Source: Halobacteria archaeon
GTDB lineage: Archaea; Halobacteriota; Syntropharchaeia; JACQPP01
DNA: 64,000 bases
NCBI GenBank assembly: GCA_038869515.1
Contig: JAWCQZ010000003.1
Span: 126,884 to 190,883 of the forward strand
Reading direction: 5' to 3'
Part shown: piece by piece, positions 1 to 64,000 of the stretch
Position numbering within the stretch: position 1 is the stretch's first letter
Layout of the letters: each line of letters starts with the position of its first letter
Translations under genes and position numbers: made by a program
Notes under the pieces: model-generated
What the model saw: only the letters and a program-made list of their open reading frames with translations
What the model was told of the DNA's origin: nothing
Databases searched by the model: none

Positions 1-9040: not shown

Positions 9041-10396
9041 ATGGGGACGGAACTCTCCCCCGTGGTTCCCCGGAGGCCCGGCTCCCAATTGATTCCCGCC
9101 TCCGCCCTCCTCTCCCCCCGGGAGGCCGAGGAGGTCTTCCACGCGGGCGGCGAGGCCATCTGCGTCGCATGCAAGGGGGCTCACCTCCTCTGCGGCAAGG
9201 AGCGGTGCCCCATCCTGACGCGGCTCGCGCTCTTCCAGGCTGCGCGGCCCCTCTTCGAGACCACCGAACTGGCGGGCGCGACACCGCCCGGCGTCTTCGT
9301 CGGGCGGATGGGATACCCGAAGGTGACCATCGGGCCGCTCGTCCCGCCGGTGGGCGGGGACACCACCATCCTCGACATGCCGGAGCAGTGGCTCGGCAAG
9401 CCCATCGAGGAGATCGCCTCGATGCGCTTCTCGCTGGTCCGGGGGAAAATCCGGGTCAACGCCTGCGAGGTGGAGACCTCGGGCAGACTCGTGGACATGA
9501 CCCGAGAGCTGGCGATGGCCGCCTCACCCGCCGACATCGAGGCGGAGTTCACCAGGAAGCCCGCGGGCAAGGTGGTGGTGAACGAGGACTCCCAGCCCTT
9601 CGGCCCCTCGGCGCCACTCAAGGCGCTCGATCTGGGCGACCTGAAGGTGGACCAGCGCATCGAGAAGAGATACGGCGACACCGACCTGAAAGCCAAAGGC
9701 GCAGTCCTCGACCTCTACCGGGACGGCCTGCCGGTGTCGCGCATCCAGCGCTCCTTCAGCGCGGGGCTCTTCGGGTTGAAGAAGAACCGCCACTTCGTCC
9801 CGACTCGCTGGTCCATCACCGCGGTGGACAACGCCATCGGCCTAGACCTCGTCGCGAAGGTGAAGCGCGCCCCCGAAATCAACGAGTTCCGCATCTACGA
9901 GGCGGGCAACCTCGACAACCGCTTCCTGGTCCTCATGCTCCCGATGGCGTGGTCCTACGAGCTCATCGAGGCGTGGTATCCGAACACCCTCTGGAACCCC
10001 CTCGGGAGGCGGACGGTGATTTTCGGGGATTGCGAGTTCTACGAGGGGCGGACCACCTACGCTCAAATCGGCGGATGCTACTATGCGGCACGCCTCGCCG
10101 TCGGCGAGTGTTTGACGAAGGAGAACCGTCAGGCGCGGGTCGTCATCCTCCGGGAGGCCCACCCGGGCTATATCATGCCGGTGGGGGTGTGGAACGTGCG
10201 GGAGACGGTGCGGGAGGCGCTCCGCCACGAGCCGAGGAGGTTCGACCGGCTGAGCGAGGCGCTGGCGCACGTGACGACGCGGCTCGACATACCGCTGGGG
10301 ACGTGGATTCGGCACAGCGGGTTGCTGAGGGATGTGCGAAAACAGAGGCGGTTGGTGGATTTTGCGGAGAAGAAGGAGAGTCTAAGAAATGTTTGA
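9041..10396 (+). CDS. Nre-family DNA-repair-associated protein-like (DUF650/DUF651-like)
   Basis: 451 aa; N-terminal Cys cluster ICVACKGAHLLCGKERCPIL, then a conserved central region; assignment from memory of archaeal Nre proteins, not searched. Confidence 0.55.
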   Translation: MGTELSPVVPRRPGSQLIPASALLSPREAEEVFHAGGEAICVACKGAHLLCGKERCPILTRLALFQAARPLFETTELAGATPPGVFVGRMGYPKVTIGPLVPPVGGDTTILDMPEQWLGKPIEEIASMRFSLVRGKIRVNACEVETSGRLVDMTRELAMAASPADIEAEFTRKPAGKVVVNEDSQPFGPSAPLKALDLGDLKVDQRIEKRYGDTDLKAKGAVLDLYRDGLPVSRIQRSFSAGLFGLKKNRHFVPTRWSITAVDNAIGLDLVAKVKRAPEINEFRIYEAGNLDNRFLVLMLPMAWSYELIEAWYPNTLWNPLGRRTVIFGDCEFYEGRTTYAQIGGCYYAARLAVGECLTKENRQARVVILREAHPGYIMPVGVWNVRETVREALRHEPRRFDRLSEALAHVTTRLDIPLGTWIRHSGLLRDVRKQRRLVDFAEKKESLRNV

Positions 10397-10787
10397 CTTT
10401 GAGCGAGATATGTGCTGTGGAATTGGGCTGTTCATAGGGATTTTTGCATTAATCGGAGGCTTCGTTTCGCTGTTGCCGCAACCATGGAGGGAGCCAGTCG
10501 CTTATGGATTGTCTGTTCCAACTTTGATAGTTCTCGTACTTTACATCTGGGGAACCGCGAAGACTCACGAAGTTCGCGAAAAGGCAGAAGAAACTCGCTT
10601 AAGAGGACTAACCGAGCCTGAATCATTCCTAATCCCCAAATGGAAGAGGAAAGAAATGAGCAGTTCAGAAAGGAAGTGCCCTAGTTGTAAATCTACAGTT
10701 CCGCCTGGAGTCAATATTTGCGGAAGTTGCGGGCATGACTTTTCAATTGACGAGCTTCGGAGGCAGACTAAGTCTCGCGGCGATTGA
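10389..10787 (+). CDS. Small membrane protein with C-terminal zinc ribbon, encoded in a low-G+C segment
   Basis: 132 aa; two TM helices then CPSCKS…CGSCGHDF; codon usage A/T-rich at position 3 (ttt, gat, aaa, tta), unlike flanking genes. Confidence 0.5.
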   Translation: MFDFERDMCCGIGLFIGIFALIGGFVSLLPQPWREPVAYGLSVPTLIVLVLYIWGTAKTHEVREKAEETRLRGLTEPESFLIPKWKRKEMSSSERKCPSCKSTVPPGVNICGSCGHDFSIDELRRQTKSRGD

Positions 10788-10870
10788 GCCGAGTTGCGCA
10801 CCCGACAATCAACTTGTTCTTCTTGCGTAGCCCCCTTGCGCTCGCGCGCGGGCCCTTCATGGGTCGCGGG

Positions 10871-11098
10871 CTATTCCAACAGGCGGAGAAACTCTTCCAC
10901 AGTGAACCCCGCCTGCCGGAGGATGGCTCGCAGGGTCCCCCGCGAGACCTCCGCATGGGCGGGGACGGTCAGAGGCGGCCGCTCAGGGTGGCGCAGGTGG
11001 ATGTGGCTGCCCTTCTGGTCGCGGACGTAGTATCCCGTTTTGCCCAGGGCCCGGAGGACTTCCCGCGCCGACAAAACGGGCAGCCGGGGCACCGCCAA
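10871..11098 (-). CDS. hicA: Type II toxin HicA (mRNA interferase)
   Basis: 75 aa; LSAREVLRALGKTGYYVRDQKGSHIHLRHP…LTVPAH…LRAILRQAGFTVEEF matches the HicA/YcfA fold. Confidence 0.8.
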   Translation of the reverse strand: MAVPRLPVLSAREVLRALGKTGYYVRDQKGSHIHLRHPERPPLTVPAHAEVSRGTLRAILRQAGFTVEEFLRLLE

Positions 11099-11317
11099 TC
11101 ACACGGCGACCGAAACGGTGACCTCTTTGACCTTCGCCGACGGGCGGATGGGGAGGCCGTCCTCGGCCAGGGACTTCAGGTGCAACTCGATGGCCTCCTT
11201 GATGTTCCGCTTGGCATCGGCCACGGTCTTGCCTTGGGAGATGCAGCCCGGCAGGCTCGGCACGGTGGCCACATACCATCCGTCCTCTTCCTTCTCGAGG
11301 TGGACCTTGAACTTCAT
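11099..11317 (-). CDS. hicB: Antitoxin HicB
   Basis: 72 aa from ATG at 11317 (MKFKVHLEKEEDGWYVATVPSLPGCISQGKTVADAKRNIKEAIELHL…), HicB/UPF0150 signature; track start 11449 is an extension across a repeat; TATA-like ATTTAATAGG about 25 bp upstream. Confidence 0.75.
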   Translation of the reverse strand: MKFKVHLEKEEDGWYVATVPSLPGCISQGKTVADAKRNIKEAIELHLKSLAEDGLPIRPSAKVKEVTVSVAV

Positions 11318-11496
11318 CGCCCAATTGTGGGTTTTCAAGCCTATTAAATCTTCACGCCCGCGGGCTGTGCCCGAGAACTCCCCGCAGGAAGTGAACCCGC
11401 AGCTCTCGCACGCTCGCGCGCGGGCCCTCCGGGGTCGCCACTCGCGCAAGCGCGGGGGCTCCCCCGGGCCCGCGCTTGTTGCCGTCCCCCGACGCC

Positions 11497-11530
11497 TTTA
11501 AATACCATTGAATCAATTGATTCAATTGAA
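11497..11530 (+). promoter_or_regulatory. TATA box plus 23-bp palindromic operator upstream of the antitoxin/RelE pair
   Basis: TTTAAATA at 11497-11504; palindrome TTGAATCAATTGATTCAATTGAA at 11508-11530; ATG at 11534. Confidence 0.45.
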
Positions 11531-11533
11531 CCC

Positions 11534-11737
11534 ATGCCCCTCACCACCGTCTCCCTCAAGCCCGAGACCTTGGCGAGCCTGCGGGCCTACAAGGTGGGCG
11601 GGGCGTCCTACGACGACGTCCTCAACGATTTGATGGACGACCACCCCCCCGCGACCTTCGTGCAGGAGCACCTGCGGCGCCTCCGGGAAGAGGAGCGCAG
11701 CGACTGGGAGTCGGCCAAGCGAAAACTGAAGGTCTGA
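11534..11737 (+). CDS. Putative type II antitoxin (partner of the RelE/ParE-like toxin)
   Basis: 67 aa; directly upstream of and 10 bp from the toxin gene; …SYDDVLNDLMDD… resembles archaeal antitoxins. Confidence 0.6.
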   Translation: MPLTTVSLKPETLASLRAYKVGGASYDDVLNDLMDDHPPATFVQEHLRRLREEERSDWESAKRKLKV

Positions 11738-11746
11738 GCCGGGGCC

Positions 11747-12016
11747 GTGGCGCCCTTCGAGGTCCAACTGACCCGGAGCGCCGAGAAGGAGTTGTCCAAG
11801 TTGCCCCGGGAGGCCATCCTGCGGTTCGCCGCGGCCATCGACCGACTTCGGGAGGACCCGAACCACGCGCGGCCCGGCGTGGATGTGAAAAAGCTGAAAG
11901 GGACCCGCTCAGCGTGGCAGCTGCGGGTCGGGGACTACCGGGGCATCTACGAGGTCGAGGGGGACAGGGTCGTGTTCACACGGTTCGCCCACCGGTCGAA
12001 GGTTTACCGAGTGTAG
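11747..12016 (+). CDS. RelE/ParE-family type II toxin
   Basis: 89 aa; …WQLRVGDYRGIYEVEGDRVVFTRFAHRSKVY matches the RelE/ParE C-terminal fold. Confidence 0.8.
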   Translation: MAPFEVQLTRSAEKELSKLPREAILRFAAAIDRLREDPNHARPGVDVKKLKGTRSAWQLRVGDYRGIYEVEGDRVVFTRFAHRSKVYRV

Positions 12017-12017
12017 T

Positions 12018-12452
12018 TCACTTCGCTTGCCCCTTCTTCTTCATCTCCCCGGGGACCGCGTCCATGTCCATGTAGAACGGCTCCCAGATGTGCCCGTCGA
12101 GGTCCTGGAAGGCGCGCCCGTACATCCACCCGTAGTCCTGCTTCTCCCGGTACTCACGGCCTCCCGCGGCCACGGCGCTTTTCAGCATCTCGTCCACCGC
12201 CTTGCGGCTCTCGAGAGAGAGCGCGACGAGGACCTCGGTGCTCTTTTTTGCATCACATATCTCCCGGCCCGGGAGGAACCCCTTGAAGAATTTCTCCGCC
12301 AGCAGCATGGCGAACATGTTCTCCCCGACGACCATGCACGCCGCGTTGTCGTCGGTGAACATCGGGTTGAACTTGAAACCCAGTTTGGCGAAGAATGCGG
12401 TCGTCTTCTTGAGGTCTTTGACCGGCAGGTTGACGAAAATCTTGTCCGCCAT
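12018..12452 (-). CDS. VOC-family (glyoxalase/bleomycin-resistance fold) protein
   Basis: 144 aa from ATG at 12452 (MADKIFVNLPVKDLKKTTAFFAKLGFKF…); the track N-terminal extension has poor codon bias. Confidence 0.75.
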   Translation of the reverse strand: MADKIFVNLPVKDLKKTTAFFAKLGFKFNPMFTDDNAACMVVGENMFAMLLAEKFFKGFLPGREICDAKKSTEVLVALSLESRKAVDEMLKSAVAAGGREYREKQDYGWMYGRAFQDLDGHIWEPFYMDMDAVPGEMKKKGQAK

Positions 12453-12466
12453 CCGCCCCGCGGGCC

Positions 12467-12595
12467 TCACCCCATCCCCATCTTCTTGGCGAACTCCTTC
12501 GCCCGTGCCTTGACCGCCTTGGCGGCGTCCCGGGCGCAGAACGCGGGGGCGAGGGCGCGGTAGCCGTCGGGGATGGGCATTGCTCCGGGGGCCAT
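12467..12595 (-). CDS. Candidate leaderless mini-ORF (42 aa) upstream of the VOC gene
   Basis: Hand-translated (below the track length cut-off): ATG at 12595 sits about 25 bp downstream of TATA box ATATAAAAAAA (12616-12626, minus-strand sense); frame has strong codon-3 G+C; no family recognised. Confidence 0.25.
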   Translation of the reverse strand: MAPGAMPIPDGYRALAPAFCARDAAKAVKARAKEFAKKMGMG

Positions 12596-12671
12596 CCAAC
12601 TCCCCCCCGCCCGGGATATAAAAAAACTACCCGAAGGTCGCCCGGATGCGGCCCCCGGTCCCGAGGGGACC

Positions 12672-12842
12672 CTAGAGGTCTGCGGCCCGGATGGTGGAGC
12701 GGCCGTTGGCCTTGGCCCTCTTGGCCGCGGTGGCCAGGAGGTCCGCGACCGCCTTGTCGAGGGCGTCGTAGAGGTCTCCCGAGACCCGCATGCCTTTGGG
12801 CGCCTTGGCCTTGACCGCCGATTTGACGACGAGTCCTGCCAT
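12672..12842 (-). CDS. Small basic protein, possibly histone-fold/DUF1931-like DNA-binding
   Basis: 56 aa from ATG at 12842 (MAGLVVKSAVKAKAPKGMRVSGDLYDALDKAVADLLATAAKRAKANGRSTIRAADL); TATA-like element about 25 bp upstream; family assignment tentative. Confidence 0.45.
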   Translation of the reverse strand: MAGLVVKSAVKAKAPKGMRVSGDLYDALDKAVADLLATAAKRAKANGRSTIRAADL

Positions 12843-12961
12843 AGGGGGTCCCACGGCAGAAGTGCCTAAAAACCCTGCGGTCCTCCCCGGGGGCGCGGGG
12901 CCTGTTTTCCGAGGGAGTTGGGACGAAGTTCATTATCCAGCGGCCGCAAACCCGCCCCAGG

Positions 12962-13987
12962 ATGGCGACCCGGCCCCCTCCCCCCGTAGGGATGGTCCTG
13001 TGCGGCGGCCACGGCAAGCGCCTCATGCCCTTGACCCAGGACATCCCCAAGCCCCTCGTGGAGCTCCGGCCCGGATACACCATCCTCGACCGGCAACTCT
13101 TCGACTTCTCCGCCGCGAACATCAACAGGGCCATCCTGCTGACCGGGCACCTCGGCGACAAGATAGAGAAGCGGTACGGGAAGGAGTTCAAGGGCGTGAA
13201 AATCGAGTACTCGGTGGAGGAGGAGCCCAAGGGGACGCTCTTCGCCATCCGCCAGGGCATGGAGATGGCCGGGCCCGGGACGGAGGTCGTGGTCCGGAAC
13301 GGCGACGTGGTCGCCGACGTGAACCTGATGAAGATGATGGCCCACCACCATCGCCACCGGGGCGGGCTCAAGGCGACGATGTTCGTCACTCGGATGCGCT
13401 CCCCCTACGGGATCGTCGAACTCGAAGGCGAGCGCATCCGCTCCTTCCGGGAGAAGCCCATGCTCGACCAGCACATCAACGGGGGCATCTACTGCCTCTC
13501 GCCCGGCATCCCGATGGACGGCTACGACCGGGGCGAAATCGAGAAGACGGTCTTCCCGGCACTCGCGCAGAGCGGAGAACTGGGCCACTACCGGGAGGAG
13601 GGTTTCTGGCTCGCGGTGGACACCGTGAAAGAATTGGAGGAGGCCCGGAAGGAGTACTCGAACCGGGAGGACAAGCCCTGGGGCTACGAGAAGGTCCTCG
13701 TCCGGACGGAGAAGTACATGACCAAGGAGCTGTTCATCCGTGAGGGCTACTCGACGAGCGTCCACTACCACAAGGAGAAGGACGAGACCCTCTACGTCCA
13801 GAGCGGGACGCTCGCGGTCGAGTTCAAGGACGGGGTCAAGAAGACCTTCAACCGCAACGACTCATTCCGGATCACGCCCGGGATGCACCACCGGCTCATC
13901 GGCCTGGAGAACGTGGTGCTCCAGGAGGTCTCGACGCCGCAACTCGACGACACGGTGCGGGTGAAGGACTTCTACGCGGCTCGATGA
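12962..13987 (+). CDS. Sugar-phosphate nucleotidyltransferase with C-terminal cupin domain (mannose-1-phosphate guanylyltransferase-like)
   Basis: 341 aa; N-terminal GGxGxRL nucleotidyltransferase motif (LCGGHGKRLMPLT), C-terminal cupin region; start could be the downstream ATG. Confidence 0.8.
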   Translation: MATRPPPPVGMVLCGGHGKRLMPLTQDIPKPLVELRPGYTILDRQLFDFSAANINRAILLTGHLGDKIEKRYGKEFKGVKIEYSVEEEPKGTLFAIRQGMEMAGPGTEVVVRNGDVVADVNLMKMMAHHHRHRGGLKATMFVTRMRSPYGIVELEGERIRSFREKPMLDQHINGGIYCLSPGIPMDGYDRGEIEKTVFPALAQSGELGHYREEGFWLAVDTVKELEEARKEYSNREDKPWGYEKVLVRTEKYMTKELFIREGYSTSVHYHKEKDETLYVQSGTLAVEFKDGVKKTFNRNDSFRITPGMHHRLIGLENVVLQEVSTPQLDDTVRVKDFYAAR

Positions 13988-15237
13988 GCGCCCCGCGCCC
14001 CATCGGTTTCCTCGGCCTCGGCTACGCCGGGCTGACCACCGCCCTCGGCCTCTGCGAACTGGGCCACTCGGTCGTCGCCTACGACATCGACCCGGAGAAA
14101 ATCCGGGCGCTCGACGCGGGGAGGATTCCGTTTCACGAGCCGGGGCTGCCGGAGCTGCTGAAGAAGCACCGGGGGAAGCGGTTCGCCGCGACCGCGAACG
14201 TGGCGGCCCTCGAGGGGGTCCCGATGGCATTCATCTGCGTCCCGACCCCCTCGAAGGCGGACGGCTCCATCGACACCCGGCACGTCGAGTCTGCCGCCGA
14301 CGCGTTCGCGAAGGCGGCCCCGAAAGCGGTCGCCGTCATGAAGTCCACCGTGGTCCCGGGGACCACGGAGCGGGTCCTCGGCCCCCGGTTCGAGCGCTGG
14401 GCGGTCAATCCGGAATTCCTCCGGGAAGGCTCGGCGGTCCACGACCTCCTCCACCCCGACCGCATTGTCGTCGGTGCGCCCGACCCCAAAACGGCGGGCG
14501 AGGTGGCCGCCCTCTACGCGAAACTCAAGGCCCCGGTGGTCAGGACGACCCCCGCCACCGCCGAGATGATCAAATATGCGAGCAACGCCGCCCTCGCCGC
14601 GAAAATCTCCTTCGCCAACGAGATGGGCAACCTCGCCAAGGCGCTCGGCGTGGATGTCTACGAGGTGATGGAGGGCGTCGGCCTCGACAAGCGCATCGGC
14701 CGCGCATTCCTCGACGCCGGGGCGGGCTTCGGCGGGTCGTGCTTCCCGAAGGACGTGCGGGCCCTCCGGGCGCTCGCGAAGGAGAAGGGGACCGGGACGG
14801 AGGTCATGGACGCCACGCTCCGGGTCAACGACCACCAGCCGGAGCGGATGGTGGCGCTCCTCGAGAAGCACGTGGGGACCCTCGCCGGCAAGACCGTCGC
14901 GGTCCTCGGCCTCGCCTTCAAGCCCGACACCGACGACATCCGGGAGAGCCGGGCCCTCGAAGCCATCCGAATTCTGCGCCAGCGGGAGGCCAGGGTGCGG
15001 GCGTACGACCCTTTGGCCATCGAGGCGACCCGCAAGGTGTTCCCTGATATCGAATACGCCGCCTCCTCCCCGGACGCCCTGGCGGAGGCCGACGGGGCGC
15101 TGGTGATGACCGCATGGCCCGAGTTCCGCAAGATTCCCGCCGAGGCGTGGAGGAGCCTGAAGCATCGCGTGGTCGTCGACGGGAGGCGAGCGGTGAAAGT
15201 GCCGGCCGGGGTCACCTGCGAGGGGCTCTGCTGGTAG
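13984..15237 (+). CDS. Nucleotide-sugar dehydrogenase (UDP-glucose/GDP-mannose 6-dehydrogenase family)
   Basis: 417 aa; N-terminal Rossmann GLGYAG, catalytic GFGGSCFPKD motif. Confidence 0.85.
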   Translation: MSAPRPIGFLGLGYAGLTTALGLCELGHSVVAYDIDPEKIRALDAGRIPFHEPGLPELLKKHRGKRFAATANVAALEGVPMAFICVPTPSKADGSIDTRHVESAADAFAKAAPKAVAVMKSTVVPGTTERVLGPRFERWAVNPEFLREGSAVHDLLHPDRIVVGAPDPKTAGEVAALYAKLKAPVVRTTPATAEMIKYASNAALAAKISFANEMGNLAKALGVDVYEVMEGVGLDKRIGRAFLDAGAGFGGSCFPKDVRALRALAKEKGTGTEVMDATLRVNDHQPERMVALLEKHVGTLAGKTVAVLGLAFKPDTDDIRESRALEAIRILRQREARVRAYDPLAIEATRKVFPDIEYAASSPDALAEADGALVMTAWPEFRKIPAEAWRSLKHRVVVDGRRAVKVPAGVTCEGLCW

Positions 15238-15999
15238 TCAGGACTCCCGCGTCGCCAACCGGTCCGCCTCCAGCAGCGACTCGAACGTCCCGACGTCATA
15301 CCTCTCCCCGTGGAACCGGTGGGCGTAGACGGCGCGGCCCGCCCTCCTCATTTTCTCGACCGCGTCGGTGAGCCACACCTCGCCCCCCCGGCCCGGACGG
15401 GTCTGCGCGAGGAACCTGAAAATCTCCGGGTGGAGCACGAGCAGCCCTGCGATGTTGTAGTAATACCCGTCCACCCTGTAGGGGCGCGCCTGGGCGAGGG
15501 TCGGCTTCTCGACGAGCCCTCGCACCCGGCCCCCCTTCCCGACCTTCACGATGCCGAACCTGCGCGGGTCGTCCACGGGGTGGACCAGCAGCGTGGCCCT
15601 CGCCAGCCTCCGCCTGTGGAGGGCGAAGGCCTCGGCCACCGCGTCCGGGGGCCGGAAGTAGTTGTCCCCGAACATCACCGCGAACTCGTCGTCCCCGACC
15701 CAGGAGCGGGCCAGCGAGACCGCATGCCCCACGCCCTTCGGTTCCTCCTGGACGCGGTAGGCAACTTCGAGGCCGAACTGCCGCCCCGAGCCGAGGTAGT
15801 CGAGGATGGCCCCCTTCCGCCACCCAACGATGACCAGGACCTCCTCGACGCCGCCCGACCGGAGGGCCTCCAGGACGTGGTGGATGACCGGCTTGGTGCC
15901 GACGCGGATGAGCTCCTTGGGGATGGCCTGGGTGAGGGGGGCGAGGCGGCTTCCGACTCCCGCTGCGGGGACGACTGCCTTCCGGATGGGGGCGGGCAT
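15238..15999 (-). CDS. Sugar nucleotidyltransferase (glucose-1-phosphate thymidylyl/uridylyltransferase-like)
   Basis: 253 aa; AVVPAAGVGSRLAPLTQAIPKEL N-terminal motif. Confidence 0.85.
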   Translation of the reverse strand: MPAPIRKAVVPAAGVGSRLAPLTQAIPKELIRVGTKPVIHHVLEALRSGGVEEVLVIVGWRKGAILDYLGSGRQFGLEVAYRVQEEPKGVGHAVSLARSWVGDDEFAVMFGDNYFRPPDAVAEAFALHRRRLARATLLVHPVDDPRRFGIVKVGKGGRVRGLVEKPTLAQARPYRVDGYYYNIAGLLVLHPEIFRFLAQTRPGRGGEVWLTDAVEKMRRAGRAVYAHRFHGERYDVGTFESLLEADRLATRES

Positions 16000-16042
16000 G
16001 AACGGCCTTCTTTTTCAATCCATGATATAGCCTGTGGCCCCG

Positions 16043-17800
16043 ATGTCTCCCGGGTCCGTCCCGGCCGCCCTCCTGCTCGCCGTCCTGGCGGCCGCTTCCG
16101 CCCAGGACGCGGCGCCCTCCCTCGGCCTCTCCACCGACCTGGGGGACGTGGCTCTGGAGGCCGGGGTGGAGAGGACCTTCGCGGTGGCGGTGACCAACCT
16201 CCGCGACCTCCCTCTTCCGGTCCGCATCAGCGTCGCCGGGGCCGCCGAAGCGCTCGCGGGCCCGCCCCTGGAGTTCACCCTCGGTCCCGAGGAGCGGCGG
16301 GAGGTGCAGCTGCGCCTCAACTCGACGAGGCCCGGAACCTACCTGGGGACCCTGGTGGCCCAGGGAGGCGGCGACCGGCGCGAAATCCCCTTCCAGGCCC
16401 AGGTCCGGGTCACCCTGACCGGGCAGCCCGTGGCCCTCCGGGTCGAGCCCGGGAGCCTGAAGGCCGGGGAGGTCCTCACGGTCCTCACCTCGCCCCGGGT
16501 CTCCGTGCCCCTCCCGGGCGCCCTCGTCCTCTGGAGCGAGGACGGGACCCTCCTCTCGGAAATGGACCTCGACTTCTCCGTGCCCCGGAACGTGACCCTG
16601 ACCATCCCCGCGGGAACGCCCCCGGGGAGGGTGAGCGTCGAAGCCGCGGTCCCGCGCCTCGGCTCGGCGGTCCAGACCGTGACCGTCCTCCCCACGCCAT
16701 TCCCGACCTACCTGCTGCTCCTCCCCGCCGGGGCCGCCGCGGGCGTCGTTCTCCTCCGGTGGCGCGAGGAGCTCGCGGCCCTCCTGGCGGGGAACCGGCG
16801 CTACCCTCCCCTGACCGCCTACGGGGAGTTGCCCCGGGGCCCCTTCGCCGTGGGGCGGGTGGCGGGCAGCCGCAAGCGGTTCGAACTGGGACCGGAGCAC
16901 CTGCGGGGCCACGTCCTGGTCGCCGGGGCGACCGGCGGGGGCAAGAGCGTCGCGGCGATGGTCCTGGCCGAGGAGGCCCTGCGGCAGAAGTGGGCGGTGG
17001 TGGTGTGCGACCCCACCCTCCAGTGGACCGGCCTCCTCCGGCCCTGCGGCGATGCGGGCCTCCTCCGGCGCTACAGACTCTTCGGCATGGGGGAGGCGGG
17101 AGGCTGGCCGGGGGCCCGGAAGGAGGAGCCGGAGTTCGACCCGGGGGACCTGGTCCCGGGGCGCCTCCTCCTCTACGACTTCGGCGACGACTACGACGGG
17201 AATCTCGCCCGGCTGCTCGACCGGTTCCGGGTCGCCGGGAGCCCCCGCGTGCCCCTCCTGGTGGTCCTGGAGGAGATTCACCGGGCCCTCCCCAAATACG
17301 GCGCCCCGAGCCAGCTCTACCCGCTCCTGGAGAGCGTGGTCCGGGAGTTCCGCCACCGGGGCATATCCCTCATCCTGACCTCCCAACTGCTCTCCGACTT
17401 CAGTTCCGAAATCGGCGACAACATCCTGACCGAGATTCAGATGCTCACCAAAGGCCCCGAGGACCTGACGCGCTTGGAGAAGAAGTATGGCGCCGCCATG
17501 GCCCGGCTCGCGACCCGCCTCGAGCCCGGCGCGGGGCTGTTGCACCACCCCCAGGTCAACGGGGGGCTGCCGGTGGCGGTGGAGTTCCGGCCGACCCTGG
17601 GGGAGCCCCACAAACTGCCGGGCCCCCTGCTCGAGCGGTGGCGCGACCTGTGGGCCAGGCACGGGAGGCTGGCCGCGAAGGTGCGCGCCCCCGAGGGGGC
17701 CCAGGCCCTGGCCCGGGCCCGGGAGCGGCTGGAGACGCTGCGGCTCGAGATGGCCCATATCTATCTCGACGAGGCCGAGGGCGAGCGCAAGAAGCCTTAA
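16043..17800 (+). CDS. Membrane-anchored HerA/FtsK-like P-loop ATPase (DUF87-like) with N-terminal extracytoplasmic domain
   Basis: 585 aa from ATG 16043; signal peptide, about 200-aa extracellular region with N-x-S/T sequons, one TM helix, then cytoplasmic domain with Walker A GATGGGKS and Walker-B-like LLVVLEEIH. Confidence 0.65.
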   Translation: MSPGSVPAALLLAVLAAASAQDAAPSLGLSTDLGDVALEAGVERTFAVAVTNLRDLPLPVRISVAGAAEALAGPPLEFTLGPEERREVQLRLNSTRPGTYLGTLVAQGGGDRREIPFQAQVRVTLTGQPVALRVEPGSLKAGEVLTVLTSPRVSVPLPGALVLWSEDGTLLSEMDLDFSVPRNVTLTIPAGTPPGRVSVEAAVPRLGSAVQTVTVLPTPFPTYLLLLPAGAAAGVVLLRWREELAALLAGNRRYPPLTAYGELPRGPFAVGRVAGSRKRFELGPEHLRGHVLVAGATGGGKSVAAMVLAEEALRQKWAVVVCDPTLQWTGLLRPCGDAGLLRRYRLFGMGEAGGWPGARKEEPEFDPGDLVPGRLLLYDFGDDYDGNLARLLDRFRVAGSPRVPLLVVLEEIHRALPKYGAPSQLYPLLESVVREFRHRGISLILTSQLLSDFSSEIGDNILTEIQMLTKGPEDLTRLEKKYGAAMARLATRLEPGAGLLHHPQVNGGLPVAVEFRPTLGEPHKLPGPLLERWRDLWARHGRLAAKVRAPEGAQALARARERLETLRLEMAHIYLDEAEGERKKP

Positions 17801-17822
17801 CTTCCGCGCGCCGATTTTTCCG

Positions 17823-18605
17823 ATGGACCCGAAGGGGCGGACCGTGCTGGTCACCGGCGGCGGGACCGGCATCGGCGCCGCCACCGCCCGCCGCCTCGCC
17901 GCCGCGGGGGCCCGGGTCGCGCTCATGGGGCGCCGCCCGGGACCGCTCGAAAGCGTCGCGCGGGAAATCCGCAAGGAGCGCCGGGGCGGCAGGGTCGTCG
18001 CGGTGCCCGGGGACGTCTCGAAGCCCGCCGAAGTGCAGAGTTGCGTGGCGCGCGCGGAAAAGGCGCTGGGGCCCGTCGACATCCTCGTGAACAACGCGGC
18101 CGTCCTCATCACAGGCCCGGTCGCCGAGCAGCCCCTGGAGGAGTTCCGCCGAATGATGGAAATCAACTACTTCGGCCCGGTGATGATGGCGCGCGCGGTG
18201 CTGCCGGGGATGCGGAGGCGCGGCTCGGGCCACATCGTCACGGTCGCGTCGGTGGCGGGCCGGAAATCGATCTCCGGCTACGGCGCCTACGCCGCCACGA
18301 AGTTCGCGGTCATCGGATTCATGGACGCCCTCCGGCAGGAGTTGCACGGCAGCGGAATCGGGGTCTCCACGGTCCTCCCCGGCGCTGCGGCGACCCCCAT
18401 CGGCGACCCCTTCGCCGAGAAGAGTCCGCTGGCCCGGATGTCGGTCGTGAGGCCGGAGATGGTCGCGGGCGCCATCCTGGAGGCGCTCCTCCTCAACAAG
18501 CCGCAGGTCTACGTCCCGAAGCCGCTCCAAACGCTGGCGCTGATGAACGAGTTGTCACCCCGGGGGGCGGACCTCGTCATGCGGCTCGTGACCGGGGGCC
18601 GGTGA
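17823..18605 (+). CDS. SDR-family short-chain dehydrogenase/reductase
   Basis: 260 aa from ATG 17823; TGGGTGIG cofactor motif and YxxxK (YAATK) catalytic motif; track start 17487 is a spurious extension. Confidence 0.85.
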   Translation: MDPKGRTVLVTGGGTGIGAATARRLAAAGARVALMGRRPGPLESVAREIRKERRGGRVVAVPGDVSKPAEVQSCVARAEKALGPVDILVNNAAVLITGPVAEQPLEEFRRMMEINYFGPVMMARAVLPGMRRRGSGHIVTVASVAGRKSISGYGAYAATKFAVIGFMDALRQELHGSGIGVSTVLPGAAATPIGDPFAEKSPLARMSVVRPEMVAGAILEALLLNKPQVYVPKPLQTLALMNELSPRGADLVMRLVTGGR

Positions 18606-18678
18606 AAAAAAGCAAGATAGCAAGGGCTATCCCCCACATATCGCATTTTTTGCGCATTTCGTGTTTGGATGGAGGGCT

Positions 18679-20151
18679 TCACTTCCCAACAGCCGCTTCG
18701 CCCCCGGAGTCCGGAACCGGCCCGTGTCTTGCCCTGTCCGACCGGAGCAGGAAGAGGGAAAGGACGACGCCGGCGGCGACGCACCCCGCCGCGATGGCGA
18801 ATGCGAGATGGTAGCCGGCCGTGAAGGCCTCGGCGCGCGAGGACCCCCCGGCGAGGAGGTCGGCGCTTCTCCAGGCGGCCGCGCTCGCAAGGACCGTGAG
18901 ACCGAAAGCGCCGCCCATCTGCCCCATCACCTGGACGAGGCCGGAGGCGAGGCCCGAGTCGCCCGGCGCGACCCCCGACATCGCCAGCATCATCAGCGGC
19001 ATGAAGGCGAGCCCGGCCCCGACGCCGAAGAGGAGCATCCCCGGAAGCAGGTCTGCCGCGAACTGGCCGCCCACGGGGACACGGGCGAAGAGGACGAGGC
19101 CGGCCGCAATCAGCGCGAGACCTGGCACCAGGGTCGCCTTCGCCCCGAACCGCGTCATCAGGCGCGCGGTGAGGCCGACGGAGAAGAGGCCGATGAGGAC
19201 GGCGACCGGCAGGAAGGCGAGCCCGGTCCCGAGGGCGTCGTAGCCGAGGACCCCCTGCAGGTAGAGGGTCAAGAGGAAGAACGAGCCGAACATGCCGGTG
19301 GAGAGGGAGACCATGACGAGATTCGCGCCGGCGAGGTCGCGGGAGCGGAAAATCCGGAGGGGCACGAGCGGGTTGGGGACCCGCGACTCCACCAGGACGA
19401 ACGCCGCCAGCAGGGCGAGGGCGCCAAGGCCGAAGCCGAGGGTGGGCGCTGAGCCCCAACCGCTCTCGCCCGCCTGTACGATGGCGTAGACCCCGAGCAT
19501 CGGCGCGGCGATGACGAGGAGGACCCCGGGGAGGTCGACGCCGCCGCGGAGCCCGGTGCCCGGGTCCCGGGGGATGAGCGCCGAGGCGAGCAGCACGGTG
19601 ACGGCGCCGATGGGCAGGTTGACGAAGAAGATCCAGTGCCAGTTGATCGACTGGGTCAGGACGCCTCCCATGAGAAGCCCGACGGAGCCGCCCGCCGAGG
19701 CGAAGAAACTGAAGACCCCCATGGCCCGCGCCTGCTCCCCGGGCTCGGGGAATGAGGTGACGAGGATGGCGAGGGTCACCGCGGAGACGAGAGCTCCCCC
19801 GGCCCCCTGCAGGGCCCGGGCCGCGATGAGGAGGCCCTGGCTGTCGGCGAGGCCGCAGAGGAGAGAGGCGACCGTGAAGACAACCAGTCCCGCGATGAAG
19901 ACGCTCTTCCGCCCCACGAGGTCGCCGAGCCGGCCCGCCAGCAAGAGGAAGCCGCCGAAGGTCAGGAGGTAGGCGTTGACGACCCAGGAGAGGGAGGCCT
20001 GGGAGAAGCCGAGGTCGCGCTGGATGGAGGGGAGCGCGACATTGACGATGGTGATGTCGAGCACCATCATCAGCATCCCGATGCAGAGCACCGCGAGGGC
20101 CAACCAACGGCGGCGGTCGCCGGTTGTTGCCGCTCCACCCGCGCTCTTCAT
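18679..20151 (-). CDS. MFS transporter, DHA2 (EmrB/QacA)-like drug:H+ antiporter
   Basis: 490 aa, about 14 TM helices, MFS motifs (GRLGDLVGRK). Confidence 0.85.
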   Translation of the reverse strand: MKSAGGAATTGDRRRWLALAVLCIGMLMMVLDITIVNVALPSIQRDLGFSQASLSWVVNAYLLTFGGFLLLAGRLGDLVGRKSVFIAGLVVFTVASLLCGLADSQGLLIAARALQGAGGALVSAVTLAILVTSFPEPGEQARAMGVFSFFASAGGSVGLLMGGVLTQSINWHWIFFVNLPIGAVTVLLASALIPRDPGTGLRGGVDLPGVLLVIAAPMLGVYAIVQAGESGWGSAPTLGFGLGALALLAAFVLVESRVPNPLVPLRIFRSRDLAGANLVMVSLSTGMFGSFFLLTLYLQGVLGYDALGTGLAFLPVAVLIGLFSVGLTARLMTRFGAKATLVPGLALIAAGLVLFARVPVGGQFAADLLPGMLLFGVGAGLAFMPLMMLAMSGVAPGDSGLASGLVQVMGQMGGAFGLTVLASAAAWRSADLLAGGSSRAEAFTAGYHLAFAIAAGCVAAGVVLSLFLLRSDRARHGPVPDSGGEAAVGK

Positions 20152-20732
20152 GCCTCGTCGGCGAGGGGTTCAATCCCGCGAGCCATCCGGCTCCCTTGGC
20201 AGTCAATGGATGAGGCCCTCGCCGGTCCTCTCCTGCATCGTCCGCGTCCCGTGGGCAACGGCAGGAAGCCCATGGAGGACATGGGGGAGGATCCGTGCGG
20301 AATGGGAGATGGGGCGCCCATGTGGCGCCGCATTCCTGCGCCCCGCATATCAAGTTCCCGGCCCCGCCGGTCGGGGGTCGCGGTGATGCGGTGTGGCGGG
20401 ACGGGTTGCCGGGGGGTTCCCGGGCGGCTTGCCTTGCGAAAGATAGAAAGGACAATCGCCGAGCCGCATTTTTTCCTGCCTTGTTCTCGAAAGCAGGCGG
20501 CTTCTACCGCCCCGGCCCGATGGGAAAGGGGGGCGAGGGGGGAACGGGCACGGGAGGCAGGGGGGCGGGGACGCCGGGGGTCCAGCGGGGCGCGGAAGAT
20601 GTCATCGATGGTTCCTGGGCGGCGAAGGGCATATGGAGCGGGATTTTCCCGACCCGCTCACACCCGCATGTTCAAGCCCGCCCACACCGTGGTGAAATAA
20701 AAAATAGAATCGGCGGGCCAAATCCAGACGAA

Positions 20733-21011
20733 TTACGACTCCAAAAAGGCTTGGAGTTTCTTCCGCAACTCCTCGCGCTTCCTCTCTGCGTCGCGCTCCC
20801 CGGCCCGGGCGGCCTTCGCGGCCTCGACGACCGCGTCCGCGATGTCGGCGAGCCGCTGCCCCTCGTCGCGCTCGACCCGGGCGCGGATTTTCTCGTAGAG
20901 CAGCTCCCTCCGGGCCCAGTGAGCGAACGGGAGGAGCCGCGCCTCGGCGGCGTCCACGGGGTGGCCCGGGGAGCGGTCGAGTGTCACGGAACATGCGCCG
21001 TAGTGTGTCAT
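20733..21011 (-). CDS. Hypothetical protein
   Basis: 92 aa, strong codon-3 G+C, charged helical C-terminus; no family recognised. Confidence 0.4.
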   Translation of the reverse strand: MTHYGACSVTLDRSPGHPVDAAEARLLPFAHWARRELLYEKIRARVERDEGQRLADIADAVVEAAKAARAGERDAERKREELRKKLQAFLES

Positions 21012-21077
21012 GCAATCACCTCCATTCGGTACTGAAGATGCGGGAGTCGGGATATGGAGCAGGAGGGGGAGGATCCG

Positions 21078-21110
21078 GTCACAAGAATTTTCGCTGCGCG
21101 AAAATTCTTA
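21078..21110. repeat. 33-bp palindromic element GTCACAAGAATTTTCGCTGCGCGAAAATTCTTA (family 2, copy 1)
   Basis: Reverse complement of 47911-47943 with one mismatch; intergenic. Confidence 0.55.
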
Positions 21111-21137
21111 TTCACGCGTCCGAAGCGGGCTCAAAGT

Positions 21138-21659
21138 TCAGACCGGCTCGCCCGGACCGCGCGCGACCTGCCCGAAGAGCAGGTAGGCCGCCCGCACCGC
21201 CTCGCCCCATGCGCCTTCGCGTGCGAAAACCTCGATGGCGAGTTCCTCGGCCCCGAGCTGCAGGTCGACCCGGAACCCTCCGTCGGGCGAGGCCCACTGG
21301 AGGCGGGAGCCGTTGTCCCGGGTCCCCTGCCACCTCAGGGGGCCGACCCAGCGGCCCTGGAGGGACTCGGCCACCGCCTCGGGGGTCGTCCCGGGCGGCA
21401 GGCGCGCTTCGAGGACCTCGACTCCGGGGAGGTCGGACGGTTCGTCGATGGGGATGGCGCGGGAGCCGAGGCGGTAGCCCCTCTCGGTCCGCTCGATGTA
21501 TCCCGCCCGCTCCAGCCTCCGGAGGGTGCGGCTCAGGATTTCGGGGTGGAGGCCGAGGTGGCGCCGGAACCCCTGGAACGGGACCACCGCCCCCGGCTCG
21601 CCGAGGGTACGGAGGACCGCCTGCTCGCGGTCGGGGAGAGTGGTCAGGGAGGCCTCCAT
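21138..21659 (-). CDS. Winged-helix transcriptional regulator
   Basis: 173 aa; N-terminal wHTH (…LSRTLRRLERAGYIERTERGYRL…) plus C-terminal domain. Confidence 0.6.
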   Translation of the reverse strand: MEASLTTLPDREQAVLRTLGEPGAVVPFQGFRRHLGLHPEILSRTLRRLERAGYIERTERGYRLGSRAIPIDEPSDLPGVEVLEARLPPGTTPEAVAESLQGRWVGPLRWQGTRDNGSRLQWASPDGGFRVDLQLGAEELAIEVFAREGAWGEAVRAAYLLFGQVARGPGEPV

Positions 21660-21661
21660 GG

Positions 21662-21690
21662 CACTAACTTTAGGTTAGTGATATAAATAC
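21662..21690 (-). promoter_or_regulatory. Promoter of the wHTH regulator with overlapping palindromic operator
   Basis: Inverted repeat CACTAAC-TTTAG-GTTAGTG (21662-21680) between TATA-like TTTATATC and the ATG at 21659. Confidence 0.4.
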
Positions 21691-22893
21691 CTATGGGCGC
21701 TCCCGCCGGAGTTCCATGTAGCGCACTTGTTGCCGCTCCACGCGGAAACCCTCTCGTCCCGTCGGCGCGGGCTTCTCTCCCGCGACGCCTTCGCGTCGCG
21801 TGGCAGTATCGGAGGCCCGCGCCGGTCCTTTCGGGAACCCTCTCGTCTCGTCGGCAACGGACGGCGTCGTCCCGGCGGTCTGCAGGGGGCCCGTGACTTC
21901 GAGATGCGCAAACACCAGCCGCTTTCTCACCGACTGCGCCAGCCGCACCGCCCGCGCCATCTCCTCCAACGTGAAAACGTGGTCCGGCGCCAGCACGTGG
22001 ACCAGATAATCGGAGTGCCTCGCGGGCCACTTCGAGTAGACCCGGAAGTGGGCGCCGAACTTGAAGCCGGTGCGGGCGACGAGCCCGCGGTCGCGCAAGT
22101 CGCGGTAAACGGCAAGCCGAGTCTGGAAATCGGCCCCCCCGGCGCCTCGTTCCGCGACGCGCCGGCGCTGGAACCAACCCCGCTTCGGAGGAGTCGCGAT
22201 TCCGTTCCCGGCGGGCAACTTCAGCACCCCCCGCCCCGCGAGGTAGGCCGCCTCGAGGCGCGAGAGCCAGAGGCGCCCCTCCTCGACCCGGCCGAAGAAG
22301 GCGGCCTCGCACGCCTCCGCGGCAGCCGCGTGGGAGACCAGGACGCGGCTCCCCGCCGGGACCCCCTCAGACGGGGGAATCTCGGCGGGTTTCCCTTCGG
22401 GCAGGTGGGGCCGGCGCGCCTCGTAGAAGGTGGCGTCCCCCTCGGAGTCCACCATCCCCAGGAGGAGCCTCTTGTGGACGTTGGTGGCCTCGGTGAGGAC
22501 TCCCGCCAGCTCCCCCAGCGCCACAGGCTCGCGCTCCGACAGGGCCCAGACGTAGGCCTCCGACGGCCCCCCGCCCGGCCCCGAGCCCCGCTTGTAGAGC
22601 CGGAAGTCCCGGGGCCCCGCCGCCAGCCGGTAGCCCCGGAGGCGCAGGCTGCGGTAGACCGGATAGCGCACTTCGAACCGGGGCTGGAGGGCCGCCGCAG
22701 CCCTGATGAGAGCGGGGTAGTCGAGGGGCTTCCCGTCCCTGCGGACCTCGAGCCGCCCCCGCTCGCAGAGGTGGGCCGCCTCCTCGGGGCCGAGGCGGAC
22801 CCTGCCGCCGGCGGGCTCCCCGGCGTTGGGCGGGGCCTCCTCGGGCTCCGCGAGGACGGCCCCGTCCACAAGTTCCGCCATAGGAAAGCCCAT
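21691..22893 (-). CDS. endA: tRNA-splicing endonuclease EndA (tandem-repeat type) with low-complexity C-terminal tail
   Basis: 400 aa from ATG 22893; C-terminal catalytic unit TGFKFGAHFRVY…HSDYLVHV, N-terminal degenerate repeat (…YRLYKRG…); track start 23472 is an extension. Confidence 0.75.
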   Translation of the reverse strand: MGFPMAELVDGAVLAEPEEAPPNAGEPAGGRVRLGPEEAAHLCERGRLEVRRDGKPLDYPALIRAAAALQPRFEVRYPVYRSLRLRGYRLAAGPRDFRLYKRGSGPGGGPSEAYVWALSEREPVALGELAGVLTEATNVHKRLLLGMVDSEGDATFYEARRPHLPEGKPAEIPPSEGVPAGSRVLVSHAAAAEACEAAFFGRVEEGRLWLSRLEAAYLAGRGVLKLPAGNGIATPPKRGWFQRRRVAERGAGGADFQTRLAVYRDLRDRGLVARTGFKFGAHFRVYSKWPARHSDYLVHVLAPDHVFTLEEMARAVRLAQSVRKRLVFAHLEVTGPLQTAGTTPSVADETRGFPKGPARASDTATRREGVAGEKPAPTGREGFRVERQQVRYMELRRERP

Positions 22894-22920
22894 CTCCTCC
22901 GCACCCAAAAACCGTTCCTG

Positions 22921-23727
22921 ATGACGAACCCCGTCAAGACCCCTGGAGGGGGGAGGGGGGGCGGGCCTGTGGACGGGGAGGAGCTCCACCCCTCCCCCCC
23001 GGCGACAGCCCGCCTCTTCGCCGTCGAAATCGCCCGCGTCACTCCCCGGGCGGCGGTGGACGGGGTTCCGGTGAGCCCCACCGGTGCCCCCTGCCTGCGC
23101 ATCTTCACCGTCGGGCTCCTCACCTCCGTCGAGAAGCGTGGGGCGGAGCACCGGGGGAGCGTCGCCGATTTGACCGGCGAGGTCCGCCTCGAGGCCTCGG
23201 CGAACGAGCCCGCTCCGGCCCTGTTCCTGGGCAACGCCGAGACGCCGGCGCTGGTGGCGGCGACCGTGCGCTGGACCCCGGGGGGGCTGCGCGCAGAGGA
23301 GATCCACCGCTCCACGGAGTCGGCCCGGAGCCGCTGGGTCGTGGAGACGGCGAACCGGACCCTCGACCGCGTCGAACGGATGCGGGCCTTCCTCGCCTCC
23401 CGCGGGAGGGGCTTCCCGGAGGCGGAGGCAAGACGGCTGCGCGCGGCCGCCGAGAACTACCGTCTCACCCATTCGGCCCTGGACGAAATGGAGGAGGAGG
23501 CCGCCGCCGCCATCCGGATCGTCTCGGGCGGCCCCGACCCGGAGAAGACCCTGCTCGAACTTCTCGGGCGGCCCGGCTCCGAGGGCGGGCTGGCCCGGGA
23601 GGGGCTGCTCCGGGAGGCGGCCAAGGCGGGAACCCCCCGTGGCGCCGCGGAGCGGGCGCTCGACTCGCTGCTGGCGGAGGGGCGGTGCTTCGAGCCGAAG
23701 GAGGGGATGATCCGGAGGGTGGCATGA
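22921..23727 (+). CDS. Hypothetical protein (possible nucleic-acid-binding fold)
   Basis: 268 aa from ATG 22921; good codon bias in the C-terminal two-thirds; divergent from endA with only about 28 bp between starts, so the start is uncertain. Confidence 0.45.
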   Translation: MTNPVKTPGGGRGGGPVDGEELHPSPPATARLFAVEIARVTPRAAVDGVPVSPTGAPCLRIFTVGLLTSVEKRGAEHRGSVADLTGEVRLEASANEPAPALFLGNAETPALVAATVRWTPGGLRAEEIHRSTESARSRWVVETANRTLDRVERMRAFLASRGRGFPEAEARRLRAAAENYRLTHSALDEMEEEAAAAIRIVSGGPDPEKTLLELLGRPGSEGGLAREGLLREAAKAGTPRGAAERALDSLLAEGRCFEPKEGMIRRVA

Positions 23728-24404
23728 AACTGAAGCTCGACCTGCACGTGCATACCGCCCGCTCCTATGACGGCGTGGACTCCGTCGCCGAAACCCTCCG
23801 GTGGGCGAAAGCGAACGGGCTCGACGGCCTCGCCGTCACCGACCACAACACGGTGGCGGGACTGCGGGAGGCGGAGGGCGCGGCCTCCGGCCTCCTCGTC
23901 ATCCCGGGGGTCGAGGTCACGACGGCCGAGGGGCACCTCCTCCTCCTCGGGATCCGGGAGGCCGCGCCGCCGAGGCGCCCCCCGGAAGAGACCATCGAGT
24001 GGGCCGAGGCGCGCGGGGCGACCGTCATCGCGCCCCATCCCTTCCACCCCCTGCGCCATTCGCTGGGCCGGGTCGAAGGGCTGAAGGTCCACGCGGTGGA
24101 GGCGTTCAACTCCCGCTTCGTCACCGGCTGGGCGAACCGGAAGGCGGAGCGCGAAGTCGCGCGCCTTCGCCTCCCCGGCGTCGGCTCCTCCGACGCCCAC
24201 CGGGCGCGCTTCGCGGGGCGCGGGGTGACCGAGGTGGAGGCGGAGGGGCGGAGCGTCGAGGCGGTCCTCGAAGCGGTCCGGAAGGGGCGGACCTCCTGGA
24301 GCGGGAGCCGCACCCAGGTCTCCTCCTACCTCGGGCAACTGGGGCGCGGGAACCTGCGGAAGGTGCGGGGCCGGGGCCCCGTTCCCCGGACTCCCGGGCC
24401 ATGA
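23724..24404 (+). CDS. PHP-domain phosphoesterase
   Basis: 226 aa; LDLHVHTARSYDG…AVTDHNT…GVEV…HPFH motifs of the PHP family. Confidence 0.75.
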   Translation: MKLKLDLHVHTARSYDGVDSVAETLRWAKANGLDGLAVTDHNTVAGLREAEGAASGLLVIPGVEVTTAEGHLLLLGIREAAPPRRPPEETIEWAEARGATVIAPHPFHPLRHSLGRVEGLKVHAVEAFNSRFVTGWANRKAEREVARLRLPGVGSSDAHRARFAGRGVTEVEAEGRSVEAVLEAVRKGRTSWSGSRTQVSSYLGQLGRGNLRKVRGRGPVPRTPGP

Positions 24405-24964
24405 AGCCGGGGGTCCGCGCCCTCGGAGTCGCCGAAAGTTTCCGCAAGCGGGGCAAAAAATCGCTCCTCGCGGGCGTCGTTCTCCGCTCCGACGGACCGG
24501 TCGACGGCGTCGCCCTGGAGTCGGCCACAGTGGGAGGGATGGACGCGACCGACGGCATCCTCCGGCTCCACCGCGCGCTCCGCCGGGACGACGTCCCCCT
24601 GCTCTTCCTCGGCGGCTGCGTCATCTCCTGGTTCAACATCGTCGACCTGGAGCGGGTGCACCGCGAGACCCGCATCCCCCTCGTCTGCGTGACCTACGAG
24701 GAGAGCCCCGGGCTGGAGGGGCACCTGCGCGACCTCTTTCCCGAGGACGGCGAGGAGCGGGTCGCCCTCTACCGGAGCCTCGGGAAGCGCGAGAGGTTCC
24801 GTTTGGCGACGGGGCACGACGTCTACGCGCGCTTCCTCGGCCTCACCCGGAAGGGGGCGCAGGAGTGGCTCGACCGGTTCACCCGCCACGGCAAGGTCCC
24901 CGAGCCGGTCCGGGTGGCGCGGCTGGTGGCGAGGGCCGCCCTCAACCAATCTTTAAACCCCTGA
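24401..24964 (+). CDS. DUF99 (UPF0215) family protein
   Basis: 187 aa from ATG 24401 (overlaps the PHP stop as ATGA); archaeal DUF99-like conserved core. Confidence 0.65.
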   Translation: MKPGVRALGVAESFRKRGKKSLLAGVVLRSDGPVDGVALESATVGGMDATDGILRLHRALRRDDVPLLFLGGCVISWFNIVDLERVHRETRIPLVCVTYEESPGLEGHLRDLFPEDGEERVALYRSLGKRERFRLATGHDVYARFLGLTRKGAQEWLDRFTRHGKVPEPVRVARLVARAALNQSLNP

Positions 24965-24979
24965 CTCCGAGCCGTAGCG

Positions 24980-25795
24980 ATGTCCACCGACGGTCGCCGG
25001 AGGGTGGAGGCGTGGCCGGTCCGCCTCCCGGGCCTCGTGAAGCCGGGCGATGACTTGGCCGCGATGCTGGCGCAAGCCGCCGACCTCCGCCCCGGGGACG
25101 TCGTGGCGGTCTCCTCCACCGTCGTCGCGAAGGCGGAGGGGCGGGCTGTCGCCCTCGCCGAGGTGGAGCCGGGGGCGGAGGCGCGGCGCATCGCGAGGCG
25201 CAACCGGGACGACCCGCGGTTCGTCGAGGTGGTGCTGCGGGAGGCCTCCGAGGTCCTCATTGAGAGCCCCTTCCTCCTGGTCCGCACCCGCTTCGGCGCC
25301 GTCTGCCCCAACGCCGGCGTGGACCGCTCCAACACAGAGCCCGGGACCGCCCTCCGCCATCCCGCCGACCCCGACCGGAGCGCCCGGGGCCTGCGGTCGG
25401 CCCTGGAGAGGCGGGCCGGGAAGCCGCTCGCCGTGGTCGTGACCGACACCTGCGGCCGCCCCTTCCGCCTCGGGCAGGCCGGGGCAGCCCTCGGCCTCTC
25501 GGGCTTCGCGGCCATCACCGACTGGCGGGGCCGGAAGGACCTCCACGGCAACCTCCTCGAAGTGAAGCAGGAGGCGGTCGCCGACGAACTGGCGGCCCTC
25601 GGGAACTTCCTCATGGGGGAGTCGTCGGAGGGGACGCCCGCAGCGGTCATCCGGGGCCACCGGTTCGCGGCCGCGAACGGGGGGGCCAAGGCCCTTCACA
25701 GGCCGGTCGCCGAGGATATCGTAAGGAGGGCGTTGCTCCACTACAAAGATGGCGGAAGAGAAAGAGGTCAAAGAGCCGGGCGTCGTCCGGTATAG
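24980..25795 (+). CDS. cofE: Coenzyme F420:L-glutamate ligase (F420-0:gamma-glutamyl ligase)
   Basis: 271 aa; GDDLAAML…GDVVAVSSTVVAKAEGR…VCPNAGVDRSN…VVVTDTCGRPFRLGQAGAALG…DELAA matches the CofE family. Confidence 0.85.
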   Translation: MSTDGRRRVEAWPVRLPGLVKPGDDLAAMLAQAADLRPGDVVAVSSTVVAKAEGRAVALAEVEPGAEARRIARRNRDDPRFVEVVLREASEVLIESPFLLVRTRFGAVCPNAGVDRSNTEPGTALRHPADPDRSARGLRSALERRAGKPLAVVVTDTCGRPFRLGQAGAALGLSGFAAITDWRGRKDLHGNLLEVKQEAVADELAALGNFLMGESSEGTPAAVIRGHRFAAANGGAKALHRPVAEDIVRRALLHYKDGGRERGQRAGRRPV

Positions 25796-25924
25796 CCTGG
25801 GACGTCTCGGGGAGAGGCTTTTCGGGAGGTTCTACTGCCTCTTCGGCCGCCACAAGTTCCGGGAGGAGGGGGTCGCCATCTGCATGAGGTGCCTGAAGCA
25901 GGTGAAGGAGAGGTACGAGTAGTC

Positions 25925-26110
25925 CTATTCGAGCCCCATCTGCATCGCTTTCACTACCGCGGCTTCCCGCTTCATTCCGTGCTTCCGCGTGAGGTGGATG
26001 ACCGCCTCGTCGTAGAGGTCCCAGGTGCTGGTGGTGTCCCGGAGGACCGCGTTGCAGAGGTCGCACTGGAACTCCTTGGTGCCCGCGACGGCGGGGGTGG
26101 CGCCCATCAC
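25925..26110 (-). CDS. Small zinc-finger-like protein (C-x2-C…H-x3-H)
   Basis: 61 aa; FQCDLCNAVLRDTTSTWDLYDEAVIHLTRKHG; excellent codon-3 G+C. Confidence 0.5.
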   Translation of the reverse strand: MMGATPAVAGTKEFQCDLCNAVLRDTTSTWDLYDEAVIHLTRKHGMKREAAVVKAMQMGLE

Positions 26111-26147
26111 CGGCCATCCACCCCCGGGTTAAAAAATCTGCGGCCGA

Positions 26148-27590
26148 CTAAAGGACCTCGACATCGTGGGGCCGGCTCTCCTTCGCTCCCGCCTCGGTGA
26201 TGCGCACGAACTGGGCGTTCTTCCGCATCTCCTCCACGCTCCGCGCCCCGCAGTAGGAGATTCCCGACCGGAGCCCGCCGACCAACTGGTGCAGAATCTC
26301 CGACGCGCGCCCCCGGTAGGGCACCATCGCCTCCACGCCCTCCGCGACCACCTCGGTGAGGTCGTCCTCCAGCGCCTCGCCGTTCTCGCGGCGGGTCCGG
26401 TCCACCGTGGCGCCCATCGAGGCCATGCCCCGGCTCATCTTGTATTTCACGTTGTTCCGCATGACGGTCACGCCGGGGGCCTCGTCGGTTCCCGCGAGGA
26501 GGCTGCCGACCATCACGGAACTCGCGCCGGCGGCGAGGGCCTTCGTGACGTCGCCCGAAGTCCGGATGCCGCCGTCGGCGATGAGCGGGACGCCCTTGGG
26601 GCGCGCCGCCTTGGCGCACTCCAGGATGGCGGTGAGTTGGGGGACGCCGGCGCCGGTGACAATGCGGGTGATGCAGATGGAGCCCGGCCCGACGCCGACC
26701 TTGACGGCGTCGGCCCCTGCATGGATGAGGTCCCGGGTCCCCTCCTCGGTGGCGACGTTGCCCGCGACGAGCTCCACGTCCTCGAACTGCTCCCGGAGGT
26801 TCCGGAGGGCCTCGATGGCATGGTCCGAGTGGCCGTGGGCGATGTCGAGGACGAGGGCGTCGGATCCCGCCTTCAGGAGAGCCGCCGCCCGCTCCAGGTA
26901 GTCGCCCTTGACCCCGATGGCGGCGCCGACCCGCAGCCGGCCCCGCCCGTCCTTGCAGGCCATGGGATACTGGGTGAGTTTCAGGATGTCCTTGCCGGTG
27001 ATGAGTCCCCGGACGTTGCCCTCCCTGTCCACCAGCGGAAGTTTCTCGATTTTGTGCTTGTGGAGGACCTTCTTCGCCTCTTCAAGGGAGGTGCCCACCG
27101 GCGCCGTCACCAGCTCCTCCCGGGGAGTCATCAACTCCGAGACCTTGCGCTTGCCGTTGGTCTCGAACCGGATGTCCCGGTGGGTGAGGATGCCCTCCAG
27201 GCGCCCCCTCCCGTTGACCACCAGGAGGCTCGTGATGCCCTGGGCGGCCATGTACTCCTTCGCCCGGGCCAGGGTCTTGTCGCCGGCGATGACGTAGGGG
27301 TTGTCAATCACGAACGACTCGGAGCGCTTCACCTTCTCGACCTCCTTGACCTCCTCCTCGATGGAGAGGAAGCGGTGGATGATCCCCATGCCCCCCTCCC
27401 GGGCCACCGTGATGGCCATGGCGGACTCGGTGACGGTGTCCATGTTGGCGCTCACCACGGGGATGTTCAGGGTGATGCTCCGGGAGAGCCGGGTCCTGGT
27501 GTCGATTTCCCTGCGGCTCCGGACCACCGCCTTCTTGGGGACGAGGAGGACGTCGTCGAACGTGAGACCGAGACGGATGGAGGACTCCAT
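26148..27590 (-). CDS. guaB: Inosine-5'-monophosphate dehydrogenase
   Basis: 480 aa; IMPDH TIM barrel with CBS pair, catalytic GPGSICITR loop. Confidence 0.9.
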
Positions 27591-27617
27591 GCCGTCTATC
27601 CCTTCTTTTCTCCCTCT

Positions 27618-28289
27618 TTAAGACTTTCCCGCCTTCCCGAGCAGGACGGGGTGGAGGCCGCGGACTGCGACCCCGAACCCGAGGCCCCGCAGCATTCCGG
27701 CGGCCCGTCCGCGTCCGTGGAGCAGCAGTTCCAGCAGGTCGTCGGGCTCGTCCACGTCCTGGGCGAGGCGGAAGGAGTCGAGGACGCCGACCTCCAGCCC
27801 GAGGGCGCGGGCCGCCTCGAGGTGCTTCCGGAAGGAGCCCCGGTGGTAATCCGCCCGGAAGCTGCGGTCGCGGGCGAGGAGGAGCGAGGTGCCGCCCCGG
27901 CGCCCAGGGGCGAGGACCACCGGTTGGGGCATGGAGGCCGCGACGCGGAGGTGGTCGGGCTCCGCCAGAGGAACGTCGGGAACCAGAACGGCGACCCCCC
28001 CGCGGGGCCATCCCCGCCGCCGGAGGCGCTCCAGCATCCGGTTCACGGCGGGGGTGAGAGGGCGCGGGTCGGTCTCGACCCGAACGCGCCCCGGGAGGCG
28101 GGGCAGCCCGCCCTTGCCCGTCGCCAGCACCGTCACCGGCCCGAGGCGCGCCCCGATGGCGGCATCGAGGACGTCGAGGAGCATCGCGTCGGCGAGGGCC
28201 TTCCGCTCGGCGGGTCGGAGGGCCGGGGAGAGGCGCGACTTGGGGCTCCCCGCCTTGTAGGGGATGACCGTGTGTACGGGTCCGGCCAT
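27618..28289 (-). CDS. cofC: 2-phospho-L-lactate guanylyltransferase (F420 biosynthesis)
   Basis: 223 aa from ATG 28289 (MAGPVHTVIPYKAGSPKSRLSP…); CofC-like N-terminal motif and size; track start 28424 is an extension. Confidence 0.7.
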   Translation of the reverse strand: MAGPVHTVIPYKAGSPKSRLSPALRPAERKALADAMLLDVLDAAIGARLGPVTVLATGKGGLPRLPGRVRVETDPRPLTPAVNRMLERLRRRGWPRGGVAVLVPDVPLAEPDHLRVAASMPQPVVLAPGRRGGTSLLLARDRSFRADYHRGSFRKHLEAARALGLEVGVLDSFRLAQDVDEPDDLLELLLHGRGRAAGMLRGLGFGVAVRGLHPVLLGKAGKS

Positions 28290-28294
28290 TCGGC

Positions 28295-28786
28295 TCAGAG
28301 ATGGTCCGCGATGTTCCCGCCGAACGGCCGCTCGCAGTAGACGCACCGGAGCCCCTGCGGGGTCCGGAGGAACCGGGGGACCGTGGGCTCGTTGCTGTTG
28401 GTGATGCAGGAGGGGTTCAGGCACTTCAGGAGGCCCTCGACCTCCCGCGGGGGCTCCACCTTGAACTTGCGGACGACCCGGGTGTCCTCGACGATGTTGA
28501 TGGTCGCCCGGGGGGCCACCAGGGCGATTTTCTGGACCTCCTGGGGCCGCAGGCGGCGGTTCTCCACCTTCACGATGTCCTTGCGGCCCATGGCGCCGCT
28601 GGGGACGTTCATCGCGATGGAGACCGTGTTCCGCTCCTTCTCGGAAATGGAGAGGATGCGGACCACCTTCAGCGCCTGCCCCGCGGGGATGTGGTCTATC
28701 ACCGTCCCGTTGCGGATGGGAAGGATGCGCAGCGTCTTCGGCTGGGAACCGCCGCCGGGGCCCCGGCCGTACCCACTCCGGCCCAC
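28295..28786 (-). CDS. pyrI: Aspartate carbamoyltransferase regulatory subunit
   Basis: PyrI fold with C-terminal zinc domain (CxxxxC…CxxC); track start is GTG, true start may lie a few codons downstream. Confidence 0.85.
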   Translation of the reverse strand: MGRSGYGRGPGGGSQPKTLRILPIRNGTVIDHIPAGQALKVVRILSISEKERNTVSIAMNVPSGAMGRKDIVKVENRRLRPQEVQKIALVAPRATINIVEDTRVVRKFKVEPPREVEGLLKCLNPSCITNSNEPTVPRFLRTPQGLRCVYCERPFGGNIADHL

Positions 28787-28789
28787 GGC

Positions 28790-29764
28790 CTAGCGCCTCC
28801 CGGCGTCGGCGCCCATCACCCGCGCCAGGACCGCCATCCGCACCGGCACTCCGTAGGCCGCCTGGTGGAAGTAGCGGGCGTGGGGGGAGTCGTCGAGGGC
28901 GGGGTCCACCTCGTCCACCCGCGGCAGGGGGTGGAGGACGATGAGGCGCTTCGGCGCCCCGCGGAGGGTCTCAGGGGTCAGCCGGTAGGAGCCCGCGACC
29001 TTGCGGTGCTCCTCGGGGTCGGGGAACCGCTCCTTCTGGATGCGGGTCACGTAGAGCGCGTCGAGCCGGGAGAGGACTCTCTGGAGGGAGGTCGCCTCCT
29101 CGACCCGGGCCCCGGCCGCCCGGACGTCCCGGAGGACCTCCCGGGGCATCCGGAGGGGCTCGGGGGAGATGAGGGTGAGGCGGGCCCGATAGAGGGCGAG
29201 GGCGTAGGCGAGGGAGTGGACCGTGCGGGCGTAGCGGAGGTCCCCGACGAGGCCGACCCGGAGCCCGTGGAGCCGGCTCTCCCTCCGCAGGGTGTAGAGA
29301 TCGAGGAGGGTCTGGGTCGGGTGCTGGCCCGCCCCGTCGCCGGCGTTGATGATGGGGACCTTGGAGATGGCCGCGGCCATCCGGGCCGACCCTTCCTTGG
29401 GGTGGCGGAGGACGATGGCGTCCGCGTAGGCCCCCATGACGCGGATGGTGTCGCTCAGGGTCTCCCCCTTGGCCATCGAGGTGACCTCGGCGGCGTCCAG
29501 GCTGAGGACGTCCCCCCCGAGGCGCTTCATGGCCGCCTCGAAGGAGATGCGGGTCCGGGTGGAGGGCTCGAAGAAGAGGTTGGCCAGGATTTTCCCCTTC
29601 AGGAGGCCCGCGGGCGGCCTGCGCTCCATGACCTCGGCGAGGTCGAGGAAGCCGTCGAGGTCGGCGCGGGAGAAGTCCCGCATGGAGAGGATGTGCCGCG
29701 GAGGCCCGGGCAAAGGAGCGCCCCCGGAAGCGTGCGGGCCCGCCTGTCCGAGGGAACGGGTCAT
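28790..29764 (-). CDS. pyrB: Aspartate carbamoyltransferase catalytic subunit
   Basis: 324 aa; STRTR carbamoyl-phosphate motif, HPTQ, and HPLP motifs. Confidence 0.9.
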   Translation of the reverse strand: MTRSLGQAGPHASGGAPLPGPPRHILSMRDFSRADLDGFLDLAEVMERRPPAGLLKGKILANLFFEPSTRTRISFEAAMKRLGGDVLSLDAAEVTSMAKGETLSDTIRVMGAYADAIVLRHPKEGSARMAAAISKVPIINAGDGAGQHPTQTLLDLYTLRRESRLHGLRVGLVGDLRYARTVHSLAYALALYRARLTLISPEPLRMPREVLRDVRAAGARVEEATSLQRVLSRLDALYVTRIQKERFPDPEEHRKVAGSYRLTPETLRGAPKRLIVLHPLPRVDEVDPALDDSPHARYFHQAAYGVPVRMAVLARVMGADAGRR

Positions 29765-29845
29765 CCCGGGAGAACGGGGCCCCGGCAGAGGCTTATACTT
29801 TGCTTAAATCAGGTTTAAATCCCGGCCCGGGGTGATGCTTCCTCC

Positions 29846-30853
29846 ATGAGGATGCGCACGCGGCCCCTCGGCCGCACCCCAATCAGGGTCTCCGAAATCG
29901 GCTTCGGGGTCTGGACGCTCTCGACCGGCTGGTGGGGAAACTACACCGACGAACAGGCGTGCGCGCTCCTCCGAAAGGCGTTCAAGGCCGGCATCAACTT
30001 CTTCGACGCGGCCGACACCTACGGGAACGGGCGCGCCGAGATGCTGCTCGCGAAGGCCCTCGGCGACGTCCGGGACGAGATTGTCATCGCGACCAAGTTC
30101 GGCTACGACTTCTACTCCCACCCGGGCCGGGACGGGCAGCGGGAATTGCCCCAGAACTGGTCGCCGCAATACGCGGAAGAGGCCCTCCGCAAGAGCCTGG
30201 AGCGCCTCCACACCGACCGGGTGGACTTCTACCAGTTGCACAACCCGCGCCTCGACGCCCTTCAGGACCCCGCCCTCTTCGAGACGATGGACCGGCTGAA
30301 GGAGCAGGGGATGGTCCGGTCGGTAGGGGCCGCCCTGGGACCCGCCCTGCAAGAGAGGCAAATCGCCGAGGGGCGGTTCGCCCTCCGGACCCGCAGGATG
30401 GCGGGCGTCCAAATCATCTACAACATGCTGGAGCAGACCCTGGGCCGCGCCCTCTTCCCCCTGGCCCGGGAGCACGGCGGCGCCCTTCTCGTCCGCGTCC
30501 CCCACGCCTCGGGGATGCTGGAGGGCTCCATGAGCGGCGAGGAGAAATTCGGCCCCGGGGACCACCGGTCCCACCGGGTCAACGACCCCCAGAAGCAGCA
30601 GCGGTGGGCAGAAATGAAGAAGAAGGCCGACGCCCTGGCCGAGTTCCTGACCCGGGACATGACCCTGGGGCAGGCGGCCCTCAAGTTCATCCTCATGCAG
30701 GATCCGGTCGCCACAGTCCTCCCCAACATCTACACCGAGGCGCAACTGGAGGAGTTCGTCCGCGCCTCGGGGGTCCGGGACCTCACCCGGAGCGAGATGG
30801 CGCGCATCGAGCAGATTTGCGCCCCACCCGTGGCCGTGGTTCGCAACCCGTGA
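29846..30853 (+). CDS. Aldo/keto reductase
   Basis: 335 aa; AKR TIM-barrel motifs (…FFDAADTYGNGRAE…). Confidence 0.85.
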   Translation: MRMRTRPLGRTPIRVSEIGFGVWTLSTGWWGNYTDEQACALLRKAFKAGINFFDAADTYGNGRAEMLLAKALGDVRDEIVIATKFGYDFYSHPGRDGQRELPQNWSPQYAEEALRKSLERLHTDRVDFYQLHNPRLDALQDPALFETMDRLKEQGMVRSVGAALGPALQERQIAEGRFALRTRRMAGVQIIYNMLEQTLGRALFPLAREHGGALLVRVPHASGMLEGSMSGEEKFGPGDHRSHRVNDPQKQQRWAEMKKKADALAEFLTRDMTLGQAALKFILMQDPVATVLPNIYTEAQLEEFVRASGVRDLTRSEMARIEQICAPPVAVVRNP

Positions 30854-31542
30854 CGGGGCCGCACCTCCGCCACGGCCACTCCGCGGACGACCCCCGCGCG
30901 CTGGCTCACGAGGTCGGCTCCAACTTCTGGAGCCTCGTGGCACGAGAGGACCTGAAGGCCGAGACCGTCCTCGACGTCGGCTGCGGGACCGGGAGCGCGA
31001 CCCGCCGCCTCGCCACCGTGGCGAGGAGGGTCGTCGGGCTCGACGTGGACCCGAAAGCCCTCGACCGCGCGAAGCGGGAGGCGGAGGAGTGCCGGGTGAA
31101 GAACGTGGAGTTCGTCCAGGGGGACGCGACCGCGGCGGACTATGCGAAATTCGGGCCGCTGGCCATGGTGACCTCCCACTATTTCATGGAGGATGGGGTG
31201 GTCCGGCGCGCCGGGGCCGCCCTCCCCCGGGGCGGGACCCTCGTCTTCGCCTGCTTCCACCCGGACCGCTACCGGGAGGCGGGCATCGAGTCGAGGTTCG
31301 GCTACTCGGAGGAGCGGATGCGGGGCCTTCTCGAAGAATCGGGCTTCGCGGTCGAGGCCCTCCTCGTGGAGCGCGAGAGGGCCCGGGTCGCCTCCTACGG
31401 GGAGGCCTGCATGGTCTTCGGGGAGCGGGCGGTCCGGCGGTGGAAGGAGGACGGCCGGTGGGAGGCGGTGGCGCGGTTCATCGACCGGGGCGGCGGGATG
31501 GTGACGCTCGCCACGCTGGTGGGCAAGGGACGAAAAATCTGA
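30850..31542 (+). CDS. Class I SAM-dependent methyltransferase
   Basis: 230 aa from GTG overlapping the AKR stop (GTGA); motif I VLDVGCGTGS. Confidence 0.7.
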   Translation: MTGPHLRHGHSADDPRALAHEVGSNFWSLVAREDLKAETVLDVGCGTGSATRRLATVARRVVGLDVDPKALDRAKREAEECRVKNVEFVQGDATAADYAKFGPLAMVTSHYFMEDGVVRRAGAALPRGGTLVFACFHPDRYREAGIESRFGYSEERMRGLLEESGFAVEALLVERERARVASYGEACMVFGERAVRRWKEDGRWEAVARFIDRGGGMVTLATLVGKGRKI

Positions 31543-31543
31543 G

Positions 31544-31909
31544 TCAGGCCTGCTCGACCATCCGCTCCACCCACTCCAGGGCCCTTTCCAGGCTCTCGAA
31601 GTTCTGGCACTCCCCCCCGGCCTCATCGCGGCCCGCCGGGTCCGCCGGCCGGAAGGTGTCGCGGGTAGTGACGTCCCGGACCCGGTAGCCGGCGGGGGTC
31701 TTCTCGACGGTGATGGTCCGGACCGTAGCATCGCCGCCCGCGTAGGAGGCGGCGAGGGTCTTCCGGAACCTCACCTGCGAGACCCCGAGACGCCAGAAGA
31801 TTTCCATGGAGTAGTCATCGTGGCTCTTTCGAAGTCGGGCGCAGGCAGGGCTGCGGCGGACACCTTCCTGCAATTCGCGGATTTCCGCGTCAATGGCCCG
31901 GCGGTCCAT
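31544..31909 (-). CDS. Hypothetical protein
   Basis: 121 aa; good codon bias; no family recognised. Confidence 0.45.
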   Translation of the reverse strand: MDRRAIDAEIRELQEGVRRSPACARLRKSHDDYSMEIFWRLGVSQVRFRKTLAASYAGGDATVRTITVEKTPAGYRVRDVTTRDTFRPADPAGRDEAGGECQNFESLERALEWVERMVEQA

Positions 31910-31911
31910 GG

Positions 31912-32526
31912 CTATCCGTGCGGGGATTTTTGCAGGAGCCCGATGGGGAACGGCAGCGGCTTCGGTCCCGGCAGGAGACCGGCCTCGGCCCTCCGCATCA
32001 CCAGGGCGTCGACTCCGTCGCTGTAGTATCCGGGGAGACGGCCCGCCGGTTCGAAGCCGAACCGCCGGTAGAGGGCCTGGGCGGGCCCGTTGTCCATCCG
32101 CACCTCCAGGCGCACAGCGGAAATCCCCTCGGCCCGGTAGAGGTCGAGGGCGCGCTGGAGGAGCGCGGCGGCCACCCCCCGCTTCCGGTGGGCGGGGTCC
32201 ACTGCGAGAGAGAAGATGCGGCCTTCCAACAACCGCCCCGAACTCTCGCGTTCCGAAGCGAAATGGGGTTGAGGCGAGGCCCGCGACCCGTCCCGTTCAC
32301 ATCTCGAAACGCGAGGGTCGCGGGCCGAGAGGGGCGGTTGGTCCTCCGCCAGGGCCGCCACGATGTAGCCGACCACGAGGCCGTCCGCCTCGGCCACGTA
32401 GAAGCCGTCGCTGGCCATCTCGTAGAGTTGGATGAAGAGGGGGGCGTAGTCCTCCGCGAACGCGGCCCGCTCGATGGCGACGACCCGCGAGAAGTCCTCA
32501 GGACGGAACAGCCGCACCCGGAGCAT
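31912..32526 (-). CDS. GNAT-family N-acetyltransferase (RimI-like) with about 40-aa in-frame insertion
   Basis: 204 aa; GNAT motifs (…AVDPAHRKRGVAAALL…YRRFGF…) interrupted by a low-complexity insert encoded by a palindromic DNA segment. Confidence 0.75.
   Translation of the reverse strand: MLRVRLFRPEDFSRVVAIERAAFAEDYAPLFIQLYEMASDGFYVAEADGLVVGYIVAALAEDQPPLSARDPRVSRCERDGSRASPQPHFASERESSGRLLEGRIFSLAVDPAHRKRGVAAALLQRALDLYRAEGISAVRLEVRMDNGPAQALYRRFGFEPAGRLPGYYSDGVDALVMRRAEAGLLPGPKPLPFPIGLLQKSPHG
32245..32326. repeat. Nested inverted repeat inside the GNAT coding sequence
   Basis: GGCCCGCGACCC (32278-32289) and GGGTCGCGGGCC (32315-32326) are perfect reverse complements; outer pair CTCGCGTT (32245-32252) / AACGCGAG (32308-32315). 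Confidence 0.5.
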
Positions 32527-33586
32527 CCTTCACCAATCCCGCCAGACGGGATTTGAGTTCCGCCATCCCCTCCCCGGTCCGCGCCGAGACCGCCACGCTC
32601 TCCAGCCCCCCGGCCTGCGGGAGGCGGCCGCCGTCGGCCCGGTCCACCTTGCTCCAGACCAGAAGGACGCGGTCGGGGTCCACCTTCAGGTGGCCCAGGA
32701 CGCGGCGGGCCTCCCACAGTTTCCGCTCGGCCACCGCCGGGGGCTCGGAGGCGTCCACCACGAGGAGGACGCGGTCGGCGGCCCGCACCTCCTCCAGGGT
32801 CAGATCGAAGGAGGCGACGATCTCCTCCAGGTCGTCCATCGCCTGCACGAGGCCGATGGAGTCGGCGACAAAAACGGGGGCCGGGGAATGGAGGCGCCCG
32901 ACCTTGGAGGAGAGGGTCGTGAAAGGGTGGTCCGCGACCTCCTGGCTCCCCCGGGTCAGGGCGTTGAAGAGTGTGGACTTTCCCGCGTTGTAGAATCCGG
33001 TGAGGGCGACCAGGGGCCCCTTGCCCGCCCGGGCCTTGCGGTGGAGCCCGCGCTGCCTCTGGACCGATTTCAGCCTCTCGGAGGTCCGGCGGACGACCGC
33101 CCGCATCTGCTTCACCTCCCGGAGGTAGGCGAACTCCCCGCGGCCCTTGGGCCCGGGCTGCTCGCCCTTCAGCCTCTCGGAGGCGCGGAACCGCTCGACC
33201 GGGAAGCGCTTCCGCAGGAGGGCGAGTTCAATCTGCATCTTGGCCTCGGGGGTGCGCGCGTTCTTGCGGAAGAGTTCCAGGATCAACTCGGCCCGGTCGA
33301 GGACCGTGCGCTCGAGGGTCTTCTCGAGGTCGTATTTCTGCCGGGAGGTGAGACGGTCCCAGAAGACGACGACCGCGTCGGGAGCGGCGTCGAGCCGGGA
33401 CTTCACCTCCTCCACCTTCCCGGCCCCCACCAGGAATTTGGGGTCGGGCCTCGCCCGCGTCTGGGTGACCCGGTCGAGGACCGCGTAGCCCGCTGCCCGG
33501 GCGATGGCCTCCATCTCCTCCATGCGGCTCGTCCAGACATCGGGGTCGCCGGGGCCCTGGCGGAGCATCACGAGCAGGGCCTTCAT
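32498..33586 (-). CDS. hflX: GTPase HflX
   Basis: 362 aa from ATG 33586; HflX N-terminal domain plus G domain (GFYNAGKSTLFNALT, DSIG, SKVD). Confidence 0.85.
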   Translation of the reverse strand: MKALLVMLRQGPGDPDVWTSRMEEMEAIARAAGYAVLDRVTQTRARPDPKFLVGAGKVEEVKSRLDAAPDAVVVFWDRLTSRQKYDLEKTLERTVLDRAELILELFRKNARTPEAKMQIELALLRKRFPVERFRASERLKGEQPGPKGRGEFAYLREVKQMRAVVRRTSERLKSVQRQRGLHRKARAGKGPLVALTGFYNAGKSTLFNALTRGSQEVADHPFTTLSSKVGRLHSPAPVFVADSIGLVQAMDDLEEIVASFDLTLEEVRAADRVLLVVDASEPPAVAERKLWEARRVLGHLKVDPDRVLLVWSKVDRADGGRLPQAGGLESVAVSARTGEGMAELKSRLAGLVKDAPGAAVPS

Positions 33587-33617
33587 CCCATTGCTTGTTG
33601 GATGATGTTGAAAAACG

Positions 33618-34430
33618 TTATTCAAAAAACCGGAAGAACCGGACTGCGTTCTCCGCGGTCGCACGGGCCACCCGGGCGGGGTCCTCGCCCCGGAACTCCG
33701 CGACGGCCCGGCAGACCCCGGCGACGTCGCCGGGCTCGGTCCGCTCACCGAGGCCGAAGAACGGAGCATCGGTCTCGACGACCAGGCTCTCCAGCGGGGC
33801 GGATTCCGCGGCCCGTTTCGGATTCTTGAACTTGGCCACGTTGGGGGCGATGCTGACGAGGTGGCCCCGGGAGGCCGCCTCGAGGGCGAGGCTCCGGGAG
33901 GCGGTCCAGCAGTGAAACTGGCACGGGACCCCGGAGTCGAGAACGCGCCGGTAGTCCTCCTCCGGCGCGTTCCGCATATGGAGGACCGCGGGGAGGCGCA
34001 ACTCCTTCGCCAGGTCCAGGAAGCGGTCCGCCACCTCACCCATCCGCTTCTGCTGGGCGGGCTCGCGGACCCACTTGTAGTCGAAGCCGAACTCCCCCAC
34101 CGCGACCATCTGCCCCCGGAGGTCCCGCAAACGGTCCATGTAATCCTGAATCGCTGCGCCGGTGGTGCGCAGGAGCGCGGAGGGGTGGAGGCCCAGAGCC
34201 GCGTGGACGAAACCGGGGTGCGCCCGGCGAAGGGCGAGGACCGGCTCCACCTCTTCCGGGGAGCAGGCGCTTACGACCACCCCCGCGAGACCCTCCCGGG
34301 CCCGGGCCAAGACCGAGTCGCGGTCGGAGTCGAAGGCCGGGTGGTGGAGGTGGCAGTGGGCGTCTATGGGCGCAAAATCGCAGCCCTCGCTCGCTGCGCT
34401 CTCTCGGGCGCGATTTTGCAAGGTTGCCAT
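33618..34430 (-). CDS. tatD: TatD-family metal-dependent hydrolase
   Basis: 270 aa; IDAHCHLH…, conserved His/Asp/Glu ligand pattern; the first about 20 codons are encoded by a family-1 repeat, so the true start may be downstream. Confidence 0.8.
   Translation of the reverse strand: MATLQNRARESAASEGCDFAPIDAHCHLHHPAFDSDRDSVLARAREGLAGVVVSACSPEEVEPVLALRRAHPGFVHAALGLHPSALLRTTGAAIQDYMDRLRDLRGQMVAVGEFGFDYKWVREPAQQKRMGEVADRFLDLAKELRLPAVLHMRNAPEEDYRRVLDSGVPCQFHCWTASRSLALEAASRGHLVSIAPNVAKFKNPKRAAESAPLESLVVETDAPFFGLGERTEPGDVAGVCRAVAEFRGEDPARVARATAENAVRFFRFFE
34370..34419. repeat. Family-1 palindromic element (GCGCAAAATCGC-core-GCGATTTTGC)
   Basis: Arms GCAAAATCGC / GCGATTTTGC flank core AGCCCTCGCTCGCTGCGCTCTCTCGGGC; near-identical core at 6091-6120 and, reverse-complemented, 57015-57047. 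Confidence 0.55.
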
Positions 34431-34480
34431 GTGTGAATTCCAGGGGCCGGGGCTTTAAAAGGAAGAGGGATACCCTCCCC

Positions 34481-35236
34481 ATGCGCTGGCGGGCCCTGCC
34501 CCTGCTGCTTCTCCTCGCCCTCCCCACGGCGGGCCTCCGGCTCACCGGCCAGCTCTACGAACTGGGGCCGGGACCCGACCTTCAGCCTGCCACGGAGACC
34601 CTGGTGGTGGAAGCCCGCAGCAACGGGGAGCTTTCGGGCCGGACCGTGGCAAGCCGGGGAGCCTACACCCTCGAACTGGGGCCCGGGGAGTATCGCATCC
34701 TCGCCCTCTCCCCCGCCGGCGAGGTCCGGGCCAGCGAGAACGTGAGCCTCCGGGCCGACGCCCGGCTGGACCTCATTCTCCTCCCCTCCCTCGACCTTCC
34801 GGACCTTCCTCTGAACGAGAGCCTCCTGGGGAACCTGACCCTTCCCGCAGGGAGGGGGGAGAGGAGCCTCCTCTGGGCCGGCGGTGTGGCCGTGGCCGCT
34901 GCGGCTGCGGGCGCGCTCCTGCTCCTCCGGCTCCGGAAGCGGAGGTCCGAGGTCGCGCCTCCGCCCTCGCCGGGGGGCCTCCCGGACGACCTCCAGGCCA
35001 TGCTCCGCGCCCTGGAGCGGGAGGGGGGCCGGACGACCCAGAAGGAGTTGCGGAGGCACCTGGGCTACTCGGAGGCGAAGGTCAGCCTCATGGTCGCCGA
35101 CCTGGAGAACCGCGGGCTCGTCCGGAAGTTCAAGGTGGGGCGGGGCAACATCGTGGTCCTGGAGAAGGGCCCGGAGGGCTCCTCCCAGCCGCCGAAGGCC
35201 CCGCAAAGCGACCGGAAGCAAAATGAAGGGTCGTAA
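34481..35236 (+). CDS. Membrane-tethered winged-helix regulator (signal peptide, extracytoplasmic domain, TM, cytoplasmic wHTH)
   Basis: 251 aa from ATG 34481, about 25 bp after TATA-like CTTTAAAAGG; signal peptide; three N-x-S/T sequons in the N-terminal domain; TM helix followed by RKRRSE; C-terminal wHTH (…TQKELRRHLGYSEAKVSLMVADLENRGLVRKFKVGRGNIVVL…). Confidence 0.6.
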   Translation: MRWRALPLLLLLALPTAGLRLTGQLYELGPGPDLQPATETLVVEARSNGELSGRTVASRGAYTLELGPGEYRILALSPAGEVRASENVSLRADARLDLILLPSLDLPDLPLNESLLGNLTLPAGRGERSLLWAGGVAVAAAAAGALLLLRLRKRRSEVAPPPSPGGLPDDLQAMLRALEREGGRTTQKELRRHLGYSEAKVSLMVADLENRGLVRKFKVGRGNIVVLEKGPEGSSQPPKAPQSDRKQNEGS

Positions 35237-35238
35237 AG

Positions 35239-35268
35239 TTTTTTCGCGCTTGAAGAGTGCGAAAAAAA
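35239..35268 (+). terminator. Hairpin with flanking T/A runs immediately after the preceding stop codon
   Basis: TTTTTTCGC-GCTTGAAGAGT-GCGAAAAAAA; arms are reverse complements. Confidence 0.35.
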
Positions 35269-35486
35269 CGAGGGTCTTTATCCGATTCCCAATGAGAGGC
35301 ATGTCCGGCCATGTCGGACGAGCGGATTCCGAACCGCGAAGCAGCCGCATTCCGGAAGGGCCGGGCGCCGGATTCCCGACCCAAAACCGGCAAGCAGAGC
35401 CGCGTCGCGGGAGGGTCTGTTTGCCCCGACATCTTTAAGCCACTGGGGGGAGATTTCCCCCTGTCAAATGGACGGGAGGTGAGACA

Positions 35487-36812
35487 ATGAATATGAAAAC
35501 CAGCAAGACACTTTTCGCCATTTTCGTCATCACCCTCTTCGCCGCCACCATGGTTCCGGCCCAGGCCCAAGAAACTGCCCGCGAGAAGGCTTCGGAAGAG
35601 GCCAAGGAGCGGACGGCCCGGGAAGCCAAAGAACGCGCAGCCGAGGAGGCCAAGGAACGCGGTCTCGAGCGGGCCAAGGAGATGGCCTCCGAGCGTGGCA
35701 AGGAGATGGGCCTCAAGCGGGCCGAGGAGGCGAAGAAGCGCGCCAGCGAGGCCAGGCAGAAGGCCGCTGAGGCCGGGCAGAAGGCCGCCGAGGCCGAGCA
35801 GAAGGGCGACATCGCCAAGGCCCGGGTCGAAGAGGCCAAGCAGCGCCACGAAGAGGCGCGCGAGAAGGCCCAAGCGGCCATGGAGAGGCTCGAGAACGCC
35901 AAGGACCGCGCCGCCAGCGCCAAGGAACGGCATGATGCCGCCCGTGAGAACGCGAAGGAGTTCCGCGAGAACGCCAAGCAGGCCCACGAGCGGTTCTCCC
36001 AGGCCAAGCAGCGGTTCCAGGAGTTCAAGGGCAAGGCCATCGCGACGGGCAAGGACCGGAAGGCGGCCCTCGAGGCCACCGCCGACGTCCAGGTCGCCGC
36101 CGCGACCGAGGTCCAGTCCACCGTGGACGAGACCGCCGCCGTGACCGAGGAGACGGTCGAAGCTCTCCGGGCCGACAGCGACCTGACCGGGGCGGAGCAG
36201 CAGGAGATTCTGGACGAGTCGGGGGTGCTTGAGGTCGCCCCCGAGGCCGCCTCCGGCAGCGAGGACCTCGGCGCCATCGCCAGCGAGACCGAGGCCGAAA
36301 CCACGACCATCCCCAGCGAACCGGACGAGAAGACCTACAACGAGAAGAAGGAGAAACTCAAGGAGAAACTCGAGAAACTCAAGAAGAAGCACGCCGAACT
36401 CCAGCACAAGCACAAGGCGCACGTCTGCAAAGTGATTTCCGCCAAGATGCTCCACGCCATCAAGAAGGCGCAGAAGTTCGCCGACCGGCTCGAACTGCAG
36501 GGGAAGGACGTGTCCACCCTGCGGGCCAAAATCACCGACGCCATCGCCGAGGCCAAGGACATCGCGAGACTCTGCAGGAGCATCAAGGATGCCAGAGGCG
36601 TGGACGCCATCGTGAGGGAGGTCCAGCCGAAGATTCAGGAACTCCGCAAGAGCCTCCAAGAGGCCTTCGTCCTCCTGAAGCAGCAGGCTGGACTGCCCGC
36701 CGCGAGCCCGAGCCCGTTGCCTCCGGTGACGGCCCCGGCGCCGGCTCCGACCACGGCTCCAGCACCCGCACCTACAACGGCCGCCTCCCCGGCGGCTGCC
36801 GCCTCTCCGTAA
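35487..36812 (+). CDS. Secreted coiled-coil protein with AKER/EEAK repeats and C-terminal Pro/Thr/Ala-rich tail
   Basis: 441 aa; signal peptide (MNMKTSKTLFAIFVITLFAATMVPAQA), long Lys/Glu/Ala/Arg-rich helical repeats, PAPAPTT tail; GGAGGTGA ribosome-binding-like site before the ATG. Confidence 0.65.
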   Translation: MNMKTSKTLFAIFVITLFAATMVPAQAQETAREKASEEAKERTAREAKERAAEEAKERGLERAKEMASERGKEMGLKRAEEAKKRASEARQKAAEAGQKAAEAEQKGDIAKARVEEAKQRHEEAREKAQAAMERLENAKDRAASAKERHDAARENAKEFRENAKQAHERFSQAKQRFQEFKGKAIATGKDRKAALEATADVQVAAATEVQSTVDETAAVTEETVEALRADSDLTGAEQQEILDESGVLEVAPEAASGSEDLGAIASETEAETTTIPSEPDEKTYNEKKEKLKEKLEKLKKKHAELQHKHKAHVCKVISAKMLHAIKKAQKFADRLELQGKDVSTLRAKITDAIAEAKDIARLCRSIKDARGVDAIVREVQPKIQELRKSLQEAFVLLKQQAGLPAASPSPLPPVTAPAPAPTTAPAPAPTTAASPAAAASP

Positions 36813-36815
36813 GCG

Positions 36816-37034
36816 ATGAAAGCAACCCTGTTCATCGTGGCGGCTCTGATGGCCGCGGCCCTCTTGGTCAGCGGGTGCGCGAGCGGCCCCTCGCCCGCCG
36901 TGCCTCCCGCGGCCACCAAGGCCCCGTCGGCCACCGGAGCGAAGGGAATCTCCGCGGACGACGCGAAGACTCTCGAGTCGCTGCTGAACACGACCATCCC
37001 GGACCTTCCAGAACTGCCCGACCTGAGCCTCTGA
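36816..37034 (+). CDS. Small secreted/lipoprotein-like protein
   Basis: 72 aa; signal peptide with lipobox-like LVSGC; 3 bp after the coiled-coil gene. Confidence 0.45.
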   Translation: MKATLFIVAALMAAALLVSGCASGPSPAVPPAATKAPSATGAKGISADDAKTLESLLNTTIPDLPELPDLSL

Positions 37035-37086
37035 CCGGCAGAGGCTCGGGCCCTCCTTTTTTATCCCCTGCGACGCCGAGCGGAGC

Positions 37087-38157
37087 TCAGGCCTGGGTGC
37101 GAGGAATCCAGCCTTTCAGCCGGATGACCGTGTAAACGACCAGGGTGGACACGAACGAGGAGAGGCCCAGCAGGGGTAACCAGAGGGGGCTGCCCCGTTC
37201 CAGGCCGAGGGCCTCGGGCCCGATGGTGGCGAGGGTGTTGGGGGCGAGGAACGCCGTCCCGGCCAGGGCGAGCAGGAACGCCACGTAGGAGATGCGGTTG
37301 TTGAGAATCGTCAACTGATTGTTGTAGATGGACTGGAGGACCTCCAGGCCCGAGGCGAGAACCGTGCTCATCTGCTCGCTCAGGGAGATGTGGCGGTTGA
37401 CCTCCTCGCCCAGGATGGCGACCCTCTGGAGGAGTCGGGGCTCGTCGGTGATGGTTTCCGCGTCGCCGTAGCGCAGGGAGTTGACCACGTCAAGGGTCGC
37501 CCAGAGGGCGTCGAGGTAGGCGATGAGGGCCTGCTTCATCTGGTAGATCTCCTTTCCGACTTCCGGGCGGATGGAGGCGGGCTCGATCAGGAGTTTGCCG
37601 ATTTTTCCCCCCTCCTCCTCGATTTTCCGGAGGCCGGCGAAGTTGCTGTCGTTGTTTTCGTCGAGGATGCGGGTGAGGAAGAGGGTGAGCCGGTCGTTCC
37701 AGGCCAGGCTGGGCTTCAGTTTCTTCATGACGATGTCGGCATACCGGTAGAGGCGCCCCATGCGCCCGATCTCGGGGGAGTGGAGGGTGACGATGAGGCC
37801 TTTCCGCAGGAGGACGAGGAGCGGCGTCACCCTCACCTGGAGAGCGTCGATGCGGACCGCGGGGACGGCGAGACCCAGCTCGGTCTCCAGGTCCTCGTAG
37901 GCGGAGGTGGGGCGGGCGAGGAGGGCGGTGGCCAGGGCCTGGCTGAAGCCGAGGGAGGAGGCCGCGGCGGGGGCCTCCTCTGCCAGATGGTCCAGGGTCA
38001 GGTCGATCCAGGCAATCGAGGCCTGGGAGAGGGCCGCGGAGAAGTCCTGGACCGACTGGCCCGTGAGCTTGAGGGGGCCGTTGGCCCCCAGGGCCACGCA
38101 GAATGCGCGGGGGGGCGGAGCGGGGGCCGACGGAGCCGAAACGGGGGCGCTTGCCAT
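37087..38157 (-). CDS. CorA-like divalent cation transporter (MIT superfamily); canonical GMN motif not evident
   Basis: 356 aa; cytoplasmic N-terminal domain plus two C-terminal TM helices in CorA arrangement; pore motif reads APN rather than GMN. Confidence 0.6.
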   Translation of the reverse strand: MASAPVSAPSAPAPPPRAFCVALGANGPLKLTGQSVQDFSAALSQASIAWIDLTLDHLAEEAPAAASSLGFSQALATALLARPTSAYEDLETELGLAVPAVRIDALQVRVTPLLVLLRKGLIVTLHSPEIGRMGRLYRYADIVMKKLKPSLAWNDRLTLFLTRILDENNDSNFAGLRKIEEEGGKIGKLLIEPASIRPEVGKEIYQMKQALIAYLDALWATLDVVNSLRYGDAETITDEPRLLQRVAILGEEVNRHISLSEQMSTVLASGLEVLQSIYNNQLTILNNRISYVAFLLALAGTAFLAPNTLATIGPEALGLERGSPLWLPLLGLSSFVSTLVVYTVIRLKGWIPRTQA

Positions 38158-38243
38158 AACTGGGGTCCTCTCGCCGCCAATAAAATTTATATGTTGCCCG
38201 CCGGGTTCGACCCTATGGGCATGAACCGGGGGCTCGGGGCCAG

Positions 38244-38717
38244 ATGATTCCCCGCCGCTACTTCGTCACGTCGGGCAAGGCCATCAGCCAGGTCACCGAC
38301 CTGAACGCCTTCGACCGGGCCCTCATCCAGGCGGGCATCGGGGAGCAGAACCTGGTCTACGTCTCCTCGGTCATCCCGGTCGGCGCCAAGCAGGTCGGCA
38401 GGACCAAACTCCCGATGGGGGCCATCACCCACACGGTCCTCGCCCAGATGCGCGGCTCCGAGGGCGAAACCATCTCCGCGGGCATCTCCTACGCCTACCG
38501 GAAGGACGGCCACGGGGGATACGTGGCGGAGGGGCACGGCTACATGAACTCCAGGGCCATGCGGCAGATTCTCCAGTGGAAGATGGACGAGATGGCCAAG
38601 TTGCGCGACGTCGAACTCCACCCCATCCGCTTCAAAATCGAGGAGCTCTCGATTCCCATGGACAACTACGGGGCCTGCATCTCGGCCCTGGTGTGGCTGC
38701 CGCCCTTCGACACCTGA
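38244..38717 (+). CDS. pdaD: Pyruvoyl-dependent arginine decarboxylase
   Basis: 157 aa; …FDRALIQAGIGEQNLVYVSSVIP… with the Ser-Ser self-cleavage site typical of PdaD. Confidence 0.8.
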   Translation: MIPRRYFVTSGKAISQVTDLNAFDRALIQAGIGEQNLVYVSSVIPVGAKQVGRTKLPMGAITHTVLAQMRGSEGETISAGISYAYRKDGHGGYVAEGHGYMNSRAMRQILQWKMDEMAKLRDVELHPIRFKIEELSIPMDNYGACISALVWLPPFDT

Positions 38718-38724
38718 TTCGCCG

Positions 38725-39033
38725 ATGGCCCGCAACTACCCCCTCAAGCGCGGCGTCTCTCCCGACCCGAAGCGCATCGAGGGGCTCCTCCACGAGTGCT
38801 TCGGCGTGGCCCCGCGGAGCCAGGAGGGGCGCTTCAGCGTCCAGTTCGGCTCCTTCGCGAGCCTCACGGTCTGGCTCGACGGGAAGTCCCTGATGGTGGA
38901 GAGCCGGCCCGCCCCGGGGACCCCCAGGGAGGCCATCCAGGACACCATCCGCAGATTTAACGACTTCCTCTTCAAGGCCACCGGATTCACCTCCAAGGAG
39001 CGGACGAAGAAGATGGGCAAAGAGGACGCCTGA
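38725..39033 (+). CDS. Hypothetical protein
   Basis: 102 aa; good codon bias; no family recognised. Confidence 0.5.
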   Translation: MARNYPLKRGVSPDPKRIEGLLHECFGVAPRSQEGRFSVQFGSFASLTVWLDGKSLMVESRPAPGTPREAIQDTIRRFNDFLFKATGFTSKERTKKMGKEDA

Positions 39034-39116
39034 CCCCCCGCAGCCGGGAAGGGGAGGGGGGCGCCGATCCCGGGTCAGGTTATAAATAGGAGGACCCCTT
39101 TCCCCATAGTCCTCCG

Positions 39117-39572
39117 ATGGCCCGAATGCACACCCGCCGGCGCGGCAAATCGAGCAGCCGGCGCTTCCCCCGGACGGCCCTCCCGGAGTGGGCGGTTCTC
39201 GACGCGTCCGAGATCGGGAACACCGTCCTCGCCCTCCGGAACCAGGGGCTCACCCCCTCGCGCATCGGCATGGCCCTGCGGGACCGCTACGGAGTCCCCT
39301 CCGCGCGGCTCGCCGGGAAGCGGGTCACCCGACTCCTCGAGGAGAAGGGGGCGGCCCCGAAGATTCCCGAGGACCTCGCGGCCCTCCTGGGGCGGGCGGT
39401 CCGCCTCAGCAAGCACCTCGGCGCCCACAAGACCGACGTCCACAACCGCAGGAACCTCCAGAGGGTCGAGTCCAAAATCCGGCGCCTGGCCAGATACTAC
39501 TCCCGGACCGGCAAACTCCCCACCGACTGGAACTACAGCCTGGAGACTGCCGAGGTCCTCCTGGCCCGGTAG
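39117..39572 (+). CDS. rps15: 30S ribosomal protein S15 (uS15)
   Basis: 151 aa; MARMHTRRRGKS…, archaeal S15/S13e signature throughout. Confidence 0.9.
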   Translation: MARMHTRRRGKSSSRRFPRTALPEWAVLDASEIGNTVLALRNQGLTPSRIGMALRDRYGVPSARLAGKRVTRLLEEKGAAPKIPEDLAALLGRAVRLSKHLGAHKTDVHNRRNLQRVESKIRRLARYYSRTGKLPTDWNYSLETAEVLLAR

Positions 39573-39576
39573 GCGG

Positions 39577-40863
39577 ATGGAACTGGCGTCGCGGCTCGAC
39601 GAAGCCGCAGCGCGGCTCTCCCGCCGCAGCTCGGTCCGGGTGGTGGCCCACCACGACGCCGACGGCATCGCCGCGGCGGCCATCCTCTTCCAGGCCCTCG
39701 CCCGGCGCGGGGCCTCCGTCCAGATCACGGCGACGAGCCGGGTCTCCCCCGAACTGCGGGCCGACCTGGCGGGGGAGGAGGCCGTGGTCTTCTGCGACCT
39801 TGGCTCCCAGGCGGCGTCCGGCGCGGACGGCCGGGCGGAGGTCATCCATCTCGACCACCACCCCCTGGCGGCGGGCCTCCCGGGCCTCGTGGTGAACCCG
39901 TGGCTCGACGGGCTCGACGGGACCGAGGCGGTCTCCTCCGCCGGCCTCGCCTACCTCCTCGCCCGGCGGCTGGGACCCTGCGGGGACCTCGCGGGCGTGG
40001 CCCTGGCGGGGACCCTCAGCGACCGGCAGCCTGTGGCGGGGCTGAACCGCGAAATCCTGGACGACGGGATCCGCGCGGGCTCGGTCCGGGTCGAGCGCGG
40101 CCCCCGGATCCCCGGGGACGCACGGACGCCGGTCCGCGACGCCCTCCTCCACCTCGCGGAACCGTGGACCGACATCGCCGGCGACCCCGGTGCGGTGGGC
40201 CGGTTCCTGGAGACCCTCTCCCTCGACGGCTCCCTCGGCCTGCGGGAGCTCGCCCCCGACTCCACCGAGGCGCTCGGGCGGGGGCTCGACGGCCTGCGGC
40301 GCTCCGCAGAGCCGGCGCCCCTGATGGGGGAGGTCTACACCCTGCCCCGCGGGGCCGTCGGGGAGGCTCTCCTCCTCGGCACGGTGCTGAACTGCGCGGG
40401 GTACTCCGGGGAGCCGTCGGTGGGCATCGCCCTCGCCTGCGGCGACGGCAGGTTGAGGGAGCGGGGGCTCGACCTGTGGCGGAAATTCCAGGGGCGGCTC
40501 ATCGGGGCCCTCCGGACCCTCCGGCCGGAGGAGTCCCGCCTCCTCCGCGTCGTCCGGGCCCCCGAGAGGAGCCTCGGCGGCGCCCTCGCCTCGGTGGCGG
40601 CCCGCTGCTTCCCGGCCGACCGGCCGCTGCTCGTCCTCCACGAGGGGCCCGGAGGCGTCAAGGTCTCCGCCCGGGCCCTGCGCCCCCTCCGGGAGCGCGG
40701 CGTGGACCTGGGCGAGGCGCTCGGGCGGGCCGCCTCACGGCTCGGAGGGGCGGGCGGGGGCCACCCGGTCGCCGCGGGGGCGACGCTGCCGGCGGGGACG
40801 GCCGGGGAGTTCCTCGCCTCAGTGGAGGAGATGGTCGGGGGTCAACTCGGAGGGGGGACGTGA
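39577..40863 (+). CDS. DHH-family phosphoesterase (archaeal RecJ-like)
   Basis: 428 aa; DHH motifs (VVAHHDADGI); conserved position after rps15. Confidence 0.75.
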   Translation: MELASRLDEAAARLSRRSSVRVVAHHDADGIAAAAILFQALARRGASVQITATSRVSPELRADLAGEEAVVFCDLGSQAASGADGRAEVIHLDHHPLAAGLPGLVVNPWLDGLDGTEAVSSAGLAYLLARRLGPCGDLAGVALAGTLSDRQPVAGLNREILDDGIRAGSVRVERGPRIPGDARTPVRDALLHLAEPWTDIAGDPGAVGRFLETLSLDGSLGLRELAPDSTEALGRGLDGLRRSAEPAPLMGEVYTLPRGAVGEALLLGTVLNCAGYSGEPSVGIALACGDGRLRERGLDLWRKFQGRLIGALRTLRPEESRLLRVVRAPERSLGGALASVAARCFPADRPLLVLHEGPGGVKVSARALRPLRERGVDLGEALGRAASRLGGAGGGHPVAAGATLPAGTAGEFLASVEEMVGGQLGGGT

Positions 40864-40987
40864 GAGAGCGGCGGAGGGCATTCGCGGTCGAAATCCGGCA
40901 GGGGCGCCGCCTGCTGCTGCGGGCCTCGGAGCCGGAACTCGCCGCTCTCCGGGAGCGGGTGGACGCGTTCCTGGCCGGGAAGGGCGC

Positions 40988-41728
40988 TCAGGCGGACTTG
41001 CGGCCCAGGCGGGCGGCGATGCGGCCCCAGTCGAGGCGGAAGAGCAGGTAGAGGATGGCCAGGATGGCGATGATGGTCGCCACGCCCGAGACCCACGATT
41101 CCTCGGGGCCGAACACCCTGAGAAGGCTCCGCCCGTAGTAGAAGGCGCCGTAGGCCACGGCCAGGAGGAGGGTCAGTTTCCCCAGCCACATCGCGGTCAC
41201 GGCGTAGCGGAAGCGGAACCCCGCGATGCCCGCGGGAATCATGACCACCTTGTCGGGCAGGGGAGTCACCGCCATGATAAAAATCAGGAAATACATGAGC
41301 CTCGGCCGCACCCTGGCCGCGGATTGGAGTTCCTGGACCTTTTTGGAGCCGGCGGCCACCCTGCGGATGCCTGCGCCGATGAGATAGCCCACCGACTCGC
41401 CGAAGAAGGCCCCGATGGAGGCCACCGCGGCCACGAACGCCGGGAACCAGGGCTCGGCAGGGGGCTCCGAGAGGAAGAAGACCGCGAGGATGTAGGGGCT
41501 CGGGAAGGGGCTGATGTTCCCGAGGAGAGTGATGCCCACCGTCACCAGGAGGGCGGTCCCGAGGGCCTCGCTCTTCAGGTGCTGCGTCCAGTCGCGCCAT
41601 TGGCCCAGGGAGAGGGCCCGGCCCGCTTCGGGGTTGCCGAAAAGGTAGAGAGCGAGGAGCCCCACCCCGGCCAGGGAGAGAAGGAAGGCGAGGTCTATTT
41701 TGCGAATGGGGAGTTTCATGGGGCGCAT
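40988..41728 (-). CDS. DedA/SNARE-associated (VTT-domain) membrane protein
   Basis: 246 aa from ATG 41728; multi-pass membrane protein with VTT-domain motif. Confidence 0.7.
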   Translation of the reverse strand: MRPMKLPIRKIDLAFLLSLAGVGLLALYLFGNPEAGRALSLGQWRDWTQHLKSEALGTALLVTVGITLLGNISPFPSPYILAVFFLSEPPAEPWFPAFVAAVASIGAFFGESVGYLIGAGIRRVAAGSKKVQELQSAARVRPRLMYFLIFIMAVTPLPDKVVMIPAGIAGFRFRYAVTAMWLGKLTLLLAVAYGAFYYGRSLLRVFGPEESWVSGVATIIAILAILYLLFRLDWGRIAARLGRKSA

Positions 41729-41816
41729 CTCGCAGGGCGGCATATAACCCCTCCGCAGGAGGCCCCCGGCGCCCTTCCGCCGATGGGTATTTGGGAGGGG
41801 GACGGGAGTCCCGGCG

Positions 41817-43013
41817 ATGCCACGGCTCCCCGGGTTCGCCGCCATCCTCTCCCCCGGCGCCGCGCCCCCCCTCACGGCGGGGAGCATCTGGCCGGTTCCG
41901 GTGGTCGTCTTCTCGGCCCTCCTCATCGCCTGGGCCGCCGAGGTCGCGGAGTTCTTCGTCTCCCAGGGCCTCGCCCTGGCCGTCCTCGCCTTCCTCCAGG
42001 TCCTGCCGGAGTTCGCCGTCGAGGCGGCCATCGCCCACAACGCCGCCCAGAACCCGAGCCTCATCGGACTGGTCACGGCGAACTTCACCGGCTCCAACAG
42101 GCTCCTGGTCGGCGTCGGGCTGCCGCTGGTGTTCTTCCTCGCCGCGTTCGCCGCCCGCCGGAGGAGGGAGCGCTTCCGGGCCATCGAATTGCGCCCCGGC
42201 CACAGCGTCGAGGTCCTCTTCCTCCTCATCCCCACGGCCTACATGGCGGTGCCCTACCTCCGGGGCGCCCTCGGACTCGTGGACTCGGCGGTTCTGGCCT
42301 CGATATTCGGGCTCTACCTCTGGATTCTGGGAAGGCTCCCCCCGGAACCCAGGGGGGCCGCAGAGGTCGTTCCAGGGGTGGCGGGGTTCGTCCTCACGAA
42401 AAGCGCGCGGGTGCAGAAGAGTTTCGTCCTCGGGGGGTTCCTCGGCGGGGGACTCCTCCTCTTCCTCGCGGCGGAGCCCTTCCTCGGGGCGATGATGGGA
42501 GTCGCCGCTGCCCTCGGCATCTCCACTTTCTTCTTCGTCCAGTGGATTGCCCCTGCCCTCTCCGAGTTCCCCGAGTTCATCGCAGCCTCCCGGTGGGCGG
42601 TCCAGGTCCGCGCAGCCACCCCCGCCCTGGTGAACATCCTGTCGGCCAAGGTGAACCAGTGGACCCTCCTGGTGGCGATGATTCCGATGGTATTCTCCAT
42701 TTCGCTCGGCCGGAACGCGGACGTCCCGCTGGGGGACATCCACGGGGTCCAGCGGGTGGAACTGCTGCTGACGGCGGCCCAGTCCGTCGCGGCGGTGGCC
42801 ATTTTCCTGAAGATGCGGATGACCGCCCTGGACGCCGGGCTCCTTTTCGGCCTCTGGTTCTTCCAATTCGTCGAGCCGGGTCTCCGGGAGGAGATGATTC
42901 CGGTCTACCTCGCCTTCGCGGTGTTCGAGGTCGTCCGCCACCGGAAGGAACTGCGGCTCCTCCGGGACTTCCGGGAGGTCCTGCGGAGCCACGCCGTCCG
43001 GAGGCCCGCCTGA
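41817..43013 (+). CDS. Ca2+/cation antiporter (CaCA)-like membrane protein
   Basis: 398 aa; two internal alpha-repeat-like segments (…LSEFPEF…); start may be internal. Confidence 0.55.
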   Translation: MPRLPGFAAILSPGAAPPLTAGSIWPVPVVVFSALLIAWAAEVAEFFVSQGLALAVLAFLQVLPEFAVEAAIAHNAAQNPSLIGLVTANFTGSNRLLVGVGLPLVFFLAAFAARRRRERFRAIELRPGHSVEVLFLLIPTAYMAVPYLRGALGLVDSAVLASIFGLYLWILGRLPPEPRGAAEVVPGVAGFVLTKSARVQKSFVLGGFLGGGLLLFLAAEPFLGAMMGVAAALGISTFFFVQWIAPALSEFPEFIAASRWAVQVRAATPALVNILSAKVNQWTLLVAMIPMVFSISLGRNADVPLGDIHGVQRVELLLTAAQSVAAVAIFLKMRMTALDAGLLFGLWFFQFVEPGLREEMIPVYLAFAVFEVVRHRKELRLLRDFREVLRSHAVRRPA

Positions 43014-43066
43014 CGCCGGAGACCGTTGGCAATAAGATTTAAACGGCACGGGCCGAAGCACCCCCG

Positions 43067-43423
43067 ATGGCCACCGACGCCACCGGCCTCGCGGTCTTCG
43101 TCCTCCTGGGGCTCCTCTTCCCGACCACCGGCATCCTCGCCACCAAGTTGTTCCGGCCCCACCGCCCTTCGGTCCGCAAGGAGGCCATCTACGAGTGCGG
43201 CGAGACGCCCCTCGGGGAGACGCCGCTGCAGTTCCACTTCCAGTATTACATCTACGCCCTCATCTTCGTCGTCTTCGACATCCTCGCCGTGTTCCTCTTC
43301 CTCTGGGCCTACGTCTACCGGGCGGCGCCGGCGGAGACGCTCCTGCCCGTGGGGGCCCTGGTCGGAATCATGCTGGTGGCGCTGACCTACGCGCTGAAAA
43401 AGGAGTCCTACACCTGGATCTAA
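43067..43423 (+). CDS. nuoA: NADH-quinone (or F420H2) oxidoreductase subunit A
   Basis: 118 aa, 3 TM helices, YECGE motif; TATA-like AAGATTTAAACGG about 25 bp upstream. Confidence 0.8.
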   Translation: MATDATGLAVFVLLGLLFPTTGILATKLFRPHRPSVRKEAIYECGETPLGETPLQFHFQYYIYALIFVVFDILAVFLFLWAYVYRAAPAETLLPVGALVGIMLVALTYALKKESYTWI

Positions 43424-43426
43424 GCC

Positions 43427-43993
43427 ATGGTGCTCCCCGACCCCCTACGGCTCGCCTCCCACGGCACCACGGTCATCCTCGCCAAGTTCCGCGACCTCCT
43501 CGACACCGTGACCAACCCCCTCCTCCGCTGGGGGGCGGCCAACTCACTCTGGCTCTACACCCTCGGCATCAAGTGCTGCGCCGTGGAGATGGCGGGCCTC
43601 GGCATCCGGTTCGACGCCGACCGGTTCGGCATCGTGCCCCGGGCGAGTCCCCGCCAGTGCGACCTGCTCATCGTCAACGGCCCCATCACCCACAAGTTCG
43701 CGCCGAAGATGCGGACCCTCTACGAGCAGATGGCGGAGCCCAAGTACGTGCTCGCCATGGGGGACTGCTCCATCTGCGGCGGACCGTTCTTCGACTCTTA
43801 CAGCGTGATGGAGGGGGTGGACAAGCTCTTCCCGGTGGACGTCTACGTCCCCGGCTGCCCCCCGCGGCCCGAGACCCTGATTGACGGCATCCTGAAACTG
43901 CAGGAGAAAATCAAGCGGGGCGAAATCGGCCGCTACCGTGTGCCCCACGACACCGTGGGAGTCATCACCTCCCCGGCCTCGGGCAAGGCGTAG
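43427..43993 (+). CDS. nuoB: NADH-quinone oxidoreductase subunit B
   Basis: 188 aa; [14 protein letters not shown] and PGCPP Fe-S motifs. Confidence 0.9.
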
Positions 43994-43995
43994 CC

Positions 43996-44577
43996 ATGGC
44001 CGCCGAAGCGAAGCCCGCGGCCCCGGCCCCCGCGCCCCCTGGCCCCGAGTCGGAACTCCTCGCCGCCCTCCTCGCCGCCATCCCCGGCGCCCAAGGAAAG
44101 GTGAAGCGGGCGCGCCGCATCGAGGTCACCTTGCCAAAGGAGCAACTGCTCGACGCCGCCCGCTGGCTCGCCGAGAGGACCTTCGTCCACTGCTCCTCGG
44201 TCGTGGGAGTGGATCGCCACCCCAAGCCGGAGATGGAGTCGGTCGCGCACGCCTGGTCCTACGAGAAGAGGATGCTGGTGAGCCTGCGGGTCGTCCTGCC
44301 CCGCGACAGCCCCAGGGTCGCCTCGGTGACCCCGGTCTGGCCCGGGGCGAACTGGCACGAGCGGGAGGCGTGGGACCTCCTCGGCATCGCCTACGAGGGG
44401 CACCCCGGCCTGCGGCGCATCCTCAACCCGGACGATTGGCGGGGCCACCCCCTGCGCAAGGACGAGCCCCTGCCGGAGAAGAAGCGGTTCATCACGCCGC
44501 ACGACTACGAAGCGGAGGTCGCGGCCGAAATCGAGGCGCGGCGGGCCCAGGGCTACCTGCGGGGGGCGGAGGAGTGA
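43996..44577 (+). CDS. nuoC: NADH-quinone oxidoreductase subunit C
   Basis: 193 aa; …[24 protein letters not shown]…HPLRKD…. Confidence 0.85.
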
Positions 44578-45692
44578 TGGCGGTCGAACTCCCGGGCCGG
44601 GCGACGGAGCCGATGTGGATCAACATGGGGCCGCAGCACCCGGCCACCCACGGCCTCTGGGACCTCCGCATCCAGGTGAGCGGCGAGACCGTCCTCGACG
44701 CCGACCCCGCCATCGGCTACATCCACCGGGGCATCGAGAAACTCTGCGAGCACCGCAACTACAACCAGATCATCCCCCTCATGGACCGGACCGGATACGT
44801 CTCCTCCATGTCGTGGGCCATCATGCACTGCCTCGCTGCGGAGGAGGTCCTCAAGGTCGAGGTCCCGCCCCGCGCCGAGATGCTCCGCATCGTCTGCTAC
44901 GAACTGCAGCGCATCGCCTCCCACCTGCTCTTCGTCTTCGGCATCGCGGAGAACACCGGCCTGCTGACGATCTGGCTCTACGGGGCCCGGGACCGCGAAT
45001 ACATCCTCGATCTCTTCCAGTCCCTCTCGGGGGCCCGGATGCACTACAACTACCCGCGGGTCGGCGGGGTCCGCTGGGACATGCCGCCCAACTGGGACCG
45101 GCAGGTCCGGACGGCGCTCGACACCATCGAGGCGCGGCTGAAGGAGTATGAGGCGATGTGCCTCCAGTCGAAGGTGTTCCGCATGCGGCTGGAGGGGGTC
45201 GCGCCCCTGCGGAAGGAGGACGCGCTCCGCCTCGGGGTGACCGGCCCCAACCTCCGGGCCTCCGGGGTCAAGGACGACGTGCGCCTGAGCGACCCCATCA
45301 TGGACTACAGCCGCTTCGACTTCGATGTCCCCGTGGGGAAGAACGGCGACTGCATGGACCGCTTCCGGATGCGGATGGAGGAGATTCGCCAGTCGGCCCG
45401 CATCGTGCGGCAGGCGCTCGACGCGATGCCCGAGGGCCCGGTGATGGCCCGCGGCCTGAAGCGGGTGAAGCCCCCGCCCGGAGAGGCCTACGTGCGGGTG
45501 GAGGACCCGAGGGGCGAGGCGGCGGAGCACATCATCTCCGACGGCTCTGAGAGGCCCTTCCGGGTGAAACTGAGGAGCCCCGTCTTCTCCACGATGCAGG
45601 CTCTGCCGCTGATGCTGAAGGGGTGCAAGGTGGCCGACGTGCCGGTGGTCATGGAGTCGATTGATTTGCTGATTGGGGAGACGGACAGATAG
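44577..45692 (+). CDS. nuoD: NADH-quinone oxidoreductase subunit D (no [NiFe] ligand cysteines)
   Basis: 371 aa from ATG overlapping the nuoC stop (TGATG); GPQHPATHG motif; C-terminus lacks the DPCxxC of hydrogenase large subunits. Confidence 0.9.
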   Translation: MAVELPGRATEPMWINMGPQHPATHGLWDLRIQVSGETVLDADPAIGYIHRGIEKLCEHRNYNQIIPLMDRTGYVSSMSWAIMHCLAAEEVLKVEVPPRAEMLRIVCYELQRIASHLLFVFGIAENTGLLTIWLYGARDREYILDLFQSLSGARMHYNYPRVGGVRWDMPPNWDRQVRTALDTIEARLKEYEAMCLQSKVFRMRLEGVAPLRKEDALRLGVTGPNLRASGVKDDVRLSDPIMDYSRFDFDVPVGKNGDCMDRFRMRMEEIRQSARIVRQALDAMPEGPVMARGLKRVKPPPGEAYVRVEDPRGEAAEHIISDGSERPFRVKLRSPVFSTMQALPLMLKGCKVADVPVVMESIDLLIGETDR

Positions 45693-45937
45693 CCCGCGCC
45701 AAAGCGGATGGCTTGACCTTGGCCCCACCCGGATAACTTAGGCAACGACCTCTCACAAGAGCAAGGGCCGCAGCGCGACGGCGCCCGTCAGCACCAATGT
45801 GCGACGAGCGCCGACCCGAGGGAGGCGCGAGGAGCGGCGCTGGGCGAGCCGAGCGAACGAAGTGAGCGGGCGAGTCACGGGCGCCGAGCGCGCGGCCCGT
45901 CGAGAAAGGTTTCTATGGCGACGGAGAGAGTTGGCCC

Positions 45938-46678
45938 ATGAACCTCCGCTTCCTCACCCGCAGCGCTGTCCTCCCCCTCTCCATCGCCATCCTCGCCGCC
46001 TTCGCAGCGCAGGTCGCGTCGGATAGGTTCACCATCGCGGGGATGTTCATCCCGCAACTGGCGCTCGCGGAACCCTGGCGCTGGGTCACCTCCGCGTTCC
46101 TGCACGGCGGGTTCTACCACCTCTTCTTCAACCTCTTCGCCCTCTACCTCTTCGGCGTGGTGCTGGAGAACCAGATCGGCTCCCGCAAGGTGCTGGCGCT
46201 TTTCTTCGGGGGCGCCATCGCGGGGGACGTGGGCTACCTGGCGACGGGCGGGACCGCCCCCGCCCTGGGGGCCAGCGGGGCGGTCTACACCCTCATGGGG
46301 GCCCTGGCGGTCCTCCAGCCCCGCCTGCCCCTCTCCTTCTTCTTCGGCCCCCCTCTGCCCCTCATCGCCTGGGTGTTCATCTGGGCCGCCCTCGACGTCT
46401 TCCGCGTATTCACCCCCTCCACCATCGCCGGCGGCGCCCACCTGGGAGGCCTCGCCCTCGGCCTCTGGGCCGGGTTCTACTTCCGGCGGCCCCGGCAGCC
46501 GCGCCCCGCCGCCGAGGAGCGGGCCATCGTAGCCCCCAGGATGCGGGTGAAGGCTCCGCCCCGGGAGGGGGCGCGGTTCGAGTGCCGGAGGTGCGGCTAC
46601 GTCGCCACTCACTTCTCCGAAATCGAGTCCCCCAGGTGCCCCGGGTGCGGGGAGCCGACCGTCTGGCGTCCACTCTGA
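45938..46678 (+). CDS. Rhomboid-family intramembrane serine protease with C-terminal zinc ribbon
   Basis: 246 aa; GASGAVY catalytic-Ser motif, downstream His in a TM helix; C-terminal CxxC…CxxC. Confidence 0.8.
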   Translation: MNLRFLTRSAVLPLSIAILAAFAAQVASDRFTIAGMFIPQLALAEPWRWVTSAFLHGGFYHLFFNLFALYLFGVVLENQIGSRKVLALFFGGAIAGDVGYLATGGTAPALGASGAVYTLMGALAVLQPRLPLSFFFGPPLPLIAWVFIWAALDVFRVFTPSTIAGGAHLGGLALGLWAGFYFRRPRQPRPAAEERAIVAPRMRVKAPPREGARFECRRCGYVATHFSEIESPRCPGCGEPTVWRPL

Positions 46679-46736
46679 TTCGCCACTGGAGGAAGAGCGT
46701 GAGAAAGATTAAAAAGGGGCCCGCCTAGCCCCGCCC

Positions 46737-47840
46737 ATGGGCCTCGACCAGGTCGCCCTCTTCATTCTGCGCCCCCTGCTGGAGCTGCTCTCCTCGGTCG
46801 TCGCCTGGGTCGGGGGGGCGATCCCGCCCCTCTCGCCCCTCACCGACCGGGTTCTCGCCCTCCTCCAGCACCCCGACATGGTCCGCTTCCTCGTCCTCTT
46901 CGTCGTGGCCAACCTCCTCCTGGTCTACATGACGCTCACGGTGCTCGCCGTGACCTGGCTGGAGCGGAAACTCCTCGCGCGCCTCCAGGACCGCCGGGGC
47001 CCGATGCACGTCGGCAAGTTCGGCCTCCTCCAGCCCATCGCGGACATGTTCAAGTTCCTCGGCAAGGAGGACACCGTCCCCCGCAGCGCCGACCGGTTCC
47101 TCTTCACCCTGGCCGTCGTGGCCCTGCCCGCCATCGCCTTCACCGCGCTCGGGGTGGTCCCCATGGCGGAGGGATGGGTCCCGGTCCGGAGCGACGTGGC
47201 CCTGATTCTCGTCTTCGCCATCTTCTCCCTCGGACCCCTCTGGGTCTTCGTGGGGGGCTGGGCCGCCAACAACAAATACACCCTCCTCGGCGGGATGCGG
47301 GGCGCGGCGCAGATGATCGCCTACGAAATCCCCCTCATCCTGAGCACGGTCGGCATCGTCATCCTGGTCGGCTCCTTCAACGTGGTGGACATCGTGAAGG
47401 CGCAGGATTCCGTCTGGCTCGCCCTGCTGCAGCCCCTCGGCTTCTTCGTCTTCGCCGTCGGGATGATCGCCGAGGTGGAGCGGTTGCCTTTCGACATCCC
47501 CGAGGCGGAGGCGGAACTGGTGGCGGGCTGGAACACCGAGTACTCCGGCCTCAAGTTCGGCATGGCCCAGGTCGCCGAGTTCGCCCGGCTCTACATCGGC
47601 TCCGCCCTCCTCGTCCTCCTCTTCCTCGGCGGCTGGAACGGGCCCTTCCTCCACCCGGTCCTCTGGTTCCTCGTCAAGGTCTGGATCGTCATGGCGGTCG
47701 TGATGTGGGCCACCCGGGCCTCCTTCCCGCGGCTGCGGATGGACCAGTTGCTGAACGTCGGCTGGAAGCGGTTCCTGCCCCTCGCCATGGTGAACATCCT
47801 GATGGCGATGGCGGTGGTGTCGCTGGGGTGGCGACCGTGA
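46737..47840 (+). CDS. nuoH: NADH-quinone oxidoreductase subunit H
   Basis: 367 aa; …ERKLLARLQDRRGP… and conserved TM helices; A/T-rich TATA-like element upstream. Confidence 0.9.
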   Translation: MGLDQVALFILRPLLELLSSVVAWVGGAIPPLSPLTDRVLALLQHPDMVRFLVLFVVANLLLVYMTLTVLAVTWLERKLLARLQDRRGPMHVGKFGLLQPIADMFKFLGKEDTVPRSADRFLFTLAVVALPAIAFTALGVVPMAEGWVPVRSDVALILVFAIFSLGPLWVFVGGWAANNKYTLLGGMRGAAQMIAYEIPLILSTVGIVILVGSFNVVDIVKAQDSVWLALLQPLGFFVFAVGMIAEVERLPFDIPEAEAELVAGWNTEYSGLKFGMAQVAEFARLYIGSALLVLLFLGGWNGPFLHPVLWFLVKVWIVMAVVMWATRASFPRLRMDQLLNVGWKRFLPLAMVNILMAMAVVSLGWRP

Positions 47841-47979
47841 CAGAGCTCGCGCTCGCGCGAGCTCTGCGATGCCCCGGCCTGAAGGCCGGGACGTCCGCCG
47901 GCGGGCCTTTTAAGAATTTTCGCGCAGTGAAAATTCTTGTGACGGCAGACTTTTTAATCCCCATTCCCGATGTGTCGGG
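47841..47979. repeat. Hairpin-dense nuoH-nuoI spacer including a family-2 element
   Basis: Palindrome CAGAGCTCGCGCTCGCGCGAGCTCTG (47841-47866); CCGGCCTGAAGGCCGG (47874-47889); family-2 element TAAGAATTTTCGCGCAGTGAAAATTCTTGTGAC (47911-47943); TCCCGATGTGTCGGGA before the nuoI ATG. Confidence 0.55.
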
Positions 47980-48546
47980 ATGAAGCTCTCCGAGTTCCCC
48001 CAGTTGTTCGCCAGGCCCATGGCGGTCCCCCTCCGCTACCTCTTCCGGAGGCCCTTCACGGTCATCTACCCCTTCGAGCGCCTCGACCGGCCGGACATGA
48101 TGGCGGGCAAGCGGGGCATCGGCGCCCTGGGCGAGGAGAGCGCCTGGGTCCGGTGGCGGGGGAGGCCGGTCCTCGACCTCGATGAGTGCACCTCGTGCTA
48201 CATGTGCGCCGACAACTGCCCCGACAAGTGCATCACCATGGCCAAAATCGGGAGCCGGGAGTTCCCGGAGATCAACCTGGAGCGGTGCATGTTCTGCGAC
48301 ATCTGCTCGGAGGTCTGCCCCCGGGACTGCCTCTGGTTCAGTTCCGACTACAACCTGGCGGAGTTCGACAAGCGGAGCCTCTACTACGACACCCCGCGGA
48401 TGACCGGCCGGGGCCTCCTCGACATCGCCACCGCCGTCAGTCCGCAGGAGAGGCGGAAGCAGGCGCAGGCCGCGGCGAAGCCAGCCCCCAAGCCGGCGGC
48501 TCCGGGGGCCCCCGCGACGCCCGCCCCCGCCGCGCCCCAGTCATGA
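47980..48546 (+). CDS. nuoI: NADH-quinone oxidoreductase subunit I (2x[4Fe-4S] ferredoxin-type)
   Basis: 188 aa; CTSCYMCADNCP and CMFCDICSEVCP cluster motifs. Confidence 0.85.
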   Translation: MKLSEFPQLFARPMAVPLRYLFRRPFTVIYPFERLDRPDMMAGKRGIGALGEESAWVRWRGRPVLDLDECTSCYMCADNCPDKCITMAKIGSREFPEINLERCMFCDICSEVCPRDCLWFSSDYNLAEFDKRSLYYDTPRMTGRGLLDIATAVSPQERRKQAQAAAKPAPKPAAPGAPATPAPAAPQS

Positions 48547-48803
48547 GCCCCGAGCCCGCCGCGTGGCCCGAGGAGGCGAAGAAGAAAATCGAGGAGATTT
48601 CCAAGGAGTCCGGCTTCCCGGTTTCCACGCTGGTGAGCATGTTCAACGGCCTCTACCGGTCGGACTACATCCAGGAGAAACTGAGGGGGCGGGCGCCCGA
48701 CAAGGCGCTCGACTACATCGTCCGGCGGATGAAACTCCAGGTCCAGGAAATCAAGAAGGACCTGCCGGGGCACCTGTGGGCGCGGGCGGGGAAGGGCGAA
48801 TGA
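48543..48803 (+). CDS. Hypothetical protein coupled to nuoI
   Basis: 86 aa; ATG overlaps the nuoI stop (ATGA); good codon bias; no family recognised. Confidence 0.4.
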   Translation: MSPEPAAWPEEAKKKIEEISKESGFPVSTLVSMFNGLYRSDYIQEKLRGRAPDKALDYIVRRMKLQVQEIKKDLPGHLWARAGKGE

Positions 48804-49065
48804 ACCACGCCGGAACCCGCAGATAATCCTTACAGATTTTGGAAAACCCCCTTACGTCAGACCGGCACAGTGGGGAGCAGAGAGAGGTGGCAGACGGGCT
48901 GCCACAACGGATTGCTCCCTCCCTCCTCCCGGCGGCGGGCCACCTCTCACTGTCGCCGGAGGGGGGGGACCTGTGCGGTCCCCTCCCCCCGTCCACAGGC
49001 CCACCCCCCTCCCCCGCATACTCAAGCCATTCACACCTTGGCGGAAGTCAATAAGGGCTATCAAT

Positions 49066-49521
49066 TCAGAACCCGCCCTCGCGGACCACGAACGTCAGGT
49101 TCGACCGGGAGACCCGCTTCCCGTGCTGGTTCTGGGTCTCCAATTCGAAGGTGACCCAAAGTTTTCCTCCTTTCTCCTCGATGCGGGTCAATTTGCCCGA
49201 TGTGGTCAGGGCGTCCCCCGCCCGGACCGGCTCGAAGAACTCGTAGGTCTGGGAGCCGTGGACCACCTTGTCAAGCCGCTTCACGAACTTCTGGAGGCTC
49301 CCGAGGGCCGACCCGAGGTTCATGGTCCGCGCGATGTAGGCGCTGGCGTAGATGGGGGGCGCGGGGTCGCCCTGCAGGTACTCGGGTCGAAGGTCGCCCA
49401 CGGATTCGGCGAACTTCTTCACATGGTCGGCCGGGACGGTGAAGGGCTTGCCGGGAGGGAGGGGCGTCCCGACGTACCGGGCGTATTTCGGGTCGGTCAC
49501 GGCCACGGCCGTGTCAGGCAT
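49066..49521 (-). CDS. MaoC-like (hotdog-fold) dehydratase
   Basis: 151 aa; hotdog-fold hydratase pattern. Confidence 0.75.
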   Translation of the reverse strand: MPDTAVAVTDPKYARYVGTPLPPGKPFTVPADHVKKFAESVGDLRPEYLQGDPAPPIYASAYIARTMNLGSALGSLQKFVKRLDKVVHGSQTYEFFEPVRAGDALTTSGKLTRIEEKGGKLWVTFELETQNQHGKRVSRSNLTFVVREGGF

Positions 49522-51208
49522 TCTTCTCGTCCCGCAACTCGCGCCGCAGGACCTTCCCGATGACGCTCTTGGGCAGGGTCTCCCGGAACTCGATGTTCTT
49601 GGGCACCTTGTAGGCGGCCAGTTTGGTCTTGCAATAGGCGATGATTTCCTCGGCGGTGGCCTTCTCTCCGGGCTTCAGGACGATGAAGGCCTTCGGGGCC
49701 TCGCCACGGTACTCGTCCTTGACGCCGATGACGGCGGCCTCCAGGATTTTGGGGTGCTCGTAGAGGATGCCTTCGATTTCGTTGGGATAGACGTTGTACC
49801 CGCCGGCGATGATCATGTCCTTCTTGCGGTCCACGATGTAGAAGAAGCCCTCCTCGTCCATCTTCGCCAGGTCGCCGGTGTAGAGCCATCCGTTCCGGAG
49901 GGCCTTGGCGCTCTCCTGCGGCCGGTTCCAGTAGCCCGCCATCAACTGGGGGCCCGAGATGATGAGTTCGCCCTCCTTCCCGGGAGGGAGTTCGGTCTTC
50001 TCGTCGGCGGAGTCCACAATCTTCGCGTCGGTCCCGGGCAGGGGCACGCCGACGCTGCCCAGTTTCTGGTTCCCGTAGACCGGGTTGGCGTGGGTGACCG
50101 GGCTCGCCTCGGTGAGGCCGAAGACCTCGACCAGGGAAGCGCCGGTCGCCGCTTTCCAGCGGTGGGCCACTTCGAGGGGCATGGGGGCCGCCCCGGAGAG
50201 GCAGTATTTGACGCTCTTCAGGTCGTATTTCCCGATGCCGGGGTAGTTCGCGAGGGCGTTGAAGAGGGTCGGGACCCCGGGGAAGGTGGTCGGCCGGTGC
50301 TTCTGGACCGCCTTCAGGAAGCGGTCGGGCCGGTCCCGGTCGAACCTCGGAATCAGGATCATCGAGGTCGCCATGGAGAGGGCCTGGAAGCAGATGATCA
50401 TTCCCGCGGCGTGGAACAAGGGGAAAATGACCACCGCGGTCTCCTTCCCCGGCTCGTCCTTGTAGAACCACGCCCGGATCTGGGCCACGTTGGCCCCGAT
50501 GGAGCCGTGGGTCAGGACTGCGCTCTTGGGCAAACCGGTGGTCCCCCCGGTGTATTGGAGCAGGGCGGGGTCTCCGGGAGCGATGTCCACCTTCGGGAGG
50601 GCGGGATTCGTGGCGCGGATGATGGCGGCGAAGTCGGCGATGCCGGAGTCCTTCGCCGGCGGCTTCTGGAGGTTCGGGTAGCGCTCCTTGCGGATTTTCT
50701 TCTCCGCCACCGGGAAGAGGAGCCGGAGGAGCGGGGGCAGGCAGGGCTTGAACGAAGCGGCGATGTAGCGCTCCACCTTGGGCGCCTTCGGCCGGACGTT
50801 TTGCGCCGTGGGCAGGAGGAGGTCCCAGAAGACCAGCACCTTCGCCCCGGAGTCGGTGAGCTGGTGTTCCAGTTCGCGCTCGGTGTAGAGGGGGTTGTTG
50901 TTCACCAGCACGGCGCCCAGGCGGAGGACCGCCGAGTAGGTGATGACGTAGGGGGGGCAGTTGGGGAGGAAGGCCGCGACCCGGTCCCCCTTGCGGATCC
51001 CCATCTGGTGGAGCGCCGTGGCGAGGCGGTCGGCCTGCTCATCCAGCTCCTTGTAGGTCATTCGGGCGCCGAAGAAAATCGTCGCGGGCCGGTCGGGGAA
51101 CTTGCGGGCCGACTCCCGGAGGAGGTCCCCCAGGGGCCGGAACTCGTGCTTGAACTCCTTCGGGACTTCGGGAGGGTAGTGCTTGAACCAGGGGCGGTCG
51201 GAGGGCAC
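49514..51208 (-). CDS. Acyl-CoA synthetase (AMP-forming, long-chain-fatty-acid-CoA ligase-like)
   Basis: 564 aa; AMP-binding signature YTGGTTGLPK and C-terminal domain. Confidence 0.9.
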   Translation of the reverse strand: MPSDRPWFKHYPPEVPKEFKHEFRPLGDLLRESARKFPDRPATIFFGARMTYKELDEQADRLATALHQMGIRKGDRVAAFLPNCPPYVITYSAVLRLGAVLVNNNPLYTERELEHQLTDSGAKVLVFWDLLLPTAQNVRPKAPKVERYIAASFKPCLPPLLRLLFPVAEKKIRKERYPNLQKPPAKDSGIADFAAIIRATNPALPKVDIAPGDPALLQYTGGTTGLPKSAVLTHGSIGANVAQIRAWFYKDEPGKETAVVIFPLFHAAGMIICFQALSMATSMILIPRFDRDRPDRFLKAVQKHRPTTFPGVPTLFNALANYPGIGKYDLKSVKYCLSGAAPMPLEVAHRWKAATGASLVEVFGLTEASPVTHANPVYGNQKLGSVGVPLPGTDAKIVDSADEKTELPPGKEGELIISGPQLMAGYWNRPQESAKALRNGWLYTGDLAKMDEEGFFYIVDRKKDMIIAGGYNVYPNEIEGILYEHPKILEAAVIGVKDEYRGEAPKAFIVLKPGEKATAEEIIAYCKTKLAAYKVPKNIEFRETLPKSVIGKVLRRELRDEKNA

Positions 51209-51257
51209 GAGCCTCGATGGGAGGGGCGACGGATAAAATTGGCGGCCGGTGCGAGGC

Positions 51258-52022
51258 CTACTTCGGCCTCCTGGGCTCCGTCTTGGCGCCTTCCTTCCTC
51301 GGAGGAGGGGCTGTGGAGGCCGGTTTCTCGTCCGAGGCCGCCGCCTTGGCGGGCGGGGGCTGCTTCTTCGGGTTCGGGAACCGCGTCTCCACCCTCAACT
51401 CTTTCAGGTCGAGGTGCTCGAACGCCTGCTCGGCCAGGAGGCGGAAGAGGCCGACCGGCAGGTTTGGCGGGAGCTCCGCGGGGAGCCGCACCGTCCCGGC
51501 GGAGTCCTGGACCGACGCTTCGGCGGGGACCGGGAGGACCATCCTGGCGAGGGCCTCCAGCCGCTTCTCGGGACCCTCGACACGCTCCTCGATTTTGTAG
51601 TCGTACACCAGGGTTTTGCCGGCCAGGGGGTGGTTGAAGTCCACCCGCACCCTGCGGCCGATGACCGTCTCCACGACGCCGTGCCTCCCCTCCAGGGAGA
51701 CCTCCATGCCCGGGTAGGGGGGCTCGGGGAAGCGGGCAACCGTGAAGGTCTCGATGCGGTCGGGCTTCCGGGGGCCGACCCCCTTCTCCGGCGGCACGGT
51801 GACCGATCCCCTGGCGCCCGCCTCCTTGCCCAGGAGGGCCTCCTCGAGGCCGGGGATTGCGGAGTTGGCCCCGAGGACGAGGGTCCGGGGGCCGTAGGTC
51901 GCCCCCTCCTTGTGGAGCCCCATCTCCCTGGCGACCGACTCGTCGGTGGTCTCGATGACCGCGCCGGTGTCCAACTTGGCCGTGTAGGTGATGCGCACGA
52001 AGTCGCCCTTCTGGAGCGGCAT
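51258..52022 (-). CDS. FKBP-type peptidyl-prolyl cis-trans isomerase (long archaeal type)
   Basis: 254 aa from ATG 52022 (MPLQKGDFVRITYTAKLDTG…); FKBP domain plus insert and basic tail. Confidence 0.8.
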   Translation of the reverse strand: MPLQKGDFVRITYTAKLDTGAVIETTDESVAREMGLHKEGATYGPRTLVLGANSAIPGLEEALLGKEAGARGSVTVPPEKGVGPRKPDRIETFTVARFPEPPYPGMEVSLEGRHGVVETVIGRRVRVDFNHPLAGKTLVYDYKIEERVEGPEKRLEALARMVLPVPAEASVQDSAGTVRLPAELPPNLPVGLFRLLAEQAFEHLDLKELRVETRFPNPKKQPPPAKAAASDEKPASTAPPPRKEGAKTEPRRPK

Positions 52023-52047
52023 GGCCCCGATGGGCCGGGTCCCCGAT

Positions 52048-53190
52048 TTATGCCTTTCCCGGCCCAGGGCCCGGAGCATCGGCGGCCATCCTGGAACCCG
52101 CCCTCTCCAGGAGGTATCCCGCCAGCGCCATGCCGGCCGCGAAGACGAAGGCGCCCCGGAAACCGAACTGCTCCGCGAGGAAACCCCCCGCCAGGGGCCC
52201 CGGGATGTGGGCCAGCGAGACGAGGGATGACATGATGCCGGTCGCGGTGGCGGTCTCCTCGTTGCGCTTGAGGAGGGTCGAGACCGAGCCGACGTAGAGG
52301 GCGCTCCAGGCCACCGCGACGGTCACCTGCAGGGGGAGGAGGAGGGGCCATGAGGGGACGAGGGCGTAGCCGAGGAACGAGGCGACGGTGAGCATGAACC
52401 CCGCTGGAATCAGCAGGTCGTCCCTCCACCGCTGGATGCGGCGCATGACGAGGGCCTGGGTGAAGAGGTTCAAGGCGTGGATGGGTCCGATGAACCCGAG
52501 AGGGACTCCAAGGCCTCCCCGGTCGGCCGGGATGAAGAGGAAGGGGGTGAAGACAATCCAAACCGCCTGGGCGCCGGTGTGGCGGAGGAGGAACGGGAAG
52601 TAGACCGACCAGTTCTTGCGGAGGATGGCGGTGGAGAAGAAGGGGACGCGCAGGCGGGGCTCCGCTGTCCGGGGGAGACCGAGGGCGAGGAGGAAGGCCC
52701 CCGCATAGCAGCCCCCCGAGAGGAGGAAGACGAGGCGGGCCGCCCCGAGAACCTCCGACCCGGCCGCCTGGCTCAGGGGCCACGCCAGGGTGTAGCCGAG
52801 GGCCCACCCGAGTGAGGAGCGGGAGATGAAGGGGCCGAGCGCCTCGCCCCGGGAGTGGCCGAGGGCCACGAGGGCCGCGGGGTAGAGGCCGTGGGCCATC
52901 CCGGCGAGACCCCAGAGGACGAGGAGGTCGGAGGGGCTGCGGGCGAGGACCAGGGCGAAAAATGCGACCGAAGAGGCTCCGAGACCCGCCGCCACCACGG
53001 GCCACCGGCCCTTCCGGTCCGCCACGACCCCCCCGGCGTAGTTGGAGACGAGCGCCAGGGCCCCGTAAGCCATCATGATGAGCCCCGCCTGCCCCGGCGT
53101 GGCCCCGAGAGAAAACGCGAGGAGGACCACCATCATGGAGCAGCCCGAGAGCGGGATGTTGGCGAGGACCTGGATGGCGCCGAGGCGCAT
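52048..53190 (-). CDS. MFS transporter
   Basis: 380 aa from ATG 53190; 10-12 TM helices; MFS motif GGVVADRKGR. Confidence 0.8.
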   Translation of the reverse strand: MRLGAIQVLANIPLSGCSMMVVLLAFSLGATPGQAGLIMMAYGALALVSNYAGGVVADRKGRWPVVAAGLGASSVAFFALVLARSPSDLLVLWGLAGMAHGLYPAALVALGHSRGEALGPFISRSSLGWALGYTLAWPLSQAAGSEVLGAARLVFLLSGGCYAGAFLLALGLPRTAEPRLRVPFFSTAILRKNWSVYFPFLLRHTGAQAVWIVFTPFLFIPADRGGLGVPLGFIGPIHALNLFTQALVMRRIQRWRDDLLIPAGFMLTVASFLGYALVPSWPLLLPLQVTVAVAWSALYVGSVSTLLKRNEETATATGIMSSLVSLAHIPGPLAGGFLAEQFGFRGAFVFAAGMALAGYLLERAGSRMAADAPGPGPGKA

Positions 53191-53258
53191 ATCCCGGCAG
53201 GGCGCGGGGCGTAAAGGCGTTTCCGGGAGCCTCACGCGGCGCCCTTGCATGCGGTCTC

Positions 53259-53981
53259 CTAATACGCCATCTCCCCTTTGAGGAACTTCCGCGTCTCCTC
53301 CCTCTCCGGGTTCTCGAAGAACCTCGTCTTCTCCGCCACCTCCACCAGCCGGCCCCCGAGGAGCAGCCCCACCCGGTCGGCCATCCGCTTCGCCTGCAGG
53401 AAGTTGTGGGAGGCCATGAGGACCGCCCCCCCTCCCTGCGCCCGGTAGCGGAGGACCGCCTGCTCCAGCAGCGCTACGTTCGCGGGGTCGAGGTTGGCGG
53501 TGAACTCGTCCAGCAGGAGGAGCCGGGGCTGCGTCGCGATGGCCCGGGCGAATGCGACCCGCTGCGCCTCGCCTCCCGAGAGGCTCCGCGCGCGGGAGGA
53601 GGCGCGGTCGCGGAGGCCCACGGCCTCCAGGCAGGCTCCGACCTCCCGTTCGACCTCCGGCTCGGGCCAGTTCCGGAGCCGCAACCCGTAGGCGACGTTG
53701 TCGAAGACCGTGCCCCGGAAGAGGTGGGGGCGCTGGTGGAGCATCGCAATCTGCCTCCGGGAGTTCCAGGCCGGGGCGTGGCCGACCCGGCCGCCGTCGG
53801 GGGCGTCGAGGAGGGCGGCGACGCGGAGGAGGGTGGTCTTCCCCGCGCCCGAGGGGCCCACCAGGCAGAAGATTTCCCGCGACCTCACGCACAGGCTCAC
53901 GCCGTCCAGAGCGGTCACCGGGCCGAACCTCTTGGTGACCTCTTGGAGGTCCGCCTCAAGGCCGGTGGCGGGCCGGGTCAT
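53259..53981 (-). CDS. ABC transporter ATP-binding protein (molybdate/tungstate-type)
   Basis: 240 aa; Walker A GPSGAGKTT, signature LSGGEAQR, Walker B LLLDE. Confidence 0.85.
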   Translation of the reverse strand: MTRPATGLEADLQEVTKRFGPVTALDGVSLCVRSREIFCLVGPSGAGKTTLLRVAALLDAPDGGRVGHAPAWNSRRQIAMLHQRPHLFRGTVFDNVAYGLRLRNWPEPEVEREVGACLEAVGLRDRASSRARSLSGGEAQRVAFARAIATQPRLLLLDEFTANLDPANVALLEQAVLRYRAQGGGAVLMASHNFLQAKRMADRVGLLLGGRLVEVAEKTRFFENPEREETRKFLKGEMAY

Positions 53982-54667
53982 CCTCTCCCCTCCCGGCGAC
54001 CGCGCCGCAACAGGCCGCCCACTTCGTGGGCGTCCTCCTGGAATCGGGTCATCAGGGCGGACACCGCCAGGGCCAGCGCCAGCAGGATGCCGCCGAGGGT
54101 CAGGGCGAACTGGAAGTTCCCGGCCTCGGTCTCCAGGACGATGGCGGTGGTGAGGACCCGGGTCCGGTCGGCGATGTTGCCGCCGACGATGATGACCGCC
54201 CCCACCTCCGAAACGGCGCGGCCGAAGGCGACGAGGACTGCGTGGGCGAGTTGGGGGCGGGCCTCGCGGAGAACGGCGCGCACCGCCTCGCGTTCGCCGG
54301 CCCCCAGGGCCCGGGCGGTCTCGGCCGCCTCCGGAGGGACCGAGGCGACGGCGCTCGCGGTGAAGCCGACGACGATGGGGAGCAGGAGGGATGTCTGGGC
54401 GATGACCATCGCCACCGGCGTGAAGAGGAGCCCCAGGTCGCCCAGCGGTCCCGCCTTGCTCAGGAGGAGGTAGACGACGAGTCCCATGATGACCGGGGGC
54501 ATGCCGTAGAAGGCGTGGGTGAATACCAGGAAGGGGAGCCTGCGCTTCGACCGCTGGAGGCCCAAACGGGCGCCGAGAGGGATGCCGATGAGGGAGGCGA
54601 GGAGGGTGCTGGAGCCGGAGACCTGGAGGGTGAGGAGGGTGATTGAAATTACATCGGCCATGCTCAC
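53978..54667 (-). CDS. ABC transporter permease (molybdate/tungstate-type)
   Basis: About 228 aa; 5-6 TM helices; overlaps the ATPase gene by 4 bp; ATG at 54661 or GTG at 54667. Confidence 0.8.
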   Translation of the reverse strand: MSMADVISITLLTLQVSGSSTLLASLIGIPLGARLGLQRSKRRLPFLVFTHAFYGMPPVIMGLVVYLLLSKAGPLGDLGLLFTPVAMVIAQTSLLLPIVVGFTASAVASVPPEAAETARALGAGEREAVRAVLREARPQLAHAVLVAFGRAVSEVGAVIIVGGNIADRTRVLTTAIVLETEAGNFQFALTLGGILLALALAVSALMTRFQEDAHEVGGLLRRGRREGRG

Positions 54668-54723
54668 CCGGAGTGGTCCGGAGTTAATCTAACCTTGCGT
54701 CTCTGCAAGCCCTGAGCGGGAGA

Positions 54724-54749
54724 ATATCACATCTCTCACTCTTCTCTGG
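54724..54749. repeat. 26-bp motif ATATCACATCTCTCACTCTTCTCTGG (copy 2 of 2)
   Basis: Matches 8942-8967 at 25 of 26 positions; overlaps the last codons and stop of the substrate-binding-protein gene and the spacer before the permease gene. Confidence 0.5.
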
Positions 54750-55584
54750 CATATCGAAACGGCCTGAACAGCCCATCTCCGAACGCCCCCACCATCCCCA
54801 GACCCCTCTCCGACAGCAGCCACTCGGCGAACGCCTTCGCCGGGGCGTGGTTCTTCCCGGGGAACCGGGTCTCGTTCAGCAGCAGGACGCTGTAGGTGTT
54901 CAGGAATGCGGGCTCGTCCCCGGGATTGAGCACGTCAAGGTCCAGCCGGCCCCTGTAGGAGCGATAGGTCCCCTCGTCGGTGAGCGTGTAGGCCCCGAGT
55001 TCGAAGGCCTTCTGGAGCGTCGCCCCCATCCCCGCACCCGCCGAGAGGTACCAGGCGTTGGAGGGGACGGAAATCTCCGTCGTGTAGTTGTATCCTGCCC
55101 CCTTCCAGAGCAACTGCTCCCGGGCGTGGGTGCCGGACCGGTCGCCCCGGGATACGAAGGTGGCGTTCCGGTCGTGGATGGCCCGGAAGGTCCCTGCGGC
55201 GTCGAGGCCCCGGACTCCGGCCGGGTCGGCGGGCGGCCCGACCACCTGGAAGCGGTTGGTGGCGAAGGGGGTCCGCGTGAAGTATCCCTCGGCGACCATC
55301 GCCAGTTCCAAATCAGGGTCGTGGGTGAGGGCCATATCCACGTCGCCCCGGCGCGCCAGTTCGATCGCCTGGCCCGAGCCCACCGGGATGAAATACATCC
55401 GGGTCCCGGTCTCGCGGGTGAAGTTCGAGGCGAGGGAATCGAGGAGCCCCGTGTGGACGAGGCTCGTGGTGGTGGAGGCGAGGAGCGGGGGGGGCGGGCC
55501 GAGGGGGCGGAGAATGGGGACCAGAAGCAGCGCCAGCAGGAGGCCCCCCAGGAGAGCCCAGTGCAAAGTCCGGGAAACGCGCAT
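54736..55584 (-). CDS. ABC transporter substrate-binding protein (tungstate/molybdate TupA/WtpA-like)
   Basis: 282 aa; signal anchor; periplasmic-binding-protein fold motifs; first gene of a three-gene ABC operon. Confidence 0.7.
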   Translation of the reverse strand: MRVSRTLHWALLGGLLLALLLVPILRPLGPPPPLLASTTTSLVHTGLLDSLASNFTRETGTRMYFIPVGSGQAIELARRGDVDMALTHDPDLELAMVAEGYFTRTPFATNRFQVVGPPADPAGVRGLDAAGTFRAIHDRNATFVSRGDRSGTHAREQLLWKGAGYNYTTEISVPSNAWYLSAGAGMGATLQKAFELGAYTLTDEGTYRSYRGRLDLDVLNPGDEPAFLNTYSVLLLNETRFPGKNHAPAKAFAEWLLSERGLGMVGAFGDGLFRPFRYAREE

Positions 55585-55621
55585 CGGAAACGCCTTTGCC
55601 GGGATTACTTAAAGCGACATC

Positions 55622-56536
55622 ATGGACGACCCGCGCATCGTCATTCTCGGCGCCGGAGCCGTCGGCTCCCTTTTCGGAGGACTCCTCGCCAAATCGGGCC
55701 TCGACGTGGCCCTCGTGGGCCGCCCGGTCCACATGAAGGCCATCCGCAACCGCGGCCTCCGCATTGAGGGGCTCACCCGCGCCACGGTCCGCCCCCGGGC
55801 CGCCACCCGAGCCCCCGAGGGGGACCTCGTCCTGCTGACCGTCAAGTCCTATGACACGGCCCGGACACTCCGGTCGGTCCGGCTCTCCCGCAACGGCGCG
55901 GTGCTGACACTGCAAAACGGGGTCGGGAACGCAGAGAAGGTCGCGGCCCGCTTCGGTGCGCGCCGGACCCTGGCGGGGGTCACGTCCTGCGGCGCGCTGC
56001 TCGCGGGGCCGGGGCGGGTGGTCCACACGGGGAGGGGGCCGACGGTGGTGGGAGAGTGGTCGAAGGGCGCGACCGTCGGAGCGCGAGAGGTTGCCGCGCT
56101 CTTCAACTCGGCCCGGATTCCGACGAGGGTCTCGCGAGACATCCGGGCGGAGTTGTGGCGGAAGGTGGCGGTGAACGCCGCCATCAACCCGCTCACCGCC
56201 CTCACCGGCCTTCCGAACCGGGCCGTCGCGGAGACGCGGGGGCTGCGAGACCTCGCCGCCGCGGTGGTGGAGGAGGCGGAGCGGGTCGCGCGGGCGCGGC
56301 GCATCTCCCTGGGGCGCGACCCTCTCGGGCGGGTGCTTGAGGTGGCCCGAAGGACCGGGGCGAACCGTTCCTCGATGCTCCGCGACCTGGAGCGGGGGCG
56401 GAGGACCGAAATCGAGGCCATCACCGGGGCGCTGCTGCGGGAGGCGGAGAGAGCGGGGGTGGAGGCGCCGGTCAATCGGTTGCTCTACGAGTTGGTGAGG
56501 TCTCTCGAACGAAAGGCAGATAAGCGGCGGTCGTAG
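55622..56536 (+). CDS. panE: 2-dehydropantoate 2-reductase (ketopantoate reductase)
   Basis: 304 aa; N-terminal Rossmann ILGAGAVG, ApbA/PanE C-terminal domain. Confidence 0.8.
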   Translation: MDDPRIVILGAGAVGSLFGGLLAKSGLDVALVGRPVHMKAIRNRGLRIEGLTRATVRPRAATRAPEGDLVLLTVKSYDTARTLRSVRLSRNGAVLTLQNGVGNAEKVAARFGARRTLAGVTSCGALLAGPGRVVHTGRGPTVVGEWSKGATVGAREVAALFNSARIPTRVSRDIRAELWRKVAVNAAINPLTALTGLPNRAVAETRGLRDLAAAVVEEAERVARARRISLGRDPLGRVLEVARRTGANRSSMLRDLERGRRTEIEAITGALLREAERAGVEAPVNRLLYELVRSLERKADKRRS

Positions 56537-56546
56537 AGGACGGGGC

Positions 56547-56951
56547 ATGGTCAACCGCGTCCGCAAGTTCCGGGGCCTCTCCACCCACGGCAAGGGCACC
56601 CACAAGAACCGGAGGGGCGGCGGCTCCCGGGGGGGCCGGGGGCGCTCGGGGGGCGACAAGCACCACTACCTCCTCTACGGCATCCACTGGGGCAAGCACG
56701 GCTTCACCCGGCCCAACACGAAGCGGGTCCGGGCGCTCTCGCTCCGGGACCTGGAGGAGATGGCCCACCGGTGGGCCGCGGAGGGGAGGGTCAAGAAGGA
56801 GGGGGACGCCCTGCTCCTCGACCTCGGCGCCCTCGGGGTCTCGAAGGTGGTCGGGGGCTGGACCCCCCGGACGAAACTGGTGGTCCGGGGGGGCTCCGTC
56901 ACCGGGGGCGCCAAGTCCGCAATCGAGGAAGCGGGCGGCAAAGTATCCTGA
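56547..56951 (+). CDS. rpl15p: 50S ribosomal protein uL15 (L15P/L27a family)
   Basis: 134 aa; Gly/Arg-rich N-terminus (…NRRGGGSRGGRGRSGG…), C-terminal …AKSAIEEAGGKV. Confidence 0.75.
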   Translation: MVNRVRKFRGLSTHGKGTHKNRRGGGSRGGRGRSGGDKHHYLLYGIHWGKHGFTRPNTKRVRALSLRDLEEMAHRWAAEGRVKKEGDALLLDLGALGVSKVVGGWTPRTKLVVRGGSVTGGAKSAIEEAGGKVS

Positions 56952-56971
56952 CGGGTTGCTACCCGCGGGGA

Positions 56972-57047
56972 CTTGCAAAATCGCGGCCGAGAGAAGCGAG
57001 GCCAGCGATTTTGCCCCGCCCCGAGAGAGCGCAGCGAGCGAGGGGCT
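56972..57047. repeat. Family-1 palindromic element (reverse orientation, 1.5 units)
   Basis: GCAAAATCGC (56975-56984) … GCGATTTTGC (57005-57014) followed by CCCGCCCCGAGAGAGCGCAGCGAGCGAGGGGCTG, the reverse complement of the core at 34380-34409. Confidence 0.55.
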
Positions 57048-57052
57048 GAGAA

Positions 57053-57292
57053 TTACCTGACTTCGACCTTCTCGACCGCTCGCTGGGCCTCGGCCTCCTC
57101 CATCCGCGCCAGTTCGTCCTCGATGGCGGTCTTCGCCGCCATGAGGAGGTCGCGCCGGACGGCCCGGAGGGGGGCCTTGACCTCCTCGGGGACGGCCCAG
57201 AAGAGGTCCACGGGGGGCACGACGCCCCGGACCGCTGCCCGGAGGTGGCCTGCGGCGTTGAGAAGGTGGTCCGCAACGTCTCGGGTGGCCAT
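57053..57292 (-). CDS. Hypothetical small helical protein downstream of the ArsA-like gene
   Basis: 79 aa from ATG 57292; good codon bias; the long track ORF 57053..58234 upstream of it is antisense to the ArsA-like gene. Confidence 0.4.
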   Translation of the reverse strand: MATRDVADHLLNAAGHLRAAVRGVVPPVDLFWAVPEEVKAPLRAVRRDLLMAAKTAIEDELARMEEAEAQRAVEKVEVR

Positions 57293-57327
57293 GGGGGCAA
57301 GGTCCCCCCTCCCCCTTTTGAACCTTG

Positions 57328-58182
57328 TCACTGCTTCGAGGGCGAGAGAGGGTCGCGGCCCCCGTAGAGCCGCTTCGCCAGGGCGGCGGGTCCCTCCGAG
57401 TCTAGGCCGGGGATGTGGACCCAGGGCACCGAGGGGAGCACGCTCTCCATCCCCTCCCGGAACTCCTTCGACAGCGGGGAGCCGACCGCGGCGGCGAAGT
57501 CGGGCCGGAGGCCCGCGACGCGGTCGAAGCCGGGGGGGAAGCAGCGGCCCGCGGGGACCACGACCCGCGCGGTGCACTCGCGGGACCTCAGCCGCTGGAA
57601 CGCCTGCCGGGCCCGGACCTGGGCGCGCTCGACTTCGTGGAGGACCTCCTCGTCCGGAAGGGGGAACTTCCCAAGGCCCCCGAGCATCAGTCCGAGCCTC
57701 AGGGGCGGCATGACGTAGCGCCGGACCGGCCAGTAGAAGCGGCGCATCCCCTCGTCGAAGTCCCCGAGGCCCCGGACCAGCCGCGCCGTGTCGCGGGGGG
57801 GAAGGTGGCAATCCACCACCGCCGCGTCGAAGCCCTTCATCTGGCCCAGTTGCATGAAGGCCGATGTCGCCTCGATGCCGAGGGAGTCGAGCATCTCCTC
57901 GGGCTTCACCTTGTTCCACGCGGCGAGGCGGTGGAGGTAGCGCCACCCCGCGGGCCAGTGCTTCCGGAGCTCCCCGAAGATGTCGGTCTGGGCGACCCGG
58001 AGGTTCTTTCCCACCTCCGAGGGCTCCCCGTTGAACTCTTCCTGGAAGTGCTCCTGGAACGCCCCGGGTCGAGTGGTGATGAGCAGGGTGTCGTGGCCCG
58101 CCGCCGCGCAGGCCCACGCGGTGGCGGAGGCGACGGCGGTCTTCTCGCGCTCGCCGTGGCCCGCCACGAGGAGGGTCCTCAC
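57328..58182 (-). CDS. ArsA/GET3/ParA-superfamily ATPase-like protein with degenerate P-loop
   Basis: 284 aa from GTG 58182 (MRTLLVAGHGEREKTAVASATAWACAAAGHDTLLITT…); P-loop position reads GHGEREKT instead of GKGGVGKT; track start 58278 is a TTG extension across a TATA-like element. Confidence 0.55.
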   Translation of the reverse strand: MRTLLVAGHGEREKTAVASATAWACAAAGHDTLLITTRPGAFQEHFQEEFNGEPSEVGKNLRVAQTDIFGELRKHWPAGWRYLHRLAAWNKVKPEEMLDSLGIEATSAFMQLGQMKGFDAAVVDCHLPPRDTARLVRGLGDFDEGMRRFYWPVRRYVMPPLRLGLMLGGLGKFPLPDEEVLHEVERAQVRARQAFQRLRSRECTARVVVPAGRCFPPGFDRVAGLRPDFAAAVGSPLSKEFREGMESVLPSVPWVHIPGLDSEGPAALAKRLYGGRDPLSPSKQ

Positions 58183-58313
58183 GGGGGGGTCCTTCCCGGG
58201 GTCCGGGGCGCGGCGGCCATCCGCGGGATTCCACCTCCCCCGTTTAAAAAGCGAGGGGGGCCGCGCGTGCCCCTCCAAACAAATATTTAAGAAGGCCCGC
58301 CCAACGTCGTTCC

Positions 58314-58718
58314 ATGGCCACCACCCTCTCGGAGCCCCTCGGTGCCCGGGAACGGGACGAGAACAAGAGGAAAATCCAGCAGGAGCTCGTCGTCATCGAG
58401 CAGGCCAAGAAGGCCGCCAAGGAGATGCGCCTCAAGAAGGAGCAGCTCGACGCCCTCGAAATCCAGGGCCGGCGCCTCGAGGACAGCCTGAAAATCGTGG
58501 AGACCGGGTACCCCCTGTTCATCGAGGTCCAGGACGAGCGCGCCCAGCGCATCGCCCTCTCCTTCTACACCAAGCCCCTCCCCCCGGAGGTCATCATCCG
58601 GCTCCGGGAGCTCCAGGGGAAGGAGGTCTTCACCGACTTCGAAATCATCGAGCGGAGTGGCGATACCTTCCTCCTCGGGCGCTACGGCGAGTCCCGCGCC
58701 CTCGTCGCCAAGTGGTAA
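58314..58718 (+). CDS. Hypothetical protein
   Basis: 134 aa; ATG about 25 bp after TATA-like AAATATTTAAG; strong codon bias; no family recognised. Confidence 0.5.
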   Translation: MATTLSEPLGARERDENKRKIQQELVVIEQAKKAAKEMRLKKEQLDALEIQGRRLEDSLKIVETGYPLFIEVQDERAQRIALSFYTKPLPPEVIIRLRELQGKEVFTDFEIIERSGDTFLLGRYGESRALVAKW

Positions 58719-58726
58719 GCCGGCGA

Positions 58727-59731
58727 CTACTTCTTCGCGGGGGACTGCCGCTTCATCATCTTCCGCAGGTCCGCCCCGACCCTCTCGAGGGGGTGGTTGC
58801 GCTCCTCGTCGCGCATCCGCTTCATCGTCGGCATGCCCGCCCTCTGCTCGGCGATGAGCTCCTTCGCGTAGTTGCCGCTCTGGATGTGCTTCAGGATTTT
58901 TCCCATCCGCTTCCTGGTGTCGGCAGTCACCACGGATTTTCCGTGGAGCCGGCCGCCGTACTCCGCGGTCGTGCTGACGCAGTCCCACATGTGCTCGATG
59001 CCGCCCTCCTGGATGAGGTCCACGATCAGTTTGAGCTCGTGGAGGCACTCGAAGTAGGCCGCCTCGGGCTGGTAGCCCGCCTCGACAAGGGTGTCGAAGC
59101 CCGCCTTGACGAGTTCCGCCGTCCCGCCGCAGAGGACCGCGATCTCCCCGAAGTGGTCGGTCTCCACCTCCTCCTTGAAGGTGGTCCGGAGGACGCCCGC
59201 CCGGGTGGAGCCGATGGCCTTCGCCCACGCCAGGGCGGTCTGGAGAGCCTTTCCGCTCGCGTCCTGGTGGACCGCGACCAGGCAGGGCACGCCGAAGCCG
59301 TTCTGGAACTCCCGGCGCACCGTGGGCCCCGGAGCCTTGGGGGCAATCATGACGACGTCGCACTCCTTCGGCGGCAACACGAGGCCGTAGTAGACGCTGA
59401 ATGCGTGGCTCACTCCGAGGGTCTTGCCCGCTTTCATGTGGGGGTGGATGGAGTCGCGGTAGACCGCCTCGTGAGTCTCGTCGGGGGAGATGAGGATGAC
59501 GAGGTCGGCCCGCTTCGCGGCGTCGTCCACCAGGGTCGCCTCGAAGCCGTCCCTCTCGGCCTCGGCCCAGGAGGGGCTGCTGCGGTTCCGGAGGCCGATG
59601 AGAACCTTCAGGCCCGAGTCCTTCATGTTGAGGGCCTGGTGCCGCCCCTGGGAGCCGTAGCCGACGAATGCGACGGTCTTGCCCTTCAAGGGGTCCAGGC
59701 TCGCATCCGCGTCCGAATAGGATTTCGCCAT
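58727..59731 (-). CDS. ilvC: Ketol-acid reductoisomerase
   Basis: 334 aa; GYGSQGRHQALN Rossmann motif and conserved C-terminal knotted domain. Confidence 0.9.
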   Translation of the reverse strand: MAKSYSDADASLDPLKGKTVAFVGYGSQGRHQALNMKDSGLKVLIGLRNRSSPSWAEAERDGFEATLVDDAAKRADLVILISPDETHEAVYRDSIHPHMKAGKTLGVSHAFSVYYGLVLPPKECDVVMIAPKAPGPTVRREFQNGFGVPCLVAVHQDASGKALQTALAWAKAIGSTRAGVLRTTFKEEVETDHFGEIAVLCGGTAELVKAGFDTLVEAGYQPEAAYFECLHELKLIVDLIQEGGIEHMWDCVSTTAEYGGRLHGKSVVTADTRKRMGKILKHIQSGNYAKELIAEQRAGMPTMKRMRDEERNHPLERVGADLRKMMKRQSPAKK

Positions 59732-59758
59732 CCGGGAGAGATGCGGCCCGGGTATATA

Positions 59759-60826
59759 TCACCAGCGCCGCGCCGCCATCCAGCCGGGGACCCTATCGCG
59801 CCGGCCCGCCGCGATGTCGGCGCATAGTTTCGCGGCCAGGGTCGCGTACCCGAACCCCGTCCCGCAGAACCCGGCGCACGCCAGGATGCGGGGGCTTCCC
59901 GGGACCGGACCGGCGGTCGGGAAGCCGTCGGTCCCCCAGTCCACGGCCCCGACCCACCCGCCGCCGATCGGGCGTGCCCGGGGAAACGCCCTCCGCAGGA
60001 AGGAGCGGAGAAGGGGGCGGGAGGGACCGCCGACGAGGAGCCGGGCCGGACCGGCGGGCCTCCAGTAGAAATCCCCCGAGCGGCAGGTGCCGTGGGGCAG
60101 GGGCCGGGGGAACGGCACCTCCGACACGACGCTCCGGCAGGGCGCCACGGCACGGGCCAGCCGGGGCAGGAGGAGGCCCAGCCGCGCCGATGTGGCGGCC
60201 ACCACGGTCCCGCACCGGACCTCTCCGCGCGATGTGGCGACGCGGACTCCCCCCGCGCCGGCCCGGAGTGCGGTTGCGGCGACGCGCTCCCGGAGGGCGG
60301 CGCCCTCGGCCTCCGCAGCCCGGGCGAGCCCGCGGACGAACTCCCCGGGGTTGATGAGCCCCTCTCCGTCCACCTGCAGGGCGGCGGCGAACGCCTCCGG
60401 GAGGGGACCGGAGTAGGGCCGGCCGCGGAACCCGTCGCGGCGAAGGAGGGGGAGGCTCTCCCGCAGGGCCCGCGCCTCCCTCGGGTCCAGGGCAACGCGA
60501 AGCCCTCCGCGTTGCGCATAGCCGCAGCGAAGGGAGAGCCGGTTCACCAGCAGTCGCACGAGCCGGTGGTTCTCCCGGGTGAAACGCCACACCTCGCGGA
60601 CCCTTGCGCGGCCATAGCGCTCGGCGCTCCGCGAGTAGGGCTCCCCCAGGCCCAGAGTGATGAGCCCCGTTCCCCGCCCCGTCGCTCCCGAGGCGAGCGT
60701 CCGGGCCTCGAGGAGGAGCGTATCGAGGCCGGCCCGGGCGAGGAACCAGGCGGCGGAGACCCCGGCGAGGCCGCCGCCGACGACGACCGCGTCGGCGCGC
60801 GGGGGGAGGGGGTCAGAGAGGACCAT
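59759..60826 (-). CDS. FAD-dependent oxidoreductase (DAO family)
   Basis: 355 aa; N-terminal VVVGGGLAGVSAA dinucleotide-binding motif. Confidence 0.8.
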   Translation of the reverse strand: MVLSDPLPPRADAVVVGGGLAGVSAAWFLARAGLDTLLLEARTLASGATGRGTGLITLGLGEPYSRSAERYGRARVREVWRFTRENHRLVRLLVNRLSLRCGYAQRGGLRVALDPREARALRESLPLLRRDGFRGRPYSGPLPEAFAAALQVDGEGLINPGEFVRGLARAAEAEGAALRERVAATALRAGAGGVRVATSRGEVRCGTVVAATSARLGLLLPRLARAVAPCRSVVSEVPFPRPLPHGTCRSGDFYWRPAGPARLLVGGPSRPLLRSFLRRAFPRARPIGGGWVGAVDWGTDGFPTAGPVPGSPRILACAGFCGTGFGYATLAAKLCADIAAGRRDRVPGWMAARRW

Positions 60827-60871
60827 GGACGCTCAAATCGGGGGTCTTCCGACCTTTCGCATTCAGGTCCG

Positions 60872-61198
60872 CTACCCCTCCGCCCACTTGCCTTCCCCTT
60901 CCCACACCCGGAGGAGGAAGGGGAACTTGACGCGGGACTCGAGGCGCCTCTTCAGGGCCAGGCAGATGTTCTCCACGCTCGGGTAGTCCATGAAGTCGTT
61001 CATGTCGCGGTGGTCATACTCGGCCAGGGTCTCCCGGAGGGCCCGCTTCATCTCCGCGAAGTCGAGGATCATGCCGTCTTTGGGCGTCCCCTCCAGGACG
61101 AGTTCGACCCTGTAGGTGTGGCCGTGCTGGCGCCCGCAGCGGGGGTGGCCGGGGAGGTGGTGGGCGCAGTCCATGTACTCCACGATTCCGAGTCGCAT
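60872..61198 (-). CDS. queD: 6-pyruvoyl-tetrahydropterin synthase / QueD-family protein
   Basis: 108 aa; C-x-HHL…HGHTYRVEL zinc-binding motif. Confidence 0.8.
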   Translation of the reverse strand: MRLGIVEYMDCAHHLPGHPRCGRQHGHTYRVELVLEGTPKDGMILDFAEMKRALRETLAEYDHRDMNDFMDYPSVENICLALKRRLESRVKFPFLLRVWEGEGKWAEG

Positions 61199-61299
61199 CC
61201 CCCACCTGGGACCGGCGAGGTCCTTAAAGGCTCCAGGGACCGGTGGCGGGAGCCATGGAAATGCTTTTATATACCTCGGCCATTTTCGGCACAGCCATC

Positions 61300-61572
61300 A
61301 TGGCAAAAGCCGAACTCCGGAACTTCGTCCTCGTCGAAGGCAGCAAAGAGGTCGGCATCTTCACCGGGCGCTCCCCCCGGCAGGCGGCCCTCAAGGCGGC
61401 CAACCGGGGCTACACCACCATCGTCCTGCGGGAGCGCGGCACGAAGAAGCAGCACCTCTTCACCGGGGGGAGGAAGCAGGTCGCCGCGCCTGCGAACCGC
61501 CCCTCGTGGATGCCCGAGAAGATCTGGAAGCCCTGGGTCAAGAAGAAGGGCATCAAGAAGCTCGACAAGTAG
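61300..61572 (+). CDS. Chromosomal protein MC1
   Basis: 90 aa from ATG 61300, about 28 bp after TATA box TTTTATATA (61264-61272); …RNFVL…GIFTG…PRQAALKAANRG…LRERGTKK…NRPSWMPEKIWKP matches MC1 as I recall it; track start 61243 is a GTG extension with poor codon bias. Confidence 0.8.
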   Translation: MAKAELRNFVLVEGSKEVGIFTGRSPRQAALKAANRGYTTIVLRERGTKKQHLFTGGRKQVAAPANRPSWMPEKIWKPWVKKKGIKKLDK

Positions 61573-61733
61573 GCCCGCCGTCGAGCGTCGAGTCCACCAC
61601 CGGCCACTTTGGTTTTTGCTGAAGTTCTGGCGTTTCCCGCACCGCGGGGGAGCGGTGGATGCCCCGAAACGGGGAGTCACTGCCAGCGATCCCCCGAGGG
61701 GGCCCCTGCGGGCCCCCCTCCCCCGGAGACAGA

Positions 61734-61818
61734 CGCCGGAGAGGGGACTTGAACCCCCGATTCCCTTGCGGGATAGCAGTTTTCAAGACTGCCGCAATAG
61801 CCGCTATGCGACTCCGGC
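61734..61818 (-). tRNA. tRNA-Ser (anticodon UGA)
   Basis: Reverse complement folds as GCCGGAG acceptor stem, anticodon loop CUUGAAA (anticodon TGA), long variable arm, T-arm GGGGGTTCAAGTCCCCT, 3' CTCCGGC plus discriminator G; no encoded CCA. Confidence 0.8.
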
Positions 61819-61822
61819 TTAT

Positions 61823-61860
61823 TTTTTCGAGAGCGCGGACGTCCGCCCTCTCGAAAAAAT
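61823..61860. repeat. 38-bp perfect palindrome between the mptA stop and the tRNA-Ser 5' end
   Basis: TTTTTTCGAGAG-CGCGGACGTCCGCC-CTCTCGAAAAAA; possible bidirectional terminator and/or tRNA promoter context. Confidence 0.45.
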
Positions 61861-61861
61861 G

Positions 61862-62839
61862 TCAGCGCCCTGATGACTTCCCGTTGAGTTCCTTCCGCAA
61901 CTCCCCGAGGGTCGCCACACGCTCGGCGAAGGCGTCGTGCTGGTGGATCGACTCCTCGTTGGTCTGCTTGATGGTGACCAGGGCCGTGTCGGGCAGTTCG
62001 CGCATCTCGGCCACGAGGCGCCGGGCCATCTCCCGGACGCAATCCTCGACGAACATCGGGCGGCGGTGGGCCTCCTCGACAACGTGGGCTTCGTCGGGCC
62101 GCTTCAGCAACTCGAAAATCTCCATGCTCATGGACCTCGCGATGATGGAGATGAGCGGGTCGAGGGGGACCCGGACCCCGTTGGAGACCTCGACGGCGAT
62201 CGAGCCCCGGCCGCGCTGGTTGTGGGTCGCGGCGGGCAGGATCTCGACCACCTTCGAGGCGGTGGCCGCGGGGATGCCGTGCTTCCGCAGGGCGTCGGCG
62301 GCGTGCTCCCGGACCATCTCCTGGGCGCAGGGGCAGGCGGTCATCCCGACCACCTCGGCGCCGAGCATCTTGCGCCCCCGGTCCCGCCGGTCCTGGACAG
62401 CGCGGGCGAATACATCCACCATCCCCTGGCACGGGATTCCGGTCACGGGGGTCTTCCGGCGGACCATGTACTCCGCCCGCATGCGGACCTCGGCCCGGTC
62501 GGCGTATTCGTGGCGTTCGAGGAGGCGACCCGCCACCTCCTCGCAGAGGTCGCAGGGCGATTCGTAGCGCGGGTCCCGGACCGCCTCCTCCAGGACCTCG
62601 TTCATCACCTCCATGTTCCGGCTCAGGTTGGCGCCCTTGAGGGCGGCCGGCAGGTCCACGTAGAGGTCGAAGGTGGAGACGAGGACGACGGGCCTCTTGG
62701 CCCCGGTCCGCGACAGCTCCACGAGCTTCTTGACACCGGCAATGCCGACGCGGGAGAGCTTCATCTGGACCTGGGGGCGCAGGCCCTGGATGTCGGGCAG
62801 GCCGGACTCGCTCCGGGGGTCGCCGGCGGGATGCGCCAT
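61862..62839 (-). CDS. mptA: GTP cyclohydrolase MptA/FolE2 family
   Basis: 325 aa from ATG 62839; FolE2/MptA-like conserved Cys/His region (…GMTACPCAQ…); adjacent to a PTPS/QueD-like gene. Confidence 0.7.
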   Translation of the reverse strand: MAHPAGDPRSESGLPDIQGLRPQVQMKLSRVGIAGVKKLVELSRTGAKRPVVLVSTFDLYVDLPAALKGANLSRNMEVMNEVLEEAVRDPRYESPCDLCEEVAGRLLERHEYADRAEVRMRAEYMVRRKTPVTGIPCQGMVDVFARAVQDRRDRGRKMLGAEVVGMTACPCAQEMVREHAADALRKHGIPAATASKVVEILPAATHNQRGRGSIAVEVSNGVRVPLDPLISIIARSMSMEIFELLKRPDEAHVVEEAHRRPMFVEDCVREMARRLVAEMRELPDTALVTIKQTNEESIHQHDAFAERVATLGELRKELNGKSSGR

Positions 62840-62936
62840 GGTGCTCCTGCTCCGGACGCAGATTAAGACTTCCCCGCCCCGCCATTTTGAGAGGCGCGGG
62901 GCAACAGGTTTTAGACCGGTCCGCGGAAGGCGGGGG

Positions 62937-64000
62937 ATGGGGACGATTTTCAAGGCCTACGACATCCGGGGCGTCTACCCTCGGGAACTGGACGAGGCGG
63001 TGGCCCAGCGCATCGGCTACGCCGCGGGGACCCTCTGGCGCGGCCGGGTGGTGGTGGGGCACGACGTCCGGAGGTCCTCTCCGGCTCTCCGCCGGAGCCT
63101 CGTGAAGGGGCTGGCGGCGGCGGGGTGCGAAATCCTCGATGCGGGCCTCGTCTGCACTCCCCTCGTCCCCTTCGCGGTCAAGAAATACGGGTGCGCCCTC
63201 GGGGTCTCCATCACCGCCTCCCACAACCCCCCCGAATACAACGGGCTCAAACTCTTCGGCCCGGACGGATTGCCTCTCAGCTACGACACCGGCATCGCGG
63301 CCCTGGAGCGGGAGACGGCCCGCCTCGGGAGCCCGGAGGTCCTGCCGGAGCAGGCCGCCAGGCGCCGCGGGACCGAACCGGCGGTGGACGCGAAGCGCCG
63401 GTCCCCCGTCTCCCTGAAGGCGGGGGTCCGGGCGAGGGCCCGGCGCGTCCCGCTCCGCCACGACTACGGCCTCTTTCTCAAGCGCTCCTTCGGGACTCTC
63501 CCCCGGCGACTCTCGGTGGTGGTGGACGCGGCCAACGGCCCCGCGGGCCGGGTCTACGCCTCCCTCCTGCGCACCTTCGCGCGGGTCCACCCCCTCCACT
63601 GCGAGCCCGACGGCGACTTCCCGAACCACGAGCCCGACCCCGCCAAGGTCGAGAATCTCGCGGACCTTCAAAAGGAGGTGCGGCGCGCCGGGGCGGATGT
63701 GGGCCTCGGCTACGACGGGGACGGAGACCGGCTGGGGGTCGTGGACGACCTGGGGCGGGCGGTCCCGCCGGAGAAGGTTCTCGCCCTCCTGGCGGGCGCA
63801 GTCCTCCAGAAGCGGCCTGGGGGGAAGGTGGTCCACGACGTCCTGGCCAGCCGCTTCGTGGATGATGCCGTCCGGGCCCTGGGGGGGCAGCCCGTCGAGT
63901 GCCGGGTCGGCCACACCTTCATCAGCCAGCGGATGGCCGAGACCCGCGCCGTTTTCGCCGGGGAGCTTTCGGGCCACTACTACTTCGAGGAGACCGGCTA
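62937..64000 (+). CDS. Phosphohexomutase (phosphoglucosamine/phosphomannomutase family); 3' end runs off the window
   Basis: Active-site Ser loop SITASHNPPEYNGLK and metal-binding GLGYDGDGDR; no stop codon before the window end. Confidence 0.8.
   Translation, partial: MGTIFKAYDIRGVYPRELDEAVAQRIGYAAGTLWRGRVVVGHDVRRSSPALRRSLVKGLAAAGCEILDAGLVCTPLVPFAVKKYGCALGVSITASHNPPEYNGLKLFGPDGLPLSYDTGIAALERETARLGSPEVLPEQAARRRGTEPAVDAKRRSPVSLKAGVRARARRVPLRHDYGLFLKRSFGTLPRRLSVVVDAANGPAGRVYASLLRTFARVHPLHCEPDGDFPNHEPDPAKVENLADLQKEVRRAGADVGLGYDGDGDRLGVVDDLGRAVPPEKVLALLAGAVLQKRPGGKVVHDVLASRFVDDAVRALGGQPVECRVGHTFISQRMAETRAVFAGELSGHYYFEETG

What the first reader, a model, noticed from the sequence alone, without database searches (positions are those of the whole stretch)
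10340..12020. Compact accessory island: low-G+C zinc-ribbon membrane gene, HicAB and an antitoxin/RelE pair
Within about 1.7 kb sit a compositionally foreign small gene, a HicB-HicA module and a second antitoxin/RelE-ParE module, wedged between an Nre-like repair gene and a VOC gene that converges on relE with a 1-bp gap. Clustered toxin-antitoxin modules with a foreign-composition gene are the usual footprint of a defence or addiction islet and often sit beside uncharacterised defence genes. The low-G+C zinc-ribbon membrane protein is the candidate cargo with unknown function.
Basis: partly seen in the sequence, partly recalled or inferred. Interest (0 to 1): 0.65.

Follow-up and report, generated by a model that had tools for sequence, protein, structure and literature searches.

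The report
Toxin-antitoxin islet with foreign orphan gene
Between two core genes of an uncultured high-G+C archaeon sit two ordinary toxin-antitoxin pairs and one recently imported, never-annotated small membrane zinc-ribbon gene; sister lineages carry a different foreign gene in that slot, so this is a small gene-swapping hotspot and not a recognisable defence system.

Summary
Bases 10340-10830 are the only strongly low-G+C stretch in the 64 kb (0.46 against a mean of 0.69). They hold a 132-codon ORF with two predicted transmembrane helices and a CxxC...CxxC zinc ribbon. It is followed by hicB-hicA, an antitoxin/RelE pair and a convergent VOC gene 1 bp from relE.

- Only the 132-aa ORF is compositionally foreign (GC3 0.45, CAI z = -9). 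The toxin-antitoxin (TA) genes have native composition.
- PADLOC finds no defence gene, and about 76 kb of gene calls show no integrase or transposase.
- The ORF has no full-length homologue in 1.8 billion representative proteins. It was never called as a gene in the public records.

Two things are new here. Sister lineages (Nre 88-91% identical) carry a different, unrelated low-G+C orphan ORF in the same slot after nre. That slot is closed on its right by a 30-45-nt repeat (R), and a second copy of R flanks hicBA in the window. More distant relatives have a radical SAM gene there instead.

Best reading: a small replacement hotspot holding two canonical type II TA modules. An integron-like reading failed its tests. 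Interest is modest.

The parts
9041..10396 (+). nre (archaeal Nre DNA-repair family), the conserved left flank. Homology with relatives ends at about 10370, inside the last ~8 codons.
   Evidence: Pfam Nre_N/Nre_C. Alignment with L001. blastn with L011, L012 and L001 ends at 10367-10374.
10340..10830 (.). Low-G+C foreign block (G+C about 0.46), the only such block in the window.
   Evidence: minimum 0.458 against mean 0.692 and sd 0.041. No DNA match in phages and no other copy in the window.
10375..10378 (+). GGAG Shine-Dalgarno-like motif 10 nt upstream of the ORF132 ATG. There is no TATA box in front, so expression is inferred to ride on the nre transcript.
   Evidence: Read directly from the sequence; inference.
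10389..10787 (+). ORF132, an orphan 132-aa protein. It has two predicted TM helices (about residues 9-29 and 37-55), a charged helix, and a CPSC...CGSC zinc ribbon (96-118). It is not annotated in the public records.
   Evidence: zinc-ribbon families. (hydropathy; ORF length reached in 74 of 5000 shuffles). (AF2 helices 4-26 and 31-75; pLDDT about 80 over the ribbon). (only zinc-ribbon hits). (not in the protein collections). (gap in the gene calls).
10826..10870 (+). Repeat R, copy A (exact core 10839-10856, CGCTCGCGCGCGGGCCCT). It lies between the ORF132 stop and the hicA stop.
   Evidence: family D4; 18-nt exact match, E about 5e-5 in 64 kb. The same repeat follows the alternative cargo ORF in L011.
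10871..11098 (-). hicA toxin (75 aa from TTG; public call is 73 aa from GTG at 11092). The GSH motif is present.
   Evidence: PF07927, 66.7 bits. PDB 1WHZ 2e-8 and HicA 6G26/4C26. PHROG 353.
11099..11317 (-). hicB antitoxin, short form (72 aa). It has only the N-terminal HicB/UPF0150 domain and no DNA-binding domain.
   Evidence: PF15919 and PF21748. It matches only residues 1-61 of the 92-142-aa HicB structures 6G1C/6G1N.
11322..11348 (-). hicBA promoter region: TATA-like TTTAATA (11348-11342) 31 nt before the ATG, and CAATTG (11327-11322) 4 nt before the ATG. A leaderless transcript is predicted.
   Evidence: Sequence read. CAATTG is rare in the window (6 copies). The promoter role is an inference.
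11398..11476 (+). Repeat R, copy B (exact core 11411-11428), extended into an imperfect G+C-rich palindrome. It lies between the divergent hicB and antitoxin promoters.
   Evidence: (D4, I7, I8). The fold is not better than shuffles (z = -1.5).
11498..11526 (+). Antitoxin/relE promoter: TATA box TTTAAATA (11498-11505) and a perfect 20-nt palindrome ATTGAATCAATTGATTCAAT (11507-11526), the putative operator, ending 7 nt before the ATG.
   Evidence: (I17, 100% palindrome). The region is conserved in a relative, as seen in the N-terminal extension of P0284. The operator role is an inference.
11534..11737 (+). 67-aa antitoxin candidate. The predicted layout is a short N-terminal strand region, two helices and a long C-terminal helix, which is RHH-like. 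Its family is unassigned.
   Evidence: DUF7557 only at E=0.003, below cut-off. No PDB sequence or fold match. AF2 secondary structure. It is co-conserved with relE in 92-94% variants.
11747..12016 (+). relE-type toxin (RelE/StbE subfamily of the RelE/ParE superfamily).
   Evidence: PF05016, 43.3 bits. TIGR02385, 30.3 against 27.9. PDB M. jannaschii RelE3 3BPQ 5e-8 and P. horikoshii 1WMI 7.5e-5, with the C-terminal HR..VY aligned to HRKSIY.
12018..12458 (-). VOC/glyoxalase-bleomycin-resistance-fold gene, convergent on relE with a 1-bp gap. Composition is native. It is absent next to the NDP-sugar operon in relatives, so it probably belongs to the variable stretch.
   Evidence: PF22677 and PF00903. 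for relatives. GC3 0.88.
12467..12854 (-). Two small called genes: 42 aa with no family, and a 60-aa ORF (called as 56 aa in the public record) with a weak DUF1931 match. They lie between VOC and the conserved NDP-sugar transferase, which starts at 12962. This is the likely right end of the variable stretch.

Best explanation
This is a small lineage-specific flexible islet, about 10370-12900. It lies between two core genes, nre and an NDP-sugar transferase/UDP-glucose dehydrogenase operon. The host is an uncultured high-G+C archaeon, most likely of Ca. 'Aerarchaeales' (Syntropharchaeia, GTDB order JACQPP01). The islet has four parts.

1. A variable slot directly 3' of nre. In this strain it holds a recently imported, un-ameliorated orphan gene, ORF132, encoding a two-TM hairpin with a cytoplasmic zinc ribbon. 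The gene has no promoter of its own and overlaps the nre stop, so it is inferred to be expressed by translational coupling. Sister lineages carry an unrelated low-G+C orphan ORF in the same slot, also overlapping the nre stop. The slot is closed on the right by a 30-45-nt repeat R. The swap is best explained by recombination between the conserved flanks (the nre 3' end on the left, R and beyond on the right). This makes it a 'replacement' hotspot.

2. hicBA, a type II TA pair with its own TATA promoter, bracketed by two R copies. This suggests it entered by recombination at R.

3. A 67-aa antitoxin plus a RelE-type mRNA interferase. They are transcribed from a TATA box followed by a perfect 20-bp palindrome that would serve as the autoregulatory operator.

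4. A VOC gene and two tiny ORFs.

How it works:
- Shown: gene identities, composition, the repeats, and non-conservation in relatives.
- Inferred: the TA pairs work in the canonical way. HicA and RelE would cleave mRNA when their labile antitoxins are lost, which stabilises the stretch. ORF132 would be a membrane-tethered zinc-ribbon accessory protein of mobile-element origin. Its role is not determinable here.
For: Gene identities.

Foreign composition limited to ORF132.

ORF132 looks like a real gene.
- Its length is reached in only 74 of 5000 shuffles of the block.
- It has two hydrophobic 19-mers and a CxxC...CxxC motif that hits zinc-ribbon families.
- A GGAG motif lies 10 nt upstream.
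- It is identical in independent assemblies.

Orphan status. Neither ORF132 nor the alternative cargo was ever called as a gene.

Alternative cargo in the same slot.
- L011:10297-10746 has G+C 0.447 and GC3 0.46, against nre GC3 0.89.
- It is homologous to the partial ORF in L001 and unrelated to ORF132.

R is at the same junction in L011 and occurs twice in the window.

The contigs of all four closest relatives end 100-490 nt after nre, as expected at a strain-variable junction.

Context in relatives.
- More distant relatives have nre followed by a radical SAM gene, behind a NUDIX gene in L002.
- In a relative the right-hand anchor has different neighbours, plus a vapBC pair inserted elsewhere.

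The TA genes are native in composition, and antitoxin/RelE variants at 92-94% identity exist elsewhere with the promoter palindrome conserved.

Taxonomic context: L013 is GCA_016207465.1, which is MAG CG-2 of Ca. 'Aerarchaeales' (PMC12533140). A CuMMO operon lies on the same contig.
Against: - R has been seen in only two lineages. The L011 contig stops inside R, so what follows R in any relative is unknown.
- Whether hicBA, relE or VOC are present at this place in sister lineages could not be established.
- ORF132 has no homologues, so there is no conservation or selection evidence that it is expressed. Its best Pfam score is 0.9 bit below the gathering cut-off.
- The promoter, operator, leaderless-transcript and translational-coupling statements are sequence inferences.
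- No toxicity or neutralisation data exist.
- The 67-aa protein has no family or fold assignment.
Confidence: 0.7

Rival explanations
1. Integron-like cassette array (a CALIN). On this reading R is an attC-type recombination site, and ORF132 and hicBA are mobile cassettes captured by an integron integrase acting in trans.
For: - Two direct R copies bracket a 572-bp TA unit, and R closes the variable slot in two lineages.
- Archaeal integrons are mostly CALINs, and TA genes make up 10.5% of their functionally annotated cassette proteins (PMC9668308).
- Copy B is part of an imperfect palindrome.
Against: - No R''/R' core pair (RYYYAAC ... GTTRRRY, at least 6 of 8 motif positions and 6 of 7 complementary, 50-150 nt apart) exists on either strand in 10300-12100.
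- Copy A has no palindromic partner.
- The fold of copy B is no better than shuffled sequence (z = -1.5).
- No tyrosine recombinase appears in about 76 kb of gene calls.
- There are only two copies in 64 kb.
- There is no repeat after relE.
- The genes are not co-oriented.
Confidence: 0.06
2. The low-G+C block is not a gene. It would be a non-coding scrap of a degraded mobile element or foreign DNA, and the 132-codon ORF is fortuitous.
For: - No homologue anywhere.
- Gene callers skipped it.
- GC1, GC2 and GC3 are flat, with no strong codon-position periodicity.
- The Pfam zinc-ribbon scores are just under the cut-off.
- The AF2 model has only moderate confidence (pLDDT 67.6).
Against: - An open frame this long arises in only 1.5% of shuffles.
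- The ORF fills the block almost exactly.
- It starts on the nre stop with a GGAG motif 10 nt upstream.
- It encodes a coherent architecture: two TM segments, a charged linker, and a CxxC-17-CxxC motif that matches several zinc-ribbon models and many zinc-ribbon proteins.
- The sister lineage's slot likewise holds one ORF that fills its low-G+C block and overlaps the nre stop.
Confidence: 0.15
3. Anti-virus defence islet. The TA pairs would act as abortive-infection modules, and ORF132 would be a membrane sensor or effector of an undescribed defence system.
For: - Two TA modules lie within 1.2 kb, while none is called elsewhere in about 76 kb of gene calls.
- RelE and HicA/HicB families occur as phage morons.
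- A relative has cas1-like/cas2 next to the right-hand anchor gene.
Against: - No PADLOC family matches any of the seven proteins.
- No known defence gene appears in the surrounding gene calls.
- ORF132 is not conserved, even between sister lineages.
- Nothing links ORF132 functionally to the TA pairs. It lies in the nre transcription unit and on the opposite strand to hicBA.
Confidence: 0.08

Closest known systems
HicAB type II toxin-antitoxin systems (HicA PF07927; HicB PF15919/UPF0150), e.g. Burkholderia pseudomallei HicAB (PDB 6G26) and Thermus TTHA1913 (1WHZ)
   Same: - HicA domain with the GSH motif.
- HicB N-terminal domain.
- The two genes are adjacent, 0-6 nt apart, in one operon with its own promoter.
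   Different: - HicB is only 72 aa and lacks the C-terminal RHH/HTH DNA-binding domain of the characterised HicBs. Autoregulation by HicB itself is therefore not expected.
- The gene order is antitoxin first.
Archaeal RelBE (Methanocaldococcus jannaschii RelB3-RelE3, PDB 3BPQ; Pyrococcus horikoshii aRelB-aRelE, 1WMI)
   Same: - An 89-aa RelE/StbE-subfamily toxin with the C-terminal HR...Y motif.
- A small upstream antitoxin gene 9 nt away.
- A palindromic operator at the promoter.
   Different: - The 67-aa antitoxin has no detectable sequence or fold match to RelB or any solved antitoxin.
- It shows only a sub-threshold DUF7557 hit.
Replacement-type flexible genomic islets, and TA-stabilised variable regions such as the TA cassettes of chromosomal integrons
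   Same: - Conserved flanks with different, unrelated foreign genes in the same slot in sister lineages.
- TA modules sit beside the slot.
- Short direct repeats lie at the junctions.
   Different: - Very small: one gene per slot.
- No attC sites and no integrase.
- The repeat R is not a known recombination site.
Membrane-anchored zinc-ribbon proteins (Pfam Zn_ribbon_3 / DZR / UPF0547 class)
   Same: A C-terminal CPxC-(17)-CGxCG ribbon of the common 'zinc-ribbon' type. N-terminal TM helices also occur in some hits, e.g. P0125.
   Different: - No full-length homologue.
- Similarity is limited to about 30 residues of a promiscuous motif.
- Scores fall just under the Pfam cut-offs.

Membership tests
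HicAB type II TA | Toxin with the HicA domain above the curated threshold | tested here: met
   PF07927, 66.7 bits against a 27 cut-off. PDB HicA matches.
HicAB type II TA | Catalytic histidine of HicA (GSH motif) | tested here: met
   The query KGSHIHL aligns with 1WHZ KGGHRLY and with the GSAHH segment of 6G26. That the aligned position is the catalytic His is my own knowledge of the HicA literature and was not tested here.
HicAB type II TA | Adjacent antitoxin with the HicB N-terminal fold | tested here: met
   PF15919, 49.5 bits, and PF21748, 34.5 bits. 6G1C 1.6e-7. The genes abut.
HicAB type II TA | HicB C-terminal DNA-binding domain (RHH or HTH) for autoregulation | tested here: not met
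   The protein is 72 aa. It aligns only to residues 1-61 of the 92-142-aa HicBs, and no DNA-binding family is hit. Stand-alone HicB domains are known (UPF0150), so this is a variant and not an exclusion.
HicAB type II TA | Toxicity of HicA and its neutralisation by HicB | not testable with these tools
   Needs expression experiments.
RelE/ParE superfamily, RelE/StbE subfamily | Toxin domain above the curated thresholds | tested here: met
   PF05016, 43.3 against 23. TIGR02385, 30.3 against 27.9.
RelE/ParE superfamily, RelE/StbE subfamily | RelE-type C-terminal catalytic motif (R/H ... Y), as opposed to ParE | tested here: met
   HRSKVY aligns with HRKSIY of M. jannaschii RelE3, 3BPQ. The functional meaning of the motif comes from established RelE literature (own knowledge).
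RelE/ParE superfamily, RelE/StbE subfamily | Cognate antitoxin of a recognised family immediately upstream | tested here: inconclusive
   A 67-aa gene lies 9 nt upstream and is co-conserved with relE. It has only DUF7557 at 17.3 bits against a 25 cut-off, and no PDB sequence or fold match.
Integron / CALIN | attC sites with R''/R' cores and a single-strand hairpin | tested here: not met
   No qualifying R''/R' pair on either strand in 10300-12100. The fold of copy B has z = -1.5. The IntegronFinder covariance model was not available.
Integron / CALIN | Integron integrase (IntI) nearby | tested here: not met
   No recombinase family appears among the called genes, which run from about 8.5 kb before window position 1 to about 57 kb. 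The rest of the genome was not examined.
Integron / CALIN | At least two repeats separating short cassettes | tested here: met
   Two R copies 572 nt apart bracket hicBA.
Zinc-ribbon domain (Pfam PF13248 and relatives) | Score above the gathering threshold and four Cys ligands | tested here: inconclusive
   26.1 bits against 27. CPSC-x17-CGSC is present. The hits in the 1.8-billion-protein search cover almost only the ribbon region, with one exception over the TM region (P0124, residues 4-35).
Known anti-phage defence systems (PADLOC-DB v2) | Any component model matched | tested here: not met
   0 families for all seven proteins at E <= 0.01.
Horizontally acquired genomic islet | Atypical composition | tested here: met
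   Met for ORF132 only (G+C 0.47, CAI z = -9.2). Not met for the TA genes or VOC.
Horizontally acquired genomic islet | Absent or replaced in close relatives | tested here: met
   Met for the slot after nre. For hicBA, relE and VOC the result is inconclusive, because the relatives' contigs end there. VOC/relE are absent beside the right-hand anchor in L017.

The most novel reading that the evidence does not exclude
The junction 3' of nre in Ca. 'Aerarchaeales'-like archaea is a dedicated cassette-capture site that is not an integron. The repeat R would be a new kind of recombination site. It would be used in trans to insert or exchange single foreign genes (ORF132, the alternative orphan ORF) and self-promoted TA cassettes (hicBA). 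The short HicB, which has no DNA-binding domain, would be co-regulated by the neighbouring antitoxin through the rare CAATTG motif shared by both promoters.
Probability: 0.1. Interest if true: 0.6.

Novelty: new member of a known kind. Interest (0 to 1): 0.3.

Why it matters
The TA modules are ordinary and add little by themselves. Three modest points have value.

- Missed genes. Two unrelated, compositionally foreign ORFs at the same junction in sister lineages were missed by every gene caller. Both are absent from a 15-billion-protein collection. Recent imports into high-G+C archaeal genomes can therefore be systematically invisible in protein databases.
- A concrete hotspot. This is a very small example of a replacement hotspot with a conserved junction repeat. 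It lies in a newly described archaeal order whose evolution has been attributed to horizontal transfer (PMC12533140).
- A testable regulatory idea. A HicB without a DNA-binding domain sits beside an antitoxin-controlled promoter that shares a rare motif with the hicBA promoter. This gives a cheap test of cross-regulation between TA modules.

None of these answers a long-standing question.

Tried and rejected
Homologues of ORF132. All searches found nothing beyond the ~30-residue zinc ribbon, apart from one hit to the low-complexity TM region (P0124).
- Word-indexed search of 5.8 billion proteins.
- Full HMMER scan of 1.8 billion representatives.
- Viral contigs.
- Phage DNA and protein searches. 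The only hit was a zinc ribbon inside a Streptococcus phage helicase.
- Plasmids.
- PHROGs, NCBIfam and PADLOC.

Structure.
- The single-sequence AF2 model of ORF132 (pLDDT 67.6) gave no significant Foldseek match in BFVD or PDB.
- The afdb50 library was unavailable.
- The AF2 model of the 67-aa antitoxin (pLDDT 68.3) gave no PDB fold match.

Repeat R elsewhere.
- No hit in viral contigs.
- The three JGI metagenome hits are chance matches inside a bacterial coding sequence.
- No extra copy in the window, even with relaxed matching.

Integron reading: rejected on the motif scan and on the absence of an integrase.

Other signals.
- R as a stable RNA or terminator: the fold is not better than shuffles.
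- Rfam finds only one tRNA-Ser, far away.
- The sigma-70 and terminator scan is uninformative for an archaeon.

The alternative cargo ORF of L011: no Pfam, PHROG, NCBIfam, PDB, plasmid or phage match.

Papers naming this assembly or its sequencing runs: none found.

Full report
**1. What is in the sequence**

ORF listing and Pfam give the following genes, left to right.
- nre, 9041-10396 (+): Nre_N and Nre_C, E=2e-93 and 5e-41.
- A 132-codon ORF, 10389-10787 (+), overlapping the nre stop by 8 nt.
- hicA, 10871-11098 (-): PF07927, 66.7 bits.
- hicB, 11099-11317 (-): PF15919, 49.5 bits.
- A 67-aa ORF, 11534-11737 (+).
- A RelE/ParE toxin, 11747-12016 (+): PF05016, 43.3 bits, and NCBIfam RelE_StbE above its cut-off.
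- A convergent VOC gene, 12018-12458 (-). Its stop codon is 1 bp from the relE stop.

**2. Composition**

- The window averages 0.692 G+C in 400-nt windows (sd 0.041).
- The minimum is 0.458, starting at 10351. This is the only place below 0.57 in 64 kb (profiles).
- At 60-nt resolution the dip runs from about 10320 to about 10800.
- The 132-codon ORF has GC1/2/3 of 0.49/0.47/0.45. Among ORFs of at least 80 codons it is the only one with low GC3 that is not the shadow of a real gene on another frame.
- All neighbours have GC3 of 0.84-0.93, including hicA, hicB, the 67-aa gene, relE and VOC.
- A codon adaptation index built from 50 window genes gives 0.169 for the ORF (z = -9.2). The TA genes and VOC lie between z = 0 and z = -3.

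The foreign composition therefore concerns one gene, not the whole 1.7 kb.

**3. Provenance and reality of the block**

- The window is part of contig JAWCRK010000003.1 of MAG GCA_038869275.1, labelled 'Halobacteria archaeon' at NCBI.
- The 8-14 kb stretch is identical in that record. The block and its context are also identical in independent Logan assemblies of two other sequencing runs. The low-G+C block is therefore not an assembly chimera.
- In all public gene calls there is a 475-nt gap between nre and hicA. The 132-aa product is absent from the 15-billion-protein collection under either possible start. The gene has simply never been called.
- Gene calls from about 8.5 kb before window position 1 to about 57 kb show core functions: Fpo/Nuo subunits, ribosomal proteins, F420 and pyrimidine biosynthesis, and ammonium transport. 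There is no integrase, no transposase and no further TA module.
- L013, the relative with Nre 69% identical, is GCA_016207465.1. Leu et al. identify this as MAG CG-2 of Ca. 'Aerarchaeales', GTDB order JACQPP01, class Syntropharchaeia (PMC12533140).
- The window's contig carries an AmoC/AmoA/AmoB-type copper monooxygenase operon 2-5 kb before window position 1. That operon is the hallmark the paper describes for the genus Ca. 'Aerovita'.
- The organism therefore most likely belongs to that order. This is an inference.

**4. Is ORF132 a gene, and what is it?**

Evidence that it is a gene:
- An open frame of 133 codons arises in 74 of 5000 shuffles of the block.
- The ORF fills the block.
- It begins on the nre stop (ATGTTTGA), with GGAG 10 nt upstream and no TATA box.

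Predicted protein:
- Two hydrophobic segments, about residues 9-29 and 37-55.
- A charged helix.
- A CPSC-x17-CGSC motif.
- AF2 predicts helices 4-26 and 31-75, and a small beta-ribbon with pLDDT about 80.
- More positive charge follows TM2. This suggests that both termini and the ribbon are cytoplasmic (inference).

Similarity searches:
- The zinc-ribbon Pfam families score just below threshold (26.1 against 27 bits).
- A full HMMER scan of 1.84 billion representatives returns 39 hits. Apart from one hit to the low-complexity TM region, they cover only the ribbon, mostly in proteins with repeated zinc ribbons.
- Nothing else matched it.

ORF132 is an orphan whose function cannot be assigned. 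My commitment, at low confidence, is a membrane-tethered zinc-ribbon accessory protein that arrived from a donor of about 45% G+C, probably a virus or plasmid. It would be expressed from the nre transcript.

**5. Relatives: the slot is variable**

Four relatives' contigs end 100-490 nt after nre: three with Nre 80-91% identical (L001, L011, L012) and L013 at 69%. Nucleotide homology with the window stops at 10367-10374, inside the last codons of nre.

In L011 (Nre 88% identical):
- The nre stop is overlapped (TAATG) by a 149-codon ORF with G+C 0.447 and GC3 0.46, against 0.89 for its nre.
- L001 (Nre 91% identical) has a homologue of that ORF.
- Its best alignment to ORF132 scores 32, against 164 for its alignment to the L001 homologue.
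- It too has no family and no entry in the protein collection.

More distant relatives (Nre 56-69% identical) have a radical SAM gene after nre. It usually overlaps nre, and lies behind a NUDIX gene in L002. It sits in a cluster with DNA ligase and sometimes LigD Prim-Pol.

On the other side, a relative with the NDP-sugar transferase 82% identical has archease, cas2 and a cas1-like gene in place of VOC/relE. It also has a vapBC pair inserted between two genes that overlap in the window.

So the order of genes here is not conserved.

By contrast, the antitoxin/RelE pair exists at 92-94% identity on other small contigs. The promoter palindrome is conserved in one of them. This argues that the pair is an older resident of the clade. 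I could not retrieve those contigs.

**6. The junction repeat R**

- A direct repeat of about 45 nt occurs at 10826-10870 and 11398-11440, with an 18-nt exact core CGCTCGCGCGCGGGCCCT. The copies are 572 nt apart and bracket hicA, hicB and the hicB promoter.
- It occurs nowhere else in the window (E about 5e-5).
- The same sequence lies 16 nt after the alternative cargo ORF in L011, where that contig ends. There it is 20 nt identical to copy A, and 28 nt at 96% to copy B.
- R therefore marks the right edge of the foreign DNA in two lineages with different cargo.
- Its duplication around hicBA suggests that hicBA entered by recombination at R.

I tested the obvious analogy, integron attC sites. 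The analogy is plausible because archaeal integrons are mostly integrase-less clusters and are rich in TA cassettes (PMC9668308). It failed:
- There is no R''/R' core pair.
- The fold is no better than shuffles.
- Copy A has no palindromic partner.
- No integrase appears in about 76 kb.
- No repeat follows relE.

Searches for R elsewhere gave nothing relevant. R remains a local, unexplained junction repeat. A cluster of 8 substitutions at 10222-10247 in one assembly hints at recombination in the nre 3' flank, but could be an assembly artefact.

**7. The TA modules**

HicA:
- It aligns with solved HicA proteins and keeps the GSH motif.

HicB:
- It is the short 72-aa form, with only the N-terminal domain.

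RelE:
- Its nearest solved relatives are archaeal RelE3 (3BPQ) and aRelE (1WMI), with the C-terminal HR...Y motif aligned.

The 67-aa partner:
- It has no family or fold match.
- It has an RHH-like secondary-structure pattern.
- It lies 9 nt upstream of relE.

Promoters:
- Both operons have a TATA-like box about 30 nt before the ATG, which predicts leaderless mRNAs.
- The relE operon has a perfect 20-nt palindrome between the TATA box and the ATG.
- CAATTG occurs only six times in the window. Three copies are in these two promoters, 4-5 nt before each start codon. This prompts the speculative idea that the 67-aa antitoxin also controls hicBA.
- The mechanism (mRNA cleavage by the toxins, neutralisation and autoregulation by the antitoxins) is inferred from the families and is not shown here.

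**8. Verdict**

This is a small flexible islet at a rearranged junction in core chromosome. It contains two canonical type II TA modules, a VOC gene and a single-gene replacement slot filled with unannotated foreign orphan genes. Nothing identifies it as a defence system. It is a new member of known kinds. The junction repeat and the invisible orphan genes are its only unusual features. Interest is 0.3.

Noticed in passing
L023:14717-17507 (same contig, 2.0-4.8 kb before window position 1; outside the window): A copper membrane monooxygenase operon (AmoC, AmoA and AmoB families) with an AurF-like di-iron gene beside it. It sits in an archaeon that also carries MTD and FpoO. This matches the 'hmo' complex described for Ca. 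'Aerovita' / Ca. 'Aerarchaeales' (PMC12533140), so it is already published. It suggests that the NCBI label 'Halobacteria archaeon' is too coarse.
   Followed up: partly
window 11322-11327, 11514-11519, 11523-11528: CAATTG occurs only 6 times in 64 kb. Three copies sit 4-5 nt (and 14 nt) upstream of the start codons of hicB and of the relE antitoxin. HicB lacks a DNA-binding domain, so hicBA may be cross-regulated by the neighbouring antitoxin.
   Followed up: partly
window 10389-10787 and L011:10297-10746: Two unrelated low-G+C ORFs in the same slot are absent from a 15-billion-protein collection, because gene callers trained on the high-G+C host skipped them. This is a systematic blind spot for recent imports.
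   Followed up: yes
L002, L013, L020, L021, L022 (downstream of nre): In relatives with Nre 56-69% identical, nre is followed by a radical SAM gene. It usually overlaps nre, and lies behind a NUDIX gene in L002. In L020-L022 nre is preceded by a DNA ligase, plus LigD Prim-Pol in L022. This looks like a conserved repair cluster that has been broken up in the window's clade.
   Followed up: partly
window 10222-10247 compared with L009: One Logan assembly (SRR27730035) differs from the window by 8 substitutions packed into 26 nt of the nre 3' end, and is otherwise identical over 4.3 kb. This could be a gene-conversion tract from another allele or a local assembly chimera.
   Followed up: no
L017:1-4505: In a relative, the NDP-sugar transferase is preceded by a cas1-like gene, cas2 and archease. 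A vapBC pair (77 aa plus a PIN protein) is inserted between the transferase and the UDP-glucose dehydrogenase, two genes that overlap by 4 nt in the window (13984-13987). TA modules land at different junctions of this operon in different lineages.
   Followed up: no
window 12467-12595 (-) and 12672-12854 (-): Two tiny called genes lie between VOC and the NDP-sugar operon: a 42-aa product with no family, and a 56-60-aa product with a weak DUF1931 match (24.2 bits). They may be gene remnants marking the right edge of the variable stretch.
   Followed up: no
window 16034-17800 (+): A 585-588-aa protein with a weak DUF87 (HerA-like ATPase) match lies about 4 kb to the right of the islet. It was not examined for a defence role.
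   Followed up: no
L014, L015, L016: The only JGI metagenome matches to the 22-base R pattern lie inside a conserved coding sequence of an unrelated G+C-rich organism. They are chance matches and say nothing about R.
   Followed up: yes

Follow-up and report, generated by a model that had tools for sequence, protein, structure and literature searches.

The window analysed here is a 64-kb stretch (64,000 nt) of a Halobacteriota metagenome-assembled genome (MAG), and the locus described lies within it between an nreA homologue and a hicAB toxin-antitoxin (TA) module. It comprises the following features, with coordinates given as positions in the window:

9041..10396, plus strand: nreA (nre), with Nre_N and Nre_C domains (Pfam E = 2e-93 and 5e-41); the putatively foreign segment takes in its last 7 codons
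10343..10366, plus strand: PIP-like box QRRLVDFA (Nre aa 435-442); no conserved nre element lies between it and the breakpoint
10373..10380, plus strand: Shine-Dalgarno-like site AAGGAGAG, read from the sequence, in the non-homologous segment
10375..10825, plus strand: putatively foreign low-GC cassette (∼451 nt) made up of the 7 new nre codons, the Shine-Dalgarno-like site, the ORF and a 38-nt 3′ spacer
10389..10787, plus strand: orfX, a 132-aa ORF predicted to encode two transmembrane (TM) helices and a C-terminal zinc ribbon; its ATG and the nre stop share an 8-nt overlap (ATGTTTGA)
10413..10475, plus strand: predicted TM helix 1 (aa 9-29; Kyte-Doolittle 19-residue windows up to 2.36; AF2 helix 4-26)
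10497..10553, plus strand: predicted TM helix 2 (aa 37-55; Kyte-Doolittle up to 1.86; AF2 helix 31-75)
10665..10742, plus strand: predicted C4 zinc ribbon (aa 93-118; C97, C100, C111, C114; Pfam Zn_ribbon_3 E = 5.3e-6)
10826..10867, plus strand: repeat R copy 1, between the cassette and the hicA 3′ end, with the core CGCTCGCGCGCGGGCCCT at 10839-10856
10871..11317, minus strand: TA module of hicA (10871-11098; Pfam HicA_toxin E = 1.9e-18) and hicB (11099-11317; HicB_lk_antitox E = 2.3e-12)
11398..11438, plus strand: repeat R copy 2, upstream of hicB
11534..12016, plus strand: second type II TA module, with a 67-aa putative antitoxin (11534-11737) and a ParE/RelE-family toxin (11747-12016)

Members of the NreA family combine Nre_N and Nre_C domains with a PIP motif at the C-terminus and, optionally, a Cys4 cluster at the N-terminus (PMC4929162). 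Judged from its translation, the gene upstream of orfX belongs to this family, as it has both domains, a PIP-like box and four clustered cysteines (C41, C44, C51 and C56; 9161-9208). The PIP motif has the form QXXhXXaa and is required by NreA (PMC4929162), and the tails of 24 Nre orthologues read Q-x-x-[LIV]-x-x-[FY]-x, after which come 0-14 variable residues. Homology to the DNA of L001, the closest relative recovered, ends at 10374 by both blastn and alignment, three codons past the PIP-like box, and the new part of nre consists of its last 22 nt (7 codons and the stop). The sequence-only reading had the compositional shift begin inside the 3′ end of the Nre-like gene. This holds for composition, but most of that region is native and conserved: positions 10339-10374 encode the PIP-like box, and the A/T-ending codons found there (gat ttt) are present in L001 too. 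The C-terminus of Nre is accordingly conserved in part, the box being kept in the orthologue tails whereas the last seven codons are new.

On its right side the cassette adjoins repeat R at 10826. A search around 10339-10870 for terminal inverted repeats or a target-site duplication found just short repeats at chance level, and a mobile element was rejected on this basis; an RNA explanation was rejected because neither a tRNA nor an Rfam family occurs in the vicinity of the locus. No second copy of the cassette segment occurs within the 64-kb window, none of the Pfam matches of genes lying within 6 kb of nre on either side belongs to an integrase family, and neither a transposase nor a vector for the cassette was identified.

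The G+C content of orfX is 47.1%, compared with 69.3% for the window (z = -5.4 among all 399-nt windows of the 64 kb). Only 0.11% of 399-nt windows are as low, every one of them overlapping the orfX locus, and nowhere else within the 64 kb does a 399-nt window fall below 55%. The 33 confident genes of the window average 68.3% (sd 3.5), with a minimum of 60.9%, and orfX thus lies outside the gene-to-gene range of its host, a property by which horizontally acquired genes are recognised. GC3 is 45% in orfX and 90% in nre (G+C by codon position, 0.49/0.47/0.45 versus 0.64/0.46/0.90), and spans 0.82-0.96 among those window genes that were retained by a filter of GC3 >= 0.8. The low G+C content and A/T-ending codons first reported for 10389-10787 are therefore borne out. 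The maximum-likelihood low-GC segment is 10339-10824 (47.3% G+C), in agreement with the earlier estimate of a shift starting ∼50 bp before the ORF, and its tetranucleotide distance is the largest of 1271 windows (z = 8.2), making it the strongest outlier in the 64 kb.

The GC-normalised dinucleotide signature of this segment is ordinary (z = 0.35), so the anomaly is essentially one of G+C content and codon choice; that nothing beyond G+C points to a foreign origin counts against transfer. A/T-ending codons (ttt, gat, att, ata, tta, gca and others) are evident in the orfX sequence itself. The nearly flat G+C across its codon positions is a weak coding signal and counts against orfX being a gene.

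We nevertheless take orfX to be very probably a genuine gene, from the length of the ORF (p ∼0.007; at least 132 codons in 36 of 5000 shuffles of the segment, 0.7%), the zinc-ribbon matches, the two strong hydrophobic segments and the agreeing AF2 secondary structure. The frame is open over the whole low-GC stretch. The GGAG core of the Shine-Dalgarno-like site (10375-10378) ends 10 nt upstream of the ATG, and the site probably acts as the ribosome-binding site; reading of the ∼90 nt upstream of orfX revealed no TATA-like element. The gene tables of three assemblies (the public record and two independent assemblies) have no entry between Nre and HicA.

The translation, Pfam, Kyte-Doolittle profiles and AF2 agree with the architecture first read from the sequence, namely two hydrophobic helices and a C-x2-C…C-x2-C ribbon. 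In the AF2 model TM helix 2 runs on into a charged helix, to ∼aa 75, and the C-terminal tail (16 K+R) would be cytoplasmic by the positive-inside rule. The ribbon knuckles read C97-P-S-C100 ... C111-G-S-C114, two CxxC pairs at a spacing within about 10-17 residues, and the single-sequence AF2 model places β-strand or bridge residues within 95-117, with a pLDDT of ∼80 at 101-120. Like Zn_ribbon_3 (PF13248), UPF0547 (PF10571) and DZR (PF12773), orfX has CPxC...x10...CGxCG knuckles, and its motif 'CP-C---VPPG---C--CGH-F' is common to hundreds of ribbon repeats (phmmer E = 8e-8 and lower). Unlike members of these families, it scores just under every gathering cut-off (26.1 versus 27.0 bits for Zn_ribbon_3, 25.4 versus 29 for UPF0547 and 22.9 versus 27.3 for DZR), and its two TM helices and linker have no relatives. 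The predicted β-hairpin superposes locally on ribbons of the RanBP2/NZF type over 23-29 residues in the model (Foldseek rmsd 0.7-0.9 over 23 aa, E > 1). The product is a candidate zinc-binding protein. The name of the ribbon family is uninformative on the function of orfX.

No full-length homologue of orfX was found by an exhaustive HMMER search of 1.84 billion representative proteins, which returned 39 matches, 38 of them aligning in or around the ribbon, and a word-indexed search of 5.8 billion proteins returned none. The exact product is not on record in a look-up because no gene has been called there. Back-translated scans of viral and metagenome contigs and blastn against phage and plasmid collections were negative, and neither a donor nor a closer homologue in a distant lineage emerged from the protein, metagenome, viral, phage or plasmid searches. 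Nothing meaningful was found in NCBIfam, and Pfam gave no TA family and no DUF family at E <= 0.1; there was no match below E = 0.2 among PDB sequences, and Foldseek comparison of the model with BFVD and the PDB gave no E below 0.09, with local ribbon superpositions only. The resemblance to phage-defence and toxin proteins that had been suggested was not upheld by these searches: no family of PADLOC-DB 2.0 matched at E <= 0.1, PHROG matches were confined to the ribbon and its surroundings (7 of 8 families being of unknown function) and there is no significant structural match. What links orfX to defence or toxins is its position only, beside hicAB and the relE/parE-type module. The accession and run numbers were searched for in the literature, with no mention found.

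Comparison with related genomes showed that the site after nre is variable. None of the four relatives recovered (Nre 69-91% identical) has orfX, and at the same position L001 and L032 (Nre 88-91% identical) have a different low-G+C orphan gene, here called cassette B. Upstream of this position synteny is conserved, with L001 through g8245, g8553 and nre and with L032 over 6 kb (Amt, MTD, FpoO, SepF, nitroreductase, a 78-aa gene and nre). The L032 stretch downstream of nre has 46.4% G+C and a GC3 of 0.46, the start of its gene abuts the nre stop, and the 18-nt motif that follows the cassette in the window, the core of repeat R, marks the end of the cassette there too (at 7809 in L032). L033 has a third sequence at the site, and L034 and more distant archaea have a SplB-like radical SAM gene. 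In all four closer relatives the contig breaks off 100-500 nt past nre, as expected of a heterogeneous or repeated site. orfX as a conserved partner of nre was rejected because a TM or zinc-ribbon gene lies downstream of nre at 0 of 24 orthologous loci.

The product of cassette B is a soluble protein unrelated to that of orfX, with no Pfam family, homologues or viral relatives and no counterpart elsewhere in the window. Its dS between L001 and L032 is 2.4, compared with 0.5 for the flanking nre, and the two copies can be aligned over the N-terminal 55 aa only. Because cassette B is low in G+C and far more diverged than nre, low G+C seems to recur with the occupants of the site and not to be just a time stamp. 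The divergence could reflect long residence without amelioration, which would weaken the equation of low G+C with recent arrival. The intact cassette B ORF of L032 is, like orfX, missing from the gene table.

Beyond orfX, which is convergent with hicAB, the 18-nt motif brackets the hicAB module. Repeat R has two exact copies in the window (0.12 expected by chance), and neither the window nor the other loci contain any further copy; viral contigs gave no exact match. The core of copy 2 forms the left arm of a GC-rich hairpin at 11418-11475 (folding z-scores -2.3 and -2.5). In the second TA module the toxin matches ParE_toxin (E = 5.5e-11), and there is a weak match to DUF7557 (E = 0.0033). orfX does not behave as a component of a type II TA module: it is convergent with hicA with R between them, it overlaps the nre stop, and it has no match to a TA family of Pfam.

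The reading that we favour, with a probability of roughly 0.7, is that a small accessory cassette from a foreign source of lower G+C occupies 10375-10825, at a variable site directly 3′ of nreA in this Halobacteriota MAG. Of the earlier proposal of recent horizontal acquisition, transfer at a variable spot remains the best explanation because of the compositional break, the absence in relatives and the lack of a full-length homologue, but 'recent' is unproven, since cassette B is low in G+C and yet has a dS of 2.4. The cassette would have arrived by horizontal transfer or by replacing an earlier cassette, at a site that marks the end of conserved synteny and where the same islet has also gathered the two TA modules. 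On arrival it would have given nre a new 7-codon tail and stop and brought its own Shine-Dalgarno-like site with an ATG overlapping that stop. Because there is no TATA-like element and the ATG overlaps the nre stop, orfX is probably transcribed with nre, and its translation probably occurs by coupling or re-initiation, at a low level because most orfX codons are rare in the host genome.

AT-rich ORFans from integrative elements and viruses are a general and well-described feature of prokaryotic genomes, and AT-rich orphan genes are reportedly acquired from such sources. orfX resembles them in that it is short, low in G+C, without homologues and absent from close relatives, and lies at a synteny break by TA modules. 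It differs in that its locus has no integrase, tRNA target or recognisable mobile element, in that the insert contains one gene only (∼450 nt), which is joined in register to the end of a core gene, and in that the other side of the insert is bounded by a short motif conserved in a relative. On balance, orfX is an orphan gene that was most likely acquired by horizontal transfer, and findings of this kind are common.

The product would consist of a two-helix membrane hairpin, a linker formed by a charged helix and, at the C-terminus, a C4 zinc ribbon, with both termini in the cytoplasm. Most plausibly it acts as a membrane-tethered interaction module that keeps a protein or nucleic-acid partner at the membrane. 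In working principle this arrangement would be analogous to that of CdpC, the membrane anchor of FtsZ1 in Haloferax volcanii, in which a membrane-binding N-terminus and a linker are joined to a C-terminal C4 ribbon that binds a partner in the cytoplasm; however, CdpC has an amphipathic helix, a second (C3H) zinc site and a long disordered linker and occurs haloarchaea-wide (bioRxiv 10.64898/2026.07.16.738847), whereas orfX has two TM helices and is an orphan. The haloarchaeal CPxCG zinc-finger proteins (Brz, PMC2253796; H. volcanii micro-proteins, PMC6562870) are soluble, usually under 70-100 aa, and have two CPxCG motifs. The orfX product is likewise small, from the Halobacteriota and built on a single C4 module, but it has CPSCK and CGSCG, is 132 aa long and is predicted to be membrane-anchored by two TM segments, which sets it outside this group; none of the DUF families used for the group is among its Pfam matches at E <= 0.1.

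A different, improbable role for orfX is that of a membrane-acting toxin or abortive-infection effector of a TA/defence islet, in which the ribbon would serve as sensor or regulator and the hairpin of TM helices would disrupt the membrane. Small two-TM proteins are frequent among the effectors of defence systems, and orfX is an AT-rich orphan at a variable locus that shares its islet with hicAB and the relE/parE-type module. Against such a role, no PADLOC model was found at the threshold used, the PHROG matches again concern the ribbon and mostly families of unknown function, and orfX, being convergent with hicA and coupled to nre, stands outside both TA operons; in addition, the cassette has no partner gene, and the alternative cassette of the relatives encodes a soluble, unrelated protein.

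Slightly less probable still is a native or locally evolved origin, in which fast AT-biased mutation after nre and little codon selection would have left ORFs that are young or decaying. This would account for low-GC sequence at the same position in three related genomes, for the divergence of cassette B (dS 2.4 versus 0.5 for nre, with only the N-terminal 55 aa alignable), for the lack of homologues of both orfX and cassette B in the searches and for a dinucleotide signature that is not foreign. However, the ribbon matches a widespread family (Pfam E = 5e-6; phmmer to 1e-7 and lower) and is unlikely to have arisen de novo, the composition changes abruptly at both edges, where the homology break and repeat R also lie, and orfX and cassette B are unrelated, which indicates replacement and not divergence.

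We also considered, as a long shot of about the same standing, that the interval from the nre stop to CGCTCGCGCGCGGGCCCT is a dedicated exchange site at which unrelated ∼450-nt low-G+C orphan cassettes are swapped. Integrons have been reported in archaeal MAGs. Like integron cassettes, the units here are small (about 450-570 nt), apparently promoterless and composed of one or two genes with R between them; they include orphan genes and a TA module, and the content of one position varies between relatives. Unlike integrons, the locus has no integrase family that could represent an IntI-type recombinase among the Pfam matches within ∼6 kb of nre, the hicAB unit is reversed, and R is 18-31 nt long with three copies known, of which copy 2 alone lies in a hairpin. 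If such a site existed, the starts of the exchanged cassettes would each time overlap or abut the nre stop. It would imply capture by an integron-like or recombination-driven system that has no recognisable integrase, and variable accessory proteins would thereby come under the control of a DNA-repair gene linked to PCNA. The islet would be a short array of such units, since the motif also brackets hicAB.

That the ORF is spurious, and the low-GC stretch a non-coding remnant or pseudogene fragment of foreign DNA, is very unlikely. No gene is listed in the tables of three assemblies, G+C is flat across codon positions, an ORF of equal length occurs in 0.7% of shuffles and the codons are rare for the host; yet the frame is open throughout the low-GC stretch, a Shine-Dalgarno-like site precedes a start that overlaps the nre stop, and one frame holds two clean TM segments and an intact four-cysteine ribbon, while gene finders are expected to score an ORF of 47% G+C poorly in a genome of 69% G+C. 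Nor is the low-GC piece an assembly artefact, because independent per-run assemblies hold the identical sequence (532 nt including both junctions, 100% identical in the NCBI MAG GCA_038869275.1 and in the Logan assemblies of SRR27730036 and SRR27730035); a chimera or contamination, in which a fragment of a low-GC organism was stitched into the contig, might be suspected from the shortness of the piece and the MAG source of the window, but has next to no probability given these identities across runs, flanks that on both sides come from one high-GC genome, and the same structure with another cassette in the unrelated run SRR22388343 (L032).

Taken alone, orfX is a further example of an AT-rich orphan in a variable islet, as would be expected biologically, and the structure of the locus is mildly interesting. 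On the reading of a transferred accessory cassette, the locus represents a compact natural gene replacement at a fixed site between the end of nreA, with its PIP box, and a conserved short motif, with two unrelated cassettes although nre differs by only ∼10% at the protein level; given more genomes of the clade, it would be a tractable place to study the exchange of small cassettes in archaea. The intact orfX ORF and the cassette B of the relative are both unlisted in gene tables and absent from the protein collection searched, which suggests that accessory genes of low G+C may systematically go unnoticed in high-G+C MAGs and that protein-only searches can be blind to them.

The G+C content of orfX, a 132-aa ORF (10389-10787, + strand), is 47.1%, compared with 69.3% for the window (z = -5.4 relative to all 399-nt windows), and within the 64 kb the only 399-nt windows below 55% G+C are at the orfX locus. 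By codon position, G+C is 0.49/0.47/0.45 in orfX and 0.64/0.46/0.90 in the upstream DNA-repair gene nre (9041-10396, + strand), which bears out the sequence-only reading of a low-G+C ORF with A/T-ending codons (GC3 of 0.45 versus 0.90). The 33 confident genes have a mean G+C of 68.3% (sd 3.5, minimum 60.9), and GC3 is 0.82-0.96 in every gene passing a filter of GC3 >= 0.8. A two-boundary likelihood segmentation placed the low-G+C segment at 10339-10824 (47.3% G+C), in agreement with the earlier observation that the shift begins ~50 bp 5′ of the orfX start. The tetranucleotide profile of this segment was the most deviant among 1271 windows (z = 8.2). Its dinucleotide signature was ordinary once normalised for G+C (z = 0.35), and thus what deviates is G+C together with the choice of codons. 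Ranking next as a tetranucleotide and dinucleotide outlier is 35598-35805, where imperfect tandem repeats with periods of 24 nt and 21 nt (about three copies each) lie inside a 441-aa ORF (35487-36812).

The record containing the window (NCBI GCA_038869275.1, contig JAWCRK010000003.1) is labelled 'MAG: Halobacteria archaeon'. The 532 nt at 10339-10870 were 100% identical in the independent per-run Logan assemblies SRR27730036 and SRR27730035. One of the two shows a cluster of eight differences from the window in another part of nre and therefore does not merely repeat one consensus. It is very unlikely that a chimera would have both junctions identical in assemblies made independently. The eight differences, found in SRR27730035, fall within 26 nt (10222-10247) and are the only ones across 6.2 kb; three of the eight agree with the related locus L001, and the cluster resembles a short tract of recombination or a variant from a co-existing strain. 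The gene tables of the NCBI record and the Logan assemblies pass directly from Nre to HicA (HicB in SRR27730035) with no gene at orfX, and for this reason the exact product is not on record. Given such missing gene calls, of which the locus gives a useful warning, this gene in relatives is invisible to protein databases.

The left edge of the foreign sequence was defined by comparison with L001, the nearest relative among the species-representative genomes (Nre 91% identical), whose DNA aligns with the window at 87% identity over 9001-10374 and stops there. Features at this boundary are as follows.

10343-10366, + strand: PIP-like box QRRLVDFA, Nre residues 435-442, C-terminal
10373-10380, + strand: Shine-Dalgarno-like site AAGGAGAG, with the GGAG core ending 10 nt 5′ of the orfX ATG
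orfX start, + strand: overlap of the orfX ATG with the nre stop, ATGTTTGA, seen in the sequence

NreA carries a C-terminal PCNA-interacting motif, QXXhXXaa, that is needed for function in Haloferax volcanii (PMC4929162), and all 24 orthologue tails contained Q-x-x-[LIV]-x-x-[FY]-x, with 0-14 non-conserved residues after it. The L001 alignment and the PIP box in these tails indicate that 10339-10374 is native, its A/T-richness being due to its amino acids and to some A/T-ending codons (gat ttt) common to L001. The new segment takes in only the last seven nre codons (K445-V451; five of seven A/T-ending) and the stop. As to whether the Nre C-terminus is kept in orthologues, a point raised by the sequence-only reading, conservation covers the PIP region and does not extend to the last 7-9 residues. 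At the other end of Nre is a Cys4 cluster (C41, C44, C51, C56; window 9161-9208) of the optional N-terminal type described for many NreA proteins (PMC4929162). Orthologue alignments begin only at about residue 30-40, so the annotated nre start may be too far upstream.

On the right, the low-G+C segment ends at 10824-10825 and is followed by a direct repeat, R, of 31-42 nt.

10826-10867: R copy 1, with the exact 18-nt core CGCTCGCGCGCGGGCCCT at 10839-10856
11398-11438: R copy 2, sharing the exact core; the two copies flank the hicAB toxin-antitoxin module
11418-11475: imperfect GC-rich palindrome in the divergent hicB/relB-like intergenic region

Two exact copies of the core in the window compare with 0.12 expected by chance. 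The same 18-nt core was found in the related locus L032 (7809-7835), 15 nt past the stop of a different orphan gene, where the contig ends; further copies were found neither in the window nor in other loci or viral contigs. R copy 2 supplies the left arm of the hairpin at 11418-11475, which has 10-nt perfect outer arms (GCGCGGGCCC/GGGCCCGCGC) and inner arms (CAAGCGCGGG/CCCGCGCTTG), folds better than shuffled sequences (z of -2.3 on the + strand and -2.5 on the - strand), and is possibly a shared operator. R could be a duplicated regulatory palindrome or operator of the toxin-antitoxin modules, or a recombination site or insertion footprint. Adjoining these modules is a Ble-like/glyoxalase-fold gene (12018-12470) with a GC3 of 0.82, compared with 0.90-0.96 for core genes; this lower GC3 suggests that the accessory islet may run from 10375 to about 12900.

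Relatives carry other sequences at the position of orfX. Upstream synteny is retained, as two small genes plus nre in L001 and over >6 kb in L032 (Logan SRR22388343; Amt, MTD, FpoO, SepF, nitroreductase, a 78-aa gene and nre), the Nre of L032 being 88% identical to the window's. Directly 3′ of nre, L032 has a 464-nt stretch of ~46% G+C containing an orphan gene, cassette B, that its gene table does not list.

L032, 7343-7792: cassette B, intact 149-aa ORF MGQKGLSLQLKFDPTHVEDM..., GC3 0.46, ATG abutting the nre stop (TAATG)
L001, 1943-2156: cassette B homologue, GC3 0.62, overlapping the nre stop (ATGA)

The two cassette B products are 62% identical over their first 55 aa, the only part that can be aligned; they are unrelated to orfX and likewise orphan, with no Pfam family and no homologues found. 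A third sequence, of 61% G+C, follows nre in L033 (Nre 81% identical). In L034 (Nre 69% identical) and more distant Thermoplasmata-type loci, nre is followed, as read from the translations, by an SplB-like radical SAM gene, with a Nudix-like gene before it in some of these loci; SplB-like enzymes are also treated in the Nre section of PMC4929162. Downstream of nre the window has a sugar-nucleotide cluster (12962-15999; NTP-transferase/cupin, UDP-glucose dehydrogenase, NTP-transferase) that in L034 is upstream and inverted (2045-5329), which marks the nre 3′ end as a rearrangement breakpoint in the clade; an inversion with an endpoint there would explain the two arrangements. The contigs of all four closer relatives (L001, L032, L033 and L034) end 100-500 nt 3′ of nre. 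Assemblers stop contigs at heterogeneous or repeated sites, and these ends suggest population heterogeneity or repeats at the site in several independent metagenomes.

As the simplest account, we propose a variable slot that lies at a synteny break, between the nre stop and R, and that in the window's lineage would hold a horizontally acquired cassette of about 451 nt (10375-10825) from a lower-G+C gene pool. The cassette would have replaced cassette B or be an alternative to it, and would have come with a ribosome-binding site and a start of its own while giving nre a new tail. Horizontal acquisition, the explanation first offered, is thus supported and sharpened by the breakpoint at 10374/10375, the right edge at R and the alternative cassette in relatives. 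Its description as recent fares less well. For nre, dS was 0.50-0.60 in comparisons of the window, L001 and L032; the alignable part of cassette B had a dN of 0.30 and a dS of 2.4 between L001 and L032. As far as the five related loci go, of which four are truncated, either L001 and L032 independently acquired different cassette B alleles at the same site, or cassette B may be a long resident that evolved fast without drifting to host G+C; on both readings low G+C would be a recurrent property of the slot and not a clean clock. An AT-rich orphan within a small islet of accessory genes is a finding of an ordinary class, and the locus structure is tidy and slightly unusual.

When the segment was shuffled 5000 times, 36 of the shuffles gave an ORF of 132 or more codons. 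In the orfX frame, aa 8-30 and aa 36-56 are strongly hydrophobic (Kyte-Doolittle maxima of 2.36 and 1.86, respectively). The frame also encodes a tail rich in K and R and an intact four-cysteine motif, C97-x2-C100...C111-x2-C114, which matched Pfam Zn_ribbon_3 (E = 5.3e-6, 26.1 bits against a cut-off of 27) and related ribbon families. A single-sequence AlphaFold model (mean pLDDT 67.7) has helices spanning residues 4-26 and 31-75, with short beta elements in the 95-117 range. We regard orfX as a gene that is real or was so until very recently, with both termini and the ribbon predicted to be cytoplasmic by the positive-inside rule.

HMMER, run exhaustively over 1.84 billion representative proteins, gave 39 matches at E <= 1e-3. 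In 38 of them the aligned part is the ribbon or its surroundings, and most of these matches are to proteins in which the ribbon is repeated many times. One match, P0005, has a similar layout (N-terminal hydrophobic helices, ribbon, then 'FSVDEL'), with 36% identity over 58 residues only. Nothing, or the ribbon only, was returned by PADLOC, PHROGs, NCBIfam and PDB sequences, by Foldseek against PDB and BFVD, by a word-indexed search of proteins, by blastn against phages and plasmids, and by scans of viral and metagenome contigs. As judged from these searches, the product is an orphan with a generic zinc ribbon, and the likeness to phage-defence and toxin proteins initially proposed found no homology support in them. 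Only the position of orfX, beside hicA/hicB and a relE/parE-type module, speaks for a toxin or defence effector, a role we consider improbable. We favour a membrane-tethered cytoplasmic zinc ribbon that would bind a partner at the membrane, a design analogous, not homologous, to that of CdpC, the haloarchaeal FtsZ1 anchor (bioRxiv 10.64898/2026.07.16.738847). Inspection of the ~90 nt upstream showed no TATA-like element, so orfX would probably be expressed by read-through from nre and coupling, and its A/T-ending codons, rare in the host, argue for low expression.

What the first reader, a model, noticed from the sequence alone, without database searches (positions are those of the whole stretch)
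10839..11428. 18-bp direct repeats bracket the HicAB module
CGCTCGCGCGCGGGCCCT occurs at 10839-10856, just downstream of the hicA stop, and again at 11411-11428, just upstream of the hicB promoter, in the same orientation. Direct repeats flanking a two-gene cassette suggest insertion by site-specific recombination or a duplicated target site, making hicAB a discrete mobile cassette.
Basis: seen in the sequence. Interest (0 to 1): 0.55.

Follow-up and report, generated by a model that had tools for sequence, protein, structure and literature searches.

The report
Conserved direct repeats flanking archaeal hicBA
A small toxin-antitoxin gene pair in an uncultured archaeon sits between two copies of a roughly 30-base sequence that a related genome also keeps at the edge of a different foreign insert, so the sequence looks like a reused insertion junction; the mobility of the gene pair itself is not shown.

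Summary
CGCTCGCGCGCGGGCCCT occurs exactly twice in the 64-kb window, at 10839-10856 and 11411-11428 on the same strand. The similarity extends to about 29-42 nt. The copies bracket hicB (11317-11099) and hicA (11098-10871). Chance is unlikely: 1 of 5000 shuffles of the two flanking intergenic regions aligns as well, and no real window does.

The repeat, called R here, is not a common genome-wide motif. A profile of R finds no third copy in the window.

New evidence comes from a relative with 84.5% nre DNA identity. There, a different AT-rich ORF follows nre and is followed by the same R. R matches 27/28 positions, although homology otherwise stops at the nre stop codon. R therefore seems constrained and marks junctions of three unrelated segments.

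The mobile-cassette reading is only partly supported:
- No integrase was found nearby.
- No empty site and no second hicBA context were found.
- hicBA has native codon composition.
- R lacks integron attC core motifs.
- R1 may instead belong to the neighbouring AT-rich insertion.

This is an ordinary to mildly interesting insertion footprint.

The parts
10839..10856 (+). R1 core: exact 18-mer CGCTCGCGCGCGGGCCCT
10826..10867 (+). R1 extended repeat: a 13-nt left arm (7/13 shared with R2), the core, a TCAT spacer and GGGTCGC. It contains the dyad GCGGGCCC-N5-GGGTCGC (10848-10867).
11411..11428 (+). R2 core: exact 18-mer
11398..11438 (+). R2 extended repeat. It contains the dyad GCGGGCCC-TCC-GGGGTCGC (11420-11438). 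This is the copy closest to the relative's R (27/28).
10871..11098 (-). hicA toxin: 75 aa from TTG, or 73 aa from GTG at 11092 as called in the NCBI record
   Evidence: Pfam PF07927, E=1.9e-18; gene call
11099..11317 (-). hicB antitoxin, 72 aa. Only the N-terminal HicB-like/UPF0150 fold is present, with no DNA-binding domain. It lies upstream of hicA.
   Evidence: Pfam PF15919, E=5.8e-13, and PF21748
11342..11348 (-). TATA-like box TTTAATA, 24 nt before the hicB ATG. This is an inferred archaeal promoter for a leaderless mRNA.
   Evidence: read from the sequence; inference
11447..11478 (.). G+C-rich palindrome CAAGCGCGGG-N12-CCCGCGCTTG. Its 3' arm (GGGCCCGCGC, 11466-11475) is also complementary to the R core.
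   Evidence: I9-I11. The fold is not better than shuffles.
10389..10787 (+). AT-rich ORF (132 aa, membrane segment plus zinc ribbon) inside the only AT-rich island of the window (10261-10880). It is foreign DNA that ends about 14 nt before the extended R1.
   Evidence: (GC3 0.45)
11497..11530 (+). TATA-like TTTAAATA plus the palindromic operator-like ATTGAATCAATTGATTCAATTGA of the divergent relB-like/parE operon
   Evidence: conserved in relative P0365
11534..12016 (+). RelB-like antitoxin (11534-11737) and ParE/RelE toxin (11747-12016). This second TA pair forms the right-hand neighbour of R2.
   Evidence: Pfam PF05016, E=5.5e-11; 91-93% variants elsewhere
9041..10396 (+). nre (Nre family DNA repair protein). 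This is the conserved left anchor; homology to relatives ends at its stop codon.

Best explanation
R is a constrained site of about 28-30 bp specific to this locus. It has an invariant 18-nt core, a 3-4 nt variable spacer and the block GGGTCGC, and it contains an imperfect dyad GCGGGCCC/GGGTCGC. R acts as the junction at which DNA segments have been inserted downstream of nre in this archaeal lineage.

The hicB-hicA pair carries its own TATA-like promoter. Together with one R it forms a 572-bp unit lying between two R copies. The most likely origin is recombination between an R on incoming DNA (circular or linear) and the chromosomal R. That leaves R on both sides, as with attL and attR or the sites that bound gene cassettes. 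The recombinase would be supplied in trans and is not identified.

Shown:
- The repeat is real and non-random.
- It is low in copy number.
- It is conserved in a relative, at the edge of a non-homologous insert.

Inferred:
- R is a recombination site.
- hicBA, rather than its AT-rich neighbour, was the inserted unit.
For: - The repeat is real and improbable by chance.
- There are only two copies in 64 kb, and a profile of the three known R copies finds no degenerate copies. R is therefore not a dispersed REP-like motif.
- In L124 (a Logan contig) nre DNA is 84.5% identical to the window. Homology stops at the nre stop codon, and a different AT-rich ORF of 149 aa follows. Fifteen nt after that ORF's stop comes aCGCTCGCGCGCGGGCCCTTCCGGGGTC.
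- That copy has no substitutions over 27 aligned nt against R2, while syntenic coding DNA is 76-85% identical. By my estimate, about 1% of neutral stretches of that length would stay unchanged.
- Three unrelated segments (AT-rich ORF A, hicBA, L124 ORF X) each have R at their right edge.
- Differences among the three R copies cluster in a 3-4 nt spacer and the outer arms, not in the core.
- L124's R resembles R1 on its left (TT at -3/-2) and R2 on its right (CCGGGGTC). An empty site would look like this, but the evidence is only a few bases.
- HicA and HicB are singletons at 90% identity, whereas RelB-like and ParE have 91-93% variants in other assemblies.
- The downstream side of nre differs in all four genomes examined.
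- Precedents exist. A TA module is fenced by direct repeats in Microcystis (PMC7935541). TA cassettes are common in bacterial and archaeal integrons (PMC9668308).
Against: - No empty site was seen. L124 ends 9 nt after the core, so what follows R there is unknown.
- No tyrosine or serine recombinase, transposase or IS element appears among the genes within about 6 kb, and no tRNA gene is nearby.
- hicBA GC3 (0.84 and 0.89) equals that of host genes. Any acquisition is therefore old or came from a close relative.
- The clearly recent foreign DNA is the AT-rich segment that abuts R1, not hicBA.
- Folds of the R regions are no more stable than shuffles.
- R was not found in viral contigs or JGI metagenomes. 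The single metagenome hit is a chance match inside a bacterial ORF.
- Only three R instances are known.
Confidence: 0.42

Rival explanations
1. The duplication belongs to the neighbouring AT-rich insertion, and hicBA is a bystander. In this view hicBA-R2-relBE is the older arrangement. The foreign AT-rich segment entered downstream of nre together with its own R, or by copying R, so R1 marks the right end of that segment. The bracketing of hicBA is then a by-product.
For: - The AT-rich island 10261-10880 is the only compositionally foreign DNA in 64 kb. Its GC3 is 0.45 against about 0.9 elsewhere, and it ends about 14 nt before the extended R1.
- In L124 a different AT-rich ORF is likewise followed directly by R. 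'AT-rich ORF plus R' therefore recurs twice, while 'hicBA plus R' is seen once.
- hicBA is compositionally native.
Against: - L124's R is closer to R2 (27/28) than to R1 (27/30).
- No R-like sequence lies at the left edge of either AT-rich segment, so these segments are not themselves bracketed.
- HicA and HicB are singletons at 90% identity, while relBE is shared.
Confidence: 0.25
2. R is a cis-acting protein-binding or regulatory site, namely a dyad-symmetric operator or upstream element in the divergent hicB/relB promoter region. It happens to exist in two copies, with no role in recombination.
For: - R contains an imperfect palindrome GCGGGCCC-N3-5-GGGTCGC.
- R2 lies between two divergent TATA-like boxes.
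- The core is more conserved than coding DNA, which suggests function.
- This HicB lacks a DNA-binding domain, so another regulator could act at the promoter.
Against: - R1 lies between two convergent stop codons, where an operator has no obvious target.
- R2 is about 60-70 nt from either TATA box, and archaeal repressor sites usually overlap the TATA box or the transcription start (established knowledge).
- This reading does not explain why homology between genomes breaks exactly at R.
Confidence: 0.13
3. The match is a chance coincidence of G+C-rich, low-complexity sequence (CGCGCGCG, GGGCCC) in a 69% G+C genome.
For: - The 64-kb window holds four exact direct repeats of 18 nt or more and seventeen of 17 nt or more.
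- The 18-mer occurs by chance in more than 120 unrelated G+C-rich genomes.
Against: - 1 of 5000 shuffles and 0 of 580 real windows reach the alignment score.
- A second conserved block, GGGTCGC, lies beyond a variable spacer.
- The same composite sequence occurs in the relative.
- Only 1 of 120 random genomic 18-mer hits carries the extension.
Confidence: 0.04
4. The two R copies are attC sites, so the locus is an integron-type gene cassette array, or a CALIN, of the kind reported in Archaea.
For: - The units are small and same-oriented, and each ends in the same site.
- One unit is a TA pair with its own promoter, as in chromosomal integrons (PMC9668308).
Against: - No GTTRRRY or RYYYAAC core occurs on either strand in 10380-11560.
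- There is no attC-like hairpin above background.
- No IntI-like gene lies nearby.
- R is about 30 nt, shorter than attC sites. The attC size range of roughly 55-140 nt is from my own knowledge.
Confidence: 0.03

Closest known systems
attL/attR direct repeats left by site-specific integration (tyrosine-recombinase elements, including archaeal SSV-type or pTN3-type integrases)
   Same: An identical core in direct orientation flanks a discrete inserted segment. The arms outside the core diverge.
   Different: The 572-bp unit carries no integrase and none is nearby. The target is not a tRNA gene. The unit is far smaller than known integrative elements.
Integron gene cassettes and CALINs, including archaeal ones (Ghaly et al. 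2022, PMC9668308)
   Same: The units are about 0.4-0.6 kb, each followed by the same recombination-site-like repeat. One is a TA cassette with its own promoter. The cassette content differs between relatives.
   Different: R lacks the attC core motifs and hairpin (tested). It is about 30 nt. No intI or attI is present. Only two sites are found here.
ParDE-like TA module of Microcystis aeruginosa PCC 7806, fenced by two identical 152-bp direct repeats (Klemencic et al. 2021, PMC7935541)
   Same: A two-gene type II TA module lies between same-orientation repeats placed just outside the operon.
   Different: Those repeats are 152 bp, identical, and carry a 16-bp inverted repeat. The host is bacterial, and no conservation of the repeat at other junctions was reported in the passages read.
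Integrase-less elements that exploit the host Xer/dif system (IMEX). This comparison is from my own knowledge and was not tested.
   Same: Such elements have no recombinase of their own and lie between two copies of a short dyad-containing host recombination site.
   Different: R has not been shown to be the archaeal dif site. R occurs next to nre, with no evidence of a replication terminus.
Dispersed intergenic palindromes (REP/BIME-like) and MITEs
   Same: R is short, G+C-rich, intergenic and partly palindromic.
   Different: R is not dispersed (2 copies in 64 kb) and has no terminal inverted repeats. Other small repeat families in the window are unrelated to R.

Membership tests
Type II toxin-antitoxin HicAB | HicA toxin domain (PF07927) above the Pfam threshold | tested here: met
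   66.7 bits against a cutoff of 27, E=1.9e-18. The GSH motif (QKGSHIHL) is visible in the translation.
Type II toxin-antitoxin HicAB | HicB-like antitoxin domain (PF15919 / UPF0150) encoded next to hicA on the same strand | tested here: met
   49.5 bits against a cutoff of 27. The genes abut, at 11099-11317 and 10871-11098. Here the antitoxin gene comes first, unlike the toxin-first order described as typical for hicAB (PMC11594946).
Integron gene cassette / attC site (CALIN) | attC core sites R'' (RYYYAAC) and R' (GTTRRRY) at the cassette boundaries | tested here: not met
   Neither pattern occurs on either strand in 10380-11560.
Integron gene cassette / attC site (CALIN) | An imperfect palindrome that folds into a stable single-strand hairpin | tested here: not met
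   DNA folds of both R regions on both strands give z-scores from -0.3 to -1.1 against shuffles.
Integron gene cassette / attC site (CALIN) | An integron integrase (IntI) with attI next to the array | tested here: not met
   No recombinase family appears among the Pfam-labelled genes within about 6 kb on either side. The rest of the genome was not examined.
attL/attR of a site-specifically integrated element | An identical core sequence in direct orientation on both sides of the insert | tested here: met
   The core is 18/18 identical, and the alignment spans 29 nt with 1 gap and 2 mismatches.
attL/attR of a site-specifically integrated element | An unoccupied site (single copy, no insert) in a related genome | tested here: inconclusive
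   L124 shows a single R, but the contig ends 9 nt after the core. The contigs that carry the relatives' relBE could not be fetched.
attL/attR of a site-specifically integrated element | A cognate integrase encoded in the element or nearby | tested here: not met
   The 572-bp unit encodes only HicB and HicA, and the neighbouring genes include no integrase.
Transposon target-site duplication | A short exact duplication next to terminal inverted repeats, with a transposase | tested here: not met
   The repeat is 18 nt or longer with diverged extensions. No terminal inverted repeats lie at the cassette ends and there is no transposase.
Dispersed intergenic repeat (REP/MITE-like) | Many copies scattered through the genome | tested here: not met
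   There are 2 copies in 64 kb with up to 3 mismatches allowed, and the profile scan finds no others. The whole genome was not scanned.
Xer/dif-exploiting element (IMEX) | The flanking repeat is the host chromosome's dif site, recognised by XerA | not testable with these tools
   No dif annotation or whole genome was available. R has a dyad, but nothing links it to dif.

The most novel reading that the evidence does not exclude
R is the recombination site of a previously undescribed archaeal cassette system that does not use attC. In this reading, DNA downstream of nre is a small cassette array in which each unit (AT-rich ORF, hicBA, and a different ORF in the relative) ends in the same constrained ~30-bp dyad-containing site. 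The units would be exchanged by an unidentified recombinase acting in trans.
Probability: 0.08. Interest if true: 0.65.

Novelty: new member of a known kind. Interest (0 to 1): 0.3.

Why it matters
If R is a recombination site, it gives a concrete, sequence-defined handle on how very small toxin-antitoxin modules and orphan foreign ORFs move into archaeal chromosomes without carrying their own integrase. That process is widely assumed but rarely tied to a specific site outside integrons. As the evidence stands, it documents a local hot spot of gene insertion next to nre in an uncultured G+C-rich archaeal lineage. It also gives a testable prediction: a single-R empty site next to relBE in relatives. 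It does not change how HicAB systems are understood.

Tried and rejected
- **Extended motif scans.** Viral contigs gave 0 hits. JGI metagenomes gave 1 chance hit inside a bacterial ORF.
- **Empty-site search through orthologues.** The nre search gave L124 (useful), L125 and L126, which lack synteny or are too short. The VOC search showed that this gene has no close orthologue (best hits 76-78%, two of them labelled Nitrososphaera), so it was no help as an anchor. The sugar nucleotidyltransferase search found the 82% relative in a different context.
- **Exact-protein look-ups.** HicB, ParE, RelB-like, and the 56-aa and 42-aa proteins returned only the same population. The region is 100% identical across the three HicB loci aligned, and the later look-ups show the same gene order. 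The 75-aa HicA and the AT-rich ORF are not on record.
- **vapBC check in L128.** The vapBC-like insertion there has no flanking direct repeats, so direct repeats are not a general signature of TA insertion in this lineage.
- **RNA readings.** Rfam found nothing and no tRNA lies nearby. Folds are not above background. An RNA-element or terminator reading is rejected.
- **AT-rich ORFs.** Neither has viral relatives. Pfam gives the window's ORF only sub-threshold zinc-ribbon matches and the L124 ORF nothing informative.
- **attC reading.** It is rejected on the core motifs.

Full report
**Observation**

The 18-mer CGCTCGCGCGCGGGCCCT is present at 10839-10856 and 11411-11428 on the + strand. These are the only two matches in the 64-kb window, even with three mismatches allowed.

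Between the copies lie two genes on the - strand:
- hicB (11317-11099, 72 aa), which matches PF15919 at E=5.8e-13.
- hicA (11098-10871, 75 aa), which matches PF07927 at E=1.9e-18.

The antitoxin gene comes first. This is the reverse of the toxin-first order described as typical for hicAB (PMC11594946).

R1 ends 14 nt beyond the hicA stop codon. R2 lies 94-111 nt upstream of the hicB ATG and about 62 nt upstream of a TATA-like TTTAATA (11342-11348). That box sits 24 nt before the ATG, the spacing expected for an archaeal leaderless transcript. This last point is my inference from the sequence.

- It is 31 nt at 81% identity.
- After a 3-4 nt variable spacer there is a second shared block, GGGTCGC.
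- Each copy thus contains the imperfect dyad GCGGGCCC-N3-5-GGGTCGC. This pattern occurs nowhere else in the window, against 0.02 expected.

**Is it more than chance?**

The window is 69% G+C and has four exact direct repeats of 18 nt or more, so an 18-mer match somewhere is not remarkable. A match within 1 kb is seen in only 1-3.5% of Markov simulations.

The direct test compares the two intergenic regions that flank hicBA. Their local alignment scores 41, against a mean of 17.2 (sd 2.6) in dinucleotide shuffles. Only 1 of 5000 shuffles reaches 41, and none of 580 real windows does; the best real window scores 26.

The sequence is base-for-base identical in the NCBI MAG contig (GCA_038869275.1, JAWCRK010000003.1) and in two independently built Logan contigs. 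An assembly artefact is therefore unlikely.

**Is R a common motif?**

Within the window it is not. There are two copies only, and an nhmmer profile built from the three known copies finds nothing else in the window or in the relatives' loci.

Across other taxa the bare 18-mer is simply a random G+C-rich string:
- More than 120 single hits occur in unrelated bacteria, mostly inside ORFs.
- Only one of those carries the extension by chance.
- The extended motif is absent from viral contigs.
- Its single JGI metagenome hit lies inside a bacterial ORF.

**Surroundings**

The locus reads as follows:
- nre (9041-10396, +).
- An AT-rich ORF of 132 aa (10389-10787, +).
- R1.
- hicA and hicB (-).
- R2.
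- A G+C-rich palindrome (11447-11478).
- A divergent promoter with an operator-like palindrome (11497-11530).
- A RelB-like antitoxin and a ParE toxin (11534-12016, +).
- A VOC/glyoxalase gene (-).
- Two small ORFs.
- A sugar nucleotidyltransferase gene.

The AT-rich island 10261-10880 is the only one in the whole window. Its ORF has GC3 of 0.45, against 0.84-0.93 for every neighbour, hicA (0.84) and hicB (0.89) included.

The VOC gene has no close orthologue. Its best hits are 76-78% identical, and two of them carry Nitrososphaera labels. The stretch between nre and the nucleotidyltransferase gene is therefore a small variable island.

No integrase, transposase or tRNA gene lies nearby. Rfam finds nothing.

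**Comparative evidence**

The nearest relative with sequence at this locus is L124, a Logan contig from SRR22388343. Its Nre protein is 88% identical, its nre DNA 84.5%, and other syntenic coding DNA 76-85%.

Homology to the window stops at the nre stop codon. A different AT-rich ORF of 149 aa follows, with no informative Pfam match and no viral relatives. Fifteen nt after its stop codon comes aCGCTCGCGCGCGGGCCCTTCCGGGGTC, where the contig ends.

This copy matches R2 at 27 of 28 positions (one gap, no substitutions) and R1 at 27 of 30. At about 15% divergence, a neutral 27-nt stretch would stay unchanged about 1% of the time, by my estimate. The core is therefore constrained or was recently exchanged.

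The three copies differ only in the short spacer and the outer arms. Three unrelated segments therefore each have R on their right edge: the window's AT-rich ORF, hicBA, and L124's AT-rich ORF.

More distant relatives show different arrangements:
- L125 (80% Nre) and L126 (69% Nre) have yet other sequence after nre and no R.
- In L128 a vapBC-like pair sits between two genes that overlap in the window, without flanking repeats.

At 90% clustering, HicA and HicB are singletons. The RelB-like antitoxin and ParE have 91-93% variants in other assemblies, and the promoter/operator is conserved there. This is weakly consistent with hicBA being the later arrival, but the threshold is borderline and those contigs could not be fetched.

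**Interpretation**

The best-supported reading is that R is a constrained, locus-specific junction site at which DNA has been inserted downstream of nre. The duplication around hicBA would be the footprint of one such event, in which an incoming R recombined with the chromosomal R and left R on both sides.

L124's R looks like R1 on its left (TT at -3/-2) and like R2 on its right (CCGGGGTC). An empty site would look this way, but this rests on a few bases only.

Several points count against a simple 'hicAB is a mobile cassette' reading:
- There is no recombinase nearby.
- No empty site was found.
- No second hicBA context was found.
- hicBA has native composition.

The main rival is that R1 came with the obviously foreign AT-rich segment and hicBA is a bystander. 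'AT-rich ORF plus R' is the unit seen twice.

A regulatory-site reading fits the dyad and the conservation. It does not explain the position of R1 between two convergent stop codons, nor the break of homology exactly at R.

The remaining readings are rejected or disfavoured:
- Chance is disfavoured.
- An integron attC reading fails the core-motif, hairpin and integrase tests.
- A classical target-site duplication does not fit the length, the diverged extensions or the cross-genome constraint.

**Comparison with what is known**

TA modules bounded by direct repeats are documented. Examples are 152-bp repeats around a ParDE-like pair in Microcystis (PMC7935541) and TA cassettes in bacterial and archaeal integrons (PMC9668308).

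This case resembles those in layout. It is not a member of the integron family by the tests run here. It is closest in logic to attL/attR sites, or to elements that borrow a host recombinase; neither membership could be completed.

**Verdict**

This is a new instance of a known kind of feature, of modest interest (0.3). A more novel reading, a non-attC archaeal cassette site, is not excluded, and I put its probability at about 8%.

Noticed in passing
window 10261-10880 (ORF 10389-10787, +): This is the only strongly AT-rich island in 64 kb, with a minimum GC of 0.44. It holds a 132-aa ORF with a hydrophobic N-terminal part and a C-terminal zinc ribbon, with GC3 of 0.45 against about 0.9 in neighbours. 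The ORF overlaps the last codons of nre, is not called as a gene in the public records, and has no viral relatives.
   Followed up: partly
L124 9344-9793 (relative, SRR22388343): A different AT-rich ORF (149 aa, no informative Pfam match) occupies the same position downstream of nre and is followed by R. The Logan contig ends 9 nt after the R core, which could reflect a graph branch or a coverage drop.
   Followed up: partly
window 6083-6128 (+), 34373-34418 (+), about 57010-57060 (-): Three copies of a ~45-nt intergenic element share the core CCCTCGCTCGCTGCGCTC(G/T)CTCGGG. In the two + strand copies the core is flanked by inverted arms AAAA(C/T)CGC / GCG(T/A)TTTT and the element ends just before ..GTTGCCATG, possibly a start codon. 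The family is unrelated to R by the profile search.
   Followed up: no
window 21078-21110 and 47911-47943: Two copies on opposite strands of a 33-nt near-perfect palindrome, GTCACAAGAATTTTC(G/A)CTGCGCGAAAATTCTTA. Function is unknown.
   Followed up: no
window 8943-8971 and 54724-54752: A 29-nt A+T-rich direct repeat (93% identical), ATATCACATCTCTCACTCTT(T/C)TCTGG. The first copy lies about 70 nt upstream of nre, inside a 266-nt stretch (8731-8996) that has no counterpart in L124.
   Followed up: no
window 11497-11530; also 10742-10751: The relB-like/parE operon has a TATA-like TTTAAATA followed by the palindrome ATTGAATCAATTGATTCAATTGA, a likely operator that is conserved in relative P0365. 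The only other TCAATTGA in the window lies inside the AT-rich ORF, and L124 has TTCAATTA abutting R. This may be a composition effect.
   Followed up: partly
window 12018-12452 (-): The VOC/glyoxalase gene has no close orthologue in the lineage. Its best hits are 76-78% identical, and two of them are labelled Nitrososphaera. Its GC3 is host-like (0.88), which suggests an older horizontal acquisition. A 150-aa variant exists in SRR27730034, and contigs of SRR27730035 break inside this gene.
   Followed up: partly
L128 3667-4505 (relative, ERR15087778): A 77-aa ORF, a PIN-domain protein (vapBC-like) and a 52-aa ORF are inserted between the nucleotidyltransferase and UDP-glucose dehydrogenase genes. 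Those two genes overlap by 4 nt in the window. No flanking direct repeats were found.
   Followed up: yes
window as a whole / GCA_038869275.1: NCBI labels the MAG 'Halobacteria archaeon'. The neighbourhood nevertheless encodes Mtd (methylene-tetrahydromethanopterin dehydrogenase) and FpoO, and the genome is 69% G+C, so the label is probably only a coarse placement.
   Followed up: no

Follow-up and report, generated by a model that had tools for sequence, protein, structure and literature searches.

A stand-alone SPEARE-like membrane protein with a HerA-class ATPase domain in an archaeon outside the DPANN group

In the genomes of several DPANN symbionts nothing stands out more than the giant SPEARE proteins, which have been proposed to act in host attachment, in invasion, or in the exchange of effectors or DNA; their length of 3,000-9,400 residues makes them very difficult to work with. 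The layout of the giant SPEARE surface proteins of Nanohaloarchaeota has been published (Hamm et al. 2019, PMC6642349; Reva et al. 2023, PMC10266531) and is the same as that of the protein described here. Short versions of 655 and 717 aa are also on record (PMC6642349). The SPEARE proteins bear a 'coiled-coil tip', and the protease and endonuclease assignments that gave them their name are disputed (PMC10266531), while the function of their ATPase has been put forward as a hypothesis only (PMC6642349, PMC10266531). Neither of two papers by Makarova et al., on archaeal 'dark matter' and membrane proteins, mentions the architecture.

The protein studied here is encoded in a 64-kb stretch of archaeal DNA, to which we refer as the window, by an ORF that is intact in the ORF list and lies, with all of its features, on the + strand. 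Read from a GTG at 16034, the gene occupies 16034..17800, stop codon included, and specifies 588 aa; read from an ATG at 16043, which is the start taken both by NCBI and by the initial annotation, it ends at the same stop and specifies 585 aa. Judging from the sequence, the true start is probably GTG 16034 rather than ATG 16043 because homologues that are 70% identical begin with M-A-P too. Residue numbers throughout are nevertheless those of the 585-aa form (ATG 16043), an identical copy of which is held by NCBI as 'DUF87 domain-containing protein'. The GC3 of the 16034..17800 ORF is 0.94, like that of the real genes flanking it. The host genome has a GC content of 70%, the window carries Mtd, CofE and Fpo genes (H4MPT/F420) and the host proteome is basic (DE/KR 0.89); the host is an archaeon outside DPANN and no DPANN symbiont. 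We also considered whether a haloarchaeon might have taken up the gene from a symbiotic nanohaloarchaeon but set this aside, since the proteome is basic and the GC3 of the gene equals that of its neighbours.

Consistent with the initial annotation, the protein is predicted to enter the membrane behind a signal peptide and to be held there by a single TM helix, with hydropathy, an AXA motif, a positive-inside flank and the AF2 model in agreement. The predicted Sec-type signal peptide comprises residues 1-22 (16043..16108); a hydrophobic stretch runs from residue 4 to residue 27, with ASA|QD at its end, and the cleavage predicted at this A-S-A|Q-D motif is based on hydropathy and the AXA motif only. 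Residues 1-22 have an AF2 pLDDT below 50, disordered as expected of a signal peptide, in a monomer model whose mean pLDDT is 90.1. What had been described as a beta-rich ectodomain of about 200 aa is resolved by AF2 into two Ig/MG-like, membrane-proximal beta-sandwiches that together span some 195 residues: domain 1 at residues 27-122 (16121..16408) and domain 2 at residues 130-216 (16430..16690; AF2 model and hydropathy), both predicted to be extracellular. The glycosylation sequons noted earlier do lie here, in that the protein has only two N-x-S/T sequons, N96 (NST) in domain 1 and N186 (PRNVT) in domain 2, the latter being kept in the clade as PRN[VLI]T. Domain 2 is the fastest-evolving part of the protein, with 50% identity to close homologues. 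The single TM helix covers approximately residues 223-250 (16709..16792; hydropathy and AF2 helix). It is rich in small residues (AGAAAG), and the cytoplasmic flank behind the corresponding second hydrophobic stretch (residues 222-243), RWREELAALLAGNRRY, is positively charged, in agreement with the positive-inside rule. The protein is accordingly modelled as a type I membrane protein with its ATPase predicted to lie inside the cell.

The cytoplasmic part begins with a P-loop ATPase of the HerA/VirB4 class (approximately residues 268-520, 16844..17602) that has an alpha/beta fold in the AF2 model and matches the RecA-like fold of the FtsK-HerA superfamily. Its Walker A is AGATGGGKS (residues 294-302, in keeping with GxxGxGK[ST]), its Walker B is VVLEEIH (residues 406-412, an E-for-D variant of hhhhDE), and the HerA-type E-x-R-K/H-x-G...SQ signature is present as REFRHRG...TSQ (residues 434-448). 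These motifs, together with PDB searches and Foldseek, uphold the earlier assignment to the HerA/FtsK/VirB4 class, which had been made from GATGGGKS and VVLEEIH. Within the class the ATPase is closest to HerA, and not to VirB4/TraG or a restriction enzyme: Pfam DUF87 scores over its cutoff, phmmer and profile searches against the PDB return HerA entries at the top, then IcmO/TrwB and then FtsK, the top Foldseek match is the HerA structure 4d2i (E 3e-13), and no search ranks VirB4 or the coupling proteins ahead of HerA. The two NCBIfam HerA models stay below their cutoffs, with 16.9 bits versus 800 for NF040937 and 11.6 bits versus 970 for NF040819. Downstream of the ATPase, AF2 models a C-terminal helical hairpin or coiled coil (residues 527-585, 17621..17797; helices at 527-546, 550-564 and 568-579), and this hairpin is conserved across the SPEARE-like family. 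The ATPase is likely to be active on the evidence of its residues: all 19 of the 19 family-invariant positions are kept, and the aspartate-to-glutamate change in Walker B is found in 12 of 365 otherwise intact family members, having arisen repeatedly and independently in intact relatives that include P0008 and P0164. Within the clade, identity is 80% in the ATPase versus 50-66% in the ectodomain, and on the strength of these values we take both to be under purifying selection.

Comparison with other archaeal proteins places the window protein in a large family. A word-indexed homologue search with the window protein as query, repeated with a profile of 7 sequences, brought up no more than 5-7 proteins; the family surfaced only when the search was exhaustive or started from the ATPase domain of a DPANN protein, and a scan of genome contigs gave at least 7 loci. 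The exhaustive search yielded 558 50%-identity clusters at E<1e-3 and 278 at E<1e-30, in many of which the proteins are 2,000-7,878 aa long and match at their extreme C-terminus. Almost the whole of the window protein can be aligned with the last ~560-600 residues of giant archaeal surface proteins, which number in the hundreds, measure 2,000 to >7,800 aa and come mostly from DPANN, and the giant ORFs of 94 related loci align to its residues ~25-577. When the ectodomain alone was the query, matches fell solely at the membrane-proximal position, ending approximately 500 residues before the C-terminus; the conserved core of the family therefore extends beyond the TM helix and ATPase to take in both membrane-proximal beta-sandwiches. 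In the case of P0067 (7,878 aa), whose 90% cluster includes a nanohaloarchaeal member, the C-terminus matches window residues 251-581 with 34% identity (BLASTP E 2e-55; phmmer E 4e-45), a homology to SPEARE that is measured on P0067, in place of the named NAR1_1133 and SVXNc_0300 sequences. With the same architecture published for SPEARE proteins and with this homology, the initial view that the protein belongs to no described system does not stand. The window protein is the bare ~560-residue C-terminal core of the SPEARE-like archaeal family; family members from DPANN archaea and Hadarchaeales usually have an adhesin-like ectodomain of 2,000 to >9,000 residues attached to this core. Membership of the family, with a topology in which the beta-sandwiches are outside and the ATPase is inside, is very probable. 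Neither of the outcomes that the initial annotation had named as counting against its reading was seen: the ATPase is predicted to be intracellular, and the homologues do not form a well-characterised VirB4/TraC family.

Several database entries also resemble 'ATPase-only' family members. At least one of these, P0169, is a gene-calling artefact that represents the C-terminus of a 2,019-aa ORF (L012). A scan of viral contigs for the family gave no relative, and we reject a viral or packaging-ATPase origin for this reason.

With regard to its surroundings, the gene is flanked by genes for two NTP_transferases, UDP-glucose dehydrogenase, SDR, MFS, MarR and EndA. The initial annotation was right in placing it among sugar-nucleotide genes (the two NTP_transferases and the UDP-glucose dehydrogenase), but the further cell-surface genes that it mentioned were not seen. 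Orthologues with 70% identity are syntenic with the window gene; the sugar-nucleotide neighbourhood is conserved in this close clade only and is no feature of the wider family. Among the related loci the most conserved neighbour is a cytoplasmic coiled-coil protein, present at 73 of 94 in 62 non-redundant versions, to which Pfam assigns no family and gives weak coiled-coil noise only. An HMM of this partner had no match in either the window, translated in six frames, or the close relative L001. Searches of the window with tblastn likewise detected neither a second family member or small paralogue nor the KaiC-like ATPase that occurs near some relatives.

We favor, with a probability of roughly 60%, the possibility that the SPEARE-like core is best explained as a hexameric envelope motor or translocase. 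By analogy with HerA, VirB4, FtsK and TrwB, the cytoplasmic domain would most likely assemble into a hexameric ring against the cytoplasmic side of the membrane. Such a hexamer would gather a six-helix TM bundle and raise a collar of twelve beta-sandwich domains outside, and ATP hydrolysis could then perform mechanical work across the envelope. The most probable work would be to move a polymer (DNA, protein or peptide), either through the ring or next to it. ATP-driven translocation coupled to a surface domain, as suggested in the initial annotation, is in essence also the proposal made in the SPEARE literature. That the window protein itself is a polymer translocase is a tentative proposal, and that its substrate is specifically DNA is unlikely. 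Several observations speak against a translocase: (i) one TM helix per subunit gives a six-helix bundle at most, which alone is too narrow for dsDNA; (ii) no channel-forming partner lies beside the gene, and the coiled-coil partner is absent and (iii) glutamate stands in for the aspartate of Walker B. A more far-reaching form of the motor reading, about which we are doubtful, is that the core is a self-contained trans-envelope motor of a previously unrecognised kind, with collar and ring on one polypeptide, and that the SPEARE proteins of DPANN archaea are elaborations of it by adhesin arrays.

The core might alternatively serve as a surface receptor or adhesin anchor, which we consider improbable. 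Here the ectodomain would bind a ligand or the S-layer and the ATPase would signal, oligomerise, remodel or anchor a scaffold, for example the coiled-coil partner of DPANN archaea; the mechanics would be clutch-like and no polymer would be moved. It would fit this scenario that the module holds very large adhesin-like ectodomains in the majority of relatives, that a cytoplasmic coiled-coil protein is the neighbour most often conserved and that one TM helix is what receptors, rather than channels, typically have. However, the window protein has neither the large ectodomain nor the coiled-coil partner and yet retains all catalytic residues, and the close structural relatives of its ATPase are all ring translocases.

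Since the top PDB matches by sequence are to anti-phage HerA proteins (8ziq, E 2e-6, and 8xau, over the C-terminal half of the ATPase) and the best PADLOC match is MADS mad8 (53 bits, E 9e-15, residues 291-519, the ATPase core only), the protein could also be a membrane-sited anti-virus ATPase of HerA type that senses infection at the envelope, comparable to Sir2-HerA, DUF4297-HerA or mad8. This is very unlikely. The matches are at the level of the domain only, with HerA_antiphage_2 (NCBIfam) reaching 21 bits versus a cutoff of 850; no effector (Sir2, DUF4297 nuclease or methylase) adjoins the window gene or the related loci; the neighbours are housekeeping genes in a conserved context rather than a defence island and the family was not found in viral contigs.

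Reva et al. proposed a conjugative or type IV secretion-like role for the giant nanohaloarchaeal proteins (PMC10266531), and many family members do give weak Pfam matches to TrwB_AAD_bind, AAA_10 and T4SS-DNA_transf. A component of VirB4/TraC type or coupling-protein type is nevertheless highly improbable here: the VirB4 N-terminal domain is absent, in that Pfam CagE_TrbE_VirB gives no match on the window protein; the NCBIfam scores are 8.9 bits versus a cutoff of 1020 for TrbE and 15-19 bits versus cutoffs of 366-647 for TraD; the 64-kb window holds no T4SS, relaxase, integrase, plasmid or other mobile-element genes and, as noted above, HerA comes out ahead of VirB4 and the coupling proteins throughout. 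Least likely of all is a decaying or inactive remnant of a once-giant gene, a pseudo-ATPase kept as a membrane anchor, to which the glutamate in VVLEEIH and the lack of both large ectodomain and partner gene might point, but against which stand the intact ORF, the syntenic orthologues, an ATPase that is the most conserved part of the protein, its full set of invariant residues and the independent recurrence of the same Walker B variant in intact relatives.

The architecture itself is already known, including its short forms; what the present analysis adds is that the SPEARE-like core occurs as a stand-alone 585-aa protein in a non-DPANN archaeon, that this core takes in the two membrane-proximal beta-sandwiches and that its ATPase is closest to HerA. 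As this form is without symbiosis-specific ectodomains or adjacent partners, it would, if the reading as a self-contained motor is true, be a minimal and tractable model for the role of SPEARE proteins, for example in the passage of DNA or effectors between cells. If the module is a translocase, it would represent an archaeal device for cell-to-cell transfer distinct from Ced/Ted and T4SS. A size of 585 aa suits expression, ATPase assays with DNA or peptide stimulation, and imaging in nanodiscs, and the conserved coiled-coil neighbour of related loci offers a further handle on mechanism.

There is precedent for membrane-associated HerA/VirB4-like ATPases acting in DNA transfer, as in CedB of Sulfolobales and TdtA of Thermus. 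The window protein does not belong to the Ced/Ted DNA import ATPases: it reaches 20.1 bits versus the CedD equivalog cutoff of 600 (NF053655), and the match covers the Walker A region only. In VirB4, the coupling proteins (TrwB, TcpA, IcmO) and FtsK/EccC the TM segments are N-terminal hairpins and no folded ectodomain is present; the window gene lacks the partner genes of these systems, and the window protein scores far under the family cutoffs. The anti-phage HerA and MADS proteins are cytoplasmic, always have an adjacent effector and, in the HerA types, carry a HAS barrel, none of which applies to the window protein. Features in common with HerA (S. solfataricus 4d2i; HerA-NurA) are the Pfam signatures DUF87 and HerA_C, the motif E-x-R-K-x-G...SQ and a DE/EE-x-H Walker B; the window protein differs in having no N-terminal HAS barrel, with approximately 45 residues between TM helix and Walker A, in being membrane-anchored with an ectodomain and in having no NurA, Mre11 or Rad50 genes among its neighbours. 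From the SPEARE proteins it differs in several respects: it has two beta-sandwiches only, without laminin-G, protease-like or toxin-like domains or long Ig arrays; its host is a 70% GC archaeon with a basic proteome and Mtd, CofE and Fpo genes, not a DPANN symbiont; its gene is followed by neither a small paralogue nor a coiled-coil partner and its Walker B reads EE, not DE. In the order of its parts it agrees with the SPEARE proteins: a Sec signal comes first, then an ectodomain of Ig-like type, a single TM helix close to the C-terminus, the conserved ATPase in the cytoplasm and, last, the coiled-coil tip.

The gene for the membrane-anchored ATPase is real, as the initial annotation held: an uninterrupted ORF runs from 16034 to 17800 on the plus strand in the ORF listing of the window, its third-position GC content of 0.94 equals that of the surrounding genuine genes in a window of 70% GC, and NCBI holds the exact 585-aa product read from ATG 16043 ('MAG: DUF87 domain-containing protein [Halobacteria archaeon]'), which is present on contigs up to 258 kb (e.g. 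GCA_038869275.1). The annotated start is probably the wrong one. Translation from GTG 16034, 9 nt upstream, gives MAPMSPGS, and because this matches the N-termini of three homologues of ~70% identity (M-A-P-(D/E)-(S/P)-P) we favor GTG as the true start codon; the gap to the divergent NTP_transferase gene (start 15999) would then be only 34 bp of AT-rich sequence (CTTCTTTTTCAATCCATGATATAG).

Hydropathy analysis revealed two hydrophobic stretches, residues 4-27 and 222-243 of the 585-aa form. The first closes with ASA|QD, a motif of the signal-peptidase-I type at which cleavage is predicted, and the second is followed by RWREELAALLAGNRRY, in agreement with the positive-inside rule. The only two N-x-S/T sequons, N96 and N186, both lie between the hydrophobic segments, and each of the four members of the clade to which the protein belongs keeps the latter as PRN[VLI]T. 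In an AlphaFold2 model built from a 60-sequence alignment (mean pLDDT 90.1), residues 1-22 are without structure and are followed by two beta-sandwich domains (27-122 and 130-216), a long helix (223-250) that is rich in small residues (AGAAAG), an alpha/beta domain (268-520) and a helical hairpin (527-579). The Walker motifs reported earlier are present (AGATGGGKS and VVLEEIH), as is a HerA-type REFRHRG...TSQ signature that aligns with EGRKYG...SQ of solved HerA proteins.

The ATPase belongs to the HerA/VirB4 branch of the FtsK-HerA superfamily and is nearest to HerA, as Pfam, PDB-profile and structure comparisons indicate: (i) Pfam DUF87, the HerA central domain, is matched barely over threshold (26.8 bits vs 23.2), with DUF87 found in 58 and HerA_C in 56 of 60 family members; (ii) when the family profile was compared with PDB sequences, eight HerA entries led (E 3e-8 to 4e-6), followed by IcmO/DotL, TrwB and FtsK; and (iii) HerA structures ranked top in Foldseek (4d2i, E 3e-13). 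In the structure comparison S. solfataricus HerA (4d2i) scored 25.7, ahead of the VirB4 C-terminal domain (4ag5, 22.6), anti-phage HerA (9c1m, 22.1), the DndH C-domain (7es4, 22.1), D. radiodurans HerA (7f6d, 21.9), TcpA (6o1x, 17.5), STIV2 B204 (4kfr, 17.4), FtsK (2ius, 16.7) and TrwB (1e9r, 16.4).

We searched 1.84 billion representative proteins exhaustively with HMMER and obtained 558 clusters at E<1e-3, of which 278 reach E<1e-30. Many of the hits are giants (2,000-7,878 aa) matched at their extreme C-terminus. A metagenome scan confirmed at least 559 loci, and we analysed 94, namely the best 80 of these and 14 fetched earlier; here too the ORFs are giant, often >3,900 aa where the 10-kb flank ends, and the final 560-600 residues of the giants align with residues ~25-577 of the window protein. 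When the ectodomain was the sole query, each giant gave one match, always membrane-proximal, with domain 1 ending ~500 residues before the C-terminus. By this comparison of sequences, the conserved module includes both beta-sandwiches as well as the TM helix and ATPase, and the window protein is essentially this module and nothing more. It is valuable as a minimal and tractable representative of an experimentally uncharacterised family, one showing that the membrane-proximal ectodomain pair belongs to the conserved core. Family members carry DPANN labels (Altiarchaeota, Nano-, Woese-, Pace-, Micr- and Aenigmarchaeota, Nanohaloarchaea), with Hadarchaeales as one labelled group outside DPANN; a few bacterial labels, on short partial contigs, may reflect misbinning, and no relative was found in the viral contig collection. 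Some seemingly soluble members are gene-calling artefacts, as the DNA shows that the 'ATPase-only' protein P0169 (366 aa) represents just the C-terminal portion of an unbroken 2,019-aa ORF (L012:5042-11101).

Among 15 billion proteins the clade has four members only (P0001-P0004, 69-71% identity). The sole close relative with enough flanking sequence, P0002 at locus L001, shares with the window a divergent NTP_transferase, the ATPase gene and an SDR gene 23 nt downstream, and then a small ORF, MarR and a tRNA-splicing endonuclease. An MFS transporter gene (18679-20151, minus strand) between the SDR gene and a conserved 92-aa ORF is absent from this position in L001 and is therefore a local insertion or deletion. 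The endonuclease, a two-unit (duplicated) EndA, is listed as a 593-aa ORF (21691-23472, minus strand); its real start is probably internal, because Pfam matches begin only at residue ~221 and the L001 orthologue has 336 aa. Outside the clade, the closest relative is another 'minimal' protein, P0008 (627 aa), which has a signal peptide, an ectodomain rich in sequons, a TM helix and an ATPase. Across the full length it shares 32% identity with the window protein (E 6e-90), and it has the same E-E Walker B and SQLLSDFS motif. A neighbour-joining tree joins the clade, on long branches, to two small forms, P0008 and P0055.

With regard to the host, the window also encodes IMPDH, ATCase, KARI, an ammonium transporter, Mtd (4493-5359), CofE (24980-25795) and an Fpo/Nuo H subunit (46737-47840). 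Given the presence of the last three genes, a GC content of ~70% and a basic proteome (DE/KR 0.89 and pI mostly 8-10 in 21 window proteins sampled), we reject a salt-in haloarchaeon as the host, despite the NCBI label 'Halobacteria archaeon'; another lineage using H4MPT and F420 is more likely. The host is not a DPANN symbiont either. Elsewhere in the window, an ORF at 11099-11449 (minus strand; MKFKVHLEKEEDGWYVATVPSLPGC...) looks like a HicB-type antitoxin and one at 11747-12016 (plus strand) like a RelE/ParE-type toxin, both adjoining a glyoxalase-like ORF. A membrane protein (1484-2692, minus strand) fuses a 7TM (HisKA_7TM-like) region to DUF835; the precomputed DUF835 match of one family member (P0120 or P0235) is probably coincidental. 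A tRNA-Ser (TGA; 61734-61818, minus strand) is the sole Rfam/ARAGORN match in the 64 kb.

Clustering of neighbour genes across the 94 loci revealed one family directly downstream (+1 in 56 loci, +2 in 14), present in 73 loci and in 62 versions at 90% identity. The members are cytoplasmic coiled-coil proteins of 400-560 aa (e.g. L004:4219-5910, L007:9330-10934, L074:11103-12698) with ~200 conserved N-terminal residues (...nERis.lsEeIGELRsm.lErEk...), no TM segment and no family assignment in Pfam. In several loci, including L018:2-6306, L019:3-4870, L074:3-11077 (LFCJ01) and L092:2-13264, a giant member is directly followed by a small paralogue of 550-630 aa, and at L011:1421-11254 a 2,472-aa member precedes a 417-aa ATPase-only paralogue; the full size range is 417-627 aa. 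The two frames overlap by 4 nt in L018, L019 and L074, a stop/start overlap that suggests translational coupling, and the two products possibly form a hetero-oligomeric ring. Secreted proteins with a C-terminal anchor and NPCBM_assoc/CARDB-like domains also recur as neighbours, as do MinD/ParA-like ATPases and, upstream, a small wHTH protein. None of these partners occurs in the 64-kb window or adjoining the gene in L001.

All close structural relatives are hexameric rings through which DNA or a polypeptide is threaded, so the cytoplasmic domain most likely would form a hexamer beneath the membrane; this would gather six TM helices and set twelve beta-sandwich domains as a collar on the outside. 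The two membrane-proximal sandwiches are strictly conserved together with the ATPase, which suggests that the parts on either side of the membrane work as one machine. Membrane-associated HerA-like ATPases act in DNA transfer, and by analogy with these and with HerA, FtsK and TrwB, the protein would most likely use ATP to move a polymer across or at the envelope, an activity to which we give a probability of about 35%; DNA would be the leading candidate substrate, a doubtful assignment. The chief problem for this reading is pore size: six TM helices by themselves cannot enclose dsDNA, and no channel partner is linked to the window gene. The main rival, that the protein anchors an adhesin or receptor while its ATPase acts on a cytoplasmic scaffold, is unlikely yet deserves consideration; the scaffold would be the coiled-coil partner of other lineages, which the window lacks.

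The window ATPase is not a bona fide HerA, because there is no room between TM helix and Walker A for the HAS barrel of HerA, curated HerA, TraD, TrbE, CedD and anti-phage HerA models score 9-21 bits vs cutoffs of 366-1020, no NurA, T4SS or defence effector gene lies near the gene, and the best PADLOC match (mad8, 53 bits) spans the ATPase core only. These results also speak specifically against a defence ATPase, which we consider improbable, and against a conjugative T4SS component, which we rate slightly lower still. A relic is the least probable reading. The Walker B D-to-E change, in the form hhhEE[IV]H at 17258-17278 (residues 406-412) and in P0008, P0164, P0044, P0074 and P0103, was seen in 12 of the 365 family members, from several unrelated sub-lineages in which all other motifs are kept, and 19 of 19 family-invariant residues are retained. 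Within the clade, identity falls from 80% in the ATPase and 77% in the TM helix to 66% and 50% in sandwiches 1 and 2; the gene is under purifying selection with a faster evolving exterior, making a pseudo-enzyme unlikely, and the ATPase looks functional.

The architecture had been annotated as an undescribed system, which does not hold. Giant nanohaloarchaeal versions were named SPEARE by Hamm et al. [quoted passage not shown] Nanohaloarchaeum antarcticus protein is produced. Re-analysis by Reva et al. 2023 (PMC10266531) gave a Sec signal, ~75 Ig-like domains, a TM helix, a cytosol-facing 'VirB4/TraG-like' ATPase and a coiled-coil tip, with another ATPase gene directly downstream, presumably our small paralogue; these authors proposed that effectors are injected through a T4SS-like 'straw'. 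The coiled-coil partner was not found described in either paper. P0067 (7,878 aa), whose 90% cluster contains a 'Candidatus Nanohaloarchaea archaeon' sequence, is 34% identical to residues 251-581 of the window protein (E 2e-55). The initial interpretation is partly supported: domain order, predicted topology, homology and conservation of catalytic residues stand, and its functional guess coincides with what these papers offer as hypotheses. The window protein adds an unusually small member to a known family and comes from an archaeon outside DPANN, and our structure and profile comparisons refine the published labels in placing its ATPase nearest HerA, not with restriction enzymes, and as VirB4-like only secondarily.
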